Source: a virus. From it: a stretch of DNA of 64,000 bases. The notes beneath the pieces were generated by a model. That model saw only the letters and a list, made by a program, of their open reading frames with translations. It made no database searches and was not told where the DNA came from. The stretch is from IMG/VR virus record IMGVR_UViG_3300045988_150584; one strand, given 5' to 3'. Below, one piece after another: positions 1-64,000 of this stretch (its first letter is position 1; each line of letters starts with the position of its first letter). A program made the translations under genes and the position numbers.

Positions 1-1
1 A

Positions 2-580
2 AAAGAGCGCTTGTCTACTTACTATGTAGCCCACTTCAAGGAGAATGTTTTTTCAAAAGCCCCAAACTCCAAGATCTATATGAACTATTTTCAGCAAGGC
101 TTTCATTATCTTGATGACTTTTCATTTCCGTCGAGAAGTATTATTGGCGTAGAAGAAAAGGTTGATTTTATGTTTGCTGGCAGAAAATTTACCGGATTCG
201 TTGATCTCATTAGCGAAAATGGGAAACTGATTGTGACAGACCACAAATCAAGAACTTTGAAGCCTCGCTCAAAGCGTTCAAAGCCAACAAAGCATGATGC
301 GGAATTAGACGAATATCTACGCCAGCTATATGTCTATTCCGCAGCAATCAAAGGAAAATATGGTCGCTACCCAGATATATTAGAGTTTAATTGTTTCCGC
401 TCTCAAGCCATGATTCAAGAACCATTCGAGTCAAAAAGGCTTTATACGGTTGAGGATTGGGCGAGTAAAACAATAGATTCCATTGCCACCAACGATAAGT
501 GGAGCGCAAAGCCAGATTATTGGAGGTGTAATTATCTATGCGATGTTTGTGACCATTGCGAATATAAAGGATTGATTTGA
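2..580 (+). CDS. PD-(D/E)XK Cas4/RecB-like exonuclease (5' end outside window)
   Basis: The frame is open to the window edge. Core VDLIS...VTDHKS (D..D-x-K), QLYVYS (QxxxY) and terminal Cys cluster CNYLCDVCDHC, as in Cas4-type Fe-S nucleases. Confidence 0.55.
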   Translation, partial: KERLSTYYVAHFKENVFSKAPNSKIYMNYFQQGFHYLDDFSFPSRSIIGVEEKVDFMFAGRKFTGFVDLISENGKLIVTDHKSRTLKPRSKRSKPTKHDAELDEYLRQLYVYSAAIKGKYGRYPDILEFNCFRSQAMIQEPFESKRLYTVEDWASKTIDSIATNDKWSAKPDYWRCNYLCDVCDHCEYKGLI

Positions 581-673
581 TAGGGGTGATTCGCGCTGCA
601 AATTGATCGTGATGTAATTCTTGAAGCGAAAGAAAAACTTGGTGATGAAAACGCCAGAATTATCGCTCAGGAA

Positions 674-2542
674 TTGGATATTCAAGATTTCGATGAGCAG
701 AATTTACGGTGCTGCTGCCCATTTCACCAAGAGGATCACGCATCGTTCATATACAACCGAAAAACCTTCTCATTTCATTGCTTTGGTGCGTGTGCAAGAA
801 ATTACGATATCCTTGATGTGTTTATTTACAAGGGTATGACTTACCTTCAGGCTTGCCAAAAGCTGTTTGAACTGGCTGGCATCAGATACAGCTTTGGTGA
901 GCTTGGGGTTCACACCAAGCATCAGTACAAGTATCCGAAAGAAGTACCGATTGGAGATAAGTCGAAAATCTACGGATATTTCAAAAAGCGCTGCATTAGC
1001 CCAAGTACATTGGACTATGCAGATGTGCGACAGGATGAAGAAGGAAATATTGTTTGGAACTATTACGACACCAACGATGTTCTGACAATGGTTAAGTATC
1101 GCCCCTCTCGCAAGGTGCGTAAAGGCGAAAACAAATGTTGGTGTCAAAAAGGCGCTGATACATGCAATCTACTGTTCAATATGAACCGTGTAAATGTCAA
1201 TTCTCCGTTGCTGATCTGCGAAGGAGAACCTGATTGCTTGTCTGCTATTGAGGCTGGGTTTAGCAATGCCGTTTCTGTCCCGCTTGGAAGCACAAACTTT
1301 CACTGGATTGAAGAAAATTGGGATTGGTTGGAACAATTTGATAACATCATTATCTGTTCCGACAATGACGAGGCCGGCTATAAGATGCAGAAAGAGGTTG
1401 TGTATCGGCTTGGAAGCTGGAGAACACGGGTTGTTGAAGTACCGCAGATTTTTGAAACCGATGACGGTCGAAAATTTCCAGTAAACGATTTGAACGAAGC
1501 TCTTTATTATTTTGGTAAAGAGCGAGTGCTTGATTTAATCTTAAATGCTAAGGATAGTCCTGTCCCTGGTGTAATTGACTTCTCTGACATTCAGGATATT
1601 GATATTGACCAGATTGACGGCATCCGTACAGGAATTAAGACGCTTGATCGGTATTTGATGAAGATTTTCCTTGGTACATTGAATATCATCACCGGTATTA
1701 ACGGTGCTGGTAAAAGCTCGTTCATCAATCAGCTCATTATTCAGTCGTTAGAGGAAGAGAAAAATGTCTTTTTGTTCTCTGGTGAGCTTCCTAACTTTCA
1801 AACTAAGAATTGGCTTAATTCTGTGATTGCAGGTCAACGATATATCGACGAAAAGCATTCCGGAGAAGCCGTTTATTATAAGGTTCGTCCAGAAGCAAAG
1901 CGCTCCATTGATAATTTTTATCGTGGTCGGCTGCATATCTACGAAGATGGTCAGCCAAATACAAAAACTGCATTGATGACAACGATTGAAGATGCAGTTC
2001 GTAAGTATGGTGTAAAGCTTGTAATTCTGGATAACCTGACCGCAATCAATTTGGAATGCAGCGATGATAACAAATATAACAAACAAAGTGAATTTGTTAT
2101 GGAGCTTATTGCATTTGCAAAGAAGTTCAATGTTGCTATTGTGCTGGTTGTTCATCCTCATAAGATTGACACCATGCGCCGTCTTACAAAGATGGATGTC
2201 CAAGGTATTTCCGCAATCATTGATCTTGCTCATCGAATCATTAGCCTATACCGCGTACAGGAAAAAGACAAAAAGGGTGAGCCAAAGTTAAATGGCAGCG
2301 GTTGGAAAGTACCGCCAATTAAAGATGATGTCCTTATTGATATTCTTAAAGATCGAATGCTTGGTTACGAAGGTCGCAGTATTGGTGTGTTTTATGATAC
2401 GCCATCCAGACGATTTTTCCTAAATGAAGAAGACCTTGATAGAAAGTATTCATGGGACACAAAAACACACACAGGATCTTTGCCATATCCTCCGCCTCAA
2501 ATGATTGATGAGGAAGAAGAGGTGTTTGGTTCGGTTAGTTAG
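674..2542 (+). CDS. bifunctional DNA primase-helicase (T7 gp4-like)
   Basis: CHC2 zinc finger CCPFHQEDHASF...FHCFGAC; TOPRIM LICEGEPDCLS and CSDNDEAG; helicase Walker A GINGAGKSS and Walker B LVILDNL. The N-terminus probably extends upstream of 674 (see findings). Confidence 0.85.
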   Translation: MDIQDFDEQNLRCCCPFHQEDHASFIYNRKTFSFHCFGACARNYDILDVFIYKGMTYLQACQKLFELAGIRYSFGELGVHTKHQYKYPKEVPIGDKSKIYGYFKKRCISPSTLDYADVRQDEEGNIVWNYYDTNDVLTMVKYRPSRKVRKGENKCWCQKGADTCNLLFNMNRVNVNSPLLICEGEPDCLSAIEAGFSNAVSVPLGSTNFHWIEENWDWLEQFDNIIICSDNDEAGYKMQKEVVYRLGSWRTRVVEVPQIFETDDGRKFPVNDLNEALYYFGKERVLDLILNAKDSPVPGVIDFSDIQDIDIDQIDGIRTGIKTLDRYLMKIFLGTLNIITGINGAGKSSFINQLIIQSLEEEKNVFLFSGELPNFQTKNWLNSVIAGQRYIDEKHSGEAVYYKVRPEAKRSIDNFYRGRLHIYEDGQPNTKTALMTTIEDAVRKYGVKLVILDNLTAINLECSDDNKYNKQSEFVMELIAFAKKFNVAIVLVVHPHKIDTMRRLTKMDVQGISAIIDLAHRIISLYRVQEKDKKGEPKLNGSGWKVPPIKDDVLIDILKDRMLGYEGRSIGVFYDTPSRRFFLNEEDLDRKYSWDTKTHTGSLPYPPPQMIDEEEEVFGSVS

Positions 2543-2584
2543 GAGGTGTGAGCGATTTCGGGCAAAAATTATACCGCTTATCAT

Positions 2585-5500
2585 GTGCATACTGAATTAT
2601 CGCTGTTGGATAGCTGTACTAATTACAAGCTGTATGTCGATAAGGCTGTTGAGCTTGGACAGAAAGCCCTTGCTTTTACAGAGCATGGCAACATCTATCA
2701 GTGGGTAGAGAAAAAGATGTATTGCGATGCCAAAGGAATTAAGTATCTGCACGGCATTGAATGCTATCTTACGGAAACGCATGAGCCAAATCCTGAAACG
2801 GGATCAAAGGTTCGTGATAACTACCATACAATTCTGATTGCAAAAAACTATGCGGGTGTTCTTGAGTTGAATAAGCTTGTAAGTATTTCAACAACAGATT
2901 CTCACACCTACTACAAGCCGCGAATTTCATTTGATGAATTTCTTGGGACTTCAAAAAACATCATCAAAATCAGCGCTTGTCTTGCTTCTCCGCTGAATAA
3001 GCTCCCATTTTCTCATAAACGGTATATGGAGCTGGCGCGGCATTATGATTATTTTGAGATTCAGCCGCATGATTTCCAAGAACAAAAGGATTTCAATTTA
3101 CATCTTGCTCAGCTATCCAGAGAACTTGGCAAGCCGCTGATTGCCGGCACGGATACGCACAGCATTGATAAATACAAGGCTGAGTGCCGAAGTATTCTTC
3201 TTGCCGCAAAGCATATCGAATATAGCGATGAAGACAGTTTTGACTTGACTTATAAGAGTTATGATGAACTGGTTGAGATGTTCAGAAAACAAAACGCTCT
3301 TCCAGAAAGTCTATATCTTGAGGCAATCGAAAACACAAACCGTATGGCTGATTCTGTCGAAAGTTTTGATTTGGACTTATCTTTTAAGTATCCAAAGCTT
3401 TATGGCAGCAGAGACAAGGAAGTATTTGTAGAGCGAATTAAGAGCGGGCTTGAAACCAAGCTTTTGTCTGGCGCTATTTCAAAAGAGCAGCTTCCTAACT
3501 TCAAGTCGGCTATTGCTGAAGAATGCCGAGTGTTTGACAAAATCGACATGTCAGGATTCATGCTGTTTATGTCAGAGCTTGTTACATGGTGCAAGTCAAA
3601 CGGCATTCCTGTTGGGTTCAACCGTGGCTCATGTGGCGGATCTCGTGTGGCCTACGTTACCGATATTACAGACTTAAATCCAGAGACCTGGCATACAGTA
3701 TTCTCTCGTTTCTGTAATGAAGATCGTAAGGAAATCGGTGATATTGATATCGACGTCTCCCCGTCTGACAGAGACCGAGTGTATGAGTACATTATCAATC
3801 GTTTTGGGCAGGATAAAACCGCGTTTATTCTTGCTGTTGGCACGATTAAGTCCAAGGGTTGTATTGATGAGATTTGCCGTGCGCTTGGTGTTCGGTGGAA
3901 CAAAGAGCATCAACACGACTTGAAAGACCTGAAAGCGGTACTTAAATCACTGAAAGATCTAAATGTCGAAATTCTATTTGGTGATGCAAGAGATGGTAAT
4001 GTGACCTATTACTTCGATAAGGAGAATGGGAATCAGCTTATTTTCCAGAGCAGATTAAGTAATACGCCAAGATCGGAGTTAATCAAGTATTACACCAAGG
4101 AATACGACAAGCTCAAAGCAGAAAACGAAAAGATTTTTGAAAAGAATCCGTGGACTGGAAAAATCAACAGCGTTATTAAGCAGGAGTTTGAAGCAGATCA
4201 GGAGGCGGCGAGAAAAAAGTATTCTGAGGTGTTTTACTACTACGATGGTCTTCTCGATACTGCAATCTCTCAGTCGATGCACCCAGCGGGCATTGTAGCG
4301 AGTCCAATCACTTTGGCGGATCATTATGGCACATTTGAAGATGCAGATGGGCATGTGTTACTTCAGATTGATATGGAGTGTGTGCATGAGGTAAGCCTTG
4401 TTAAATACGATATTCTTGGTTTGAAGAATATTGAGATTATCAAGGATGCGTATGACTTAATTGGACTTCCGTATCCAAAGTCGCATGAGATTAACTGGTC
4501 TGATGAAGCCGTATGGAAAGATATGCTTCGCTCGCCTGTTGGGGTGTTCCAGTTTGAAGGAGATTTCGCACATTCCATGTTGAGGCAGTATGTTCCTCAT
4601 AGCATCTTTGACATGTCGTTGATTACTGCAGCATTAAGACCGTCCGGTGCTTCTTATCGTGATGATTTGATGCAACATAAGCCGCACAAGAATCCGTCAG
4701 CAATTATCGACGATCTTCTGAAAGACAATAACGGATATTTGATCTATCAGGAGGATGTTATTAAGTTCTTGCAACAGATTTGCGGCTTTTCTGGTTCTGA
4801 CGCAGATAACACGCGCCGTGCTATTGGTCGTAAGGATGAAGAGCGTTTGAAAAAAGCGCTTCCTCAGATTCTTGAGGGATATTGTGAAAAGTCAACGCAG
4901 CCGCGTAACATTGCGGAGCAGGAAGCAAAAGAGTTCCTACAAATTATCGAAGACGCTTCCAGCTATATGTTCGGTTATAATCATTCAATCGGTTATTGTA
5001 TGATTGGCTATTTGTGTGCCTATCTCCGTTATTATTATCCGTTTGAGTTCATCACTGCATATTTGAACAATGCAAATAACGAGGATGATATTAAAAACGG
5101 AAGCGCACTTGCCGAACTGTATGGAATTCAGATTGTTCCTCCGAGGTTTGGCTTGTCAAAAGACAAGTATCTGTTTGATAAGAAGTCTCAGGTAATTGCT
5201 AAGGGCATTGAGTCTATCAAATACATGAACAGCACTGTGGCGAATGAGTTGTACGAAATCTCTCAAAAGCATAAGCCAAATACTTTCATGGAGCTGCTGT
5301 GTCTAATGGCGGTTGAAAGCTCGTTAGATACGAGACAAAGAGATATCCTTATCAAGATTGACTACTTTAGAGATTTTGGTAATATCCCAGAGCTAAGCAG
5401 AATCGTCAGTTTCTTCTCATTCTTCAAAAATGGCACAGCAAAGCGAGTTCAGAAAGATAAGCTGAGCGATGAAATGATTAAGCTGGTTTCTCAGTATGGC

Positions 5501-5923
5501 ACAGATAAAAACAAAGACGGAACATCTGGTAAATCATTTGTGATTACAGATATTGGCGGTTTGCTTGTAGCCTGTGAGAAAGCTGTAAAATCACTGAATC
5601 TCCCCGATGTTGATTTGAAAAATAAGATTCAGACGCAGCTTGAGCTTATGGGGTATATTGATCTGACAACAAAAAAGCCAGAAGATCGCCGTAAGCTTCT
5701 GATTACGGATGTGTTTCCCTTTGTAAGCAAAAAGGATAATAACATCTGGGGATATGCAGTTCAAACAAGGTCAATCGGTAGTGGCAAGGCTGCGCGGCTT
5801 ACTATTCGTAGCTACCGATATAAAAAGAATCCTATTAAGAGATTCGATATTATTCAGGCAAAAGAGTTAGGAAAAAACAAGAGTGGGTATTGGTATTTGC
5901 TCGATTACGAACTAATTGCCTAA
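2585..5923 (+). CDS. dnaE: DNA polymerase III alpha subunit (DnaE family, PHP domain)
   Basis: PHP motifs (H)VHTELSLLDS and FTEHGN; palm motifs GFNRGSCGGSRVAYVTDIT and GDIDIDVS; 1112 aa. The true start is probably upstream (see findings). Confidence 0.9.
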   Translation: MHTELSLLDSCTNYKLYVDKAVELGQKALAFTEHGNIYQWVEKKMYCDAKGIKYLHGIECYLTETHEPNPETGSKVRDNYHTILIAKNYAGVLELNKLVSISTTDSHTYYKPRISFDEFLGTSKNIIKISACLASPLNKLPFSHKRYMELARHYDYFEIQPHDFQEQKDFNLHLAQLSRELGKPLIAGTDTHSIDKYKAECRSILLAAKHIEYSDEDSFDLTYKSYDELVEMFRKQNALPESLYLEAIENTNRMADSVESFDLDLSFKYPKLYGSRDKEVFVERIKSGLETKLLSGAISKEQLPNFKSAIAEECRVFDKIDMSGFMLFMSELVTWCKSNGIPVGFNRGSCGGSRVAYVTDITDLNPETWHTVFSRFCNEDRKEIGDIDIDVSPSDRDRVYEYIINRFGQDKTAFILAVGTIKSKGCIDEICRALGVRWNKEHQHDLKDLKAVLKSLKDLNVEILFGDARDGNVTYYFDKENGNQLIFQSRLSNTPRSELIKYYTKEYDKLKAENEKIFEKNPWTGKINSVIKQEFEADQEAARKKYSEVFYYYDGLLDTAISQSMHPAGIVASPITLADHYGTFEDADGHVLLQIDMECVHEVSLVKYDILGLKNIEIIKDAYDLIGLPYPKSHEINWSDEAVWKDMLRSPVGVFQFEGDFAHSMLRQYVPHSIFDMSLITAALRPSGASYRDDLMQHKPHKNPSAIIDDLLKDNNGYLIYQEDVIKFLQQICGFSGSDADNTRRAIGRKDEERLKKALPQILEGYCEKSTQPRNIAEQEAKEFLQIIEDASSYMFGYNHSIGYCMIGYLCAYLRYYYPFEFITAYLNNANNEDDIKNGSALAELYGIQIVPPRFGLSKDKYLFDKKSQVIAKGIESIKYMNSTVANELYEISQKHKPNTFMELLCLMAVESSLDTRQRDILIKIDYFRDFGNIPELSRIVSFFSFFKNGTAKRVQKDKLSDEMIKLVSQYGTDKNKDGTSGKSFVITDIGGLLVACEKAVKSLNLPDVDLKNKIQTQLELMGYIDLTTKKPEDRRKLLITDVFPFVSKKDNNIWGYAVQTRSIGSGKAARLTIRSYRYKKNPIKRFDIIQAKELGKNKSGYWYLLDYELIA

Positions 5924-5944
5924 ACAAGAAAGGACGTAACGAAC

Positions 5945-6631
5945 ATGTGTGGTAAACACTTAGCAAAACGCAAAAAAAATCACGCACCGCTGGTTGCTGT
6001 ACTTGCAATCTGCGCTATCGTGGCTGTTGTTATTACAGAAGTGATAAGCTGTTCTCAGGACGCAAAGGCGTATGAGTTTTATGATTCGTACAGTTATCCA
6101 GTGACTACATCATATGTAACTCCGTCGAAAGAAATTGTTGTAGACAACACGGAAGAATTTGATGTTAAAGCTGAGGACATTGAGTATGTCGATGTTGAAT
6201 TTGCAGATTTGGTTATAAGCGAACCAGAACCAGTTGTCGAATCAGAGCCGCAGTATTCGGAAGAAGATCTTGATTTACTTGCGAGGTTGATGACGGCAGA
6301 AATGGGAAGCGAATGGGTTTCGGATGAGGTGCAGTTATATGTCGGCAGCGTACCACTTAACAGAATGAAGAGCGATGCTTTTCCAGGTGAGACATTATAC
6401 GATGTGATTTATCAAGAAGGTCAATACTCCCCGACTTGGACTGGCGCAATTAACAACACACCAGATGAACGCACGATTGAAAATGCCAAGAAACTTCTAA
6501 CAGAAGGTAGCGTTTTGCCAGAAAATGTTGTGTTCCAAGCGAATTTTAAGCAAGGCGATGGTGTTTACTATGAATACTATGATGAGATCCTTGGCACAAC
6601 CACTTATTTTTGCTACTTAGGAAATAGTTAA
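5945..6631 (+). CDS. membrane-anchored SleB/CwlJ-type cell wall hydrolase
   Basis: N-terminal TM helix LVAVLAICAIVAVVITEVI. C-terminal Hydrolase_2-like region LLARLMTAEMG...VGSVPLNRMKSDAFPGETLYDVIYQEGQYSP. Confidence 0.7.
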   Translation: MCGKHLAKRKKNHAPLVAVLAICAIVAVVITEVISCSQDAKAYEFYDSYSYPVTTSYVTPSKEIVVDNTEEFDVKAEDIEYVDVEFADLVISEPEPVVESEPQYSEEDLDLLARLMTAEMGSEWVSDEVQLYVGSVPLNRMKSDAFPGETLYDVIYQEGQYSPTWTGAINNTPDERTIENAKKLLTEGSVLPENVVFQANFKQGDGVYYEYYDEILGTTTYFCYLGNS

Positions 6632-6650
6632 ACAATCGGAGGAATGAAGA

Positions 6651-7655
6651 TTGAAGATTGTAAAACCAAATGCTGAACTTATGTTTGCCCCCAATAATGA
6701 TCTTTTTGCATTAAAGCACTTAGAGTCAGTCGGGAGAACATGCTATAAGAGCGAAAACAATATTACCGATGATTCGTGTATCAATTTTGTTTCCGGAATT
6801 ATTAAGCGTGGACATGAAGCCGTTATTGAACACTATTCTTTCATCTATGAGCTGAATGATGTGAGCTTGGACAGTCTTGAGTTTTTAATTAAAAATCTGT
6901 CTGATAATGGATTCAATAGTTACCTTCGTATTACATACGATAAGCGTCCGGTTGTTTCTGGAAATGTGAGAGCATGGAGAGAACTTTTCAAGTGGGCGAC
7001 AAAGCTTGGATACCGTATTCCTGGATATATGAAGTCATTTGTATATGCGTATCCTTTGTTTTTCCCAGAATACAAAGACTCGTTGTTTTCAACAGAGGTA
7101 GATGAAGATTATGTGTTTACACCATTGAGTGTAGCTGGTTTGCATGGCGATATCGAGCTGCTGACGCATGTTGATATCACAGCTCGTCTTACAAACGACC
7201 GTGGCGTGTCTCACGAGGAAGTCCGCCATCGCCCAGCGAGTTTTGCGCAGGAAAGTACACGATACTGCAACTATTCTAAGGACAAATTTGACAATACGAT
7301 TTCCTATATTGATCTTTTTGGCGGTATGGAGCTTGATAACAAGGTCAAAGGAATGTCTGCAAATGAAAAATCTGCAATTTATGATGAATGGGTATCGGCC
7401 TGTGAAGATGCAGAGCGTCACTACTTCAAAATGCTTGAGCTTGGGGCAACTCCGCAGATTGCTCGTTCCGTGCTAAATAACTCTACAAAAACAGAAATTT
7501 GCATTACGATGAATCTTGCTGAATGGAGGCACTTCTTTACCTTGCGACTCTCACCGGCAGCGCATCCGCAAATGCGTGAAGTAGCGTCTATGCTACTTGA
7601 TCGGTTTGATACGGAATTTCCTCAGTATCATAAATATGTTGGGGTGAGCGAATGA
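6651..7655 (+). CDS. thyX: flavin-dependent thymidylate synthase ThyX (long form)
   Basis: ThyX signature RHRPASFAQESTRY plus GHEAVIEH. TTG start 9 nt after GGAGG. Confidence 0.85.
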   Translation: MKIVKPNAELMFAPNNDLFALKHLESVGRTCYKSENNITDDSCINFVSGIIKRGHEAVIEHYSFIYELNDVSLDSLEFLIKNLSDNGFNSYLRITYDKRPVVSGNVRAWRELFKWATKLGYRIPGYMKSFVYAYPLFFPEYKDSLFSTEVDEDYVFTPLSVAGLHGDIELLTHVDITARLTNDRGVSHEEVRHRPASFAQESTRYCNYSKDKFDNTISYIDLFGGMELDNKVKGMSANEKSAIYDEWVSACEDAERHYFKMLELGATPQIARSVLNNSTKTEICITMNLAEWRHFFTLRLSPAAHPQMREVASMLLDRFDTEFPQYHKYVGVSE

Positions 7656-8182
7656 AAGTGATTTGTATTTCTGGTAAAGCGCAACACGGGAAAGATACAT
7701 CTGCAAATTTACTTCGTGAGGAATTAGTTAATCAATGTCAAAGCGTCCTTGTAACGCACTATGCCGATTTGCTGAAGTACATCTGCCGTAATTTCTTTGA
7801 TTGGGACGGAAAGAAAGACGATGCTGGTCGCAAGCTTTTACAGTATGTTGGGACGGATGTGGTTCGTCAGAAGCGTCCGGATTTCTGGGTGAGTTTTCTC
7901 GTCAATGTACTCGATCTGTTTCCAGATGAATGGGATTATGTTTTAATTCCGGATTGTCGTTTCCCAAACGAAATTGAGGCTATGAGAAACGCTGGCTTTG
8001 ATGTAACGCATTTACGAATTGTGCGACCAAATTTTAATAGTCCACTCACAGTGGAGCAACAGCAGCATCCGTCAGAAACAGCGCTTGATAGCTACCATGC
8101 AGATTATGTGATTTGCAACGATGGTACAATCTCAGATCTAAAACGCAAACTATCAAATTGGCTTGGAGGTGAACAGCATTAA
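7652..8182 (+). CDS. P-loop deoxynucleoside monophosphate kinase-like protein
   Basis: Walker A GKAQHGKDT. Size and position in the nucleotide-metabolism cluster. ATGA overlap with the thyX stop. Confidence 0.55.
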   Translation: MKVICISGKAQHGKDTSANLLREELVNQCQSVLVTHYADLLKYICRNFFDWDGKKDDAGRKLLQYVGTDVVRQKRPDFWVSFLVNVLDLFPDEWDYVLIPDCRFPNEIEAMRNAGFDVTHLRIVRPNFNSPLTVEQQQHPSETALDSYHADYVICNDGTISDLKRKLSNWLGGEQH

Positions 8183-8738
8183 GCGTTTGACAATTCTTAT
8201 TGATATGGACGATGTGTTAGAAAACCTTGTTGAATGTTGGGTTGCTGCGCTGAACCGAAAACACGGAACTACGGTTAAGCCAGAAGATATCACAAACTGG
8301 CTGATCGGTGAATTCTTCCCGTCTCTTACAAAAGAAGAACTGTTTGCCCCTTTGAATGATCCAGCATTCTGGGGAAATCTTTCTCCTATGCCGTTCGCAC
8401 AGGATGTTATTTGCCGGCTGATTGACGATGGACATTTGGTTCGGGTTGTAACTTCGTCTTACTACAACACCGTTCCGCCAAAGATGACTTGGCTATTTAA
8501 GCATTATCCGTACCTATGTTGGAAAGATGTCATTATTGCACATGACAAGAAACTTATTAACGGTGACGTTCTGATTGATGACGGCGTTCACAATCTCGAA
8601 AACGCAAAATACAAAAAGCTTCTTTTTGATCAGCCGCACAACAGAAGCTATAACGCAGAAGAAAATGGCATGATTCGTGTTCACGATTGGAACGAGATTT
8701 ACCGTGCTATTTGCGAAATCGCAGGAGGCGAAGAATGA
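8163..8738 (+). CDS. HAD-family 5'(3')-deoxyribonucleotidase (NT5C-like)
   Basis: HAD motif I ILIDMDDVL and a later IDD motif. The start codon is ambiguous (TTG 8163, ATT 8178 or TTG 8187). Confidence 0.7.
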   Translation: MEVNSIKRLTILIDMDDVLENLVECWVAALNRKHGTTVKPEDITNWLIGEFFPSLTKEELFAPLNDPAFWGNLSPMPFAQDVICRLIDDGHLVRVVTSSYYNTVPPKMTWLFKHYPYLCWKDVIIAHDKKLINGDVLIDDGVHNLENAKYKKLLFDQPHNRSYNAEENGMIRVHDWNEIYRAICEIAGGEE

Positions 8739-11035
8739 TTACAGAAATTCGGAAAAGAGACGGTCGTATTGAACCGTTTGATGCAAGTAAAATTGCCAAT
8801 GCAATTACAAAGGCGATGGTATCTGTCGATGAAGTCGATGGCGATGTAGCTTTGCGCGTTACAAGCAAAATCTCAAATTCTAACCTTTCTGGAGTTGTTG
8901 ATGTTGAGCAGATTCAGGACATGGTTGAAGACGGTTTGATGGGAAGCCGCTGTAAGAAGACTGCGAAAGCTTACATCAAGTATCGTGAGAAACGCAATCA
9001 GGAGCGCCAGAAGAACAACGAACTGAATAAGCAGATTGAAGATATCCTCTTGTGCAACAATGTTCAAAACCAGAACGCAAATGTCGATGAGCATTCGTTT
9101 GGCGGCAGAAAATTTGAAAGCGCAAATGTACTCCACAAAAATATTGCAATGAATGTGTTTGTACGACCTGAGGTTGCGCAGGCTCATAGGGAGTCGAGAA
9201 TCTATCTGCACGATTTGTCAGAGTACGATATTGGAGATCATAACTGCCTATTTGCAGATCTTGGACGATTGCTCCATAACGGCTTTGCCACAAGAAATGG
9301 TGATGTTCGCCCAGCAAACAGCTTTTCTACGGCCTGCCAGCTTATCGCTGTTATTTTCCAGATTCAGAGTCAGGTTCAGTTTGGCGGAGTCGCATCTTGC
9401 CATATTGACTATGATCTTGCTCCGTTTGTGAAAAAGAGTTTTGTCAAAAAGTATGTCATGGCTCTTGTAAAAGCAAGCGCAGAATTTGGAGAAACTGACT
9501 TTTCTATTATGACAGATGAAGAGCTTGATGATTTTATCAAGAAAATCAAGCCTGTAATTTTAGAGCGCGTCGGTTTATCCGAAAGCGATATTTATATCGA
9601 CAACAAGGCGAACCTTGATCCTGTTATGTACAATCAGGCGTATTTTGACTTGATGTGTGAGGGCAAACAGTCGGCACAAAGCTTGTATCACAATCTGAAC
9701 ACATTGGAAAGCCGCGCGGGATCTCAGATTCCGTTTACATCAATCAATTTTGGTACGGACACATCGACAGAGGGCAAGCTCGTTTCAAAGTGGCTTATGG
9801 CTGCAAGTCTTGATGGTATTGGCAAATATCACCTCACACCAATTTTCCCAATCAGTATCTTCAAGTACAAAAACGGTGTGAACGCTCATAATGGTGATCC
9901 GAACTACGATATCAAAAAGCTTGCCATTAAGTCACTGAGCAGAAGAATTTATCCCAATATTGTCAACTGCAATTTCTCAGGAAACATTGAAGAACCTGGC
10001 AATCCAGATACGGAGATGGCAACAATGGGTTGTAGAACGATGATGGGATATGACAGAAATGGGCTTGGATATTCTAAACTTGGGCGCGGAAATGTTTGCC
10101 CGACTACAATCAATCTCCCGAAGCTTGGTATCAAACATGGTATTTGTCTTGGCGAGCGTGATACCGCTGATTTAGACGGATTCTGGGAAGAGCTTGACGA
10201 AGTGCTACATCTTACAGAAATGTCCCTTGTAGACCGATTCTATCATGTGTGCAAACAGTCCGTTGCCTCTGCAAAGTTTATGTATGGCAATGGAACGATC
10301 GCAGATTATGATAAGGCTTCTTATAAGGGCATTTACGAAGCGATGAAGCATGGAACTCTCGCCGTTGGCTATATCGGTATTGCAGAGATGTGTCAGGCGC
10401 TTTTTGGAAAAGATCATTCTGAAGATGATGAGGTCTGGAAGTTTGCATTGAGCGTCGTAAAACACATTTATGATTTTTGCGTAGAGGCAAGCGAAAAGCA
10501 CGGGCTGAACTTCTCATGCTATGCTACGCCGGCAGAAAATCTGTGCCGCACTTATGCTACTGCTTTGAAAAAGGAATTCGGTGTAATTCCGAAAGTAACA
10601 GATCGTGAGTATATCACAAATTCTCACCATGTTCCCGTTTGGCAGAAGGTATCTATCTACAGAAAGCTTGAATTGGAAGCTCCGTTCTGCAAGTATCCGA
10701 CTGGCGGCTGCATTACCTATATCGAACTGGAAAGCTCGATTATGAAGAACGAAAGGGCTGTTGAAGATATCATTGACTACGCTATGTCGCTTGATATTCC
10801 GTATCTTGCATTTAACTTCCCGATTGACTCATGCCTCAAGTGTGGGTATCAGGGTGAGATTGGATATAACTGCCCCAAGTGCGGCAATACGGAAATTCAG
10901 CGTCTTCGTCGAGTTACCGGATATCTTACGACAGATTACCGTAATTTCAATGCTGGAAAAATCAAAGAATGCCTTGATCGAGTTAAGCACAGCAACTATA
11001 CAGACTTCAATCAAATGAAGGATGATGCTGAGTGA
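8735..11035 (+). CDS. nrdD: anaerobic ribonucleoside-triphosphate reductase
   Basis: ATG 8735 lies 6-8 nt after AGGAGG and overlaps the previous stop. ATP-cone N-terminus MITEIRKRDGRIEPFD. C-terminal Zn ribbon CLKCG..CPKCG and glycyl-radical motif RRVTGYL. Confidence 0.92.
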   Translation: MITEIRKRDGRIEPFDASKIANAITKAMVSVDEVDGDVALRVTSKISNSNLSGVVDVEQIQDMVEDGLMGSRCKKTAKAYIKYREKRNQERQKNNELNKQIEDILLCNNVQNQNANVDEHSFGGRKFESANVLHKNIAMNVFVRPEVAQAHRESRIYLHDLSEYDIGDHNCLFADLGRLLHNGFATRNGDVRPANSFSTACQLIAVIFQIQSQVQFGGVASCHIDYDLAPFVKKSFVKKYVMALVKASAEFGETDFSIMTDEELDDFIKKIKPVILERVGLSESDIYIDNKANLDPVMYNQAYFDLMCEGKQSAQSLYHNLNTLESRAGSQIPFTSINFGTDTSTEGKLVSKWLMAASLDGIGKYHLTPIFPISIFKYKNGVNAHNGDPNYDIKKLAIKSLSRRIYPNIVNCNFSGNIEEPGNPDTEMATMGCRTMMGYDRNGLGYSKLGRGNVCPTTINLPKLGIKHGICLGERDTADLDGFWEELDEVLHLTEMSLVDRFYHVCKQSVASAKFMYGNGTIADYDKASYKGIYEAMKHGTLAVGYIGIAEMCQALFGKDHSEDDEVWKFALSVVKHIYDFCVEASEKHGLNFSCYATPAENLCRTYATALKKEFGVIPKVTDREYITNSHHVPVWQKVSIYRKLELEAPFCKYPTGGCITYIELESSIMKNERAVEDIIDYAMSLDIPYLAFNFPIDSCLKCGYQGEIGYNCPKCGNTEIQRLRRVTGYLTTDYRNFNAGKIKECLDRVKHSNYTDFNQMKDDAE

Positions 11036-11565
11036 ATGTATCTGGCATTAACTTTGAATCCATAGCGGATGGTGATGGTGTTCGGGTTGTGGTGTATATT
11101 AGCGGCTGTTTGCACAACTGCAAGGGATGCCACAATCCAACATCCCACTCTTTCATGGCTGGCAGACCTTTTACAGAAGAGCTGCAGCGTGAGGTTATAG
11201 AGTACATCAAGAAAACACCATTTATTTCTGGATTAACATTAAGCGGTGGAGATCCTATGTATTCTGCAAGTGAGCTTGTGCCGTTTGTGACAGCTTTGAA
11301 AGAGGATATAAAAGATATCTCCGTGTGGATTTACTCAGGATTTAGCTATGAAAAAATACTGGAAAACAGTGAAATGCTAAGTCTTTTATCATTGTGTGAT
11401 GTGCTTGTTGATGGAGAGTTCATTCTTGAGCAGAGAGATATGACGCTTTGCTATAAAGGAAGCTCAAATCAAAGAATCATTGACATTCCCAAATCGCTCT
11501 CATCTGGAGAGATTATTCTATGGAAAAGCGAGGTAGTCGCAGTTGAACAGAATTGCAAAGTTTGA
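11032..11565 (+). CDS. nrdG: anaerobic RNR activating enzyme (radical SAM)
   Basis: CxxxCxxC cluster CLHNCKGC. GTGA overlap with the nrdD stop. Typical size. Confidence 0.85.
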   Translation: MNVSGINFESIADGDGVRVVVYISGCLHNCKGCHNPTSHSFMAGRPFTEELQREVIEYIKKTPFISGLTLSGGDPMYSASELVPFVTALKEDIKDISVWIYSGFSYEKILENSEMLSLLSLCDVLVDGEFILEQRDMTLCYKGSSNQRIIDIPKSLSSGEIILWKSEVVAVEQNCKV

Positions 11566-12082
11566 AAAGGTGAGCAAGCAGCAGTTCGCGGAAGCTATGC
11601 TTAACACCTTTGGAAATATTTTTACAGCAAACATTGATGATGTATCGCTCCCTGTCCGTGCGACCTCTGGATCGGCAGGATATGATTTTGTCAGCCCAAT
11701 TTCATTTGAACTTGCCGCTGGTGAGTCAATCAAAGTCCCAACTGGTATCCGTGTTAATATCCGAGAAGGCTGGTGGCTCGCTATTGTTCCTCGTAGTAGC
11801 CTTGGCTTCAAGTATCGGATGCAGCTTGATAATACCGTTGGTGTAGTCGATAGCGATTATTACCATTCAGATAATGAGGGACATATTTTCGTGAAAATTA
11901 CAAATGACAGCCGCGATGGAAAGTCACTTGTGGTAAACGCGGGTGATAAATTCGCGCAGGCCATTTTTCTTCCTTATGGCATTACATATGACGATGCAGC
12001 AAGTGGGATTAGAAATGGCGGTTTTGGATCTACGAATACTCCCCATGTAATTGAGTTTGGACAGGCAGAAAAGGTCGGCTAA
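11543..12082 (+). CDS. dut: dUTP diphosphatase (trimeric dUTPase)
   Basis: Motifs GSAGYD, PRSSLG, GVVDSDY and GGFGST. Confidence 0.9.
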   Translation: MNRIAKFEKVSKQQFAEAMLNTFGNIFTANIDDVSLPVRATSGSAGYDFVSPISFELAAGESIKVPTGIRVNIREGWWLAIVPRSSLGFKYRMQLDNTVGVVDSDYYHSDNEGHIFVKITNDSRDGKSLVVNAGDKFAQAIFLPYGITYDDAASGIRNGGFGSTNTPHVIEFGQAEKVG

Positions 12083-12087
12083 ATAGC

Positions 12088-12861
12088 GTGGAATTAGACA
12101 GAGTTTATAATGTGGACTGTCTGATCGGAATGAGGGAGATTGCGGATGAATCTATTGATATGATCTTTTGTGATCTCCCTTATGGGGTAACTAAGAACAA
12201 GTGGGATTCTGTTATTCCACCAGAATTGCTCTGGGCGCAATACAAAAGAATCATCAAACCAAATGGTGCAATCCTTTTGTTCGGTCAAGATAAGTTTACG
12301 GCTAAGATGATGTTGTCAAATGAAAAACTACATCGTTACAACATCATTTGGCGTAAGGTTTTGAAAAGCGGATTTCTGAATGCGAACAGAATGCCGCTAC
12401 GAGAACATGAAGATATCATGGTCTTTTATAAATCGCAGCCAGTCTATAATCCACAAATGGTAAAAGGACAAAAGAATCATAGTAAAGGTAAAGCAAAGGG
12501 CGAAAATGCGGAAGATATTCTGAATAATCGCGTGTACGGTGCGTATAAAGTCGTAGAAACGACCGGAGACATGAAACACCCGTCTTCGATTTGGGAGTTT
12601 CCAAAGTCTCATCCGTCTGTTGCAATCAGCTCAACTGAGAAACCTATTGAACTATGCAGATATGCAATTCGCACCTTTACGAATCCAGGCACAGTTGTTC
12701 TTGATAATTGTTGTGGTTGTGGTTCTATTCCGATTGCTGCAAAGCTTGAAGGACGTCATTACATAGGCATGGATAATGGCGTTTGCGATAATAAAAAGAG
12801 TAAATATTTTGGAATGCCTTGGGCTGATGTTGCAACACAGCGCTTGGCGGAAATTGCGTGA
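12088..12861 (+). CDS. DNA methyltransferase (beta-class N6-adenine/N4-cytosine)
   Basis: Catalytic CDLPYG (DPPY-type), STEKP (HPTxKP-like) and AdoMet motif VLDNCCGCGS. Confidence 0.8.
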   Translation: MELDRVYNVDCLIGMREIADESIDMIFCDLPYGVTKNKWDSVIPPELLWAQYKRIIKPNGAILLFGQDKFTAKMMLSNEKLHRYNIIWRKVLKSGFLNANRMPLREHEDIMVFYKSQPVYNPQMVKGQKNHSKGKAKGENAEDILNNRVYGAYKVVETTGDMKHPSSIWEFPKSHPSVAISSTEKPIELCRYAIRTFTNPGTVVLDNCCGCGSIPIAAKLEGRHYIGMDNGVCDNKKSKYFGMPWADVATQRLAEIA

Positions 12862-12869
12862 GGTGTGAT

Positions 12870-13043
12870 ATGTACTATTGTGTTGGCAGATGCGGTTCTG
12901 AGATTCTTGTAGAGCTTGGTTGCAACGGAGAATGTGTAGCGACTTGTGGTTACTGTCGCTGTATGCAGGGCGATGAATGTTTTGATCCTACGGAGCTTTG
13001 TGATGGCTGCTCAATGTGCAAAAGCGAGGATCGTTATGCCTAA
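12870..13043 (+). CDS. small Cys-rich protein
   Basis: ATG follows GAGGTG. 57 aa with about 12 Cys (CVGRCG..CNGEC..CGYCRC..CDGCSMC). Confidence 0.45.
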   Translation: MYYCVGRCGSEILVELGCNGECVATCGYCRCMQGDECFDPTELCDGCSMCKSEDRYA

Positions 13044-13290
13044 TGAAAATTTGAACTTAGTTCCAGCAATTCGCGCGATTGAAGAACAAATTAGCGAGCT
13101 GAATAGTGAATATGTAAAGAAGATTACACCATACAAAGAGAGTTTAGCTAAGCTCAAAGAAATCAATACAGCTTGCGAAACATGCTGTGGAACAGGAAAA
13201 GTGTTTAGGCGTTCATGCGCAGAAGACGAGGGAGACTACTATACATGTCCAGACTGTAAGGGTTCTGGCAAATGTGCAGATCATGTTTAA
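13036..13290 (+). CDS. small protein with DnaJ-type CxxCxGxG zinc finger
   Basis: The ATG overlaps the upstream stop. CETCCGTGKV...CPDCKGSGKC. Confidence 0.55.
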   Translation: MPNENLNLVPAIRAIEEQISELNSEYVKKITPYKESLAKLKEINTACETCCGTGKVFRRSCAEDEGDYYTCPDCKGSGKCADHV

Positions 13291-13660
13291 GCTTATAATC
13301 GCTGGCGGGCGTGATTTTAACAACTATGACGGCATGTCGAAATGTCTTGACCGTCTGCTGAAAAACATCAACGATAATATTGAAATTGTTTGTGGTATGG
13401 CTCGCGGCGCAGATCGTCTTGGAGAACGCTATGCAAAAGAGCATGGCTATAAAGTAATCTACATGCCTGCCGATTGGGATTTGTATGGAAAATCTGCTGG
13501 CTTCAAACGCAATGTACAGATGGCTGAGTATGCAGATGCGCTCGTTGCTTTTTGGGATGGAGTATCGTCCGGTACGAAACATATGATAGAAACAGCGCAA
13601 AAGATGGGACTTGATGTGCGCGTAAAAAAGTACCTAATGGTAAAGAGGGATTCCACATGA
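13283..13660 (+). CDS. SLOG / DUF2493-like (DprA/LOG-fold) protein
   Basis: The ATG overlaps the upstream stop. IIAGGRDF...GMARGADRLGERYAKEHG...ADALVAFWDGVSSGTKHMI resembles the DUF2493 family as I recall it. Confidence 0.55.
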   Translation: MFKLIIAGGRDFNNYDGMSKCLDRLLKNINDNIEIVCGMARGADRLGERYAKEHGYKVIYMPADWDLYGKSAGFKRNVQMAEYADALVAFWDGVSSGTKHMIETAQKMGLDVRVKKYLMVKRDST

Positions 13661-13812
13661 ATGAGCTTAAAAAGTATGAAGAATTGAAAAACAAGCTACA
13701 TGATGCGGTAAATGAATTATGTGTATTATGCGGAAAGTATCAGTTTGAGCATATTGGTATGTGTGATGGGTGTAGATGGAAGCAGGAAAAACACGCATGG
13801 ACGAAAGAGTAA
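13657..13812 (+). CDS. small zinc-ribbon-like protein (51 aa)
   Basis: Hand-translated: MNELKKYEELKNKLHDAVNELCVLCGKYQFEHIGMCDGCRWKQEKHAWTKE. ATGA overlap with the upstream stop. Below the ORF-track size cut-off. Confidence 0.4.
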   Translation: MNELKKYEELKNKLHDAVNELCVLCGKYQFEHIGMCDGCRWKQEKHAWTKE

Positions 13813-13928
13813 ATAATAGTATCTGCCCGTTTGTCCGCTCTGGCGAATGTGATGTTCCTCCGTGTAATTCGTGCTTTTTATACCATTTGAGTTGTCATGA
13901 AGATAAAAAGGAGCAGCGAGAAAATTGA
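13797..13928 (+). CDS. small Cys-rich protein (43 aa)
   Basis: Hand-translated: MDERVNNSICPFVRSGECDVPPCNSCFLYHLSCHEDKKEQREN. Fills the gap and overlaps both neighbours. Confidence 0.3.
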   Translation: MDERVNNSICPFVRSGECDVPPCNSCFLYHLSCHEDKKEQREN

Positions 13929-14809
13929 AACGACCAGAAATCACAAAGCAATTATCAGAGCTGTTAGAAAAACACATTGATCCGCATAACGATCCGCGTG
14001 TGTATTGGGCAAAAGAAGTGACATTTGATTATGCAACAAGCAATACCGTAAGAGTTGACTACATGCTTTTCAAACCAATAAACAACTCCGTTTCTGGCAT
14101 TGAAAAAGGAGATTTCTCTTGCTATGAGATTAAATCCTCCGTCGATGATTTTCACTCGAAAAATGGACATAACTTTATTGGCGATAAGAACTACTATGTC
14201 ATGCCAGAGAGCGTGTTTGAGAATGTGAAAAATGAAATCCCTTATTTTGTTGGTGTCCTATGCCCGCGTCAGGTATTTAGCGGTAGCTCTACATATCAAC
14301 TTGTCGTTGTGAAAAACGCAAAGAAACACGACCGTACAAAATCAGTCTCAGAAATGCTGTTAATGATGTGGCGCTCATCCAGACGCGAAATTGTTAAAGC
14401 AAGGCGTATTAAGAAAGTGGAGGAAGTAATGGAAACTGATGTTTTAATCAAAAATCTCCGTGAAGCTGCAAATAAATGGGACAGAGATAACCCAAATCCA
14501 CCGACATTCTCGACGGTTTATTCTGCTGCTCTGCGTGATGCAGCAAGCAGATTAGAAGAGTATGAGAAGATTATTTCGGAGACGCAGAAGCCGAACAATG
14601 TACTTAGCATCGAAGATCTTCAGCGTATGAACGGGCAACCAGTGTGGATTGAAGATATTCATGAGTGGGCTATCGTTTCTGTTGATGAGAATGGTTATTA
14701 TGAGGGTATCCCATTTGCACAAGGACATTGTTTTAACTGGAATATTAAAGATCGAAACCTGAAATGTTATCGGAAACCGCCAGTCAGTAACACTCAGGAG
14801 GATAACTAA
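13925..14809 (+). CDS. hypothetical protein (possible PD-(D/E)XK-like N-terminal domain)
   Basis: AAAGGAG lies upstream of the TTG start. VDYMLF...CYEIKSS is a possible D...ExK arrangement. No firm assignment. Confidence 0.45.
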   Translation: MKRPEITKQLSELLEKHIDPHNDPRVYWAKEVTFDYATSNTVRVDYMLFKPINNSVSGIEKGDFSCYEIKSSVDDFHSKNGHNFIGDKNYYVMPESVFENVKNEIPYFVGVLCPRQVFSGSSTYQLVVVKNAKKHDRTKSVSEMLLMMWRSSRREIVKARRIKKVEEVMETDVLIKNLREAANKWDRDNPNPPTFSTVYSAALRDAASRLEEYEKIISETQKPNNVLSIEDLQRMNGQPVWIEDIHEWAIVSVDENGYYEGIPFAQGHCFNWNIKDRNLKCYRKPPVSNTQEDN

Positions 14810-15231
14810 TGGAGCGGCTGACCAATAAACGCGAGGCAGACGCTCAGCGTAAGGATTACGAAAATCGTATTAAAAACGGTTATCCTCGCAACATTCCGGA
14901 AGAGCGTTTTCTTCGCCTCGCGGCATACGAAGATACAAAGATGCCTCCAGAACTCGTTGAAAAGGTGGCCAAGTTTGCAATGTGGGTAAATGAAAGTGGG
15001 ATTGACCGACTACGGCATCTTGCAGAAGCAGACGAAGAAAATCGTATTATTATCTTGCCCTCAAAAGAATACCAAAAGAAATTACAAGAAGCATTTAACA
15101 TCGTTGTAAAGTATGGTTTTTGTAGCGATTGCGTACAGAAATACGATGGAACACTTTGTCACCAATGTGATTGTTTTCAGAATGGCGTTGATGTGATTAG
15201 ACAAGCTTTATTTGGATCGGAGAATTTGTAA
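14809..15231 (+). CDS. hypothetical protein
   Basis: AGGAGG 8 nt upstream. Start overlaps the upstream stop. LAAYEDT motif common in Firmicutes phage ORFs. Confidence 0.65.
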   Translation: MERLTNKREADAQRKDYENRIKNGYPRNIPEERFLRLAAYEDTKMPPELVEKVAKFAMWVNESGIDRLRHLAEADEENRIIILPSKEYQKKLQEAFNIVVKYGFCSDCVQKYDGTLCHQCDCFQNGVDVIRQALFGSENL

Positions 15232-15534
15232 ATGCCGGAATATATTTCAAAGGATGCGGCATTTCAGAGGTTGCTTTGTAAAGAAAGCGAATTCCACCAT
15301 TGGAATGACTATAATCTTGCTCAATATATCATTGCGCAGATTGTTCCAGAAGATGTAGTTCCAGCCACGCATATACAAAAACTTGGTAATATTGTTCAAA
15401 CAATAAAAAATGGGCGGGCTTGTAGAACCTTTTCGTGCTGCGGAACTGACTGTACAGAAATGACATCATGGATGTGGCCTAAATACTGTCCTTGGTGTGG
15501 CGCTAAATTGAATGGTGGTGTCTGTAATGCCTAA
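15232..15534 (+). CDS. hypothetical protein with C-terminal zinc ribbon
   Basis: GGAGAA SD. CCGTDC...CPWCGAKL. Confidence 0.6.
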   Translation: MPEYISKDAAFQRLLCKESEFHHWNDYNLAQYIIAQIVPEDVVPATHIQKLGNIVQTIKNGRACRTFSCCGTDCTEMTSWMWPKYCPWCGAKLNGGVCNA

Positions 15535-15808
15535 ATACACAGAATTATCTTCCCTTTTAGAAAAGCTTCAGACAACAAGCATAGTCACAGATGATTTGTA
15601 CGGCATGGGGATTATGAGTGGCATGGATGCTGCGAGAAAGATTGTAGCTGAACAACCAATCATAGACGCAGAGCCGGTTGTAAGATGTCAGCATTGTAAG
15701 CACCATGATGATGGTGAGAATTACATTTATTGTTGGCTGTTAAAAACAAAATGTCCGAATGATGCAGATTTCTTCTGCGCTTATGGTGAAAAAGAAAGCG
15801 GTGGCTAA
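15527..15808 (+). CDS. hypothetical protein
   Basis: The internal ATG after GGTGGTG overlaps the upstream stop. CQHCKHH...C Cys motif. Confidence 0.55.
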   Translation: MPKYTELSSLLEKLQTTSIVTDDLYGMGIMSGMDAARKIVAEQPIIDAEPVVRCQHCKHHDDGENYIYCWLLKTKCPNDADFFCAYGEKESGG

Positions 15809-15809
15809 T

Positions 15810-16124
15810 ATGGCGATGAAAATTGGATATATTCAAGAGATTGATCTTCAACTTAACCCGCAGTGTAAAGAACGATTCCGTTTCAGAGAAGCATCGTTTA
15901 CTCGAAGAATTTCAAGTCGTGGAGACCGTGTGTATTCCAAAATGCTTGCACTTCCAGTTGACTACGAAGAAATCGTAGACAATGCAAACATTATGAAGAA
16001 AAATAGCAAAATCATTTTAGTACGAGAACCATTCTTACTCGATGACGAACTGCGCAAGAAAGTTACAGAATGGGTTGAGTGGGCAAACACAGCAGACCCA
16101 CACGAATACGATCCGTTTGCATAA
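15810..16124 (+). CDS. hypothetical protein
   Basis: The ATG follows GGTGG just after the upstream stop. The longer ORF-track N-terminus overlaps the neighbour. Confidence 0.55.
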   Translation: MAMKIGYIQEIDLQLNPQCKERFRFREASFTRRISSRGDRVYSKMLALPVDYEEIVDNANIMKKNSKIILVREPFLLDDELRKKVTEWVEWANTADPHEYDPFA

Positions 16125-16138
16125 GAGAGGTTTTCACA

Positions 16139-16315
16139 GTGGATAACGAAAAATACACGCAAACGAATAGCACAAACGAGCCTGTTCATTGCAAGGACTG
16201 CCAGCATCTTATGTTTTCCGATTGTTACGGAGAATGTACAAAGTGTCATTTAGGAATTGTGCGGCCAGATGATTCTTGCGAATTTGGCGAAAGGAGAGCT
16301 ACAACACATGTCTGA
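16139..16315 (+). CDS. small Cys-rich protein (58 aa)
   Basis: GTG 7 nt after AGAGAGG. CKDCQH...CYGECTKCH. Confidence 0.45.
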   Translation: MDNEKYTQTNSTNEPVHCKDCQHLMFSDCYGECTKCHLGIVRPDDSCEFGERRATTHV

Positions 16316-16868
16316 AAACCGAAAGCTGTATATCGCAGACTGGCATTATGCACATGCAAACATTCTTGCATTTGATAATCGTCCGTTTAAGACAGTAGAA
16401 AAAATGAACGAAGAGCTTGTTAAGCGTTGGAACGCTGCGGTCGATCCTGGCGATACGGTTTATGTGCTTGGTGATATGTTCTGGTGTATTTCCTCTCAGG
16501 CCGTACCAATTCTGCAAGCATTGAACGGTCAGAAATTTCTTATCAAAGGAAATCACGACAGATCAAACGATGGCAAGTTTGTAAAAGAGTTTGCAAAAAT
16601 TACAGAATACCTTGAAGTAAATGATAATTTTAGAAACATCGTGCTTTGCCATTATCCTATTCCATGTTTCAAAAATCATTATTACGGTTGGTATCACCTA
16701 TATGGGCATGTACATAATTCGTTTGAGTATCAGATGATGGAGCATGACAAATATCTGATGCAGGAATTATACGGAAAGCAGTGTCAAATGTTTAATGTAG
16801 GTGCAATGATGCCGTATATGGATTATACGCCACGAACCCTTGATGAAATCCTAAAAGGAGCAAGTTAA
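16308..16868 (+). CDS. metallophosphoesterase
   Basis: ATG after AAAGGAG. Motifs ADWHY, LGDMFW, GNHD and GHVHN. Confidence 0.75.
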   Translation: MSENRKLYIADWHYAHANILAFDNRPFKTVEKMNEELVKRWNAAVDPGDTVYVLGDMFWCISSQAVPILQALNGQKFLIKGNHDRSNDGKFVKEFAKITEYLEVNDNFRNIVLCHYPIPCFKNHYYGWYHLYGHVHNSFEYQMMEHDKYLMQELYGKQCQMFNVGAMMPYMDYTPRTLDEILKGAS

Positions 16869-16873
16869 ACAAT

Positions 16874-17374
16874 ATGGAAAAATTCTATGTGATAAAACCT
16901 GAGTGTGGATTTTACAAGCAGGTATTCGACTATTTAGAAAACGCGCAGATCGTAAACAAATTGTTTAATCAGTTCTCTCATGATATGGGAATCGAATCCA
17001 ATCTCTATTATGCCAGTAATGACACGGTGTCAATCGTACCGACAGCAAAAGACAAAGAGAAATTTGCAAATCAATTCAAAAAATATGCTGACGGCGCGAC
17101 AGGTCTAATGTTCTTCAAACAGAATAGCAAGGTTTATAAGGAATGGATCGCTTTATTGAAAAAGAATAATTTGAAAGTAAAGTGCCGTCCGCAGCCAGGA
17201 TTCTATTTTGGAATTTGGGGCAGAGGAAGTTCCCGTTTATTTGAACACGATGGGAAACTGTATATGTCATTAAATTACAATGAAGATTTTGAAGATCCAC
17301 AGGATTGTGAGCCTATTCTTGGCAGTGAGTTTTACAAGGTATTAGAGGAACTCGAACATAGCGAAAAGAAATAA
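16874..17374 (+). CDS. hypothetical protein
   Basis: 166-aa ORF that fits the tight gene packing. No motif recognised. Confidence 0.6.
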   Translation: MEKFYVIKPECGFYKQVFDYLENAQIVNKLFNQFSHDMGIESNLYYASNDTVSIVPTAKDKEKFANQFKKYADGATGLMFFKQNSKVYKEWIALLKKNNLKVKCRPQPGFYFGIWGRGSSRLFEHDGKLYMSLNYNEDFEDPQDCEPILGSEFYKVLEELEHSEKK

Positions 17375-17385
17375 TGAGGTGAAAT

Positions 17386-17833
17386 ATGAACACAGGAGTA
17401 ATGTTCTCATCGAAGTCTATGAATTGGGCAACACCGCAAGACTTCTTTGATAAACTCAACTCCGAGTTTCACTTTACCCTTGATCCGTGCGCAGACAGTG
17501 AAAACCATAAATGCGCTACATATTACACAGAGCGCGAAAATGGTCTTGCACAGTGCTGGGGGGGGGCAAACGGTCTTCTGTAATCCGCCATACGGAAGAG
17601 CGATTAAGGATTGGGTAAAGAAATGCTCGGAAGAATCGTTAAAGCCAAATACAACGGTTGTAATGCTGATTCCAGCACGAACCGATACGAGTTATTTCCA
17701 CGATTATATCTATCAAAAACCAAATGTCGAAATTCGGTTTATTCGTGGACGATTAAAGTTCGGAGATGGAAAAAACTCCGCCCCGTTCCCAAGTATGGTG
17801 GTTATATTCAAATCTAAAAAGGATGAAACATAA
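17386..17833 (+). pseudogene. Dam-family (phage N6A) DNA adenine methyltransferase, frame-shifted at a G9 tract
   Basis: Two overlapping ORFs (17386-17583 and 17447-17833) together read WATPQDFFDKLNSEFHFTLDPCA...LAQCWGG / QTVFCNPPYGRAIKDWVKK...PARTDTSYFH...FIRGRLKF. They join in frame if the G9 run were G8. Confidence 0.8.
17558..17566 (+). repeat. homopolymeric G9 tract inside the methyltransferase gene
   Basis: Counted directly: ctg ggggggggg caaacgg. Confidence 0.9.
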
Positions 17834-18150
17834 TGGCTATCAAAGAAAATATGGATTTATACAGATGTGAAAAATGTAAAAAGCTTTACACGTCTGAGTA
17901 TGCTGCGAATATATGTTGTAAGCAATATCATTGTAGGGTATGCGGGAAAGAAACACCGCAGTATATGTTGATTTGCGATTCTTGCGCAGAGCATGAGCGC
18001 TTTGAAAAAGCAAGAAAAATGACTCTGGCAGAGTATTATGAAGAGTTCCCAGGCAACATGCTCTATTACGGAGAAGAATTCTATGACGATATCGAATCTC
18101 TATTAGACAGTATTGATTGTGACTATGAGGATATTCCAAAGTATGTATAG
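17833..18150 (+). CDS. hypothetical Cys-rich protein
   Basis: The ATG overlaps the upstream TAA. CEKCKK..CC..CRVCGK..CDSC zinc-finger-like pairs. Confidence 0.6.
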   Translation: MAIKENMDLYRCEKCKKLYTSEYAANICCKQYHCRVCGKETPQYMLICDSCAEHERFEKARKMTLAEYYEEFPGNMLYYGEEFYDDIESLLDSIDCDYEDIPKYV

Positions 18151-18159
18151 GGCACAACA

Positions 18160-18375
18160 ATGGAAAGCATGGAGATTGACGCAGATCAAATGTTGCAGCA
18201 AGCAGAGGAAGATTCAGATGTTGAGGACTTCTATTTTGATGATGTTGCCGCTAAAGAGCTGAGGGAATTTGTTAAGCAGTGGAATGAAAAATATGCCAAA
18301 AGCTACTACTCGTGGAATGACAAAGTAGTTATTATGCTTCCTCCGGAATACCAGAAGGAGCGTGTCAATGATTAA
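18160..18375 (+). CDS. small acidic hypothetical protein
   Basis: 71 aa with a strongly acidic N-terminal half (EEDSDVEDFYFDD). Confidence 0.5.
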   Translation: MESMEIDADQMLQQAEEDSDVEDFYFDDVAAKELREFVKQWNEKYAKSYYSWNDKVVIMLPPEYQKERVND

Positions 18376-18838
18376 AACAGTTGTTGGGGACATTCTTGAC
18401 GCAACGAAAGATATTATTTGCCATCAGGTAAATTGTCGGGGTGTAATGGGAGCTGGTGTAGCCAAAACGCTTTGTACTCGTTGGCCTATCATCAAGAAGA
18501 CATACATCCGATATTGCAGAAGATTTGAAAATCAAAATGAACTTCTTGGTCATGTTCTTCCTGTAACGGTTGAACCGAATAAGACTGTTCTGAATATCTT
18601 TGGGCAACTTGATTATGGCAGAGACAAGTACCGCAAGTACACGGACTATGTTGCTCTCACAAAAGCATTTGATGAGATCCGCAGTAAGTATCATAACAAA
18701 TCGCTTGCATTCCCATATGGATTTGGCTGTGGATTAGCAAATGGTGACTGGAATATCGTTGAAAATATGCTCAACACATATTTTGGCGATATGGATGTCA
18801 CTATTTACAGACTTTCAGCAAGGAGCGACGAGGTATGA
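18368..18838 (+). CDS. macrodomain (ADP-ribose binding/hydrolase) protein
   Basis: ATG 7 nt after AAGGAG. GDILDA..DIICHQVNCRGVMGAGVAK is a typical macrodomain N-terminal signature. Confidence 0.7.
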   Translation: MIKTVVGDILDATKDIICHQVNCRGVMGAGVAKTLCTRWPIIKKTYIRYCRRFENQNELLGHVLPVTVEPNKTVLNIFGQLDYGRDKYRKYTDYVALTKAFDEIRSKYHNKSLAFPYGFGCGLANGDWNIVENMLNTYFGDMDVTIYRLSARSDEV

Positions 18839-19101
18839 AACTATACTTTCGCAATAGCAGAGCTAAGTTTCGTCCTATCGCCAATATTGACGGCAGAAAG
18901 CCAGATAAAGAGATTGCCAAACAGATAGTTGCAAAAATCAATGAGTTTTGTAGTGAACGAAACTTTAAGATTTATTACACAAGGATATGGCATGAGGAAT
19001 GCAAGGGAAAGCAAATGACAAAATTTGATGTAGGAAGCCACACGGAGTTTTTCTATTTTGAAAAAGCTCTTCCGTTCGCAGCATTTCAAGGAGACAAATA
19101 A
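18835..19101 (+). CDS. hypothetical protein
   Basis: ATGA overlap with the upstream gene. AAGGAG upstream. Confidence 0.6.
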   Translation: MKLYFRNSRAKFRPIANIDGRKPDKEIAKQIVAKINEFCSERNFKIYYTRIWHEECKGKQMTKFDVGSHTEFFYFEKALPFAAFQGDK

Positions 19102-19392
19102 ATGAAAGTATTACTTATTCCAGACTGGCAAGGATGTACGATCATTACGGACAATGGGTACTGTACGATCCAGGGCTTGCCAAATGACATTGTAGACAAG
19201 GTGTTTGTATCCGAAATCCCTATTAGTAAAGGGATCGGGCTGATCACTCCGCTTGTAAATGAGCTTACTATCGTATCTGGTAGCAGCGCAGCAAGCCTGT
19301 ATTGCAAATTGCTCAATGAACACCATATCGCCACAAAAGAGATTTTTAACACAAAGCCATCCGTATTGCTGAAAGGAATCCGAAATGGATAG
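19102..19392 (+). CDS. hypothetical protein
   Basis: AAGGAG 9 nt upstream. Starts directly after the upstream stop. Confidence 0.6.
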   Translation: MKVLLIPDWQGCTIITDNGYCTIQGLPNDIVDKVFVSEIPISKGIGLITPLVNELTIVSGSSAASLYCKLLNEHHIATKEIFNTKPSVLLKGIRNG

Positions 19393-20068
19393 GCTAATTG
19401 CCATCGGAGACATTCACGGATGTCTCAACACACTAAAAGAGCTTCTGAAAAGTGTGGATTATAGCAGTCAGACAGATACGTTAGTGTTTGTTGGTGACTA
19501 CATAGATCGCGGAGCAAATAGCTGTGAGACAGTGGCGTTTCTTCGCAAGCTTCAGCAACAGGTAGGAAAAGATAATTGTATTTGTCTTCGCGGCAATCAT
19601 GAACAAATGGCAATTGACGCATTTATAAGCGGAGATAATTCGCTTTGGTTTTACAATGGCGGATACTCAACCGTATGTAGTTACGATAGAAATGGCACAG
19701 ATATTGAATCGGATATTGGTTGGTTTAAGACTCTTCCGCTTGTGTACGATACACCAGAAATTATATTCTGTCATGCCGGTCTGTCAAAACCACTGCTAAA
19801 GGACAATACTGCACACGATTTGATTTGGGGACGCGACTGGATTCGACATAATGACCGTAGGCCACGGGAAAAGCAAGTGATTTTCGGGCATACCCCAAGT
19901 AGAACTGGTGCCGCCTACACCGTAGCAACTGGCGATATTTGCATCGACTCAGCATGTGTTTATGGCGGAAAGCTATGCGCCTTAGCAATCAACGAAGATG
20001 GAAACAGTAAACTATTCTATGCAGACAAGTCCGAAGAGGACGATGAAAACTTGCAAGGAATTAGTTAA
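19385..20068 (+). CDS. PPP-family Ser/Thr phosphatase / ApaH-like metallophosphoesterase
   Basis: Motifs GDIHGC, GDYIDRG, GNHE, CHAG and FGHT. Confidence 0.8.
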   Translation: MDRLIAIGDIHGCLNTLKELLKSVDYSSQTDTLVFVGDYIDRGANSCETVAFLRKLQQQVGKDNCICLRGNHEQMAIDAFISGDNSLWFYNGGYSTVCSYDRNGTDIESDIGWFKTLPLVYDTPEIIFCHAGLSKPLLKDNTAHDLIWGRDWIRHNDRRPREKQVIFGHTPSRTGAAYTVATGDICIDSACVYGGKLCALAINEDGNSKLFYADKSEEDDENLQGIS

Positions 20069-20090
20069 ACAGCATTTGGAGTGTGAATTG

Positions 20091-20417
20091 ATGTTCAAAA
20101 TTCTTATTTTCTATAAGAGCATTTCTGCGGTTAAAAACTACCTCGAAATGTTTAGAAATATGCCATTGATGATTTTTGAAGAAACTCGCAACGGCTTCAC
20201 ATTCAGTGGTGAAAAAATATGCGTGAAAGGTATCCGATGTGCCAAAATCTCAGATCAGCACCGTGGACATCGGGCGCATATTATCGCCGTGCAAGAAGAA
20301 CTCACATGGGCTGAAGATTGGAACGAGGTTCGAGACTATATCGTTTACCCCATGCTTCAAACACCGATTGATATTCAAATCTTTGATGGAGATTACTCAG
20401 ATGAACAAGCAGCCTAA
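20091..20417 (+). CDS. hypothetical protein
   Basis: ATG about 9 nt after GGAG. Alternative starts at 19998 and 20043 would overlap the phosphatase gene. Confidence 0.5.
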   Translation: MFKILIFYKSISAVKNYLEMFRNMPLMIFEETRNGFTFSGEKICVKGIRCAKISDQHRGHRAHIIAVQEELTWAEDWNEVRDYIVYPMLQTPIDIQIFDGDYSDEQAA

Positions 20418-20574
20418 AGAAGAAAAGCCTAAGTATATTACGGATGAAAATGGTACGCAGTTTTTCGTAGTTGGCAATACGAAAATCCGTGTAACAGAGC
20501 ATTTTAATAGTAAGGGTAAACATATCAAAGATCTCGTAGAAAATGCCGTACAATACGCCGCAAATGCGGCTTAA
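20401..20574 (+). CDS. small hypothetical protein (57 aa)
   Basis: ATG after GGAG, overlapping the upstream stop. MNKQPKEEKPKYITDENG... Confidence 0.5.
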   Translation: MNKQPKEEKPKYITDENGTQFFVVGNTKIRVTEHFNSKGKHIKDLVENAVQYAANAA

Positions 20575-20579
20575 TACCG

Positions 20580-20608
20580 GTGACAACAGCTCGTACTTGT
20601 GATATAAT
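20580..20608 (+). promoter_or_regulatory. sigma-A type promoter of the recombinase gene
   Basis: -35 GTGACA (20580-20585), 17-bp spacer, extended -10 TGaTATAAT (20600-20608). AAAGGAGG and the GTG start lie downstream. Confidence 0.6.
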
Positions 20609-20670
20609 TACGCGGTAAGCTTATCATAAGTGCGAGTTGTTTCACTACTAAAGGAGGTTGCTAAACAACG

Positions 20671-22281
20671 GTGAAACAACTGATTTATCGCGTCGCGCTC
20701 TACATGCGATTGAGCCGAGACGATGAAGATTACGGAGAAAGCGTTAGTATTGAAACCCAGCGCAAAATCATCACACAATTTGCTAACGAACAGCACTTCA
20801 TTATAGTTGACGAGTACATTGATGATGGTTGGAGTGGTACGAACTTTGATCGTCCAGCATTCCAACGCATGATGGAAGATGTTGAGTCCGGAAAGGTGAA
20901 TTGCATTATTACCAAGGATCTCTCCCGCCTTGGTCGTGAGCATATCATGATGGACTATTATCTGGAATTCTACTTTCCAGAAAAGCGAATCCGCTATATT
21001 GCCGTCACAGAAAATGAAGATACGGAAAAAGGCTTGTCTGACTTCGTTCCGTTCAAGAACCTATTCAATGAATGGTTTGCAAAGGATACAAGCCGTAAAG
21101 TCAAAGCCGCTTTCAAAGCAAAGTTTGCTGCTGGAGATCGTATTTGCGCATATGTTAAAATCGGATATAAGCGGCATCCAGAGATTAAAAACCGTATTGT
21201 GCCAGATGAAGAAACAAGGTGGATACCTGAGAAAATCTTTGATTTGGCTTATCACGGTGCTGGAGCTGCTAAAATTACAAGGACTCTAATTGCAGAGAAA
21301 GTTCCTACGCCGTCCTGGATTAACTACCAGAGATTCGGGACATTCGCTCATGTATATCAAAATGCCTCAGAAGAAAAACGGTACGCATGGACGGTTGCAC
21401 AAGTTAAGTACATCTTGAAAGATGAAACCTACATTGGGAATACAGTTCACTACAAACAGACGAACATATCTTTCAAGAACAAGAAACGCATTCGCAAGCC
21501 AGAAGATGAATGGTGGAGAATAGAAAACACTCACGAGGGATTGATTCCAAAGGAGATGTTTGATTCTGTTCAGGCGCAAATTGCCACCAGACGTCGGATG
21601 CAGAAAGATCATACAACGCAGATCTTCTCCGGACTTGTCAAATGTGCCGATTGCGGATGGTCAATGCGTTTCGGTACGAACAGGCAAAACAAAAACCCAT
21701 ACAGCCACTACACATGCAGCAAGTATGGGCAAGTAGGAATTCATTGTTCTGCGCACTATATCCGATACGATGTACTGTATGCCTATGTGCTATCAAGAAT
21801 TCAGTATTGGGCGACACAAGCCGTACAAGACGAGGATGCTCTTTTAGAAAGGCTTCTTCAAACTGGCAATGCAAAGCAGAATGCCGAGCGAAAAAAGATC
21901 GCTGACGATTTGAAGAGAGCTGAAAAACGGCAAAAGGAATTGGACAACCTTTTCGCCAAGCTATACGAAGATCGAATTGCTGAAAGAATTACAGAGCGAA
22001 ACTTCATTATGCTGTCTGCAAAATATCAGGAAGAGCAAAATGCTTTGGACGGTAAGATAGACCTACTTAATGGGCAAATCAGTGAAAATTCTGAGCGATA
22101 TAGCAATATTGAAACTTGGGTGAAACTGATTAAGCAGTACGCATCTCCAACGGAATTAGACTCAATTTTACTCAATGCTCTTGTGGAAAAAATCACAGTC
22201 CACGAGGCAGTTAAACACGAAGATGGAAGTCGAGAGCAAGAGGTCGAGATTTTCTATAAGTTTGTAGGAAAGATCGACTGA
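20671..22281 (+). CDS. large serine recombinase (phage integrase type)
   Basis: Resolvase catalytic domain (YMRLSRDDE, TKDLSRLGRE), recombinase domain, Zn ribbon CADCG...CSKYG..HC and a long C-terminal coiled coil. Confidence 0.9.
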   Translation: MKQLIYRVALYMRLSRDDEDYGESVSIETQRKIITQFANEQHFIIVDEYIDDGWSGTNFDRPAFQRMMEDVESGKVNCIITKDLSRLGREHIMMDYYLEFYFPEKRIRYIAVTENEDTEKGLSDFVPFKNLFNEWFAKDTSRKVKAAFKAKFAAGDRICAYVKIGYKRHPEIKNRIVPDEETRWIPEKIFDLAYHGAGAAKITRTLIAEKVPTPSWINYQRFGTFAHVYQNASEEKRYAWTVAQVKYILKDETYIGNTVHYKQTNISFKNKKRIRKPEDEWWRIENTHEGLIPKEMFDSVQAQIATRRRMQKDHTTQIFSGLVKCADCGWSMRFGTNRQNKNPYSHYTCSKYGQVGIHCSAHYIRYDVLYAYVLSRIQYWATQAVQDEDALLERLLQTGNAKQNAERKKIADDLKRAEKRQKELDNLFAKLYEDRIAERITERNFIMLSAKYQEEQNALDGKIDLLNGQISENSERYSNIETWVKLIKQYASPTELDSILLNALVEKITVHEAVKHEDGSREQEVEIFYKFVGKID

Positions 22282-22290
22282 AAGACCAAT

Positions 22291-22332
22291 ATCTTTAAGT
22301 ATGTGAATGGGGGGATTCACTTAGTTAAAGAT
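22291..22332. other. 42-bp imperfect palindrome, candidate attP core
   Basis: ATCTTTAAgTAtGTGAAT GGGGGG ATTCACtTAgTTAAAGAT: 16 of 18 arm positions are complementary, with a non-palindromic G-only centre. It lies 10 bp after the recombinase stop. Confidence 0.4.
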
Positions 22333-22440
22333 ACCATTTGAAACAGCTCGCACTTTAGCTTACAAATTATTATATTGAGCTTATTATACCAGCGCGAAAT
22401 GGTGTCATAATCTGAGTACAATAACAAATGCGTAAAAAAT

Positions 22441-22466
22441 AGGGTACAGAAATAAATCTGTACCCT
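22441..22466 (-). terminator. hairpin terminator (better U-tract on the - strand)
   Basis: agggtacag-aaataaat-ctgtaccct. The - strand reading is followed by ATTTTTTACG; the + strand reading by TATTG. Confidence 0.45.
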
Positions 22467-22641
22467 TATTGAAAAGAAACCATCTCCATGATATATTTAT
22501 ATGCGGATAGCCTGAGCGCTTTCATAACAGAATCCTTCCACCTCACGTATGGGAATAACGGTTCATCTACCCGAACCCGTCTGTTACAGCAGACAGAGCG
22601 CCTTGTGCGCAGGGTAGTAACTACGGAAGGAGGAAACTGCT

Positions 22642-22716
22642 ATGGCGAAAGTCAAAGTAGAAGTGAAAGTAGCGGTCAAAAAGACTGTGAAGCGTCGCGT
22701 CATCGTCCGTCGATGA
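22642..22716 (+). CDS. 24-codon highly basic small ORF
   Basis: GGAAGGAGG (22625-22633), 8 nt, then ATG. Encodes MAKVKVEVKVAVKKTVKRRVIVRR, followed by a + strand terminator. Confidence 0.35.
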   Translation: MAKVKVEVKVAVKKTVKRRVIVRR

Positions 22717-22774
22717 GCGGTGTAGCTCAGGCTATTCATATTAAATTATCTGAAAATGTATTTGATTATTTGTA

Positions 22775-22808
22775 GGGTGCAGAGCAAATCTGCACCCTTG
22801 TTTTGTTT
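22775..22808 (+). terminator. rho-independent terminator
   Basis: gggtgcag-agcaaat-ctgcaccc followed by TTGTTTTGTTT. Confidence 0.65.
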
Positions 22809-22863
22809 CCTCGTTTGAAGAAACTTCACCAGAATGACTCTGGGCAATCTTGCCGATCTAAAA

Positions 22864-23427
22864 TCACTTTCTGCTGTGCATCAGCTCAGCAATTCCACTT
22901 GTATCATCCATCTCGATAATGCCAAGCAAATTCATTTCTGGTTGCACAACACTGTGCATATAACCGTTGCCATTCATGTTCTCATAGTCTGCGAAACACT
23001 CCCAGAATGTTTCTGACTCCATACGAGTCCACTCTTGACGCGGGTTATGCTCCTTGCTCGTGTAATAACGATAATTTTGGAGCAGTCTGTCGCGTAGTTT
23101 ATTACGCTCTCTACGCTGGGAATTCTCTTCCATCTGCAATAAGCGGCAGGTGTGTTCATCCTGCGCCTTACGCAGCTCTTGGATTTCACTTTCCAGCTTT
23201 TCTTGAATCTTAATGCTTTGTTGACGATATTCGGGGTACTTACGCACAGCTTCAAGTGCCTCTTTCAGCTCTTTGTCCTTTTCTTTCTCGGCTTCGTATT
23301 TCTTAATAAGATAATCTCTGATCTTCTTATAAGTCATACCAAGGAAAACGGCTGCAAGAGCAACGGTAATCACATTGGAAACCGTAATGTTCCCGAAAGT
23401 CTTTAGAAACTCTTCGAGTCCAGTCAT
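22864..23427 (-). CDS. membrane-anchored coiled-coil protein (lysis-module associated)
   Basis: GGAGGT 6 nt upstream. N-terminal TM VITVALAAVFLGMTY, then a charged coiled coil. Confidence 0.6.
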   Translation of the reverse strand: MTGLEEFLKTFGNITVSNVITVALAAVFLGMTYKKIRDYLIKKYEAEKEKDKELKEALEAVRKYPEYRQQSIKIQEKLESEIQELRKAQDEHTCRLLQMEENSQRRERNKLRDRLLQNYRYYTSKEHNPRQEWTRMESETFWECFADYENMNGNGYMHSVVQPEMNLLGIIEMDDTSGIAELMHSRK

Positions 23428-23455
23428 AAAGTACCTCCAATCTGCTCAAACCTAA

Positions 23456-23770
23456 TTAAGCTTTTGGGGCATTTACGACCTTGCTCATATTGCACAGACT
23501 ATCAATCAAATCACTAATTGCATCCATGTCAATATCGTAGTCGATGGTATCAGCAGATGCCTTTACCATTGCAAGCACCCACTCCTTACGCTCAGCGCCA
23601 GTCTCAAACTTAGTCTCTGCGGTCTGCATAAGGTTCATTACCATATTCAGCACCTTAGACCAGTTCTTTTCTCGGATTGCTTTCTGAACATATTTTACCA
23701 ACTCAACTACAAGAGGAATTGCGGCAGCTAAACCGGCCAGAGCAGAAACAAGAATCTTTACCCATTCCAT
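23456..23770 (-). CDS. holin (LL-H family-like)
   Basis: AGGAGG 8 nt upstream. 104 aa with a single N-terminal TM ILVSALAGLAAAIPLVV. Layout resembles LL-H holins, and the gene lies next to the endolysin. Confidence 0.6.
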   Translation of the reverse strand: MEWVKILVSALAGLAAAIPLVVELVKYVQKAIREKNWSKVLNMVMNLMQTAETKFETGAERKEWVLAMVKASADTIDYDIDMDAISDLIDSLCNMSKVVNAPKA

Positions 23771-23790
23771 ATTGCGTGTCCTCCTAACAA

Positions 23791-23827
23791 ATAAAAAAAT
23801 AACAGTAGCCGGCAGACTACTGTTATT
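23791..23827 (-). terminator. rho-independent terminator inside the lysis cassette
   Basis: aataacagtag-ccggcaga-ctactgttatt. The - strand reading is followed by TTTTTTTATTTG. Confidence 0.65.
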
Positions 23828-23835
23828 TTCTCAAA

Positions 23836-24195
23836 TTAAATAGCTGGACTTTCCCAGCTCGATCCGTCATCATTTACTGCGTCAGACATTGCCATTGCAA
23901 ATTTGATGCCGTCTCCATTTCCACCAACATTTTCAGCTTCGCTTTTATGAACGATTTTACTTAGCACAATGCTACAAGCTGTACCAATCGGCGTAAACAC
24001 CACCGTCCAGCACATCAGAGCGCCAGTATATCCGGTTCTAATGCTTTCGTTGGCAAGATAAAAGCCGCCAGCCAAGCCAGCAGCCAAAAACAAAAGTATG
24101 TAAATCGCAAGCCGATTGCTAAAGCCAAGCGAAACAAGATGCTGGATAAGACCTTTCTTTTTCTTGCGACGCTTCACTTTACGCTTAACAGCCAT
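23836..24195 (-). CDS. small membrane protein (possible holin/antiholin)
   Basis: The ATG overlaps the endolysin TAA. Basic N-terminus, then two or three TM segments (LAIYILLFLAAGLAGGFYLA, ALMCWTVVFTPIGTACSIVL). Confidence 0.55.
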   Translation of the reverse strand: MAVKRKVKRRKKKKGLIQHLVSLGFSNRLAIYILLFLAAGLAGGFYLANESIRTGYTGALMCWTVVFTPIGTACSIVLSKIVHKSEAENVGGNGDGIKFAMAMSDAVNDDGSSWESPAI

Positions 24196-25535
24196 TACGC
24201 TTTACCCATCAATTTTGCAAAACGATAGAATAGCGCTGCGGCCTGCTCTCTCGTAAGCTGATCTGCCCAAGCATAATTCGGCTCTCCATTTGCATTGTTT
24301 CCAGTACCACCAATGAGACCGTTTGCGATTGCCCACTCACGAGCGTCCTTACTCCAAGTACCACAATCGTTGTCCTGAAGCTCTGCACGATACTCTTTCA
24401 TCAACTCTTTGAATCTATCCAAAGTCATATCTTCATCCTCCTGTTCTACACTTTCACCAACAAGCGACCAATCTGGTCTACCGTACCCACAAATATATGT
24501 AGCGGTAAGATTATAGGATTTGGCTCTTACGCATCCACCATTAGGAACAACGCCAGAAGCGCTTGATGTATTTCCCTCAATCGTATAGACTTTGCCATTT
24601 CCAACAGCAATAACAAGTCCGGTGTGATAAGATGTTGCTCCGCCATCGTTAGTGAAGAAAATCTGATCGCCGGCCTGAGGATTGCTTTTATGGAACTGCC
24701 CCTTTTGCTTATAATACTGAACAGAATAGGTACATCCAGCTCCAGCACCGCCATATGGCTGACACAGCAGCTTCATAGCAAGATCTACTCCAAATGTCTT
24801 GATAAAACACCAGTCAACAAAAACATCACACCAAGCATAGCCGTTCTTTTTGCCATTGTAAATGTTCCCGATGTTATCCAAATCACGGGCGTACTTTGTC
24901 CAGTTGTTGCTACCGGCATTTGCAGTTTTACTATCAAGCTGGGCATTCGTTGCCTTTTCCAAATAGCCCTCTTCTGCCTTTGCCGTCGCAATAAGTCTTT
25001 CAATCGCAGTCAAACTACCAACTCCTTCCTTTGTCGTACTCTGCGCAAACTTGTCATAATAAGCTTGTCCATAGCTTGCACGTTTGTTTTGAACGGCTTC
25101 GCTTTGGTTAGCAGGTCGTTCATACTGTAATAGCACAGCGTTAGATGCTTCAAAAACGGACGTCGCAGACTGCAGCGTTTTCCACACAGTAGGATATCCG
25201 GAAAGCTCCTTGCAGAGAAATTCAAGCTGCATGTCCAAATCACCGATTGATTTTCCGACGCTTCGTGCGTAATTCAATAGGTTTTGCTTTCGACTCCAAT
25301 ATGTCCATTGGGCAAGCCCATAACCGGCAGCATCCTTGACAAAGTTTGTATAGCTGCCATTATCAACGGCTTGCGTATAGCTTTGATCTGTAAAATTAAG
25401 CTTCTTCTCATATGAGTTTTGAAGATTGATAGGGCTTAATCCAGACTCGGCGTATAGATTTCCCATCAGCCCAGATACACCAAAATCAGTAAAACCTTTT
25501 GACTTTAAGAATTTCCAGATTTTTTCTTCATTCAT
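24195..25535 (-). CDS. multidomain endolysin (lysozyme-like N-terminus + CHAP + SLH-like wall binding)
   Basis: GLMGNLYAESGL...GYGLAQWT (phage-lysozyme2-like). CHAP residues AWCDVFVDW, YHTGLVIAV and TIEGNT. C-terminal WSKDAREWAIANGLIGG...LTREQAAALFYRF (SLH-like). Confidence 0.8.
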   Translation of the reverse strand: MNEEKIWKFLKSKGFTDFGVSGLMGNLYAESGLSPINLQNSYEKKLNFTDQSYTQAVDNGSYTNFVKDAAGYGLAQWTYWSRKQNLLNYARSVGKSIGDLDMQLEFLCKELSGYPTVWKTLQSATSVFEASNAVLLQYERPANQSEAVQNKRASYGQAYYDKFAQSTTKEGVGSLTAIERLIATAKAEEGYLEKATNAQLDSKTANAGSNNWTKYARDLDNIGNIYNGKKNGYAWCDVFVDWCFIKTFGVDLAMKLLCQPYGGAGAGCTYSVQYYKQKGQFHKSNPQAGDQIFFTNDGGATSYHTGLVIAVGNGKVYTIEGNTSSASGVVPNGGCVRAKSYNLTATYICGYGRPDWSLVGESVEQEDEDMTLDRFKELMKEYRAELQDNDCGTWSKDAREWAIANGLIGGTGNNANGEPNYAWADQLTREQAAALFYRFAKLMGKA

Positions 25536-25549
25536 TTATATCACCGCCC

Positions 25550-25975
25550 TTAAACCAGCATATAATGCGGCTTCTCTTCTCCGAAAAACCAATATCGAAA
25601 ATAATCGTCAAGTATAATAGCCACGACAGACAACCCAACCCAAGCAAAGAAAAACGGCAAGCAAATTTGCCCCATCAAATTAAGCGGTAGATTTGAATAG
25701 TCCCACACATTTAATCCAAGCCAAACATTCACAATTAAGCCTGTAATAAATTCAAGAGTGGTTACAAGTACACCGCCAATTAAAGCCTGCCATACAATAC
25801 CAAGTTCCCACGGAAACAGTTCGTTGATTAAACCGATAGAAACAAAACACATACCGCCAAGAATAAACATGGAAATATGACTATGACCGCGCCAAAGTAG
25901 TTCGATCAAAACATAGGCAGCACCGCCAATAACAAACAGTGCTGCCAGTTTGAAAAATGTCTTCAGATTACGCAT
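25550..25975 (-). CDS. polytopic membrane protein
   Basis: 141 aa with about 4 TM helices. The start overlaps the upstream stop. Sits directly upstream of the endolysin. Confidence 0.6.
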   Translation of the reverse strand: MRNLKTFFKLAALFVIGGAAYVLIELLWRGHSHISMFILGGMCFVSIGLINELFPWELGIVWQALIGGVLVTTLEFITGLIVNVWLGLNVWDYSNLPLNLMGQICLPFFFAWVGLSVVAIILDDYFRYWFFGEEKPHYMLV

Positions 25976-26567
25976 TTGCCGCGCTGCTCAGACGAGCAAT
26001 AATTGCTTGCATTTGTTCATTTGCAACAGCAAGCTTCTCATTCATTTCGGTATTATACGGATCTGGCAAAGTCATTCCATATACAATTGATGTGACAGCT
26101 TCAACACTATCCAAAGATTGTACATAGGCTTTCAGTTCATTGTGATATGTTGTCTGTGTCGTAATAAGCGTTTGCGCAGCAATGTAAATCGTTGCGATTT
26201 CCGACGCTGTATAGATACGGCAAACGCCACCATCAGCCTGATACGGGAATTCAGTTCCACCAAGCTCTACAACGCGGAACAAGTTTGCGATATTTGCCTG
26301 ATCTTCCGTACTCAGATTAAAATGAACTGTTTCGCCATTGAGAGTAAGATCAACGCCGTTTACAATAGTTTCGTTGCAAGCAATCGAAATCTCCTTCAAC
26401 TTTGCCGCACGGACAATTGGTAAAGTATCTTCACCGCCAATGATTTCAACAGCATCGTCAAGTGTGATCCAGCCGTTCGCAACTGCTTTAAGCAAGCCGT
26501 TCGCACTAATGCAAGGCGTAATGCCAGCCTGCCCATTCTGGTATAGTTCTCTAAGCTTCTCTTTCAT
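25968..26567 (-). CDS. tail-fibre accessory protein (XkdX/DUF4376-like)
   Basis: The N-terminus LRELYQNGQAGIT...GWITLDDAVEI resembles XkdX-type peptides. The middle region HFNLSTEDQANIANL resembles DUF4376. Position downstream of the fibres. Confidence 0.4.
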   Translation of the reverse strand: MKEKLRELYQNGQAGITPCISANGLLKAVANGWITLDDAVEIIGGEDTLPIVRAAKLKEISIACNETIVNGVDLTLNGETVHFNLSTEDQANIANLFRVVELGGTEFPYQADGGVCRIYTASEIATIYIAAQTLITTQTTYHNELKAYVQSLDSVEAVTSIVYGMTLPDPYNTEMNEKLAVANEQMQAIIARLSSAANA

Positions 26568-26569
26568 TG

Positions 26570-26842
26570 TTATCCCTCCAAAATCGTTTGAATCATTTCA
26601 TTGATTGCGGACTGTTGATGGGATACAGCAGTCCCGCCGTCAATCTCTGATACAATAACGGTTTCTGCATTCTGGATTTCATCATGACCAATCAAACCAT
26701 AGGTTGTTCCATCAAACACAACGCCAGTTGCATTCTCTTTCTTGGCAATGGCAAAATCGCCGCTGCTACCAATCTTCACATATGTAACAGTCTCGACCAT
26801 ACCAAGTTCTTTTCCATCTGAAACTTTAACAATACGATACAT
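26570..26842 (-). CDS. hypothetical protein
   Basis: 90 aa, abutting its neighbours with no gaps. Confidence 0.55.
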   Translation of the reverse strand: MYRIVKVSDGKELGMVETVTYVKIGSSGDFAIAKKENATGVVFDGTTYGLIGHDEIQNAETVIVSEIDGGTAVSHQQSAINEMIQTILEG

Positions 26843-27244
26843 TTATTTGCCCTCCTTTACTCCAATCAGATTTGCAATATACCGTAGTACATCAATATCG
26901 GCATTATAAAAATCATGATTCCAAAGCCATGTATCGTCGCACTCTTGGCGACGGTATCTTTGACAAATGGAATCGTCTGCTACCTTTTCACAACGCTCAT
27001 CGTGCTTCGTATCTTTTTTCTCAAGCGCCGTCTGGATACTGCTTGTGAGTTTACCTCTGAGCATTCCATTACCATCGTCATTTCTGGCAAAAAACTGGTG
27101 TGCATTTCTGGAAAATACACTGCAAATTTGCTTGCCATTGTAATAAATAACATTACCGACAGACTCGCATTCGCTCATAGCTGGAATATTCACACTATCG
27201 CAAACAGAAGTGTGTCTAAATCTTCTATGTACAATGTACTGCAT
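26843..27244 (-). CDS. hypothetical Cys-containing protein overlapping the RT 3' end
   Basis: 133-aa ORF whose start lies 20 nt inside the RT coding region. No motif recognised. Confidence 0.5.
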   Translation of the reverse strand: MQYIVHRRFRHTSVCDSVNIPAMSECESVGNVIYYNGKQICSVFSRNAHQFFARNDDGNGMLRGKLTSSIQTALEKKDTKHDERCEKVADDSICQRYRRQECDDTWLWNHDFYNADIDVLRYIANLIGVKEGK

Positions 27245-28406
27245 CTTTTAATCTCTCCATTGCTCTGAAATTTTCTATGTTTTCTGCTGAAAAGCCATAG
27301 ATAGCATAAAAGAGCCGCCGCAACCTCAACACTCGTTGATGATTTTGATAGCTCTCTAAATACGCAAGCATCCCATTTACAGAAGTCCATAAATCCTCGT
27401 AGGACATTTCGCCATTTTGCACTTTCTCATAGAATGCTTTGATTTTGTGTCTGGTACGCTTGAAACTTCCTCGATTACCAGTCTCAATAACACGACCGCT
27501 TTCCGTCAAGGTATATTTCGCCTTACAATAACGAAACGGCTTGGAGAGCGGGACAATTCTGGATTTTTCTTTACTGATGGTCAGATCCAGTTCTGACGCT
27601 TTTTGAACAATGAGACGCATGATCTCCTTTGGATCTTGATTTGGAGGAACTATAATATAGTAGTCATCCATATAATGACCAGCGCATTTAATAGAGAGCT
27701 GGCATTTAATGTAGTTATCAAGCGGAGATGGGAAAGCAATCATTTCAGCCTGACTCGGCTCAACTCCAAGTGGCATACCTTTATCACCGGTGCTTGATGC
27801 AACAATATCATCACCAAGCTTGCACAAATCATAATCATGAATCAGCTTGTTATGACGGGCGTAGATAACACGGTGCGATGCACTTGGAAAGAATTGTTTG
27901 TAGTCTAAAAGAATTATGCTTCCATTTCTCCCATAGCGCTTAAAATGATAATGCAAATCCTCGCGCAAAAGTCTTTTAGAGAAATGAAAACCTTTGCCTG
28001 GGAGACTTGCTCCGTTATTCCAAATCATATCTGGCAGATATAAAGGCAAAAGGACTTTCTTTGTATAAACCTTGTGTATCTGTCTATCTTGAATGCGAGG
28101 TGCGTCAATTGGTCTTGTTTTACCGCGCTCAGAGATAACGAAATGGACATATGGGCATGGTTTCCACATTTTATCCAGTATTAGTTTTCTCCGTCGCGCC
28201 GTGCCGGAAAACAAGTGCATTTCAAATCTTTGTGCGCTGTTCTTCCAACGCACACCATTACAGCATTGCTTTCCTGCCTTGTATAAGTCGCCGTAGGAAA
28301 ATACATCTGACATCGTTCCTACAGCAAGACTTCGTTCTTGTTTCTTGCGCCATCTCTCGGCTTTCCGTCGTTGGAATCTTGCCTCATGACGCTCTTTGCT
28401 TGTCAT
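27225..28406 (-). CDS. DGR reverse transcriptase
   Basis: RT motifs ILLDYKQFFPS (A), MPLGVEPSQ (B, with SQ as in DGR RTs) and HYMDDYYII (C). No maturase or endonuclease domain. Adjacent to the TR. Confidence 0.9.
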   Translation of the reverse strand: MTSKERHEARFQRRKAERWRKKQERSLAVGTMSDVFSYGDLYKAGKQCCNGVRWKNSAQRFEMHLFSGTARRRKLILDKMWKPCPYVHFVISERGKTRPIDAPRIQDRQIHKVYTKKVLLPLYLPDMIWNNGASLPGKGFHFSKRLLREDLHYHFKRYGRNGSIILLDYKQFFPSASHRVIYARHNKLIHDYDLCKLGDDIVASSTGDKGMPLGVEPSQAEMIAFPSPLDNYIKCQLSIKCAGHYMDDYYIIVPPNQDPKEIMRLIVQKASELDLTISKEKSRIVPLSKPFRYCKAKYTLTESGRVIETGNRGSFKRTRHKIKAFYEKVQNGEMSYEDLWTSVNGMLAYLESYQNHQRVLRLRRLFYAIYGFSAENIENFRAMERLKDAVHCT

Positions 28407-28638
28407 AAATAGTTATTCGCCTTTCGTACAGTTGTAATATAGAGTGCGCCTAAACTGCTTTGCCTTGACACATGAAATAGGATTAAGCACAATATCCTCC
28501 CACCATGCAAGAAGCGTCCGTGCAAAAGCATCAAAAGAGCGGTTTTGGGTTTTATCCACGGGAAACATTTCTCCTTTCGCAAAGGTCTCCTTCATCCTCA
28601 AAAGGACTACCGTATTTGACCATACCTAAAAGGGTTGC

Positions 28639-28764
28639 GAAATCGGGGGCGAGGCCATTGGAATTCCTGGCGTTGTTGTTGTTCGCGTTGCCGTTCGTGT
28701 TCACATTGCAGAAGTTGTTGCTGTTGTTGTAGTACGGAGAACGCTCCCACCAATTCGCAGTGGA
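28639..28764 (-). repeat. DGR template repeat (TR)
   Basis: 126 bp matching 29402-29527 except at TR adenines. The coding sense reads STANWWERSPYYNNSNNFCNVNTNGNANNNNARNSNGLAPDF (AAC-rich). Confidence 0.9.
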
Positions 28765-28857
28765 CAGCGGGAATCCCCAAAGCCGACAGGTTTTACAGAA
28801 ATGCACCCAATTTTTATGATCTGGTAAGCAAAGCCCAATTTTCGTTGGTAGATATAA

Positions 28858-29313
28858 TTAGCGGTCTTTGTCGCTCTTTAATGTATTTGTCAAAAGACCG
28901 TTTTCGGAATCAATCAGCTCACCAAGCGATTGCGCCATATTTTCAAGAATTTCTTTTGCTCTTGCTGGCTTAACTGGATTTCCATTTGATGTTGTAAAGC
29001 ATCCCTCCGGATTCAGCATCATAATGTCATAGCAATGAGATAGCTCAACATCCAAAGCCATCAATGCAGCTCTTGATTCTAAAAGGTGCTGCTTGCGCAA
29101 CTCCTTTCTGGTATGATCCGATGGAAAGATACTGTTTGCCTTTTCTGCATTCACGAGAACTTCTGACGCAAGATGTGATACATCGTTAGCCATCAGTCTT
29201 GAAAATCTTGCAGAAAGTCGAGATAAGAAGTTAATCGTTTCCACATAAATCTTGTTTGCAGTATTCACAAACTCAGCTTTGCTTTCAGATCTATGTGCTT
29301 TTAATACCGACAT
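28858..29313 (-). CDS. avd: DGR accessory variability determinant (Avd-like)
   Basis: 151-aa helical-looking ORF between the target gene and the TR. AAGGAG 9 nt upstream. Size and position as for bAvd. Confidence 0.7.
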   Translation of the reverse strand: MSVLKAHRSESKAEFVNTANKIYVETINFLSRLSARFSRLMANDVSHLASEVLVNAEKANSIFPSDHTRKELRKQHLLESRAALMALDVELSHCYDIMMLNPEGCFTTSNGNPVKPARAKEILENMAQSLGELIDSENGLLTNTLKSDKDR

Positions 29314-29335
29314 AAATAGAACTCCTTTTTATATT

Positions 29336-29375
29336 TTGAAAAACAAAAAGAAACCCGCCCTCTTTCGAGGGCAGG
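29336..29375 (-). terminator. strand-specific hairpin/terminator just 3' of the VR
   Basis: - strand: CCUGCCCUC GAAA GAGGGCGGG (9 bp including one G-U, GAAA loop), then UUUCUUUUUGUUUUUC. Confidence 0.75.
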
Positions 29376-29392
29376 ATTCTCTTGATATGGGA

Positions 29393-31480
29393 TTAGACGC
29401 GGAAAGCGGGGGCGAGGCCATAGGAAAACCAGGCGTCGGTGAAGCCCGCGTCGCCGTTCGAGTACACACTGCAGAAGTAGAGGCCGCTGCTGTAGTACGG
29501 AGAACGCTCCCACCAATTCGCAGTGGAAGAAGTAGAGTTATGGCGATACTTGATCTTAGAATTACCAGCCTTATAGTAATCGTACTGTTTCTGATAATTC
29601 TTTTCTGCACTATTTGCATAAGAGCGAGAGCCAAAGATCTCAAACTCCGCCAACAAAGGCAGATAATCTACAGACTTTGTAACATACGAAGCAGTATCAG
29701 AACCGCCAGCAGTATTGTCCGTATAAATCGTCATCGGTTTCATAACCGCACGAAGCGCGGATGGCAATGCAGCCATTAGCGTATTTGCAACAGGGCTTGT
29801 AGCACAAGTAGATGTTGCATCATTACCCTTACGACCAGAAGAAACCGCGCTACCATATCCGCTTGGAGCAACATTTGTACTGCCAAGAACATCATAACGT
29901 AGGTCGCATCCAGCCCATCCACCATAGTTATAGTTACCCCAATGGTTCATGTTGAAATACTTTGAACCATTCGTCGAATAACTATTGTAGTTGCCATCGG
30001 TAAGACACAAATCACTTCCGCCAGAAGCCGCAGACTTGAATCCACCAAAGTCAATGGTGTTCGATGCGCCATTGTGAGCAAATCCAAGAATATATACATA
30101 GTAAGTAGCATTCACTGCCAATGTACCGACTGTACCATTGACTAAAACGCCCTTACGATCACCGACGTCGAAATAGTCATCACCTTTACCAGCAGCGGAA
30201 ATCTGAGCAATTTGTTCCCATGTGTATGTGTCAAGCGCATTACCCATTGGGGGCATAAACGACGCGATAACATCAACTGTCTTGTTAGAAGGGGCTGTAT
30301 AGTTCGTACCAGCACCGCAAGAAACAGTGATTGTAGTGTTACCTGTGGTCTGATTGACATGAGAAACCGTAGCGGTATTTCCGCTTAGACTAACGGTCGC
30401 AATAGATGTATTGTTAGATTTAACCGACAATGTTCCATCGTGATTACCGCCAATCGTGAATGTGGTAGTCAGATTATCTTTATCCACTGTAACGCTTGTC
30501 TTGCTTACAGTCAGCGTACCAGTTGCCTTACCGATCTTCCACGAAACAGTCTTTGCTGTAGTCGTACCGTCAGACCAGCAATAATCCGACTTTGGCGTAA
30601 ATGTGGCATTGTATGTGCCGGCATTTGTTCCGGATGTCGTTCCGCCAATCGTCATCTTGGATGTGTCATAGTTACTCCAAGACGGAGACTGAGAGTTTTT
30701 ATTATATGTCAGCGTACCACTCTGGCTTGGAACAGTCGAAATCGTCAAACGATTTGGAACTCCGGTTATTCTATTACTTGTGTTTACATTAACTGCACCA
30801 TCCGTAGAGATGGGGAAGAATGAAATGTAATAGGTTGTTCCGTTAGTTAGGCCGGTAACAGTAAGTGCAGAATTCGCATACTGATTGCGAGTGGTCACAT
30901 TTAAGCTATAAGCCGCAGCGCTATCATCTGGAGAAGTTGCATAGCTTCCAGCCTTAACGACAATCTTTGTGCTTGCCCATGTCGCAAGTGTCACGCCGTC
31001 CGAAACTACGGTCGCGGCTGGATCAGTCCACTTGATTGCAAGCTTTCCATTACCAGCAGCAACAGCGCTTGCGCCAGAAATATTACCAACATTTACAGCA
31101 GCAGGAGTAACATTGAATTCGTCATCCGTACTGTCCGTATATGTACCAGTGGTAGTGTATGGGAACAGCTTATAGTAATACTTCACGCCGTTAGTCAATC
31201 CACTATCACAGAAATAGGCAGATTTATATTGATCTCGCGTCTTGCTGTCGAGAACGATTGTGCCATCTCTACGACTTGTCGGAGCAGAACCAGCCTTACG
31301 AACAAGGAGTGTTCCTCCCCATGCGGCAAGAGTAGAGCCAGCAACGACCATATCATCAGGATCAGTCCATTTTACATAGACCTTCCCAGCCGCCGCGAGC
31401 GTTGTAATTCCCGTAACAGCGGCAAGGGCAAGTCCGCCGCCAGATCCGCCGCCAGTTGGGAAATTAGAAATAATAGGCAT
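29393..31480 (-). CDS. DGR target: tail-fibre-module receptor-binding candidate with C-terminal variable region
   Basis: GGAGGAA SD. Gly-rich N-terminus, two FN3-like repeats (KWTDP...GLTNG..YY..FP), Ig-like segments, and a C-terminus ...STANWWERSPYYSSGLYFCSVYSNGDAGFTDAWFSYGLAPAFRV that contains the VR. Confidence 0.85.
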   Translation of the reverse strand: MPIISNFPTGGGSGGGLALAAVTGITTLAAAGKVYVKWTDPDDMVVAGSTLAAWGGTLLVRKAGSAPTSRRDGTIVLDSKTRDQYKSAYFCDSGLTNGVKYYYKLFPYTTTGTYTDSTDDEFNVTPAAVNVGNISGASAVAAGNGKLAIKWTDPAATVVSDGVTLATWASTKIVVKAGSYATSPDDSAAAYSLNVTTRNQYANSALTVTGLTNGTTYYISFFPISTDGAVNVNTSNRITGVPNRLTISTVPSQSGTLTYNKNSQSPSWSNYDTSKMTIGGTTSGTNAGTYNATFTPKSDYCWSDGTTTAKTVSWKIGKATGTLTVSKTSVTVDKDNLTTTFTIGGNHDGTLSVKSNNTSIATVSLSGNTATVSHVNQTTGNTTITVSCGAGTNYTAPSNKTVDVIASFMPPMGNALDTYTWEQIAQISAAGKGDDYFDVGDRKGVLVNGTVGTLAVNATYYVYILGFAHNGASNTIDFGGFKSAASGGSDLCLTDGNYNSYSTNGSKYFNMNHWGNYNYGGWAGCDLRYDVLGSTNVAPSGYGSAVSSGRKGNDATSTCATSPVANTLMAALPSALRAVMKPMTIYTDNTAGGSDTASYVTKSVDYLPLLAEFEIFGSRSYANSAEKNYQKQYDYYKAGNSKIKYRHNSTSSTANWWERSPYYSSGLYFCSVYSNGDAGFTDAWFSYGLAPAFRV
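29402..29527 (-). repeat. DGR variable repeat (VR)
   Basis: The last 42 codons of the target gene. 21 differences from the TR, all at TR adenines (hand alignment). Confidence 0.9.
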
Positions 31481-31493
31481 ATTGATTCCTCCA

Positions 31494-31898
31494 TTAACCT
31501 AAGAGAATAATTACAACGGGAATGTCTTGTTCTGGCAGTTCACCATCAGCTACGATTTGTAGCTTTCCGTTTTCCTGACCGGTGATGGAGAGCAACGCTT
31601 CTCGCGCAATTTCCCGTTGCTCGGCAGTCGCACTATGCGCCACCGAAATAGTTCCGTTTTGCGCAGCACCAAGCCCCTCAATAGAGAGTTCTTGTGTGAA
31701 AGGAGCATCTACGCCTACCCATGCGGAAACCAGCAATGTTGCCGTAGCTGAAGTGCTTTTGTCTGCTTTCTCGCCAAGAGCGGTGTCAATTTTCACCATA
31801 TTGGATTGCCCAGAACCATTCATTTTCTGTCTCCATGTTTTGAACTTAGCAGACGCATCATCTTCCAAATAAAGCCCGTAGTTAGTTGTTTCGCTCAT
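31494..31898 (-). CDS. fibre-module protein (shares a C-terminal module with 31917-32459)
   Basis: The C-terminal ~80 aa (GLGAAQNGTISV...IVADGELPEQDIPVVIILLG) is paralogous to the end of the upstream gene. Confidence 0.55.
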   Translation of the reverse strand: MSETTNYGLYLEDDASAKFKTWRQKMNGSGQSNMVKIDTALGEKADKSTSATATLLVSAWVGVDAPFTQELSIEGLGAAQNGTISVAHSATAEQREIAREALLSITGQENGKLQIVADGELPEQDIPVVIILLG

Positions 31899-31916
31899 CC
31901 GTCAACACCGCCTTTC

Positions 31917-32459
31917 TTAACTCAGCAAAATAATGACGGTTGGAATATCGCAGGTGGGTACAGTGCCATCCGCAGCGATTGTGATAGTTCCATCGGCCTG
32001 AGCGCAGACATAAAGCTCTCCATTCTTTACTGCCTCCATCGCTTGTGCTGAAATGTCTTGTGTAATGCTGATAATTCCATTCTGATTTGCACCTAATCCA
32101 TTGATCGAAATACTCTGTTTGCCGTTCGCCCATCCATCTGCGGCCAGAGTTGCATAAACAGCGTCGCTTGCGCCGCTTCCAGATGTGAGGTCAACCCACG
32201 CATCATTCAAATAGCGCCAGAAGTGAGCCGTATCTTTTACAAAGTAAAATTTGTCCAATGGAGCAAGAATTGCTGTTCTTTCCGCGTCCGTCTCCAAATC
32301 AATAATGTCAGTAAGATGCTTACGAACATTATCTTTGGTGTCATAGTAGACATCGGAAGTATCAGTGCAGATCAGATACCGTCCAGGTGTAATCGGAATC
32401 AAGGCAGTATTTTCAGACTTGCTTTTTACCGTTTCAAAAACCCGAAAATTGTATCCCAC
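31917..32459 (-). CDS. fibre-module protein
   Basis: The second GTG lies 7 nt after AAGGAGG. N-terminus has the ICTDT motif. C-terminus GLGANQNGIISI...IAADGTVPTCDIPTVIILLS. Confidence 0.55.
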   Translation of the reverse strand: MGYNFRVFETVKSKSENTALIPITPGRYLICTDTSDVYYDTKDNVRKHLTDIIDLETDAERTAILAPLDKFYFVKDTAHFWRYLNDAWVDLTSGSGASDAVYATLAADGWANGKQSISINGLGANQNGIISITQDISAQAMEAVKNGELYVCAQADGTITIAADGTVPTCDIPTVIILLS

Positions 32460-32479
32460 TTGCACACCTCCTTAAATTG

Positions 32480-32512
32480 ATAAAGAAAGCGGACGGGCTT
32501 TTGCCCGTCCGC
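32480..32512 (-). terminator. rho-independent terminator
   Basis: gcggacgggc-tttt-gcccgtccgc. The - strand reading is followed by TTTCTTTATC. Confidence 0.7.
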
Positions 32513-32557
32513 CGTTTTCGGATATATCATTGATTGAATCGAATGAAAAATCCTCGA

Positions 32558-33814
32558 TTAAAAAGTACCGACAGTGACAGCTTCCTCAACAGCCTTGACA
32601 CGAGTATCCATGTCGCTGTTCAAGCCGTTTGCATAGCCCTTAGCATCAGCAAGAGCCTTCTTAACAGAACCCTCGGTCTTCTCGTCGCCCTGCAAAGTAG
32701 TAAGCTTACCCTCAGCAGCAGTCATACGACCGTCCATAGCGGTGTTCAGTTCATCCGCATAGTCCTTTGCGTTCTGCTCTGCGGCATCCCACTTTGCTTT
32801 GTCGCCAACTGCAATCTTGTCAAGCTCTGCCTTGTTAGCATGAGTGTGAATCTTATTGATCTCGGTCTGCAGCTCAGCAGTCAGCTTAGCCTTGGTAATA
32901 GTACCATCAGTGATAGTAGCAGTTACCTTATGAGTGGACTCATCAATGTCGATAACGACCATATCGCCAGCTGCAGAACCAGAGGTGACATACTCAATCA
33001 GAGAATCAACAGGGATGTAGATCTCGCTGTTCTCAGCATTGGCAAGCACCAGCTTCAGATAAGTACCATTAGCCTGACCTTCCGGATTGGTGACAACAGT
33101 ACCGCTCTGAACAACCATATCCTTAGGAATATTGATTGCAGCGCCGACATTTGCACCATTCTTAGTCAGATGATAGGTTGCAGCAAAACCTTCAGCAGCA
33201 GACTCATCCTTAACGACAGTATAGGTGTCTGCATTTGGGATAATGACCTTCAGACCTTCTTGACCTTCGGTCTCGTCAAGCTCCAAAGCATTGCCAGCAG
33301 CGGGAGAAAGCTTCACCTTAACAGTAGGCTTAGTGGCAGTACCGCCGATGTCAACACTGTTGTCGCCAGCACCAACAGAATCAACCTTACCGTTGATCTT
33401 GTTTTTTAGAGTCTCTTCAAGCTCGTTCTCAGACACATTGTCCTTGTGCGCCAGCTCACCAAGTTCGCTACCAGTAATACCAGCAACATAATCCTTGACT
33501 GCCTTTGCAGTAGGCACTTCGCTGTCACTTGCAGAAGCACCGATAGTTGTAGCAACGGTCTTTGTTACAATAGCGGTGAAAACAGACTTCCATGTAGTAC
33601 CATTCCACACATCACCAGCGCCAGAAACAGTGTCAATGTACAACACACCCTGGGCAGGAGCGGTAGGCTTAGTACCATCGTAGAAGCGCACAGCCTCAGT
33701 GTAAAGATTTGCGCCGAAGAACAGCTCACGGGTATCCGTGCAGAGATAGAAGCTGTTTGCATTACGCTCCGCAGGCAAGTTAGCTTTCAAGCCCTTATAA
33801 ATTAGATTTGCCAT
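32558..33814 (-). CDS. tail fibre protein B
   Basis: 418 aa. The N-terminal ~78 aa (MANLIYKGLKANLPAERNANSFYLCTDTRELFFG...) is paralogous to 34203-35300. Repetitive T/G/A/V-rich shaft. Confidence 0.65.
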   Translation of the reverse strand: MANLIYKGLKANLPAERNANSFYLCTDTRELFFGANLYTEAVRFYDGTKPTAPAQGVLYIDTVSGAGDVWNGTTWKSVFTAIVTKTVATTIGASASDSEVPTAKAVKDYVAGITGSELGELAHKDNVSENELEETLKNKINGKVDSVGAGDNSVDIGGTATKPTVKVKLSPAAGNALELDETEGQEGLKVIIPNADTYTVVKDESAAEGFAATYHLTKNGANVGAAINIPKDMVVQSGTVVTNPEGQANGTYLKLVLANAENSEIYIPVDSLIEYVTSGSAAGDMVVIDIDESTHKVTATITDGTITKAKLTAELQTEINKIHTHANKAELDKIAVGDKAKWDAAEQNAKDYADELNTAMDGRMTAAEGKLTTLQGDEKTEGSVKKALADAKGYANGLNSDMDTRVKAVEEAVTVGTF

Positions 33815-33859
33815 AGTTTCTTCATCCTTTCTTGCCGTTGATACGGCTTATAAAATAGT

Positions 33860-33895
33860 GATAAATATAGATTAAGCGAGGGCTATTGCCCTCGC
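33860..33895 (-). terminator. probable terminator
   Basis: gcgagggc-tatt-gccctcgc. The - strand reading is followed by a T-rich TTAATCTATATTTATC. Confidence 0.5.
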
Positions 33896-33912
33896 CAAAT
33901 CAAGCAAATAGG

Positions 33913-34185
33913 TTAAAACTCTCCGACAAGATCCTCGGCAGAAATACCATCGACTTTCGTAAGAGTCTTATCCGGTTGGATACGATATCCAGCAGACACA
34001 CCGTTCTCAACGACAAATAGTTGCATACCATAATGATATACACCATCAGAGCTGCCGACAGGAACAGCAGTTGCAGCAGCGGCCTGCGCCGTTTCAAGGC
34101 TTTCAAAATATGTACGTCCGTCCAAAGGGAAAGCAGTCTGAGGAACGAATGCAACCGCGAAATTTAGCTTACCAAAATCAGCCAT
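33913..34185 (-). CDS. hypothetical fibre-associated protein
   Basis: GGAAGGAG SD. 90 aa, following fibre A. Confidence 0.55.
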   Translation of the reverse strand: MADFGKLNFAVAFVPQTAFPLDGRTYFESLETAQAAAATAVPVGSSDGVYHYGMQLFVVENGVSAGYRIQPDKTLTKVDGISAEDLVGEF

Positions 34186-34202
34186 TACAATTCACTCCTT
34201 CC

Positions 34203-35300
34203 TCAAATTGTGACCTTATAAGTGTTTGCGGTATCGTTGGCATTAGCCATATCCATCACATACACCTTATAATCAATACCGTCATATCCGTTAGCACCCT
34301 CAACAGAAACAACGGACTGTGTAAACGCAGTTTTAACCTCTGCGTTCATTCCGTTGACGTCCTGAACAGAGTTGACATCACGCAGCGAAGCGGGATATGC
34401 AAACACGACACGGATATCTCCAACGGGAATAGAGATGGTAAAACTGTTTCCAGCAGCAAGTGCCTTATTACTCTTTCCGGACAAAGCGCGGACAAGCGCA
34501 GAGTTTACCACACCATCTTTAGCAGTCAAAGAACCGTAGAAACTGTTACGATAGCCAGAAATCTTGCTCTTCGTAGCCGTCTTCTTACCTGCCTTGATCT
34601 GCCCAGCAGCATAATCCTTTTCCAATGCAGTCTTCGGCATAGCACCGTCTGCATAAGTCGCCTCGGCAGTGATGGAATATGCTGTGTCATCGCCAACGGT
34701 AATCTCATCGAATGTTCCACTTGCAGTTGTTTTCTCACCGCCATCTGTATTTGTCACTTTCCATGCGGAAGCAACGATGCCAGTTGCCGGCCCGAATTCA
34801 TAAGAACCAGCATTTAGCACAGCAGAGTAATCTGGAGATACCTTTGTACCAGCTTCATATGCCTTGATCTTAGCCGCAGTTAATGTAACACTCGGCTGAG
34901 TTACAGTCGGGTTTTGATCTTCTGCGAAAGCGTCATTCAAAAGCTCTGTCAAAGTCTTATCTTTTGCTGGAACTGTGACCTTGCCTCCGACCGGTGTATA
35001 CTTACCAAACTGATATGTAAACACCAGATCTTCTGTGAACACAATATCGTCTGTTGACGATCCACCGAATAACTGTACCCATGCACTACCAGTCCAAATC
35101 TCACCAACCTTGGTGTCCGTATTAACATACAGAACGCCAGTGGCAGGAGTTGCCGGTTTTTCACCAGTGTATGTACGAACTGCCTCGGTAAAGAGATCTG
35201 CACCAAAGTAAATCTCTCTTGTGTCCGTACAAAGATAAAACGCATTTTCACGGACTTCTGGCAAATTTGCTTTCAAGCCCGTATACACAAAATGAGCCAT
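34203..35300 (-). CDS. tail fibre protein A
   Basis: AAAGGAGAA SD. N-terminus MAHFVYTGLKANLPEVRENAFYLCTDTREIYFG..., paralogous to fibre B. Confidence 0.65.
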   Translation of the reverse strand: MAHFVYTGLKANLPEVRENAFYLCTDTREIYFGADLFTEAVRTYTGEKPATPATGVLYVNTDTKVGEIWTGSAWVQLFGGSSTDDIVFTEDLVFTYQFGKYTPVGGKVTVPAKDKTLTELLNDAFAEDQNPTVTQPSVTLTAAKIKAYEAGTKVSPDYSAVLNAGSYEFGPATGIVASAWKVTNTDGGEKTTASGTFDEITVGDDTAYSITAEATYADGAMPKTALEKDYAAGQIKAGKKTATKSKISGYRNSFYGSLTAKDGVVNSALVRALSGKSNKALAAGNSFTISIPVGDIRVVFAYPASLRDVNSVQDVNGMNAEVKTAFTQSVVSVEGANGYDGIDYKVYVMDMANANDTANTYKVTI

Positions 35301-35374
35301 TATCTTGTTCTCCTTTCTTGTTATTTAGCTTACAGAATATTTACAAAAAGATAGCGCTACTCTTTCTGCACAAA

Positions 35375-35743
35375 TTAAAAACTGCCAATCATATCTGCAA
35401 TGACCGCAGAAGATGTGGCAACACTGTCTTCAACAATATCATCCTTACCACCGTCAGATGGAACGCCGTATGTCTTAATCAGTCCGGCGCTGATCCATGT
35501 GAGTTTGACATTATCTCCGTCATTTTTAACATAGAAAAGATCATCTTTTAATGTCTCGCGCTCATCATCATCTGGGGTAATCTTCCATGTTCCGTCGATA
35601 TTGTAAACGCCAGTAGATAAGCTTGAAATAACAATACCAGAGCCGCTGATGTTTGTTACCGGCTTGTTGGAAAGCTTGTCGTAGTTAGAAACTCCGCCTG
35701 TTCCGCCGCCAGAACCTCCACTCCAAAAAGGAATATCACTCAT
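35375..35743 (-). CDS. hypothetical virion protein (Gly-rich N-terminus)
   Basis: AGGAGG 7 nt upstream. WSGGSGGGTGG resembles the N-terminus of the DGR target. Confidence 0.55.
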   Translation of the reverse strand: MSDIPFWSGGSGGGTGGVSNYDKLSNKPVTNISGSGIVISSLSTGVYNIDGTWKITPDDDERETLKDDLFYVKNDGDNVKLTWISAGLIKTYGVPSDGGKDDIVEDSVATSSAVIADMIGSF

Positions 35744-35759
35744 AGCAACCTCCTGTTTG

Positions 35760-36053
35760 TTAATACATGTAATAGATGTTGACAGCTACAGCCTGTTTGA
35801 AAACAAGACTTGTAATGTCAATTTGCCCATACCCTAATTCAAAAACACCAGACACAATCGGGATATCACATCCATTGATAGATACCTCTGTGCCTGGATC
35901 GCATTGAATGCCAATTTTCTTAATAATCATTCGTTCAGCGAATGCTAAAACACTATTCTGATGTAATTCAATTTCGTTTTTTCTGAATACATCGACCATG
36001 TTTGCATTCGCTGTTGTAGTTCCATTAAAACTACCAAGCGTACCCTTAGACAT
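35760..36053 (-). CDS. hypothetical virion protein
   Basis: 97 aa with an AGGAAGGTG SD, in the baseplate/fibre module. Confidence 0.55.
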   Translation of the reverse strand: MSKGTLGSFNGTTTANANMVDVFRKNEIELHQNSVLAFAERMIIKKIGIQCDPGTEVSINGCDIPIVSGVFELGYGQIDITSLVFKQAVAVNIYYMY

Positions 36054-36076
36054 ATATAAACACCTTCCTAATCGTT

Positions 36077-36997
36077 TTAAGCCAGCTCAACATAATCAAG
36101 CTCGTCAAGTGATACAGAATCTATGCTGCTAAGAGTAGACGAATCGAGGTCAGACAGCAAACGATATCGCTTTAGGCCGGCAGTAACATTTGGTGTCAAA
36201 TGAAGCTCTGCAAATTCCGCCTTAATAAACGCTTCGAGAGATTCGTTGACTGCAGCAATTAGTGACATAAATCCATCCGCAGAAAGATACTTTGTCGATT
36301 TCACACCGTTGTTTACAGCAGTCAAATAAAATGTCTGATTTGCATTGCCAAGCGTGTACCACATTTCAAAATCCATCAAACAAAGCAGATTCATAACAGC
36401 TTCTCCTTGCACAGCAAGCAGGTAGTACAAATCAAAGCGGTCTGTGTTTAATTGCATCTCTGCGCCAACACCAGCAAATGTTTCTTTCTTTGTATCGGCA
36501 CTGGACAAAAGCTCGATATCATTCTGCATCTTATCAAAAGCAGTTTTTAATGTATTAGCGGTTGATGTGTGAAAGATTAAATCACTACGCCCGCTTCCAA
36601 TTGACTTCGCAAGATCGTATTGCAATGCAGATGTTGTAAGTCTCGTTAGATTTTGAAAAACCTCGTATGTTTCTTCGCCAATCTCAAATGGACTCGTTGC
36701 AAAAACAAGGTCGGATTGACCAGAGATCGGCTTACCAGCAGCCAATTCAACATCCAAGTCAATCTCAACCTTGCTCTGAAATGTATTAAATACACGCTCT
36801 AACAATTCGTCAATCTCAGTTCTAAGATTAGCGTCACTCTCTCCGATGATAAATCTTTGTAGGCACAAATAATTAACCATCGCATCCAGATACATTTTGT
36901 TATACATGATTAGGCCGTCTCGATACGGAAGATTTTTGATAATAACATCAAACTCCGTCAGCCGCTTGCGAAGATAGATATTATATTCTTGTGCCAT
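36077..36997 (-). CDS. hypothetical baseplate-module protein
   Basis: 306-aa ORF in the structural operon. No motif recognised. Confidence 0.55.
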   Translation of the reverse strand: MAQEYNIYLRKRLTEFDVIIKNLPYRDGLIMYNKMYLDAMVNYLCLQRFIIGESDANLRTEIDELLERVFNTFQSKVEIDLDVELAAGKPISGQSDLVFATSPFEIGEETYEVFQNLTRLTTSALQYDLAKSIGSGRSDLIFHTSTANTLKTAFDKMQNDIELLSSADTKKETFAGVGAEMQLNTDRFDLYYLLAVQGEAVMNLLCLMDFEMWYTLGNANQTFYLTAVNNGVKSTKYLSADGFMSLIAAVNESLEAFIKAEFAELHLTPNVTAGLKRYRLLSDLDSSTLSSIDSVSLDELDYVELA

Positions 36998-37025
36998 AAC
37001 TCACCGCCAAATTGTTTAGCTAATT

Positions 37026-37427
37026 TTATGTAGGATTGCTCAATGTCAAAGTCAGGCTACCAGCCTTGATGGTAACGATGGTCGCAGTTTCAACATTACG
37101 AGCAGAAGACAGCTCATCAAACATGAGCAGATTTCCGCCAGTCAAAGCGTCGTAAATAACGAAATGCGTCATTGTACCCCAGTTCGCAGTTGACTCATCA
37201 AACGAAACCGCAGCAGTATTCTTAATTACACCAGCAGTCGGCTCGCTCAGAACAGTTAGCTTGACACGCTTATAACCAGCGCTTGAAGCCGGTTCAGATA
37301 CGCCAGATCCATCTACACCAGGTTCAGTCGCGCTTAAACCAATGTAATAATCGCCTGGAAGCGCCGGATTCTCCTTTGTGTGAAATAGATTACCCATCAC
37401 CTGATTCAAGAAATATGTAGTAGTCAT
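37026..37427 (-). CDS. hypothetical baseplate/fibre-module protein
   Basis: AGGAGG 8 nt upstream. 133 aa. Confidence 0.55.
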   Translation of the reverse strand: MTTTYFLNQVMGNLFHTKENPALPGDYYIGLSATEPGVDGSGVSEPASSAGYKRVKLTVLSEPTAGVIKNTAAVSFDESTANWGTMTHFVIYDALTGGNLLMFDELSSARNVETATIVTIKAGSLTLTLSNPT

Positions 37428-37439
37428 CGCAAATCCTCC

Positions 37440-37808
37440 TTATTTGATGATTGCCTTATCAATATTGTTTGTAATACCTAAAATGCCTTGGCTTGGAATC
37501 TCAGTTTCTCCGGACATATCCTGAATGGTGATCTGATAGATATACTTGCCATATAGGTTCACGGTCTCTTGTGGGAGAAGCGTAACCGTCAGAATATTTT
37601 CAACGCCATCATCATTTGCAACAATGGACATGGGCTTTGATAACACCGGAGTACCTGTACGATTTACTGAATACACCACTGAAAATGTAGCCGTAGCGCC
37701 TGATGCGCTGAACGGCTTTCGTGTATCAGTGAATAGGCAAAATCGTAAATCGTGTGTTTCCCCGCCAACAAAAAGGATTTCAGGTAGGTCATAAACTTTT
37801 GATTGCAT
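37440..37808 (-). CDS. hypothetical baseplate-module protein
   Basis: The ATG lies 6 nt after GGAGGT and just after the upstream TAA. The ORF-track TTG start sits inside the SD. Confidence 0.55.
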   Translation of the reverse strand: MQSKVYDLPEILFVGGETHDLRFCLFTDTRKPFSASGATATFSVVYSVNRTGTPVLSKPMSIVANDDGVENILTVTLLPQETVNLYGKYIYQITIQDMSGETEIPSQGILGITNNIDKAIIK

Positions 37809-37809
37809 A

Positions 37810-38616
37810 TTAACCTCCAACATTTACGGGAAACTCACATTGGATTTCCAACATACAATTCCCAACCACTTCAAGCAAATTGTCACCACAAACAAGCTTG
37901 AAGAATTCAAAATTGAAATATGGATATAGGTTCAAATCCATATTATTTGTAATTACACCATTTTCATTATCCACTTCAATCTCCAAGAAGTAGTCTTGCG
38001 GAAGATCGCTCAATGCAAAAAACCTATCGTTATCAGAATGATTGATGATTTTGATAGCGTTACTTCCGTTCAGTGTGATTTTTAGCTTTGGCTGATATCC
38101 ACCACGATAGCTACCGAGATTGCGCAAAATAATGTTAGTGTTGCCGCTGCAGTTATAGCTATATGTCACCGGATACTGATAGGCAAATGGGGAATCGCAT
38201 CGAACAGTGCATGAAAAAGCAATCGGTAAATTTCCGATTTCCACCATCTGCAAATCTTCAATCAAGCACCGATATCGAACCTGCTCCATATCGGCCTGCT
38301 CAATTTCCAACCACTTATAACCATCGACAGGAGACAACCATGCACTGATTGCCTCCCGATCCCAGGCATCAAAAAAGCCGTTTGTTTTCACAAACGACTT
38401 ATCAGCTCCAAATACCATTTTGAATGTCAATGGCTCATTTTGTGTGATACCATAAAACAGCGGCTTATATCGACCAGAAATACGGTCTTCCGAAATTTCT
38501 GCCGGCGTAGGAAAACTACCATTACCAGGAGAAACACCATTGACTTCGTAAAGCCTTAGCCCGTATTCCGTGCAAGGGATACCATCAAAAATAAAATAGT
38601 CACCCCAAAAAGCCAT
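37810..38616 (-). CDS. distal tail protein (Dit/Sipho_tail-like)
   Basis: GGAGGTG SD. FIFDGIPCTEYGLRL...ISGRYKPLFYG...CDSPFAY matches the siphovirus Dit N-domain pattern as I recall it. Confidence 0.55.
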   Translation of the reverse strand: MAFWGDYFIFDGIPCTEYGLRLYEVNGVSPGNGSFPTPAEISEDRISGRYKPLFYGITQNEPLTFKMVFGADKSFVKTNGFFDAWDREAISAWLSPVDGYKWLEIEQADMEQVRYRCLIEDLQMVEIGNLPIAFSCTVRCDSPFAYQYPVTYSYNCSGNTNIILRNLGSYRGGYQPKLKITLNGSNAIKIINHSDNDRFFALSDLPQDYFLEIEVDNENGVITNNMDLNLYPYFNFEFFKLVCGDNLLEVVGNCMLEIQCEFPVNVGG

Positions 38617-38630
38617 AACTGCACCTCCGC

Positions 38631-38810
38631 TTACTTATCCTTTGGCTGTTCCTCTTCCTTTGTAATCTCACAACCAAGTAAAATGTCTCTCGTCTCTTCA
38701 AGAATGGCGATACTTCCACTCAGATTTGCAAGATTCGGCTTCCCGCGAACAGAAATATTGTCAAGCGCATTCAGTACAGCAACTAAACGATTGATAACTT
38801 CATCCTTCAT
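38631..38810 (-). CDS. small hypothetical protein (59 aa)
   Basis: Hand-translated MKDEVINRLVAVLNALDNISVRGKPNLANLSGSIAILEETRDILLGCEITKEEEQPKDK. AGAGGG SD. Fills the gap between two structural genes. Confidence 0.45.
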   Translation of the reverse strand: MKDEVINRLVAVLNALDNISVRGKPNLANLSGSIAILEETRDILLGCEITKEEEQPKDK

Positions 38811-38813
38811 ATA

Positions 38814-41800
38814 TTAACCCTCTTTCAAAGATTGCAATTCATTTTCAAGCTTGGTGATACGACGATATAGTTTCTGAATCATGTGTGTATTCAGAGAAAT
38901 GAACTCGCCGTAGCGAAGCTTGTAGTAATTGTCAGTAATTCCGTCTGCCTCGTTGACCTCTTCAATAGGTGCAATAACCAGACCAGCAAAATCCATATTA
39001 GACAGGCCGGCGTTGTGAAGAGCATCTTCAACATCCTGTGCAATAAATCCAGAATGAAGTCTTCCACCATGACCATTGTTATACTTAAATGTCGCTGGTT
39101 TCAGCCCCATGAAAAATTCATCATAACGATCAAAGTCGTAGTTGATGGTATTCTTCAATCGTCTATCAGAACGCAGCGTAATTTCTTCACTTGCATAAAT
39201 GCCATTGGCAGTAATGAAGAAGTCCATTGCCCCGATTTCATCCAGACCAGTCATTCGGCATCCAGAATCCGTAACAATGAAGTATGGGGCGTTGCCTTCA
39301 CCATTTCCGCCATACATCATAGAACCGTATGTTCGATTACCGCCGCTACCAGAACCATATCCTTTTGCGAATCCGCCATAGCCACAGGTAAGCGCAATAT
39401 TATCAGCGTCAATATTACCAGCGAGAATATATGATGCGTTAATAGCAAGATAATATCGACCATTATATCTGTACGAATAAATACCATCGTAATAATAGTC
39501 ATCCGAATTCTCGTACAAAGCCTTAGCAATATTACCGCGAGTAACATTCGCATCGCTACCGTCTGCGCCGTCATATCCATCACGACCATCTTTACCTTGA
39601 ATCTTCATTGCAGAAGTCCAAGTATTACCGCCGTCATAAGAATACGAAGCATAGTAGTCATATGAAACGCTCAAGCTTCTGTGCCAACCACTTGAAGACG
39701 AACTTGGATAGGAAGAGTACGGAGAGGTAGGTGTTGCATAACTTGATCTGCCATACAAAACGCGAACGGGACTGCTGCCGGTTCCCCAAGTAATGTTTCC
39801 TTGAAGATTGATGCTTCCAGTCATCGTGATATTACCAGTTGTGCCGTCAATCTGAATATTTCCAAGATCAAGATAATTGCTATCAAACTTGTTCTTATCA
39901 GATGTCAGCATTGACTTTCCAGACTTGTCCAGAAAATCAGATGCTTGTACAACGCCTTTGAAATTACCACTTGCAGCAGAAAGCTCACCGCTGAATTTAC
40001 CGTCACAGCCCTCAAGCGTACCTTTGATATGAACATTTCCGTCTGTATCGACCCAGAAAGATGCGTTCTTTTCATCAATGGTATACTCATCACCGTCATA
40101 CAACGGATACTTGCCAATTGCAATTCCGGAATACGGATTTAGAGTGATTTGCACCTGATTAGCATTGTAGATATCAAAAATAGCATTATGGAGAGAAGCG
40201 CCGTTTCCATCAACACGAAACACAGAAGTCTTTCCGTCTTTCTTTTTGCTTTCGATAATCATACTGTTGCTGGCAATCAGCTTACCAATGAGACTATCAG
40301 CAATTACACCGCTAATAAGCGTACCATCTTCAGATACCATTTGACCGATAGCAAGATTCGCTGTTTGCCAATTATCTGTGGTAAACATGATCGAACCGTT
40401 GTTCATCCAAATCTGGTACGGCTCATATTCTGTAGGCGATCCATCAACTCGTTTCCGTAGACGCAAACCAGACTCACTCCATGAAATATCCTGTCCGCTT
40501 GATGACATGATATTGTTCTTTGCGATATCCAGCGCAGACTTCATGAATTTGCTTAGTGATGTTTCTGCACCACTATTCACAAACTGATTATATGTCCATT
40601 TGCCACTATCAAGCGTTTTGCCCGCAGACACACTATCACTCAAAGCATCTGAATATGAAAAATCATTTCCAGAAAGATTATACTTGCTGGATAATGTCAC
40701 CTCGAACTTAGACAAATCTTCAAATGGAATATGGACTCCAAGTAAAATAGGCTGCAAAACCTTACCATCACGATCTTGCCAATAAACCTTGCTACCAAGC
40801 TCCAAGTGATTTTTGAAATACTTGAATTCTGACATAGCAAGAAAGTTGGCTAAATCAAGTGAAAATGTATAAGAGGGTTGCGAAACTTTTTCCAACACAG
40901 TTTTGCCATATTCAAATAGATCCCATTCTACGGTTCTCTGTTCATACTCTGTTGTACTTCTTGTGAAATACAGATTTGCAGTATTGATTTTGAACTGCAA
41001 TGTACTTCCAGAGCTAATCGCACCATTGACCTCAGACTCAGCTTTCACATTAGACGAAACACTAATTGCCGTACCTGAGATAGATACACAAGCGTTAGGG
41101 AACTCTGCGTCATTCAATGTGCCATCATTAACACGCGCAGTAAACAAAATGTTGTTATCACTGTCAAAATCCAAAGACGCACGAATTAGATTCGCCCGAA
41201 GAACAAAACCGTTAGTTGAACATTCCAAAACGCCACCAGATGCAGAATAAATGTCCTTACCGAAATCATTCTTGACTTTGATAACTTCTGATCTGCTGAT
41301 ATTAAAAATAGCGCCAGAAACTTTTACGCTCTCACCTGAGGTATCATAAGTAGCCACTTTTGGAATTACAAATGAATCCTCTGAAACAGAGTCCTCTTTC
41401 AGATACCGATTGATAATCTTGTACTCATCTTCTGTAAAAAATGCAGATAGGGTAGTCTTGTTGTTAATTGCGACCATCTGCTCATTCAAACTTGAAACTT
41501 CCGCAGAAATAGCATCAATTTCAGACTGCTTCTGTGTAATCTCCGATTTTTTAGCGCTAATTTTTGCATTGACGCTATTTAGATCGCTTTGTGACTTCAA
41601 TCCTTGTGCAATAGCCTGAATAGTAACCGCTTGAATATTTTCAAGGCTTGTCAATTCTCCTTGCAATGTAGTCATAGCGGCTTGTTCCGTGACAAGCTGT
41701 GCAGTTTTCAGAGCCTCTTCAATCGTTAAATTGTAATACTGCTGCTGGTAAGACTCAAATGTTTCCTCCCACAGATTATATTTGTTGATTACATTCTGAC

Positions 41801-42587
41801 TAAAATTATCGAGTGTCATAAAATGCTGCAGATTGATAATGCTGCTTGTTCCCATCGGATTGACACTTCGGATATCAACACCATCCGCACCATATACGCT
41901 AAGATTGGTAACAATACTTTCGCTATCCTCATCAACACTCACATTTTTCACGAGATTTTTTACAGAGAAGTATACGGGTGTAATCGGCGCGGCAGAAGCC
42001 ATATCACGCACATGGATCAGTCGTTTATAGGTATCAAAATAAAAAATACAACCATATGACTCCTGCAAATCAGATTTCATAAAATTGTAGACATTTTGAT
42101 CGTCGCTATCATCGAAAGTGCGATACTTGTCAATTAAAGTCGCATCAACGCTTCCAACATTCCAAGATGGCATTAGTTCAAGAATCATCCCTAAAATTGT
42201 TCCTTTCGGAGCAATAGGATTCCACAAATTATATGTCCCCTCTGTCAATGGAAGCTTCTTAAACGAAAACTCATATTCAAGCGAATATGCAGTACAACTT
42301 TTGATTTGCTTGATACCATCGTCATCCACTTTTGGATCAACCAAAAGGAAGCGACCGTAGTTCATCAAATCAATAATTCGCATTCCGACAACTCGACCAT
42401 AGTTCTCTGTGAGCTTTCGATCCACATACGCTGGTAGATCAAATGTCAGTGTTGAAATCTCATTATAACAAAGGTCGGCCTCAACATTGAATGCGTATTT
42501 TAGCACTCCAATAGGGGTATCATCAAGATTTTGGAGAATCAACATGGGCTGTTCTTTTACATTGATCTTTGCAAAATCAATGACCAT
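38814..42587 (-). CDS. tail-associated lysin / tail tip protein (Tal-like) with C-terminal S74 intramolecular chaperone
   Basis: ATG 7 nt after AAAGGAGG. N-terminus ...ISTLTFDLP... is like the prophage-tail/Tal region. The C-terminus SDRRLKNTI...LHSGFIAQDVE... is peptidase_S74-like, followed by a coiled coil. Confidence 0.7.
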   Translation of the reverse strand: MVIDFAKINVKEQPMLILQNLDDTPIGVLKYAFNVEADLCYNEISTLTFDLPAYVDRKLTENYGRVVGMRIIDLMNYGRFLLVDPKVDDDGIKQIKSCTAYSLEYEFSFKKLPLTEGTYNLWNPIAPKGTILGMILELMPSWNVGSVDATLIDKYRTFDDSDDQNVYNFMKSDLQESYGCIFYFDTYKRLIHVRDMASAAPITPVYFSVKNLVKNVSVDEDSESIVTNLSVYGADGVDIRSVNPMGTSSIINLQHFMTLDNFSQNVINKYNLWEETFESYQQQYYNLTIEEALKTAQLVTEQAAMTTLQGELTSLENIQAVTIQAIAQGLKSQSDLNSVNAKISAKKSEITQKQSEIDAISAEVSSLNEQMVAINNKTTLSAFFTEDEYKIINRYLKEDSVSEDSFVIPKVATYDTSGESVKVSGAIFNISRSEVIKVKNDFGKDIYSASGGVLECSTNGFVLRANLIRASLDFDSDNNILFTARVNDGTLNDAEFPNACVSISGTAISVSSNVKAESEVNGAISSGSTLQFKINTANLYFTRSTTEYEQRTVEWDLFEYGKTVLEKVSQPSYTFSLDLANFLAMSEFKYFKNHLELGSKVYWQDRDGKVLQPILLGVHIPFEDLSKFEVTLSSKYNLSGNDFSYSDALSDSVSAGKTLDSGKWTYNQFVNSGAETSLSKFMKSALDIAKNNIMSSSGQDISWSESGLRLRKRVDGSPTEYEPYQIWMNNGSIMFTTDNWQTANLAIGQMVSEDGTLISGVIADSLIGKLIASNSMIIESKKKDGKTSVFRVDGNGASLHNAIFDIYNANQVQITLNPYSGIAIGKYPLYDGDEYTIDEKNASFWVDTDGNVHIKGTLEGCDGKFSGELSAASGNFKGVVQASDFLDKSGKSMLTSDKNKFDSNYLDLGNIQIDGTTGNITMTGSINLQGNITWGTGSSPVRVLYGRSSYATPTSPYSSYPSSSSSGWHRSLSVSYDYYASYSYDGGNTWTSAMKIQGKDGRDGYDGADGSDANVTRGNIAKALYENSDDYYYDGIYSYRYNGRYYLAINASYILAGNIDADNIALTCGYGGFAKGYGSGSGGNRTYGSMMYGGNGEGNAPYFIVTDSGCRMTGLDEIGAMDFFITANGIYASEEITLRSDRRLKNTINYDFDRYDEFFMGLKPATFKYNNGHGGRLHSGFIAQDVEDALHNAGLSNMDFAGLVIAPIEEVNEADGITDNYYKLRYGEFISLNTHMIQKLYRRITKLENELQSLKEG

Positions 42588-42641
42588 ACCAAGACCTCCT
42601 TTATAGAACAAAGAGGACACCCATTGGGTGTCCTCTTAAAA

Positions 42642-45600
42642 TTATCCTCTGAGCATAGAATTAGCAACCTTGTTTCTAATTCCCTTACGCCGATTTGCAC
42701 TAATCAGTTTTCCAATTGTAAAGTCAGCATAATACTCAGCAAAGCCCTTCATATTTTCTTCCGTCACATTCTGCATCTGGAAGTAGTTCTGAATAGTGAC
42801 ACGATCATCCGTAGACGAATTATCTGTATTACTATTGTCGTTCGTAATCGACTTAACGACCTCAGAAACAGCGGGTGATGTAGAAGTAAGGTTGCCAATC
42901 AATGAGTCCAAAACACCAGTAATACCATATTTCAACGAATTGAAAATACGCATATACTGATCTTTCGTCATGACAAGCTCTCCATCCTTCAAAACAGAAA
43001 GGACTTCATCAGCACCGGCAGCTCGACCGCCAACATAACCCTCGTCCAAACCAGTATGGAACAGTCGCGGGCCATTTGCGGAATCAAGATACCAAACGCC
43101 ATTCACTTTAACAACCTTGCGCCCCAATAGAGCGGAAAGCTGTTCGGCAAGATCCTCATTCTCCTTAACCAAACGGTTCTTTTCTTCCTGCGTCTTTGCA
43201 GTATGCCAACCCTTACTATTTGTCTGCATCTTACTCAAAATTCTGTCGATTTGCGTTTGCTTATCGTCAGCATTCTTTCCAGCGTAGGAAATTTCAGAGT
43301 TAATACCATTCAGCGCAGACACGACATCGCCGTATTCCTGCGCCGCTGCCTTAGCAGTTCGCCAAGCGGAAGTAATAGAATCTTCGCCGTCGATCATATC
43401 TCCATATTGCTTATTCCACTCAATTAGGTCTGTGTATAGCTGTTCCCAATTGCTGTTGATGCGGGCAATAGCTGCATTGTACACCTTTTCTTCCGTATCA
43501 ACTGTGGACTTCACATAGGAAATTTCATCGTTTTTCGTATCCTCAAAAGTATCAGCTTCTTTGTCCAAAGCGTCAACTTGTGAATTATACGCATAATCTG
43601 CTTGATAGTCAGCCAACTCCTGCTGAAGCTGAGCCAGCTCTTGTGCCAGCTTTTGTTTTTCAGCATTTGCTGATGCACTCGTATCACGATCCAACTGCGC
43701 AAGCTTCGCTTGCTTTTCAGCAATCTCAGCTACTTTTTCTGCAACAGTTCTTTGATAGTCTTCTTCATCCTTAGTCGCAGAAAGAGACTCTTTCTTCAAA
43801 TCAATGATTTTACGGAAAGCGTCAATCTGTGCTTCCAGAGCATCTACTTGATCCTCAGCCTCTTGACGAACAAGCTCCATCGTCATCTCAATGATTTTCG
43901 TTAGAGCATCTTTCTGTTCGTTGTAGATTTCAACGCCCGTTTCACGCATAAGACTGTTATACTCTTTCAGAGTTAAAACACCCTCTTCAAATAGGCGATT
44001 GATTTCTTTCAGCTTTTGTTTCAGGTAGTCAACCTTGGTAAAATTGAAATCTCCCCACAAATCAAAATCATCGGCATAATCAATGAAGTCATCAAATGTA
44101 TCAAGAACATTATCTGCAATTTTAGAGTTAATATCTTGAATATCATTATAAGCACCCCACCATGCGTCAATACAATCTTGAATTGCTTCGTCGTTTTCGT
44201 CCAGTCCGAGATCACGCAGACGTCGTTCTTCCTTATGAGCTTCTTCTTGAATTTTCTTTTGTTCTTCAAGCTGCTTATAAAGGTTATCCAACATCGCATC
44301 CTTGGTCTGATTGTTGTCCAGCATATCATACTGGTTTTCCAACAGACTGAGCATATTGTTATGATTATCTACCGCAGTCTGGTAAATATCATGCAACATA
44401 TCCTCAATCGTATCCTGATAATCCCACCACTTTTTCTGTAGGTCTTGGATATAATCAGAGGTATCATCTAAACCAAGCGCACGATACTTTTCAGCTTGTG
44501 CGTGGACTGTTTCTTGCATCTTCCGATAGATGGCAATAATTTGTTCCGGAGTCCCGTCATTCTTCTCCAAAAGGAAAATTGAATGCTCAAAATTGCCAAT
44601 GATATCGGATAGTTGGTCTTCCAAATCGTCCAGCTTATCTTTAAGCTGTTCTTCTAATGTCTTATCGTCAATTGTCGCTTCGACTGTAGCGTTGAATGTG
44701 ATTGGTGTTCCACTTGAACCGGTCTTGCCTGTCTCAACATGCAATCCACCTGTCTGGACTCTGCCTTTCGCATAAGCTGGGATAACACCCTTGAGCTGCT
44801 TGCCAGATCCGTGTACGATACGCTTTGTTTCATCCGCAGTATAAACACGGTCGCCCTGCTTGAGATTAACAACCTCAGCGCCATTTACACCTGCAAGATA
44901 AGCTTTATCGCCAGACTGGATAAGCTCAGCGCCCTCTTCACCAACCAACGCATCACCAGCCGGTGCAGCACCAGTACCAGAAGCATACCCAAAGATACTT
45001 CCAAGAATGCCGCTCTTACGCTTTGTGTCAATCGTGACCGTAGCGGTTTGACCGTCCAAATGCTGAACAGCAGTTTGAACGCGCTTTACTGCGGTCTCTG
45101 CGTCGCTTGCAGCAGTTTCAATGTTATTAAACTGATCAACAACATTATCAGTTGTCTCATCGTCAACATCCTCGACAGCCTGCGCAACACCATCAACATT
45201 AGAAGTTACTGTCGCAAAATCCAAACCGTTCAGATACTCCAGCGCATCTGTCGTATCTTTAATTTCACCTTGCGAATTTGTGAGGGAAATACCGTCTGCT
45301 TCACCAAGCTTTGTGATTAGGTTTTCCGCCTGTTCCTTAGTGAAGTTTAGTTCGGAAAGAAGTGGGGCAAGAGCTTCTGCATCAACATTGACCGTGATAC
45401 CATCGCTGGCTGCTAAACCAAGATTAGTAAGACTGTTCGTTAAACCGTCAATGCTGCCCTCTGCATCCAACAATACAACGCCATCGAGATCTTGTAGACC
45501 TGTCAGAATATCATAGATTTCCTTGTCAGTCTTACCAAGAGTGATAAGCTGATCGGTAAGCGCCGAAACATTGATTGCTTTCTTTCCAGCATTCTCCGCA

Positions 45601-48600
45601 GATAGACCAATTTCGTCGATAACATCTGCGACCTCGTTCATATCGTAGAAATCAATATCTCCCCACATGGAGAGGGCTTCCAGACATGCAAGAACCGCAT
45701 CTGTCGTAATACCCATCTTTTCGGCAATCGCGTCCAGATTATCCGGATCAATGTCGAAAACATAAGCACCATCAGAATCTTTACTGATATCCAGTAATTT
45801 TTCGCCCTGATCGTTGACTAACTGACCAGCCTGAGACATCTGATATAGCCGTTCAACAAAACCAGCACCAGCACTGTCAGCGTCCTCAAACACAATCTTG
45901 TTTTTCTCCATCGCGGAGTAGATTTCGTCAAGACCATCGCTCCATCCCCATGTAGATAGCTGATCGCTACCAAATAGGAATTCAGCCGCAGCCCAGAAAG
46001 CATTTGAGTTGGTCGTGCCTGCTTCAAACTGCTTATTCAGTTCCTCAAAGGCTTCTGCATAAGACTTAAAGTCGGTATCCTTTTCCTCGACAGACATGGC
46101 AGCATCGTACCGTGCTTTCGCCTCAGTTACGCTGTCAAATTTATCTACCATGCCATCAAGAGCATCATTGAGCTTCAACGCCTGCTCTGTAATAAGAGCA
46201 ACACCATCGCCACCCTCAGCCATAACCTGTAGGATATGTGCGAGGAATTGCGCATTCATACCGTCTTCATCAAGAACACCGGCAAGAATACCGCTTTCCT
46301 CAGCCAATTCCTTTACATTTTCGGCTGTGATACCATCAAGTGTTATTGAAAGAGTCATCAACTCTTCCTTAGCGTCAGCAAAGTTTTCAGAATTCCAAAG
46401 GCTCTTAATCGTGGTCTTGAGCTGTTCAGAATGTCTTCTTGCTACTTCCTGTTCGCTATTATACTTTTCGATTGCTACAGTGATATCATCCCAAGTCGTT
46501 GCGCCTTGGTTAATAACCGCATCATAAGCAACCTCAAATTCCTCATCTGATAGACCGCGTAGCTTTTCTTTGACTTCATCAGCCTCAGCAAGCCATGCGT
46601 CTAACTCATGGAAATGTGCAGATGTGCCAGACTCATACTGTTCGTAGTTTTTGGGAACTAACGCCTCAGCAATAGCCTGCATTTTCTCGTTGACTTGCTT
46701 AGCCTGACTTTCGCGCTGATTTAGCTCTTCAAGCAAACCAGCATAGTAATCATTCGTACCAAGCGTTTTATCAACAAGTTCCTCAGCAGAATATGTACCA
46801 TTCTCGTCGAAACTCAAATCGTTCTGAACCTGCTGGATCAGATCCTTGCGCATCTTTTCAAACTGGTCAAGGTCTTCTGGCTTTGCAAGCTTCTGAGCAG
46901 CAAGGAAAGCGTCTTCCGCAATCATCTGATTGTTTTTATCAATCTGATCAATTGCGTCGGACAACGCAGCGTCGTATTCGTTATAAGCATCCGCAAGAAC
47001 TTCAAATACCGGATTTTCACTTCCGAATTTGTCACGAACTGCGTTCATCGCATCTTGTAGATACTTATAATTCGCCGCTAAATCCTCAAATGTGACATCT
47101 TTTAAGCCACCATCTGAACTATATACGCTTGGAAGGAAGATTGTTCCGCCGCCCTTGCTACCACTATCATCAATACCAGTAAACCCAAGCTCTTTAAGAT
47201 ACGCCATAGCGTCTCCAGCTTCTTTACCAGTTGCAGAATAAAAACTATGACTATTGAAATATCCATCAAGCTCTTTTACAGCATCTTCTTTAACAACATT
47301 AGCAGCACGAACACCTTTTGAAATGTCGGTTTGTAACTGCGTTCTGGCCGCGTCGATAATGCTATCTCGCAAATCTGCATAGCTACCAGACAAATTATCA
47401 ACAGCAACACCCTGATCTTTCAGATAGGCAATTAGCTCGTCTTGAATAGCAATAAGATCTTCTTGTGAGCCAGTACCAGCCTCGACAGCATTACTCAGCT
47501 CAATATAAGAAGATGCGAGATCATACAACTTCTTTGCATCTTCCGAAGCAGTAGTACCCGCTTCGACAGCAGCCTGACGAGCCTCCTTAGCCTTGTTAAT
47601 TAGCTTTGAAATTCCAGAAACAATTGCCGAAATAGCAAGACCAATACCAAGACTAATCAGCATATTCAGAGCGGTCTTTAACACCTGTACGCCAACAGCG
47701 GCGTCTTTTGAAGCAACGCCCATTTCTGTTGTAGATGCAGATGCGTTTGTCATTGATGAACGATATGCGTCAGTGGAAATCGTAGCATCATCTGTTACAT
47801 GAACAGCCGTTTTCAGCGAACTACTTCCACGACCAATTGTATCGTTCCATACGATTTGACGTTGTGTCAAATCACTTGTTGATGTACCAAGACCTTGAAT
47901 CTTTGTTTTGTATTCATCAAGTAGACGAATATCATTTTCTAATTCAAGCTTTCCACTATTCCATGCAAATGAAATGCCAGTACCAGTACCAAGCCAATTC
48001 TTCGATGTGGTTGTTTTTAATAACTGAAGCTTATCAAAGAATGGGGTAATACCAGCAAGAATCGCAGGAAATGCACCAAGCGTTTCAATAAGTTTTGTGA
48101 GCCAACCAAGCAATCCAGTTCCAGCATCATATGCACCCTTAATCAAATCACTATTCAAAATAGTCTTTGCAAGAGCTTGATACTGAGCTTGGAATTTTTG
48201 CTGCTTCGCCTCAATGCTGTCCATCCACTTCTCATGCTCAGCGAGAGCAGAACCCTCCGCATTAACGGAAGCATTCATGGCACTAACAGCATCGTCCATA
48301 TTTTCGATAGCCGCCGCCAGAGCGTTACCCTGACGCTTACCAGCCAGCAATTCAAGCAATGCAGCCTGGTCGATATCGCTCATTTTCTCCCAGACCTTAC
48401 TAATTCCAAGAATAATTTCATATGTACTCTTGAAATTATCAGCATCAGCCATAATATCAAAACCACCAGAGCCATCAACATTGGTCAATCCCTTGATTTG
48501 CTTCTGAAGTTTTGCTGTGCTTTCCGCCATATATTCGGTTTCAAGACCGGCTTCTTCAAGCTCAGTCTTTGCACCACGAATACGCATGGCAACGGTTTTC

Positions 48601-50465
48601 CACATTGTACCGACAGCATCGGGATCTTGTACAACATTATTCGCCGCAACAATCAGAGCGATTGACTCATCAATTGTATTGTTTGCCGCAGCCATAGCGG
48701 AAGCGGAGCGCTGCAAAGCATCGCCGACACCTCCAGAAGAAATAGCGAACTCATTGCCAATTTTGTTGAATTTATCAACGATGGTCATTGCATCGCTGGC
48801 TTCAATACCAAACGCTTTCATTGTGGAAATGATAGAGCTGGTAGCCTCGTTCACATCGCTGATTTCGTTACCAACGACGCTATAAATTGTAGCAACTTCT
48901 GCAAGATCAGAAGCATCAGCCATCGAATAGCCAAGGCGAGCAAAATTAGCAGTTGCAGTTACATAGTCAGAATATGATGTACCAATATCAACTGCCTTTT
49001 GTGCCGCGTCAGAAAGGAAACGGTCATACGACTCATCAGTTTCGTCCGTAACCTTTTTCAGCTCAGTCATCGCTGTGTCCAAATCGACAACAGCATCATA
49101 AAGACCAGTAACACCCCGCATGATACCAGCGATAACACCGCCAAGTACCATCCAAGATCCCATTTTCGCAATATTGTTTTTCAGCTCTCCGAATAGAGAC
49201 TGACTATGTTTATCTGCGCTAATAAGTTCCTGCTCGAAAAGTCGAATTTTCGCATTTAGGTTTGTCAGTTCTTTTGAAGAACTAACCATCTGAGACTCAT
49301 CAAAAAGCTGCTGCCATTTTGACATCAAGCTTGGATCAGAAACAAATGCACTATATGTCTGCTTTAGATTCTGAATTCTAAGCTGCGCTGTTTGAATGTT
49401 GGAATTGAGCTTTTCTGCATCCAACAACTTCCCAGAGGCAGTATTATCAAGCTTTATCTGCTTAAACTGCTGTTCGAGTAGCGCAAGCTTATGACGATAT
49501 GCGTCAAGATCGTTCGGATTCAACGCATTATCTAATGCGGTCTTTGCCTCTTCTACGCTTGCCTTAAAATCACCACCGAAAATACCAGCGTTTTGCCACT
49601 TCTTGATTTGTGTTTCAAGACTTGCCTGCAACTCAGCTTTTTGATTTGCAAAAGTATTTGCTTTCAAATCCGTTGCAGCATACGCAGAAGTTTGAAGTTC
49701 CTTTGCATAGCGCTGAAGATCAGCAACCATAGAGTCAATTTCTCTCTTATGTTCAGAAGAGAGAGTGGTGTTTGATTGCTTGATCTCTTCAATACGAGCC
49801 TTTACAGCATTCAGTTTTTCTTTGTACTGATTAAACTGCTCCATATCGCCAAGCAACGGCTTTGATGTGTTTGTCAATGTCTTGCTTGTAATATCGGCAA
49901 TTTTCGTATTGATTCTGTTTAGATAGTTAAGCGTCTGCTCCAAATTAGAGCCGGCGTTTTTATCTGTCAAAATAGAGTTGCTTTGGACGAATCCTTTTAT
50001 GGATTGAGCGCCATCTTTGATTTTTGCAAGATTAAAATTAAACTTCTCTACAACACCATCAGCCTTAGTAACACTGGCTGTAAAGCTTTGGATGTTTCCC
50101 TTAGAATCCTTAAAGACATTCGTAATATCCGTCTTGCCAAGCTTACTGAATTCAGCCTGCGCCCGACTGACGATATCCTTAACCGATGTAAAGTAACGCT
50201 GCCCATCAGCCTTTAATTGCGTTGCATCAAAAACCTGCAATGGCTTATATGTGCCAGTATGGTTTGCACCACCGACCTGCTTGGCGATTGTTTGTAGCTG
50301 ACTCTGCACCGTTTTAACGGAGTCTTCATCAAAACCAACCTTCAGCTTTACAGTGTGCGATTCACTCAGAGACTTAGCAATGCTTGCAAGCTTAGAATCA
50401 AGTGAAGACTGGCTGTTCTCGTCAATCACGGCTTTTAATAGAATTTGCAGATCATCCACGCACAA
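42642..50465 (-). CDS. tape measure protein (2607 aa)
   Basis: GTG after GAGGTGA. Coiled-coil rich, with a TMP core-like segment FGIEASDAMTIVDKFNKIGNEFAISSGGVGDALQRSASAMAAANNT and hydrophobic segments. Directly upstream of the Tal gene. Confidence 0.85.
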   Translation of the reverse strand: MCVDDLQILLKAVIDENSQSSLDSKLASIAKSLSESHTVKLKVGFDEDSVKTVQSQLQTIAKQVGGANHTGTYKPLQVFDATQLKADGQRYFTSVKDIVSRAQAEFSKLGKTDITNVFKDSKGNIQSFTASVTKADGVVEKFNFNLAKIKDGAQSIKGFVQSNSILTDKNAGSNLEQTLNYLNRINTKIADITSKTLTNTSKPLLGDMEQFNQYKEKLNAVKARIEEIKQSNTTLSSEHKREIDSMVADLQRYAKELQTSAYAATDLKANTFANQKAELQASLETQIKKWQNAGIFGGDFKASVEEAKTALDNALNPNDLDAYRHKLALLEQQFKQIKLDNTASGKLLDAEKLNSNIQTAQLRIQNLKQTYSAFVSDPSLMSKWQQLFDESQMVSSSKELTNLNAKIRLFEQELISADKHSQSLFGELKNNIAKMGSWMVLGGVIAGIMRGVTGLYDAVVDLDTAMTELKKVTDETDESYDRFLSDAAQKAVDIGTSYSDYVTATANFARLGYSMADASDLAEVATIYSVVGNEISDVNEATSSIISTMKAFGIEASDAMTIVDKFNKIGNEFAISSGGVGDALQRSASAMAAANNTIDESIALIVAANNVVQDPDAVGTMWKTVAMRIRGAKTELEEAGLETEYMAESTAKLQKQIKGLTNVDGSGGFDIMADADNFKSTYEIILGISKVWEKMSDIDQAALLELLAGKRQGNALAAAIENMDDAVSAMNASVNAEGSALAEHEKWMDSIEAKQQKFQAQYQALAKTILNSDLIKGAYDAGTGLLGWLTKLIETLGAFPAILAGITPFFDKLQLLKTTTSKNWLGTGTGISFAWNSGKLELENDIRLLDEYKTKIQGLGTSTSDLTQRQIVWNDTIGRGSSSLKTAVHVTDDATISTDAYRSSMTNASASTTEMGVASKDAAVGVQVLKTALNMLISLGIGLAISAIVSGISKLINKAKEARQAAVEAGTTASEDAKKLYDLASSYIELSNAVEAGTGSQEDLIAIQDELIAYLKDQGVAVDNLSGSYADLRDSIIDAARTQLQTDISKGVRAANVVKEDAVKELDGYFNSHSFYSATGKEAGDAMAYLKELGFTGIDDSGSKGGGTIFLPSVYSSDGGLKDVTFEDLAANYKYLQDAMNAVRDKFGSENPVFEVLADAYNEYDAALSDAIDQIDKNNQMIAEDAFLAAQKLAKPEDLDQFEKMRKDLIQQVQNDLSFDENGTYSAEELVDKTLGTNDYYAGLLEELNQRESQAKQVNEKMQAIAEALVPKNYEQYESGTSAHFHELDAWLAEADEVKEKLRGLSDEEFEVAYDAVINQGATTWDDITVAIEKYNSEQEVARRHSEQLKTTIKSLWNSENFADAKEELMTLSITLDGITAENVKELAEESGILAGVLDEDGMNAQFLAHILQVMAEGGDGVALITEQALKLNDALDGMVDKFDSVTEAKARYDAAMSVEEKDTDFKSYAEAFEELNKQFEAGTTNSNAFWAAAEFLFGSDQLSTWGWSDGLDEIYSAMEKNKIVFEDADSAGAGFVERLYQMSQAGQLVNDQGEKLLDISKDSDGAYVFDIDPDNLDAIAEKMGITTDAVLACLEALSMWGDIDFYDMNEVADVIDEIGLSAENAGKKAINVSALTDQLITLGKTDKEIYDILTGLQDLDGVVLLDAEGSIDGLTNSLTNLGLAASDGITVNVDAEALAPLLSELNFTKEQAENLITKLGEADGISLTNSQGEIKDTTDALEYLNGLDFATVTSNVDGVAQAVEDVDDETTDNVVDQFNNIETAASDAETAVKRVQTAVQHLDGQTATVTIDTKRKSGILGSIFGYASGTGAAPAGDALVGEEGAELIQSGDKAYLAGVNGAEVVNLKQGDRVYTADETKRIVHGSGKQLKGVIPAYAKGRVQTGGLHVETGKTGSSGTPITFNATVEATIDDKTLEEQLKDKLDDLEDQLSDIIGNFEHSIFLLEKNDGTPEQIIAIYRKMQETVHAQAEKYRALGLDDTSDYIQDLQKKWWDYQDTIEDMLHDIYQTAVDNHNNMLSLLENQYDMLDNNQTKDAMLDNLYKQLEEQKKIQEEAHKEERRLRDLGLDENDEAIQDCIDAWWGAYNDIQDINSKIADNVLDTFDDFIDYADDFDLWGDFNFTKVDYLKQKLKEINRLFEEGVLTLKEYNSLMRETGVEIYNEQKDALTKIIEMTMELVRQEAEDQVDALEAQIDAFRKIIDLKKESLSATKDEEDYQRTVAEKVAEIAEKQAKLAQLDRDTSASANAEKQKLAQELAQLQQELADYQADYAYNSQVDALDKEADTFEDTKNDEISYVKSTVDTEEKVYNAAIARINSNWEQLYTDLIEWNKQYGDMIDGEDSITSAWRTAKAAAQEYGDVVSALNGINSEISYAGKNADDKQTQIDRILSKMQTNSKGWHTAKTQEEKNRLVKENEDLAEQLSALLGRKVVKVNGVWYLDSANGPRLFHTGLDEGYVGGRAAGADEVLSVLKDGELVMTKDQYMRIFNSLKYGITGVLDSLIGNLTSTSPAVSEVVKSITNDNSNTDNSSTDDRVTIQNYFQMQNVTEENMKGFAEYYADFTIGKLISANRRKGIRNKVANSMLRG

Positions 50466-50524
50466 TCACCTCACTTATAAGTTGTTTAGCTAATTTCTTA
50501 TATAAAGAAAAGAAAGACACCAGA

Positions 50525-51010
50525 TTATCGAACCGTGATGCCTTTCTTCATAAGTCCTCGTTTCAATGCCTGCGTACATTTACCAGAAGCTTGTAATCTC
50601 TCAACCGTTGTTTCTGTAAATGGGCGGGCTTTCGGTCTGCTCCAATAGTCATAGCCAGGATCGCCAGATCCACCACGACCATGCTCAATCAAATACGGGA
50701 GATCCTTGTTTACCGTAGCTCTGTCTCCGTTTCGACCGTTCAAATATGGGTTTGGATCGGTAATATTGATAACCGATAAAATGCCGTTTTGCGCAGTATT
50801 GCCTTTAATCACAATGTTATATGGATCTCCGATACCACCAAAATCATATCTGCGTTGGTAATACCCAGATGTATCCATGCTATAAACGATGTCTTTAATT
50901 GCTTCGACTTCTTCATCACGAATAACAGGGAATACATCGTTGGTTAAAGACTCATCGACAGCTTTTTTCAAATATGCCATCAGATCAGCCGTATTTTTGA
51001 ACTGCGGCAT
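50525..51010 (-). CDS. hypothetical tail-module protein
   Basis: ATG 6 nt after GGAGG. The longer ORF-track N-terminus would run through a terminator hairpin. Confidence 0.55.
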   Translation of the reverse strand: MPQFKNTADLMAYLKKAVDESLTNDVFPVIRDEEVEAIKDIVYSMDTSGYYQRRYDFGGIGDPYNIVIKGNTAQNGILSVINITDPNPYLNGRNGDRATVNKDLPYLIEHGRGGSGDPGYDYWSRPKARPFTETTVERLQASGKCTQALKRGLMKKGITVR

Positions 51011-51020
51011 ATCATTCCTC

Positions 51021-51053
51021 CAGAATAAGAAAAGCGCCGGCATATGCCGGCGC
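51021..51053 (-). terminator. rho-independent terminator of the membrane-protein moron
   Basis: Perfect 20-bp palindrome GCGCCGGCATATGCCGGCGC. The - strand reading is followed by TTTTCTTATTCT. Confidence 0.8.
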
Positions 51054-51069
51054 AATACTCATGAATCAA

Positions 51070-51639
51070 TTATTTGTCATTTTCTTTTGAATCGCTTATC
51101 TTGTTTTGCTTCTCTTCACACATCGTAGTTACGCTGTCAGCATCAAGCATTAAGAACATCATAAAGCTAAATAGCCCAACTACAACAAAGAGTAAAATAA
51201 GTGCAGCGCAAGTCACAATAGTCATAGTTGTTGTATAGTTCTCCAACAGTAGCACAACTGAAAATCCAACATAACATACAACTGTTGCATAGACTGCAAT
51301 TCTTTGAAGACGCTTAAATCTGCTACGAATCTGACTGGCTTCTGGCAAATGTTTTAACCACCGTCTAACAAAATACAACGCAGCAATCAACACAACAAAA
51401 CTTACAACTGCCAATATCGGTGTGGCTATAAAACAGGCAGACGCAGCGACAACGGGAAGCACTATCAAAACCAAAACAAACCAATTGATATTACTATCAA
51501 CAAGCCTTGCAGTAAGAAGCATCGCAGGCAATGCCACAAACGCCGAAAACGGGAGGCATAGCAACCCAACAATAACAACAAGAGCTGCTCCGTCACTGGT
51601 TGATGCACTCAGCATAAACGGTCTTGGTCTTCTTCTCAT
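51070..51639 (-). CDS. polytopic membrane protein (moron; candidate superinfection-exclusion/lysogenic-conversion factor)
   Basis: ATG 7 nt after AGGAGG. About 5-6 hydrophobic helices. Has its own promoter and terminator. Confidence 0.6.
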   Translation of the reverse strand: MRRRPRPFMLSASTSDGAALVVIVGLLCLPFSAFVALPAMLLTARLVDSNINWFVLVLIVLPVVAASACFIATPILAVVSFVVLIAALYFVRRWLKHLPEASQIRSRFKRLQRIAVYATVVCYVGFSVVLLLENYTTTMTIVTCAALILLFVVVGLFSFMMFLMLDADSVTTMCEEKQNKISDSKENDK

Positions 51640-51673
51640 AGGCACACCTCCTAATCAACACAACTATGCTTGT

Positions 51674-51702
51674 ATTATAGGAAAATCGCCCGCTGAAGTC
51701 AA
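51674..51702 (-). promoter_or_regulatory. near-consensus sigma-A promoter
   Basis: - strand: TTGACT (51702-51697), 17-bp spacer, TATAAT (51679-51674), about 35 nt upstream of the membrane-protein start. Confidence 0.7.
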
Positions 51703-51727
51703 CCAATACACATAGCTTTAATTGCTA

Positions 51728-52342
51728 TTAGTTGTTTTCTTTCGCATTCTCCACGAAAGCTTTCGCAAGCTCTTCAGTAGAGATCTGCGTGTCAGAAAGC
51801 TTGCTCATACTCGAAATGAAACCAGCCATTTGCTCGCCGCTGATATTGCCAAACACACTATCCATCTGTTCTGCGAAACGAGAAATCTCACCAACCAATG
51901 TGTTGACACGCTGTTCCTGCACAGACAACATTTTCTGAGTCTCAAAATTAACCCTATCACGAACACCAGCTAAAAGCATCTGATATTGCGCATTGTCAAT
52001 GCAACCGATAATATCACCAATAATACCGTTTGCGCCCAACACCAATTCATACGCCTTACTCTCATCGCTCGGCATCGTAAAATTCGCATAGTAAACGAGA
52101 ATGTTCTTTCCAATGATATAGCTCTGTGCGAGCGGCACAATCATACCATCATTCGGCATAACAGCTTCTTTTACAACATCCTCAATAAAACGCATAGACT
52201 CTTCCAATGTAAGGCGGAATTTTACCTCATATGTAATAGTCTCATCGCCAATAGAAAATGTACGCTGCATAATATCAGGAGTTGTCTCCTTACAAAAACG
52301 CTCAAGCGCGTTAATTGAAACACGATTAGTCTTCTTTGCCAT
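51728..52342 (-). CDS. hypothetical tail-module protein (possible tail assembly chaperone)
   Basis: GAGAGGGTG SD. 204 aa, acidic, lying between the major tail and tape measure genes. Confidence 0.4.
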   Translation of the reverse strand: MAKKTNRVSINALERFCKETTPDIMQRTFSIGDETITYEVKFRLTLEESMRFIEDVVKEAVMPNDGMIVPLAQSYIIGKNILVYYANFTMPSDESKAYELVLGANGIIGDIIGCIDNAQYQMLLAGVRDRVNFETQKMLSVQEQRVNTLVGEISRFAEQMDSVFGNISGEQMAGFISSMSKLSDTQISTEELAKAFVENAKENN

Positions 52343-52362
52343 TTATAGCACCCTCTCTAAGA

Positions 52363-52923
52363 TTATTTTTCATGTTTCTCAATTTTGATTTGGTCATCCT
52401 GATTTAACCGAATATCGTAGTTGTTAATTACAAAATGCCCAATCATAATTGCATCGGCCAGATTATCATTGTCCGTGTCAATTCCGTACATTTCTTTCGC
52501 TGCTTGAATGGAAAGAATTTTTGATTCTTTCTTTCCAGACGCTTCCAAGGCTTTAATTTTATCTTTGATTTCCTTACTGCTCCGTCCTCTTGCTTTACAG
52601 TAGTTTTGCCACTGAGTTGGAGCAATGAAATCGTACAAGTATTCATTCTTCTCAAAGAGATTTATGAGGACTCCTTGAAGTTGCGCAAGCTTTTTGAAAG
52701 ACTGTACATTTACACGAAGCTGAATGTCTTCGATAAATACAGCCGAAATGTTATAGGTCTTGATAATCGTATCGACCAAACTCTCAATAGCAAGAATCGC
52801 TCTTGCGTATGTATAATCCTTATTTCCAAAAGAAAAAGTCCCGTATGTTTCGAGCTTTTTCGTTTCATAGTCAAAAACAGCCCAAGCACCGTTTCTGGCC
52901 TGGTCTATGGATAAAATTTTCAT
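52363..52923 (-). CDS. RuvC-like Holliday junction resolvase
   Basis: MKILSIDQ (catalytic Asp), VFIEDIQ (Glu) and NLADAIMIGH, as in the phage RuvC fold. Confidence 0.65.
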   Translation of the reverse strand: MKILSIDQARNGAWAVFDYETKKLETYGTFSFGNKDYTYARAILAIESLVDTIIKTYNISAVFIEDIQLRVNVQSFKKLAQLQGVLINLFEKNEYLYDFIAPTQWQNYCKARGRSSKEIKDKIKALEASGKKESKILSIQAAKEMYGIDTDNDNLADAIMIGHFVINNYDIRLNQDDQIKIEKHEK

Positions 52924-52937
52924 ATCATCACCCTTCG

Positions 52938-52971
52938 CAAAACAAAAGAAAGGGAGAGGTTATTCCTCTCC
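52938..52971 (-). terminator. hairpin terminator overlapping the last codons of the 85-aa gene
   Basis: ggagagg-ttatt-cctctcc. The - strand reading is followed by CTTTCTTTTGTTTTG. Confidence 0.55.
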
Positions 52972-53217
52972 ACTTTCAATATCCTGCGTGGGATCATCTA
53001 CCTCATGTTTTGGTGATCGTACTGCGGAGAGACGCACACGCCCATTCTTGATTTCATAATAAATTTCCTCGCCAATACACTTGGAAATATCACAGTATTT
53101 CGGAATGCAGATTTGCACTTCTCGCGTTGTTTCTCCATCTTCAACGAGTGCTACAACCACATCCAGATCACCAGCACAAGGCAATACGTCGCATACAAAA
53201 ATCTTGTTCTTACTCAT
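52960..53217 (-). CDS. hypothetical protein
   Basis: AAGGTGA SD. 85 aa. Confidence 0.55.
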   Translation of the reverse strand: MSKNKIFVCDVLPCAGDLDVVVALVEDGETTREVQICIPKYCDISKCIGEEIYYEIKNGRVRLSAVRSPKHEVDDPTQDIESGEE

Positions 53218-53239
53218 ATTTTCACCTTGCCTGTTGATA

Positions 53240-53268
53240 GAAGAACGGGAGGGCGATTTGCCCTCCCG
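53240..53268 (-). terminator. terminator after the major tail gene
   Basis: cgggagggc-gattt-gccctcccg. The - strand reading is followed by TTCTTCTATC. Confidence 0.6.
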
Positions 53269-53282
53269 AAGTGATTAACACC

Positions 53283-54077
53283 TTAATACTTCACCATCTG
53301 AATCATCGCGCCAGTATCGGTGTCACGCATGACCTCGCACTCGAATGTAGTGGTAGAAGGATCGCCCTCAGCAGCAAAACCAAGCTCCAAATTAGAAGTG
53401 AACTTCAGATTCGGAATAGTAACCTGGAAAGCCTCATCCTTACCAGTCTTCTGATTACGAAGTACGGTATCACCAACCAGCTTGTATGTACCGCTGAAGT
53501 GTTCAGCGTCAATTACATAGGTCTCAGCAGTAGCTTCACTATCGTAGTCATAGTAAACCACAACACGCTGATTCTTAGCCGCTTCAATGGTAAGAGTCTT
53601 GTTCTCCGTATCAAGAGTTGCACCGGTCATATCGAATAGAGCATCCTCTTCGCAATCGGAGTCGAACGGATAAACCAAGATCTTGCTCACATCGGTATTC
53701 GGAGCAAACGCCAGAGCAATCTTACCGGTAGCATCAGCCTTCAAAGGATACATCTTACCCTTATTCTCGCCGTTTTCGTACTCGGTTGTCTGTCTCATGC
53801 GAATGGTCTGGACACCGACCTTACGAGCGATACCGGACACAAGCTCCATAGACTTCGGAGAAATCAAAGCGTCCTCGATAGTCAAGGTTGCTTCCTTATT
53901 GATCTCCCATGTAATCAGCTTCGGATTGCCCTTACCGCCTCGTGCGTAAACCTTTTCTGAGGTTACGCTAATGCTGGAAGTCTTTAGACTATCAAACTGA
54001 ATAACCGGCTTATCTGTCTCCATGTCATAAAGAACAACGTCCATGACTTCCTTCGCGCCAAATTTTGCGTTAGACAT
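53283..54077 (-). CDS. major tail protein
   Basis: AGGAGG 8 nt upstream. 264 aa, bracketed by terminators (typical of highly expressed genes). Positioned between the head-tail genes and the tape measure. Confidence 0.6.
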   Translation of the reverse strand: MSNAKFGAKEVMDVVLYDMETDKPVIQFDSLKTSSISVTSEKVYARGGKGNPKLITWEINKEATLTIEDALISPKSMELVSGIARKVGVQTIRMRQTTEYENGENKGKMYPLKADATGKIALAFAPNTDVSKILVYPFDSDCEEDALFDMTGATLDTENKTLTIEAAKNQRVVVYYDYDSEATAETYVIDAEHFSGTYKLVGDTVLRNQKTGKDEAFQVTIPNLKFTSNLELGFAAEGDPSTTTFECEVMRDTDTGAMIQMVKY

Positions 54078-54091
54078 GTATGTACCTCCTT

Positions 54092-54125
54092 AAAAAAAAT
54101 AAACAGCCTGGAATAATCCAGACTG
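54092..54125 (-). terminator. rho-independent terminator upstream of the major tail gene
   Basis: - strand: CAGUCUGGA UUAU UCCAGGCUG followed by UUUAUUUUUUUU. Confidence 0.75.
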
Positions 54126-54130
54126 CCGTA

Positions 54131-54862
54131 TTACTCAGGATCGTGTTTAATTTTTGTGATCCAGTGAGTCAAATTAACATTTTCTTTCTTAGCACCATGT
54201 AGTAGTGCCTGAACATTGACTTCATAATCGTCCATAATTTTTAGACGATTGAATTGATCGTTAAACTGGTAGATGTCATATTTCATTACATCCGCCATCG
54301 TCAAGCCAAATCCACTCGCTAAAATACTGACCAAATCAGCAAGCGTAATCGCAGACTCTTCATCGACCTCTTTCAAGCGCTTTCGCTTTAACCGTTCTTC
54401 TTTTCTACGCTGTAATACGCGGCGAGCAGCTTCGTTATCTGGGTTTTCTTCCTCTTCTTCAATGTCTTGCAAGCCATTACGAAGTCTGATAACGGCTTGT
54501 ACCTCATCAAAGTTTTCTTGTGTGATGTTGAATGCGCCACAAGTAAAGCATAGATTACGGGAAGAAAACTTCATTCTGCTATGCGTGATAATAGAAAGCC
54601 AAAACAAAATCGTGTTCATAAGCCCTTGATCTCGCATTGCGTTTGCAACCAGATATTTGAAAACGCCAATATCAGAAATATCGTTTCCGGTCATTGCGCT
54701 GATATCACTTTCGCTCAAACAGAGCAAACGAACCTCGGCGTTAAATCTCATATATCCAATCTTGGCAATTTCGCTGATTGGAATAGGGTAGATAGGTACT
54801 CCGCCAACAAAAATCGGATCATCCGAACAGAGCTGCAAATTCAAGTCTCTTTTATCCACCAT
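54131..54862 (-). CDS. hypothetical head-tail module protein
   Basis: 243 aa with a charged EEEENPDNEAARRVLQRRKEERLKRKRLKE segment. Confidence 0.55.
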   Translation of the reverse strand: MVDKRDLNLQLCSDDPIFVGGVPIYPIPISEIAKIGYMRFNAEVRLLCLSESDISAMTGNDISDIGVFKYLVANAMRDQGLMNTILFWLSIITHSRMKFSSRNLCFTCGAFNITQENFDEVQAVIRLRNGLQDIEEEEENPDNEAARRVLQRRKEERLKRKRLKEVDEESAITLADLVSILASGFGLTMADVMKYDIYQFNDQFNRLKIMDDYEVNVQALLHGAKKENVNLTHWITKIKHDPE

Positions 54863-54865
54863 GTA

Positions 54866-55321
54866 TCACTCCCGATTGAAGTCAACAGTGCGATAAGTAA
54901 GAGAACGCCCATGAAAATCATCGGCAGGTGTAAAACGATCCCACCCCATAAGCTCAACTCTGCCAAGACCGAATTCTCGACTGCCATTCATAAGCTTGTC
55001 TACTTCGCAAGACAGAAGATCCGTCACAAGCCCTTTCGGTGTGCGCATTGCTCTTTCGTGAGAAATAATCCAGAAGTAAATACGGAAATCAGAAAAAGCA
55101 TGGTCGATAATACGCGGAGCAGCAACATCAAAACACAGATATGAGCCTACCTCTGTGGTCTTATCCACAATATAGTCATATGGAAAAATGTATTTATAAG
55201 CCATGTCGGAAGCCTTCATATTTGGCTGATCCTCAGGCCGAATCAAATCAATGATTGCGTCACACTTACAAATCCTCTCCATAACGACATCTCTATATCT
55301 CGGTATCTCAGATAAATACAT
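54866..55321 (-). CDS. hypothetical head-tail joining protein
   Basis: ATGA overlap with the upstream stop. The GTG at 55330 is an alternative start. Confidence 0.55.
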   Translation of the reverse strand: MYLSEIPRYRDVVMERICKCDAIIDLIRPEDQPNMKASDMAYKYIFPYDYIVDKTTEVGSYLCFDVAAPRIIDHAFSDFRIYFWIISHERAMRTPKGLVTDLLSCEVDKLMNGSREFGLGRVELMGWDRFTPADDFHGRSLTYRTVDFNRE

Positions 55322-56358
55322 CAATACCACCGTCCTATCGTTAGAATAATCGACGCACTAACACCATACTCATCATTGCTCGCTTCAAGAGTAATTTCCT
55401 GACCAATATAATCTCGATTATTTAGCGCACGAACAATAATGTATCCGTCTCCAACTTCTTTAATCTCACCGTATTCATTACCGTCTGTCAGACTGGCATT
55501 GACCTCGAAAGAATCAATGGGAACACCATCCTTGAAACAGTGCAGATCGATACGAATATCTTCACCAAATGTAACCTTGTTACCGGACGAATCCGTGGTT
55601 AATGTGATAGAATATCCTTCCTCTGGATCTTCTGGCTTAGAATAAATCGACTTGCCATAATAATCGGCAATCATTAGTTCTTTGTTGTCAGTCTCTTTGT
55701 CGTACTGACTTTCAATAATCGTCCACTGCAGCAGTCCATCATCAGCACCGCACGAATAACCTCCGGAGTCCACCTGCGCAAGACGATATGCGGTCGGCTC
55801 TTCTCGGTTTTTATCAATCAAGAACCGAAAACCACTATCGAGCATAATTGTCTCAGAATTATATGGAATATAAACAAGATGCTGCGAAGTACCAATAGTC
55901 ATATGTGTTTTAGTAGTTTCACCAGAACCATACTGCGTACTATTGATATCGTAGACAGGATACTCAACCGCTTTGCCTGTAACGGGCGAAATAAAGTAGA
56001 TAGAGTATTTGCACTGCCACGCAATCGCCTTTTCATACATCTTGTTATTATCGGGGAGAGAATAGACCATCCAATACTGACCACGAGCCTTAATATACTG
56101 ACCTGCTCGAAGCGTCCCAATACGACAAATAAATTGACGCATAACACTATTGTTATAGGTATCGCTCGTTACGCCCTGAATAATGGCTCGCGTCTTCACA
56201 GGCTCAACATTGAGGCTCTTTTCAAAAATCTCAATATCATCAGCAAGCTCGGACTCTAAAATTTCCTCAAACCCATCTGAGGCGTAATTCGCAAACTCAT
56301 CGCCCTCAAAACCACTGTTATAAGTAGGCTGCTTCATCAAATACCACTCAATAGGCAT
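55321..56358 (-). CDS. hypothetical virion protein
   Basis: ATG 7 nt after AAGGGGGTG. 345 aa. Confidence 0.55.
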   Translation of the reverse strand: MPIEWYLMKQPTYNSGFEGDEFANYASDGFEEILESELADDIEIFEKSLNVEPVKTRAIIQGVTSDTYNNSVMRQFICRIGTLRAGQYIKARGQYWMVYSLPDNNKMYEKAIAWQCKYSIYFISPVTGKAVEYPVYDINSTQYGSGETTKTHMTIGTSQHLVYIPYNSETIMLDSGFRFLIDKNREEPTAYRLAQVDSGGYSCGADDGLLQWTIIESQYDKETDNKELMIADYYGKSIYSKPEDPEEGYSITLTTDSSGNKVTFGEDIRIDLHCFKDGVPIDSFEVNASLTDGNEYGEIKEVGDGYIIVRALNNRDYIGQEITLEASNDEYGVSASIILTIGRWY

Positions 56359-56372
56359 ATGCAAGCACCCCC

Positions 56373-56768
56373 TTAATCAAAACAGTGTTGTTTCAACTTG
56401 TGCAATCGTTCTTTTACGCGCCCGATCTCGAATTCAAGTTCTTGCTTCGTTACTCTTTTCGTCCCGTCAGCACCAGTGATCTGAACATCCTTTGTATAAA
56501 TTCCATTCAGCGCCATTACACGACTAAGCTCTCTTTGTAAATAGCTGACATACATCATGAGAGCAAGAACACGCACTGTTTGCCGATCCAACACAGAAGA
56601 AAAGCAATGATTTTCTTCGTCGTATTCAAGATCACAGCTCAAATCGAGTTCATAATCTGCGACCGCAGATTTTAACCATTCCTGCTCTAACGCTGTCGGA
56701 ATAATATACTTAGTTAAAGGCATGGAATGAAAGCCGGTCTCAATCTCTTCAAAAGTAGTTTTCTCCAT
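56373..56768 (-). CDS. hypothetical head-tail connector protein
   Basis: AGGAGG 8 nt upstream. 131 aa, downstream of the capsid genes. Confidence 0.5.
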   Translation of the reverse strand: MEKTTFEEIETGFHSMPLTKYIIPTALEQEWLKSAVADYELDLSCDLEYDEENHCFSSVLDRQTVRVLALMMYVSYLQRELSRVMALNGIYTKDVQITGADGTKRVTKQELEFEIGRVKERLHKLKQHCFD

Positions 56769-56784
56769 ACCCGAACCTCCTTAA

Positions 56785-57258
56785 TTAAAGAGTGACTGAC
56801 TCAGCAAGCTTATTGATTGCGTCCATCTTCCAGGCAGCGACATCATCTCCGCCGTTTTCCTTTGCAATCTGCGCAATCATTTTCTTTTCAGCATCATTAG
56901 TAACAAGAGCCTCAAGACGAGCGTTGAACTCATCCTTCTTTCTAATTGCAAGCAGCTCTCGCACAGAATCAGCATTCAAAACAAGAACATCGTCTGTGGT
57001 ATCGGCATAGCCAAACAACGCCTTGCGTTGTGCATCATTTTGAATGAACAGACGGGCATGATCGCCAGGACGAGATGGATCGTTGCCAACAAACATTCTG
57101 TTCCCAGACTGAATCTGCATCTGCACCTCTGCAACATCCAGCATGGCAAATCCAGTTACCTTTGCTGGAATCCGAATATCTCCCACTCCATTTAGGCGGC
57201 GGAAGTATAGAGGCCAGCTACACAAATTATCAATTAAAACCTTATCGGTTAGTTCCAT
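56785..57258 (-). CDS. hypothetical head-module protein
   Basis: AAGGAG SD. 157 aa. Confidence 0.55.
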   Translation of the reverse strand: MELTDKVLIDNLCSWPLYFRRLNGVGDIRIPAKVTGFAMLDVAEVQMQIQSGNRMFVGNDPSRPGDHARLFIQNDAQRKALFGYADTTDDVLVLNADSVRELLAIRKKDEFNARLEALVTNDAEKKMIAQIAKENGGDDVAAWKMDAINKLAESVTL

Positions 57259-57283
57259 TTACTTTCGCTCCTTGTTATGAAAT

Positions 57284-57308
57284 AGGAGGGAGGAATATCC
57301 TCCCTCCT
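57284..57308 (-). terminator. GC-rich hairpin after the capsid gene
   Basis: aggagggagg-aatat-cctccctcct (10-bp stem). The - strand reading is followed by AUUUCAU. Confidence 0.5.
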
Positions 57309-57332
57309 CTATATTATCTAACTAATTCCTAA

Positions 57333-58445
57333 TTAAAGAGAAGGAACCTCAAAGTTAGTGTCGGACAGAAGACCGATCTGATCCTCCATGCCCTCAGCAA
57401 CACCAGCGCCGATCTCCATATCGAAACGAGTCAAGTGCTGACGGGTTACAATATCATCACCGGTCATAGTGGTCATGCCGCCACGACGGAAGATCTGCAA
57501 CGGAGCAATCTTGCCCTGAGGAATGAAGAACAGCAAGCCCTGTGGCATATACAGCTCGTAAGAAGTCTTGTCGGCATTCATACGAGTGAAGTCCAGAGCG
57601 TTAGGCAGCTCAACAATGTGAGAACCATTGTAGAAGCTCAGCAGGCCGGTCTTGCGGATTTCCTCGGCAACAGCGTCAGCACCAAACGGAATGGTGTTCG
57701 CACCGAAAGTCTTATAACCAGCAAAATCGTTGAACTGAGATACAACAGAATAATCGCCGCAAATGTTCACACGACCATAGCGACGCATCTGCTTCAACAT
57801 CTCATCAACAGCAGTCTGCGTAACACCACTGTTCTCAGCAAAATGCTTCACGCCCTTGGCATTCTTCAGCGCATCGTACAGCTTGGCAATAACATAGTAA
57901 ACTGCCTTGTTCTGCATGTCGATCTGCACCTGAGAAATGCCCTCAGCAATAGTGCCATCAAAGTTGCCGCTCTGTAGCTCACGATAGTCTACGGCATAAC
58001 CAGAAGAAATGGTCTGAGTGCCGATAGGATACTCGCGGAAGCTGTGGGTAGCAAAAGGCACATCACCGCTTGAAGCCTGGAAACGAGAATCAATGCTCTC
58101 GTACTTATAGGTCTTCATCATAGGAACAGTGTCATAAGGTACGCTCTTGTATGTACCCATGAAATTGAAGATCTTAATAGCCTCGATCAACTTAGGCTCA
58201 ATAGCAAAACGCTGAATGGCGTTCAGCTCAGAAACAGCCTGATGATCGCCGTCGATAGCACGACCAGCAAGATCCTTGATATGCTCAACTGACTTATCAA
58301 CGACCTTACCATCAAAAGAAGACAGGCTCTTGCCCTGCACCAACGCAGAGAAAACCTCAACCACCGGAGAGGTAGACTTTACCTTAGAAGCGCCAACTTC
58401 ATCTTTAACATTGTTGACGGTGTTTAGTTCAAAAATGTTATCCAT
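57333..58445 (-). CDS. major capsid protein
   Basis: ATG after AGGAGGAAAAAACAA. 370 aa. Position after the scaffold/decoration genes, with a strong hairpin downstream. Confidence 0.6.
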   Translation of the reverse strand: MDNIFELNTVNNVKDEVGASKVKSTSPVVEVFSALVQGKSLSSFDGKVVDKSVEHIKDLAGRAIDGDHQAVSELNAIQRFAIEPKLIEAIKIFNFMGTYKSVPYDTVPMMKTYKYESIDSRFQASSGDVPFATHSFREYPIGTQTISSGYAVDYRELQSGNFDGTIAEGISQVQIDMQNKAVYYVIAKLYDALKNAKGVKHFAENSGVTQTAVDEMLKQMRRYGRVNICGDYSVVSQFNDFAGYKTFGANTIPFGADAVAEEIRKTGLLSFYNGSHIVELPNALDFTRMNADKTSYELYMPQGLLFFIPQGKIAPLQIFRRGGMTTMTGDDIVTRQHLTRFDMEIGAGVAEGMEDQIGLLSDTNFEVPSL

Positions 58446-58470
58446 TTGTTTTTTCCTCCTATACCTATTC

Positions 58471-58932
58471 TTACTGCGCAACAATCTCAGCAAGAATACC
58501 ATCGTCCATATATGGAGTCTTGCAAATTACCTTGAAGCAAACAGCATAACCATCTGCACTTGCAGCCTTAACAATCTTACCGTCAGTGCCAAACACTAAC
58601 AGATCCTCAGCCGCCAAGCCAGTAGTGCCACCATTGATTTCAAAAGCAGCAAACTCAATTTCGAGACCATTTACGGTTCTCAGGTCATCGGCACGAACAT
58701 ACTCGCCCTCGTTTACAACATAAGTCTCAGGGCTGTTGTGCAGCTCAGGCTTATCATTGATATTGGTAACGATGTATACGACCTTCTTTGCATCGTCCTC
58801 GGATGCAGGAAGAGTTGCTGTCTTTGCAACACGATCCAAAATAACGCCCATGCCGACCTTCATATCAGAAGCAGCCTTGCAATAAGGCACATTCTGTACA
58901 TTCTTAAATGCACCAATAGTCTTGTACTTCAT
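58471..58932 (-). CDS. hypothetical head protein (decoration/accessory candidate)
   Basis: AGGAGG SD. 153 aa, between the scaffold and capsid genes. Confidence 0.45.
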   Translation of the reverse strand: MKYKTIGAFKNVQNVPYCKAASDMKVGMGVILDRVAKTATLPASEDDAKKVVYIVTNINDKPELHNSPETYVVNEGEYVRADDLRTVNGLEIEFAAFEINGGTTGLAAEDLLVFGTDGKIVKAASADGYAVCFKVICKTPYMDDGILAEIVAQ

Positions 58933-58949
58933 TTCTATTATCCTCCTTA

Positions 58950-60104
58950 TTAACCAAAGATATCTACGTCGCCTTTATCCTCAGGAGAAGAAACCCCTCC
59001 AAAGATATCCGGTGCGCCATTGTTCAATTCAGCGTTGTGAATTTCCTTGTTTTTGCGAACCATCTCAACGCAAATCTTACTGGTAATACTGTTGATCTCA
59101 ACAGTTGTAGGATCAGCCTTAAACGCATCAATCTCAGCCTGCGCAAGAGCCTGTTCCTCAGCGCTGAACTCTGACAGAGCAGAATTTAGCTCAGCGATTT
59201 TCTTCTCTTTCTCCAAAGTAGCATTTGTCTCTTTCAAAGAATTCAGTTCAGAAGTCTGTGCTTCCATAGCCTCATCCTTTGCGGCCAAATCCGCCTGTGC
59301 CGTCGCAAGCTTCTCATTCAGCTCAGCAATTTCCGCATCCTTTGCGGCCAACTGACCGTTCAACTCGGAAATCTGCCCCTCATACTGCTCGCCTTTATTA
59401 TTAAGCTCAGTAATTGTCTGAGTAACAGAAGTCTTCACAAGCTCGACGAATTGTCCCATTACCTTTTCGTCCATAGGTGTTTCCTCCTTGCTGTTTTCCA
59501 ATTTATTATTTAACTCAACAACGATTGCGGTATCATCTGCCGGTCTGATACCAAGAATGGCATATCCACTATAATCATAAATCTGAGGAATTCTGCCATG
59601 CTCTTTCCAACCGCCATCGTAAATAATACGATTATCATTTTCTGGGCGACCAACGATTTCAACAGATCCCTTTACGCTGCCATTCTTTAGCTTTTCAGCC
59701 AACCACGCAACGAACTTTGGATACCGCATTTCGTCAATATATCCCTCACCGACAAGCACCTTTTTTGTTTCGCCGTCGATTTCAATATCTGTGATATAGC
59801 CTTTCTCGCAATGGCCTACCACAGTTGCATCCTCCATATATGGCATATTGTCCTTAATATCGGTCAAGCCATGCCCATATGGAAGACGTCGCTCTTCGCT
59901 TAGGAATTCAACACAGATGGACATATTCGTAACAGACTCGATATTCTGTGCTGTGTATTCCTCATCCCAAGAAATTCCGTTCTCCTGCCATGTATCATGA
60001 GATGGGAAAATCTCGTGTAATACAATTTTGATCTTTCTACGACCAGTAATTTGCCGTTCATTAGAAAGCTCAAAAATACGACCCATAAAGCAGTCTACGC
60101 TCAT
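58950..60104 (-). CDS. scaffolding protein (globular N-domain + long coiled coil)
   Basis: ATG 9 nt after AGGAGG. The C-terminal half ELNGQLAAKDAEIAELNEKLATAQADLAAKDEAMEAQTSELNSLKE is coiled coil. Position between portal and capsid. Confidence 0.55.
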   Translation of the reverse strand: MSVDCFMGRIFELSNERQITGRRKIKIVLHEIFPSHDTWQENGISWDEEYTAQNIESVTNMSICVEFLSEERRLPYGHGLTDIKDNMPYMEDATVVGHCEKGYITDIEIDGETKKVLVGEGYIDEMRYPKFVAWLAEKLKNGSVKGSVEIVGRPENDNRIIYDGGWKEHGRIPQIYDYSGYAILGIRPADDTAIVVELNNKLENSKEETPMDEKVMGQFVELVKTSVTQTITELNNKGEQYEGQISELNGQLAAKDAEIAELNEKLATAQADLAAKDEAMEAQTSELNSLKETNATLEKEKKIAELNSALSEFSAEEQALAQAEIDAFKADPTTVEINSITSKICVEMVRKNKEIHNAELNNGAPDIFGGVSSPEDKGDVDIFG

Positions 60105-60120
60105 TTTCCTCACCTCCTAA

Positions 60121-61758
60121 TTATGCTGATGGCTTTGGCGTATTATTTCCATTATTAGTTCGCTGCTGAACAGCCGTTGGATCTGTACTATCAGAATTAG
60201 TCGGTCGGCCACCGGTACTATCGCCGTCGCTTTCAGTATAAGAAGTCTTATGCACCGGATATCTGTTCTCAAAGTCTTCTTCCAGCTCGTGATCCATAAG
60301 AGCAATATAATTATCAGGATTAAAGCCTGTCGCCGCGATCCATGCGTATAGACTACCCTTGCCGCGAGCATATAGCGATTCCATATATCCAACCATATTG
60401 TTCTTATTTACCATCGTGATTGGAAGGATATATAGCTCAACACGACAACTCGCATCGCTGATGATATTCTGATTGATACACTTATTCAGCTCATCAACAA
60501 TGTCCTCAATCCATGAATACACATTGGCTGAAACAAGCTCCAAATTCAGATTTGCCGTAGAATAGTTACCTGTACTGCTTCCATCCAACGCACTTGCACT
60601 AATGCCAAGATCCTTGTTTACAGAATCAATAATGGAGTTCTCGTTCTTCTCGTCCAACAGAGAAACATCGAGAGAGATACTGTCCAGCTTTGTGCCGGCT
60701 GCAAGAGAGAAGAAAGATGTGCCGCTCGAATTTCTGCTCTTGCTGGCAAGCGCGTTCTTCACAAGATCGTGCTGCTGTTTCTGCTGCTTCTCACTTAGAG
60801 CAGATGTTCCTTTTTCTTTTCCCTCCGGAAAAGTCTCGTACACAATCTGATTGTTGACTGAATCCAAAACATTTCTTTTGGTATCTACAAAATACTGCGC
60901 ATAACTTACATCATCCAGAGCGGCAATCGCAAATGGGATACCGAACGGATCTGTAATTTCGCTCTTGATTTTGGTCACAATCGTTTTGTTGTTATTAAGA
61001 CGCAGCCACGGAGCATCAATCGTCTGGTTCTCATATGCAAGATATCCCTCTTGAATTTCTTTCGGGAATCCAGCAAGCTTTCTTTTCCTGACATCTTCAC
61101 TCAGATTAGAAAAATACCGCAGATCAAAAGCTACCTGATAGCTATTGTTTCTGCGGCCAATAATTCTTACATAATCAATAGGAAGAGGAATAACCATTGC
61201 GTTCATACCAATTGCATTGATTTCTGTGATATTTTGAATTTCATAATCCGTTAAAGCAGTACGATAATCTGGCGTAGCATAATTTGTCTCAAAATAAGCT
61301 ACATACATGCCATCGTTTGCATTCTTAAAAATGGCATCACGAATTACTTGCTTATATCGAATGGTGTGAAGAGTTGCCTCCATCTTTTGTTTGTTCATAC
61401 GATAATTACGCGGTCTTTTACCGTCAGCTCGTTTTGATCTACTGACAATAACGCCATCAAGCGTGTGCATCGTCCGCATATAGTCAATTCCGCTTGCAAC
61501 AACGCCATTAGAATAATAAGCCCAATGCGCTAAATTTCTGATTGCTTCAATATTCGCCATTGGATTTCTAATGAATGTTCTGATTTCCTGAATCGTATAT
61601 GGCATACGGCCAGAACTTTGTAGCATCCGAATATACGCAGTTTCTAAATTCGTGTTGAACTCATATGTTGGATCTTGCGGCGCTGAATTTTCCTCGTAGA
61701 CTTCGTTGGTTTTCCAGAAAAATGGAAAGCGTCTTTTATTATTTGGCAATCTTCTCAC
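60121..61758 (-). CDS. portal protein
   Basis: 545-aa ORF directly downstream of the large terminase. Assigned by size and position only. Start uncertain: the GTG at 61758 lies inside the SD, and TTG 61749 is an alternative. Confidence 0.55.
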   Translation of the reverse strand: MRRLPNNKRRFPFFWKTNEVYEENSAPQDPTYEFNTNLETAYIRMLQSSGRMPYTIQEIRTFIRNPMANIEAIRNLAHWAYYSNGVVASGIDYMRTMHTLDGVIVSRSKRADGKRPRNYRMNKQKMEATLHTIRYKQVIRDAIFKNANDGMYVAYFETNYATPDYRTALTDYEIQNITEINAIGMNAMVIPLPIDYVRIIGRRNNSYQVAFDLRYFSNLSEDVRKRKLAGFPKEIQEGYLAYENQTIDAPWLRLNNNKTIVTKIKSEITDPFGIPFAIAALDDVSYAQYFVDTKRNVLDSVNNQIVYETFPEGKEKGTSALSEKQQKQQHDLVKNALASKSRNSSGTSFFSLAAGTKLDSISLDVSLLDEKNENSIIDSVNKDLGISASALDGSSTGNYSTANLNLELVSANVYSWIEDIVDELNKCINQNIISDASCRVELYILPITMVNKNNMVGYMESLYARGKGSLYAWIAATGFNPDNYIALMDHELEEDFENRYPVHKTSYTESDGDSTGGRPTNSDSTDPTAVQQRTNNGNNTPKPSA

Positions 61759-61763
61759 CTCCT

Positions 61764-63560
61764 TCAGTTAAATAGTGGTATATACTCATACTCCGAACTA
61801 TCCGACAACATATCGTGTTCAAGCATCTGAGCAAAATAATTACCGTAAGAGACCGAAGTATAGCGGTCTTTACGGTTGTTGTTGTTTACAATCTTGATAA
61901 GCCCTGTCTGTTCTCCACGCTCATATTCCAGATCAATCATCTCATTGATAAGGGCAACCGTTTCAAGATATGGTCGCTCAAAGAAGAGCTGCGTATCCAC
62001 ATCAGCAGTAGCATACTCAGGAATAAAGTTTGCAATTTCATCAACCGCCTCAGTATTACTAATCAATAGATCAATCATTCCGGAATTCAGAGCATTTCTC
62101 ATCGACTCCGCAATATTGCTATTCGTCTCAAGCTGTGCTTTGATAATGTAAACATTTTCTTCTGCTCCAGCGATCTGAATACGATTAGCAACTTTCTCAT
62201 CATTCATACATTTCCAAGGCTTATACTCCATATTGCGCTCTTCGTCATATAGAACCTTAGCAAGCATATCATAAACGGAGATACCTGCATTACGACCGTC
62301 CAAAACACAATAATCCGCATTGAAATCAGTATATAGCTGCTTAATACGAATGGCCTGCTTGGTTGTTTCGCCACCGTGAACAGCCTCCATATAACTGACT
62401 TGACGTCTATATCCACGCTTTACTTCGATGTGTTCTCCCTGAGTATCCATAACTTTATACTCTTGGCTCTCTGGAAGTAGACGAATGCAAGAGTAAATAG
62501 AATTATCTGTGGCGTTACCGCCCTCCATAGCGATATCGCAAGACAAAATGCGAATTTCGCCAACTTGCTTTGGGATATCGTACTTGTTCTTCTGCTTCAA
62601 AAGCGCTTCGTCGTTTCTTCTTGGATAGAAAGCTCTCTTCAATCTACGGTTGCGATTGAGCTGCTCATAATTGAAGAAAGATTTTGCATTTTCCGCAATC
62701 ATCTGGTTTTCATACTCAATCGCCCAAGAAATCGGATCGAGCTTTTTCCGCTCTTTGATCAAGAAGTTTCTCGTTTTGATATTGTGCTTCAAAGCAATAC
62801 TATAATCCATTGCAATTACACACGAAGAACCATCTGTAAACATATCCTTAGTAAGAGTCTGGATGAGCTTCCACATCCAATGGCTTTGATACCACGCGGA
62901 AGAAATATAAACTTCTTTCGGCTCTTCGACCATAGAAGAATACTCTGGAAGCTTCAAGTAATCGGCCTGACGGATATATAGGAACGGTGAAAGAACGCTA
63001 TCAATGATATTTTTGACGATCATACGGAATTCTTCGTAAATCATTACCGTTGCACGATAACCACGAGCATTTTCATTTGCGGCAACAACAACGATGGAAC
63101 TGCCATTCTTGAAAATCACTTCGATTTCGTTTTGGTTATCTTTGAAGCTATCAATCTCAGCAGCCAACAATGGCGATTTTGGCATAAGCTCCTTTTTGAT
63201 CTTCTCAGACACAATAAGGCGAGCTTGCTTTTTAGTTGCCGACGCAACAACAATTTTCGCCCCAGGTCGCAAGATAGCCTCTTTACAAGCAAAGATAGCA
63301 ATTAGAAATGATTTTGCCGCAGATCGCGCAGCAACAATACAAAAGCTCGGAACGAACTCCATCAAATACAAGATGATATGCTGGTATAGATGAAGAACGA
63401 TTCCAAAATAATGCTCTACAAATCTCGATGGGTTACGACGATAGAATGTAATCCACTCCATAAGTCGCATAACATTTTCCTGCTTATGTAAATAATGCGT
63501 TGATGGGAAATGCTCATGTAGAGCAGCTTGCCGTTCATCCATTCGCTTGATATTATCCAT
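61764..63560 (-). CDS. terL: terminase large subunit
   Basis: ATG 7 nt after AAGGAGG. Walker A-like AARSAAKS, Walker B-like VMIYEEF, and a C-terminal nuclease-like ILSCDIAMEGG. Confidence 0.7.
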   Translation of the reverse strand: MDNIKRMDERQAALHEHFPSTHYLHKQENVMRLMEWITFYRRNPSRFVEHYFGIVLHLYQHIILYLMEFVPSFCIVAARSAAKSFLIAIFACKEAILRPGAKIVVASATKKQARLIVSEKIKKELMPKSPLLAAEIDSFKDNQNEIEVIFKNGSSIVVVAANENARGYRATVMIYEEFRMIVKNIIDSVLSPFLYIRQADYLKLPEYSSMVEEPKEVYISSAWYQSHWMWKLIQTLTKDMFTDGSSCVIAMDYSIALKHNIKTRNFLIKERKKLDPISWAIEYENQMIAENAKSFFNYEQLNRNRRLKRAFYPRRNDEALLKQKNKYDIPKQVGEIRILSCDIAMEGGNATDNSIYSCIRLLPESQEYKVMDTQGEHIEVKRGYRRQVSYMEAVHGGETTKQAIRIKQLYTDFNADYCVLDGRNAGISVYDMLAKVLYDEERNMEYKPWKCMNDEKVANRIQIAGAEENVYIIKAQLETNSNIAESMRNALNSGMIDLLISNTEAVDEIANFIPEYATADVDTQLFFERPYLETVALINEMIDLEYERGEQTGLIKIVNNNNRKDRYTSVSYGNYFAQMLEHDMLSDSSEYEYIPLFN

Positions 63561-63562
63561 AC

Positions 63563-64000
63563 TCAATCCTCCTTGGAGAGATTGAATTCTTTATCAAGCT
63601 CCTTTGAACCAGTAAGCAAGTTCTTTAACGGGCGGAAAATAAAACGACTTGCATATCCGCCAATACCATCCGCATCTCTGTAAAGATCTTTGTCTTTGTA
63701 GTATTCAGCCGGCGTATATTTCTCAATATCGCTGATCCAAACACCAAGAGGATCTAATTTCACAGAATCTTCCTTTTTCTGTTTACGATCCTCCAGCTCG
63801 GTAGTTGCAGCGTTGATATACTCTTTATAAGTTTTAGCCAACGCACCAATACCAGCATCACCATTCTGAACGGACTTCTGGAGCTGTAACTTCAAATAGC
63901 AGATGCTCTTATATAGCTCGTCTTGACGCTTATCCTCAGGTTCGCCATATTTGCTTACCCAATCATCATATTCAAACTTCAAAACCTCATAGTCTTGCTC
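63563..64000 (-). CDS. hypothetical protein upstream of terL (possible small terminase), 5' end outside window
   Basis: The frame stays open to position 64000. The stop overlaps the terL start region. Confidence 0.35.
   Translation of the reverse strand, partial: EQDYEVLKFEYDDWVSKYGEPEDKRQDELYKSICYLKLQLQKSVQNGDAGIGALAKTYKEYINAATTELEDRKQKKEDSVKLDPLGVWISDIEKYTPAEYYKDKDLYRDADGIGGYASRFIFRPLKNLLTGSKELDKEFNLSKED

Follow-up and report, generated by a model that had tools for sequence, protein, structure and literature searches.

[quoted passage not shown] Among the known sources of targeted protein hypervariation in phages, DGRs are the principal one, and gut Firmicutes phages have them in abundance. 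The initial annotation described a complete element that diversifies a tail-module protein of such a phage, with its parts in the order target, accessory gene, template repeat (TR), and reverse transcriptase (RT). Our analysis strongly supports this description, and the four open reading frames (ORFs) and both repeats were all recovered on the minus strand at the positions given there. The locus is very probably a DGR of the type found in Faecalibacterium phages Taranis, Roos, and Pioen, placed where the tail module ends distally in a large, temperate, siphovirus-like phage. This phage comes from the human gut, its host is probably a member of the Oscillospiraceae, and the element presumably works by a BPP-1-like mechanism.

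An independent repeat search returned the two repeats as a 126-nucleotide (nt) direct repeat with 83% identity. From this search and the comparison of the copies, the TR (28639-28764, minus strand) is non-coding in function, while the variable repeat (VR; 29402-29527, minus strand) lies in frame at the 3' end of the protein-coding target gene and forms its last 42 codons. The computed alignment spans 126 nt without gaps. As in the earlier alignment by hand, it contains 21 mismatches, and each of them falls on a TR adenine (10 A>T, 8 A>G, and 3 A>C). Since the alignment is ungapped, adenine specificity cannot be an alignment artifact. In total, 21 of the 38 TR adenines differ, and the chance that 21 of 21 mismatches would fall on A is 6.7e-14 (hypergeometric). 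Every mismatch is also confined to codon position 1 or 2. Read in the VR frame, the TR contains 11 AAC and 4 AAT codons and no codon that is convertible to a stop, and stops were absent from the 19 VRs checked. The translations of the two repeats quoted in the initial annotation were reproduced. An ORF at 28552-28806 with a DUF6273 match is not a gene but the TR read in the VR frame. We found one TR and one VR only, with no second VR or remote target above background in the 64-kb window.

The RT (27225-28406, minus strand; 393 amino acids [aa]) matches Pfam RVT_1 and phrog_1423 (2.5e-66), the PHROG to which approximately 12,700 DGR RTs are assigned. It carries the DGR-type [ILV]GxxxSQ and YxDD motifs, namely, LGVEPSQ at aa 213 to 219 (SQ at aa 218) and YMDD at aa 245 to 248, in agreement with its earlier classification from the YMDD and SQ motifs. 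Among solved RTs in the PDB, its closest match is bRT (8ub7_A) of the bRT-Avd complex 8ub7; in the alignment of the two, LGVEPSQ pairs with IGSLTSQ and YMDD with YMDD. Identity to BPP-1 Brt is 25% (E = 2e-12). Judged by these sequence comparisons, the RT groups with Bordetella bRT.

To follow the repeats across related loci, protein searches and a TR pattern in which each A was replaced by N were used, as megablast of the cassette gave no match among GenBank phages and failed to reach the relatives. The TR pattern retrieved 22 loci and the RT protein five further loci encoding an identical RT, making 27 together. The TR is identical in 20 of the 22 pattern-found loci and almost invariant over all 27. 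The pattern-found loci yielded 19 VRs, all different from each other. Within repeat positions 4 to 107 of these VRs, 344 of 703 A cells (approximately 49%) were substituted and all 37 adenines vary, while background divergence elsewhere in the same loci is 2 to 8%. Non-A cells showed 0 mismatches in 1,653, a count that rests on loci ascertained by the TR pattern itself. The five loci with an identical RT also have VRs that are all different, with non-A mismatches at 3 of 435 cells; the non-A rate is thus very low rather than zero. When both samples are combined, there are 24 distinct VRs and changes at 3 of 2,088 non-A sites. At these related loci, therefore, VR hypervariability is almost confined to TR-adenine sites. 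Together with the TR/VR comparison, this population pattern strongly supports the proposal of adenine-directed mutagenic retrohoming that has been recently active.

The same loci delimit the region that is exchanged. A-site variation in the relatives' VRs defines a mutagenized tract corresponding to 29421-29524 (repeat positions 4 to 107, minus strand). It is followed by a GC-rich VR 3' end, TGGCCTCGCCCCCG (29407-29420, minus strand), which is IMH-like and invariant across all VRs. Just after TGGCCTCGCCCCCG, repeat position 122 (29406, minus strand) is A in the TR and C in the VR, and C is found in 24 of the 24 distinct VRs examined; this site is therefore a fixed TR/VR difference (IMH versus IMH*-like) and no product of mutagenesis. 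One relative, L033, has a G115T change in its TR that is mirrored in its own VR, indicating that transfer extends to at least position 115. From these sequences, the transfer boundary maps between positions 115 and 122. The L033 change also provides indirect support for unidirectional TR-to-VR transfer, which would pass through an RNA/cDNA intermediate.

Could the same arrangement have arisen without a DGR, as an ordinary direct repeat, a gene 3' end duplicated and since diverged, that lies by chance beside an unrelated retron, group II intron, or defense RT? The best NCBIfam match of the RT is indeed a group II RT/maturase model, yet at 44 bits it falls far under the 300-bit cutoff, and the matches to defense RTs (DRTs) are weak, all at or below 37 bits, whereas bRT ranks first among solved RTs. 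PADLOC is not discriminating in this case, as BPP-1 Brt itself cross-hits many DRT models. Moreover, a chance repeat would not account for the stop-avoiding design of the TR or for a cassette order kept across lineages whose RTs are only 33 to 50% identical. Adenine-only mismatches (P of approximately 7e-14) and the agreeing population pattern already refute this explanation on sequence grounds, and we give it practically no credence. A second alternative is that the element is a relic, its parts present but no longer mobilizing, and its VR differences old, fixed, and carried along by diverging phage lineages. With relatives 2 to 8% divergent elsewhere, long VR divergence is possible in principle, and the DGR of phage Lelie gave no read variation in a published experiment. 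Yet every ORF of the element is intact, and 23 contigs encode the very same RT protein (100% identity) although every VR examined differs. The TR remains invariant amid diverging surroundings and the non-A sites of the VRs match it (0 of 1,653 and 3 of 435 deviating), a combination that requires ongoing overwriting from the TR; in L033, a recent point change in the TR is already present in its VR. [quoted passage not shown] A relic is hence quite improbable. The element is evidently active, a conclusion that for this exact genome is drawn from sister genomes rather than from its own reads.

The gene between the target and the TR requires a more cautious interpretation. This 151-aa ORF (28858-29313, minus strand; phrog_30516) occupies the position of Avd, and the initial annotation called it Avd-like; the sequence, profile, and fold comparisons limit that resemblance to position and predicted four-helix-bundle fold. 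By sequence, the ORF has no match in Pfam, NCBIfam, or the PDB (phmmer), and a Pfam search of 39 diverse members of its family gave no match at E ≤ 10. Avd was not found in a PDB profile search with the 39-member family profile, and hhalign assigned the family a probability of 0.3% against BPP-1 Avd and 0.2% against the Avd profile (PF22296). The AF2 model has four long helices (pLDDT, 83). In Foldseek, the best TM score against the PDB belongs to 2gsc, a five-chain four-helix protein (0.81 to 0.85), with no significant E value, and 6 of the top 15 viral matches in BFVD are annotated as Avd-like, at E = 0.01 to 0.1. As four-helix bundles are a common class, this feature discriminates weakly for Avd. 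Avd is a homopentamer of basic character that binds nucleic acid and the RT; the protein encoded here has a pI of 6.5, compared with 8.5 to 9.7 for most family members and 9.55 for BPP-1 Avd. Given the lack of detectable Avd homology and of basic character, its role is assumed from position and fold.

The ORF might therefore be a conserved neighboring phage gene, in a DGR clade that works with the RT and its structured RNA alone or with a host factor. Its lack of Avd homology and the near-neutral copy in this window are compatible with this idea, as is the flexible spacing implied by an extra small ORF between target and accessory gene in Taranis-type phages. However, the ORF adjoins the TR upstream in every relative, including MT837512, where identity drops to 28% for the ORF and 33% for the RT. 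The Avd-sized bundle, the fold matches to 2gsc and Avd-like proteins, and the mostly basic family members likewise argue for an accessory function, so we consider a mere neighbor unlikely. Less likely than not, but a real possibility, is that the phrog_30516 protein is a functional replacement of Avd without a recoverable sequence relationship, working with RT-2 RNA (see below) and not with a BPP-1-type spacer. The two would then make up a DGR ribonucleoprotein of separate design, common among gut Firmicutes phages (329 clusters at 50% identity and more than 1,300 at 90%). If this possibility held, the rules established with bRT-Avd-Sp for priming and for the mutagenesis of adenines might not carry over as such to the dominant DGRs of the human gut virome.

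[quoted passage not shown] As in the RT-2 family, the match is located directly upstream of the RT gene. The RNA is present at the same place in six divergent relatives (170 to 175 bits), and compensatory changes affect 18 of 47 predicted pairs. The study that first described RT-2 RNA noted only its association with RT genes and raised, as speculation, a role in DGRs for RT motifs other than RT-10 (Weinberg et al. 2017, PMC5737381). A mir-135 match in Rfam (23 bits; E = 0.23) is noise. Downstream of the VR, a hairpin of the form CCTGCCCTC-GAAA-GAGGGCGGG precedes a T-run (29354-29375, minus strand; z = -3.9). Its counterparts in all relatives and in BPP-1 likewise consist of a GC stem closed by a loop of 4 nt (GAAA, GGAA, or GTCA); their stems differ in sequence, and most lack a T-run. 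The hairpin is a candidate DGR target-recognition element that would double as the terminator of the target gene; in this genome, hairpin and T-run could also be a terminator only. Neither RT-2 RNA nor this hairpin appeared in the initial annotation.

The target protein (29393-31480, minus strand; 695 aa) has N-terminal tandem repeats of approximately 114 aa and a C-terminal DUF6273 domain that contains the VR. Pfam DUF6273 (PF19789) matches aa 568 to 694 with 34.3 bits (gathering cutoff, 23.5), homologs of the target also carry PF19789, and the protein belongs with phrog_37900 (7.5e-129). A C-type-lectin (CLec) fold, as in DGR variable proteins of the Mtd, TvpA, and DUF1566/FGE types, had been expected for the VR domain. 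The AF2 model of the last 266 aa (pLDDT, 95.6) did not demonstrate it: CLec domains appear only as subthreshold local matches (E ≥ 1.9; 25 to 43 columns), Mtd and TvpA are absent from the fold matches, and a profile search of the PDB gave no match. The sole significant fold match is 9qa6, an IgA peptidase.

By analogy with BPP-1, a transcript spanning the 3' region of the accessory gene, the TR, and RT-2 RNA would be bound by the RT together with the four-helix 151-aa protein. RT-2 RNA would then position and prime cDNA synthesis; in Rfam it is classed apart from the BPP-1 spacer, so its priming role is an analogy. The RT would copy the TR faithfully except opposite adenines, where any base may be inserted, and the cDNA would replace the VR, guided by the GC-rich VR 3' end and the downstream GC hairpin, leaving the TR unchanged. 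Such a process could generate up to approximately 5e21 protein variants over about 23 codons of the DUF6273 domain in a tail-associated protein, with stops impossible. The diversified domain presumably alters receptor or ligand binding.

BPP-1, the prototype (mtd-avd-TR-brt), has the same gene order. In both elements, the VR occupies the final codons of a tail-protein gene, the TR is rich in AAC, and the GC-rich VR 3' end leads into a GC stem closed by a GAAA loop. A structured RNA separates TR from RT in each case, and the RT described here is homologous to Brt and shares [ILV]GxxxSQ and YMDD with it. One difference is the accessory protein, for which no homology to Avd is detectable. RF03077 stands in place of RF03022 (Phage_DGR) as spacer RNA, and DUF6273 in place of Mtd as target domain, with neither fold nor sequence giving a match to Mtd. 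The distance from the VR to the start of the hairpin is 26 nt here and 4 nt in BPP-1, and the RT has 393 aa rather than 328. The element could serve for a biochemical comparison with the Bordetella system.

The closest named counterparts are the published DGRs of Faecalibacterium phages FP_Taranis, Pioen, and Roos (Cornuault et al. 2018, PMC5883640; PMC11792537, 2024). These phages, Dulem virus 34, and two metagenomic phages all have this cassette, with TR/VR mismatches that are A-specific, and the annotation of Taranis gp68 describes it as a DGR target. Taranis, Pioen, and Roos share the order of DUF6273 target, phrog_30516 ORF, TR, RT-2 RNA, and RT, the VR at the DUF6273 C terminus, and the location between the tail module and the lysis genes. 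This lineage was known, and the element leaves the understanding of DGRs unchanged. It is a well-documented natural case, with 24 distinct VR alleles set against one template and a mapped tract (positions 4 to 107), and it links three poorly annotated families, DUF6273, phrog_30516, and Rfam RT-2, in one working system. Its practical use is in annotation, because so far neither the accessory gene nor the RNA bears a name in these phages.

Identity to the three Faecalibacterium phages is approximately 50% for the RT, approximately 64% for the accessory ORF, and 43 to 49% for the target. The phage analyzed here is much larger, the contigs of its relatives measuring 77 to 105 kb versus 52 to 54 kb, and its gene content is different, with a DNA polymerase, NrdD, and an ORF as large as a tape-measure gene (2,607 aa) among the differences; the extra small target-accessory ORF of Taranis-type phages is absent here. 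Another ORF, orf133 (26843-27244), overlaps the stop of the RT and was weighed as a fifth component of the DGR. We rejected it because relatives conserve it away from the RT, with orf133 and the adjoining orf90 swapped; the two genes stand in opposite order in Taranis, Pioen, and Roos.

Four features of a diversity-generating retroelement (DGR) lie collinear on the minus strand: the target gene (a 695-aa open reading frame [ORF], 29393-31480), an accessory ORF of 151 aa (28858-29313), the template repeat (TR, 28639-28764), and a 393-aa reverse transcriptase (RT, 27225-28406), with the variable repeat (VR, 29402-29527) at the 3' end of the target. A repeat search made independently recovered the two 126-nt copies as a single direct-repeat family with 83% identity. 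Their MAFFT alignment is gap-free, and all 21 mismatches fall on TR adenines when read on the minus strand (10 A to T, 8 A to G, and 3 A to C), an outcome that 21 random mismatches would give with P = 6.7e-14. The initial annotation, made from the sequence alone, had the numbers and the translations of both repeats exactly right. The VR differs at 21 of the 38 TR adenines, and every change affects the first or second codon position in the frame of the target gene. Neither strand of the 64-kb window holds further TR-like sequence.

In the VR frame, the TR has 11 AAC and 4 AAT codons, and no TR-frame codon can mutate to a stop; none of the 19 VRs examined below contains one. The theoretical repertoire is 4^37 DNA sequences, or ~5e21 proteins. 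An 84-aa ORF spanning the TR (28552-28806, minus strand) is not a real gene: its DUF6273 score of 24.8 bits exceeds the Pfam threshold solely on account of the TR being a copy of the VR, and gene callers could report a spurious gene there.

A search of IMG/VR, GTDB genomes, and metagenomes, in which each TR adenine was replaced by N, yielded 22 loci, 92 to 98% identical to the window over the cassette, 20 of them with an identical TR. The 19 loci in which a VR is present have 19 distinct VRs. Since these loci were ascertained through the TR, no base of their VRs was constrained by the search. There were no mismatches among the 1,653 nonadenine cells at positions 2 to 126. All 37 adenines between repeat positions 4 and 107 are variable, with 344 of 703 cells substituted (by G more often than T, and T more often than C). 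Position 122 is A in every TR and C in every VR.

A second sample was ascertained through the identical RT protein, found on 23 contigs. One locus, L031, a 69.9-kb human gut contig (k127_24795; ERR321620/PRJEB4336), matches the window over 7,182 nt with 100% identity, and the window probably derives from it; the other five each have a new VR. Three nonadenine differences occur in this sample, two in locus L035 and one in locus L033. The TR of L033 carries G115T, and its own VR carries the same change, apparently a faithful TR-to-VR copy of a nonadenine substitution. Judging from this shared change, transfer ends on its 3' side somewhere from position 115 to the fixed A/C difference at 122. Another related locus, L028 (ULQL01038120.1), has A10T in its TR, and its own VR likewise has T at position 10. 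The single-base TR variants of L028 and L033 are natural markers that could trace TR-to-VR transfer. Two segments, 29821-30291 (midway along the target gene) and 26929-27180, give no BLASTN alignment in most of the 92 to 98% identical relatives; the cassette is otherwise conserved, and both have the appearance of mosaic or exchanged pieces.

The RT matches Pfam RVT_1 (1.4e-10) and phrog_1423 (2.5e-66), the PHROG to which ~12,700 DGR RTs of a global survey belong. Models of defense RTs reach at most 37 bits. Its best match among all PDB sequences is chain A of 8ub7, identifiable as the Bordetella bRT-Avd complex because an Avd chain sits in the same entry. Against Brt, the RT of Bordetella phage BPP-1, which carries the prototype DGR, BLASTP gives 25% identity (E = 2e-12); LGVEPSQ pairs with IGSLTSQ, and YMDD pairs with YMDD. 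[quoted passage not shown] Six divergent relatives have this RNA at the same place with 170 to 175 bits, and RNAalifold on the seven sequences gives 47 pairs, with double compensatory changes in 18. In contrast, the BPP-1 spacer matches another family, RF03022 (Phage_DGR), and not RF03077. The paper describing the RT RNA motifs tied only RT-10 to a DGR and offered speculation on the others (PMC5737381). A hairpin, CCTGCCCTC-GAAA-GAGGGCGGG (29354-29375, minus strand; z = -3.9), begins 26 nt past the VR. Every relative, as well as BPP-1, has after the VR a GC stem closed by 4 loop nucleotides (GAAA, GGAA, or GTCA); stem sequences vary between lineages, and the T-run is missing in most. This conservation, mostly without a T-run, argues that the hairpin is more than a terminator.

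The 151-aa ORF had been called Avd-like; Avd is the accessory protein of the BPP-1 DGR. The ORF belongs to phrog_30516, a PHROG of unknown function that forms >1,300 clusters at 90% identity and 329 clusters at 50% identity, all lacking Pfam domains. The window protein had no matches in Pfam, NCBIfam, or PDB. A 39-member family profile did not find Avd among PDB sequences, none of the 39 members matched the Pfam Avd family at an E value of ≤10, and hhalign gave probabilities of 0.3% against BPP-1 Avd and 0.2% against a 38-member PF22296 (Avd) profile. The predicted structure is, with good confidence, a four-helix bundle (residues 3-31, 35-60, 67-100, and 116-150; pLDDT 83, pTM 0.76). Foldseek against PDB returned no significant E value; the best geometric match is 2gsc (TM 0.81 to 0.85 on the search target; five chains in the entry), which we take to be of the same four-helix superfamily as Avd. 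Among the top 15 matches in a library of viral structures, 6 are labeled Avd-like or bAvd-like (E = 0.01 to 0.1; TM of ≤0.78). The pI is 6.5 for the window protein, 8.5 to 9.7 for most family members, and 9.55 for BPP-1 Avd. Overall, the likeness to Avd holds for position and predicted fold but fails in all sequence-level tests: the ORF resembles Avd in those two respects and is no demonstrable member of its family. We read it as the accessory factor of this DGR clade.

The last 127 residues of the target match Pfam DUF6273, a family also found in the DGR targets of phages Roos, Pioen, and Lelie. A C-type lectin fold had been expected here. The AlphaFold model of the last 266 aa (pLDDT 95.6) has a single significant PDB fold match, 9qa6, an IgA peptidase domain of Thomasclavelia ramosa (E = 1.4e-6); C-type lectin domains are numerous below threshold but align over only 25 to 43 columns (E ≥ 1.9), Mtd and TvpA are absent from the fold matches, and the target sequence profile had no PDB matches. 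The 9qa6 match was obtained with the DUF6273-containing part (aa 430 to 695) and involves part of the peptidase, an enzyme on the surface of a gut bacterium with a host glycoprotein as its binding partner; this could hint at the type of ligand. No Pfam family was found for the N-terminal 429 aa. This part contains a direct repeat (30948-30991 and 31290-31333) whose 342-nt spacing reflects two tandem domains of ~114 aa, with the motifs ...GVKYYYKLFPYTTTG... and ...GTTYYISFFPISTDG....

The same cassette, with adenine-specific TR/VR differences, is present in FP_Taranis, Pioen, Roos, Dulem virus 34, and two metagenomic phages; therefore, the window DGR adds a rather divergent new member to a known lineage, its RT being ~50% identical to those of the named relatives. 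The existing annotation of Taranis gp68 names it a DGR target, and the Roos and Pioen DGRs have been shown to be active (PMC5883640; PMC11792537). The gain is modest: the RT-2 RNA and phrog_30516 can now be placed in an active DGR, the tests for homology to Avd came out negative, and nature supplies an apparent TR-to-VR copy event.

Relatives come from human gut metagenomes and one Oscillospiraceae metagenome-assembled genome; of the named phages, the nearest have Faecalibacterium as host. The phage in the window is organized in two arms. On the plus-strand arm (1-22281) are genes for primase/helicase, DNA polymerase, thymidylate synthase, NrdD, and a large serine recombinase (20671-22281; phrog_95, 1.8e-96). 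The position of this recombinase where the divergent arms meet suggests a temperate phage; neither a host flank nor an att site can be seen inside the window. The minus-strand arm encodes terminase, portal, virion proteins, a 2,607-aa ORF, a 1,268-aa tail protein, Dit, and tail fiber-like proteins, followed by the DGR, a DUF4376 tail fiber-like ORF, a membrane protein, and a 446-aa endolysin. The 2,607-aa single ORF (42642-50465, minus strand) is flanked by the 1,268-aa tail protein on one side and the upstream tail genes on the other. Its size and this position suggest a tape measure protein; such a length would be unusual and would point to a very long tail. Next to the RT on the minus strand lie orf133 (26843-27244), a Cys-rich member of phrog_29409 that overlaps the RT stop by 20 nt and includes the nonaligning segment 26929-27180, and orf90 (26570-26842). 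Taranis-type phages also keep both genes near the RT but in reversed order, and the Taranis homolog of orf133 bears the RefSeq label "isoaspartyl peptidase."
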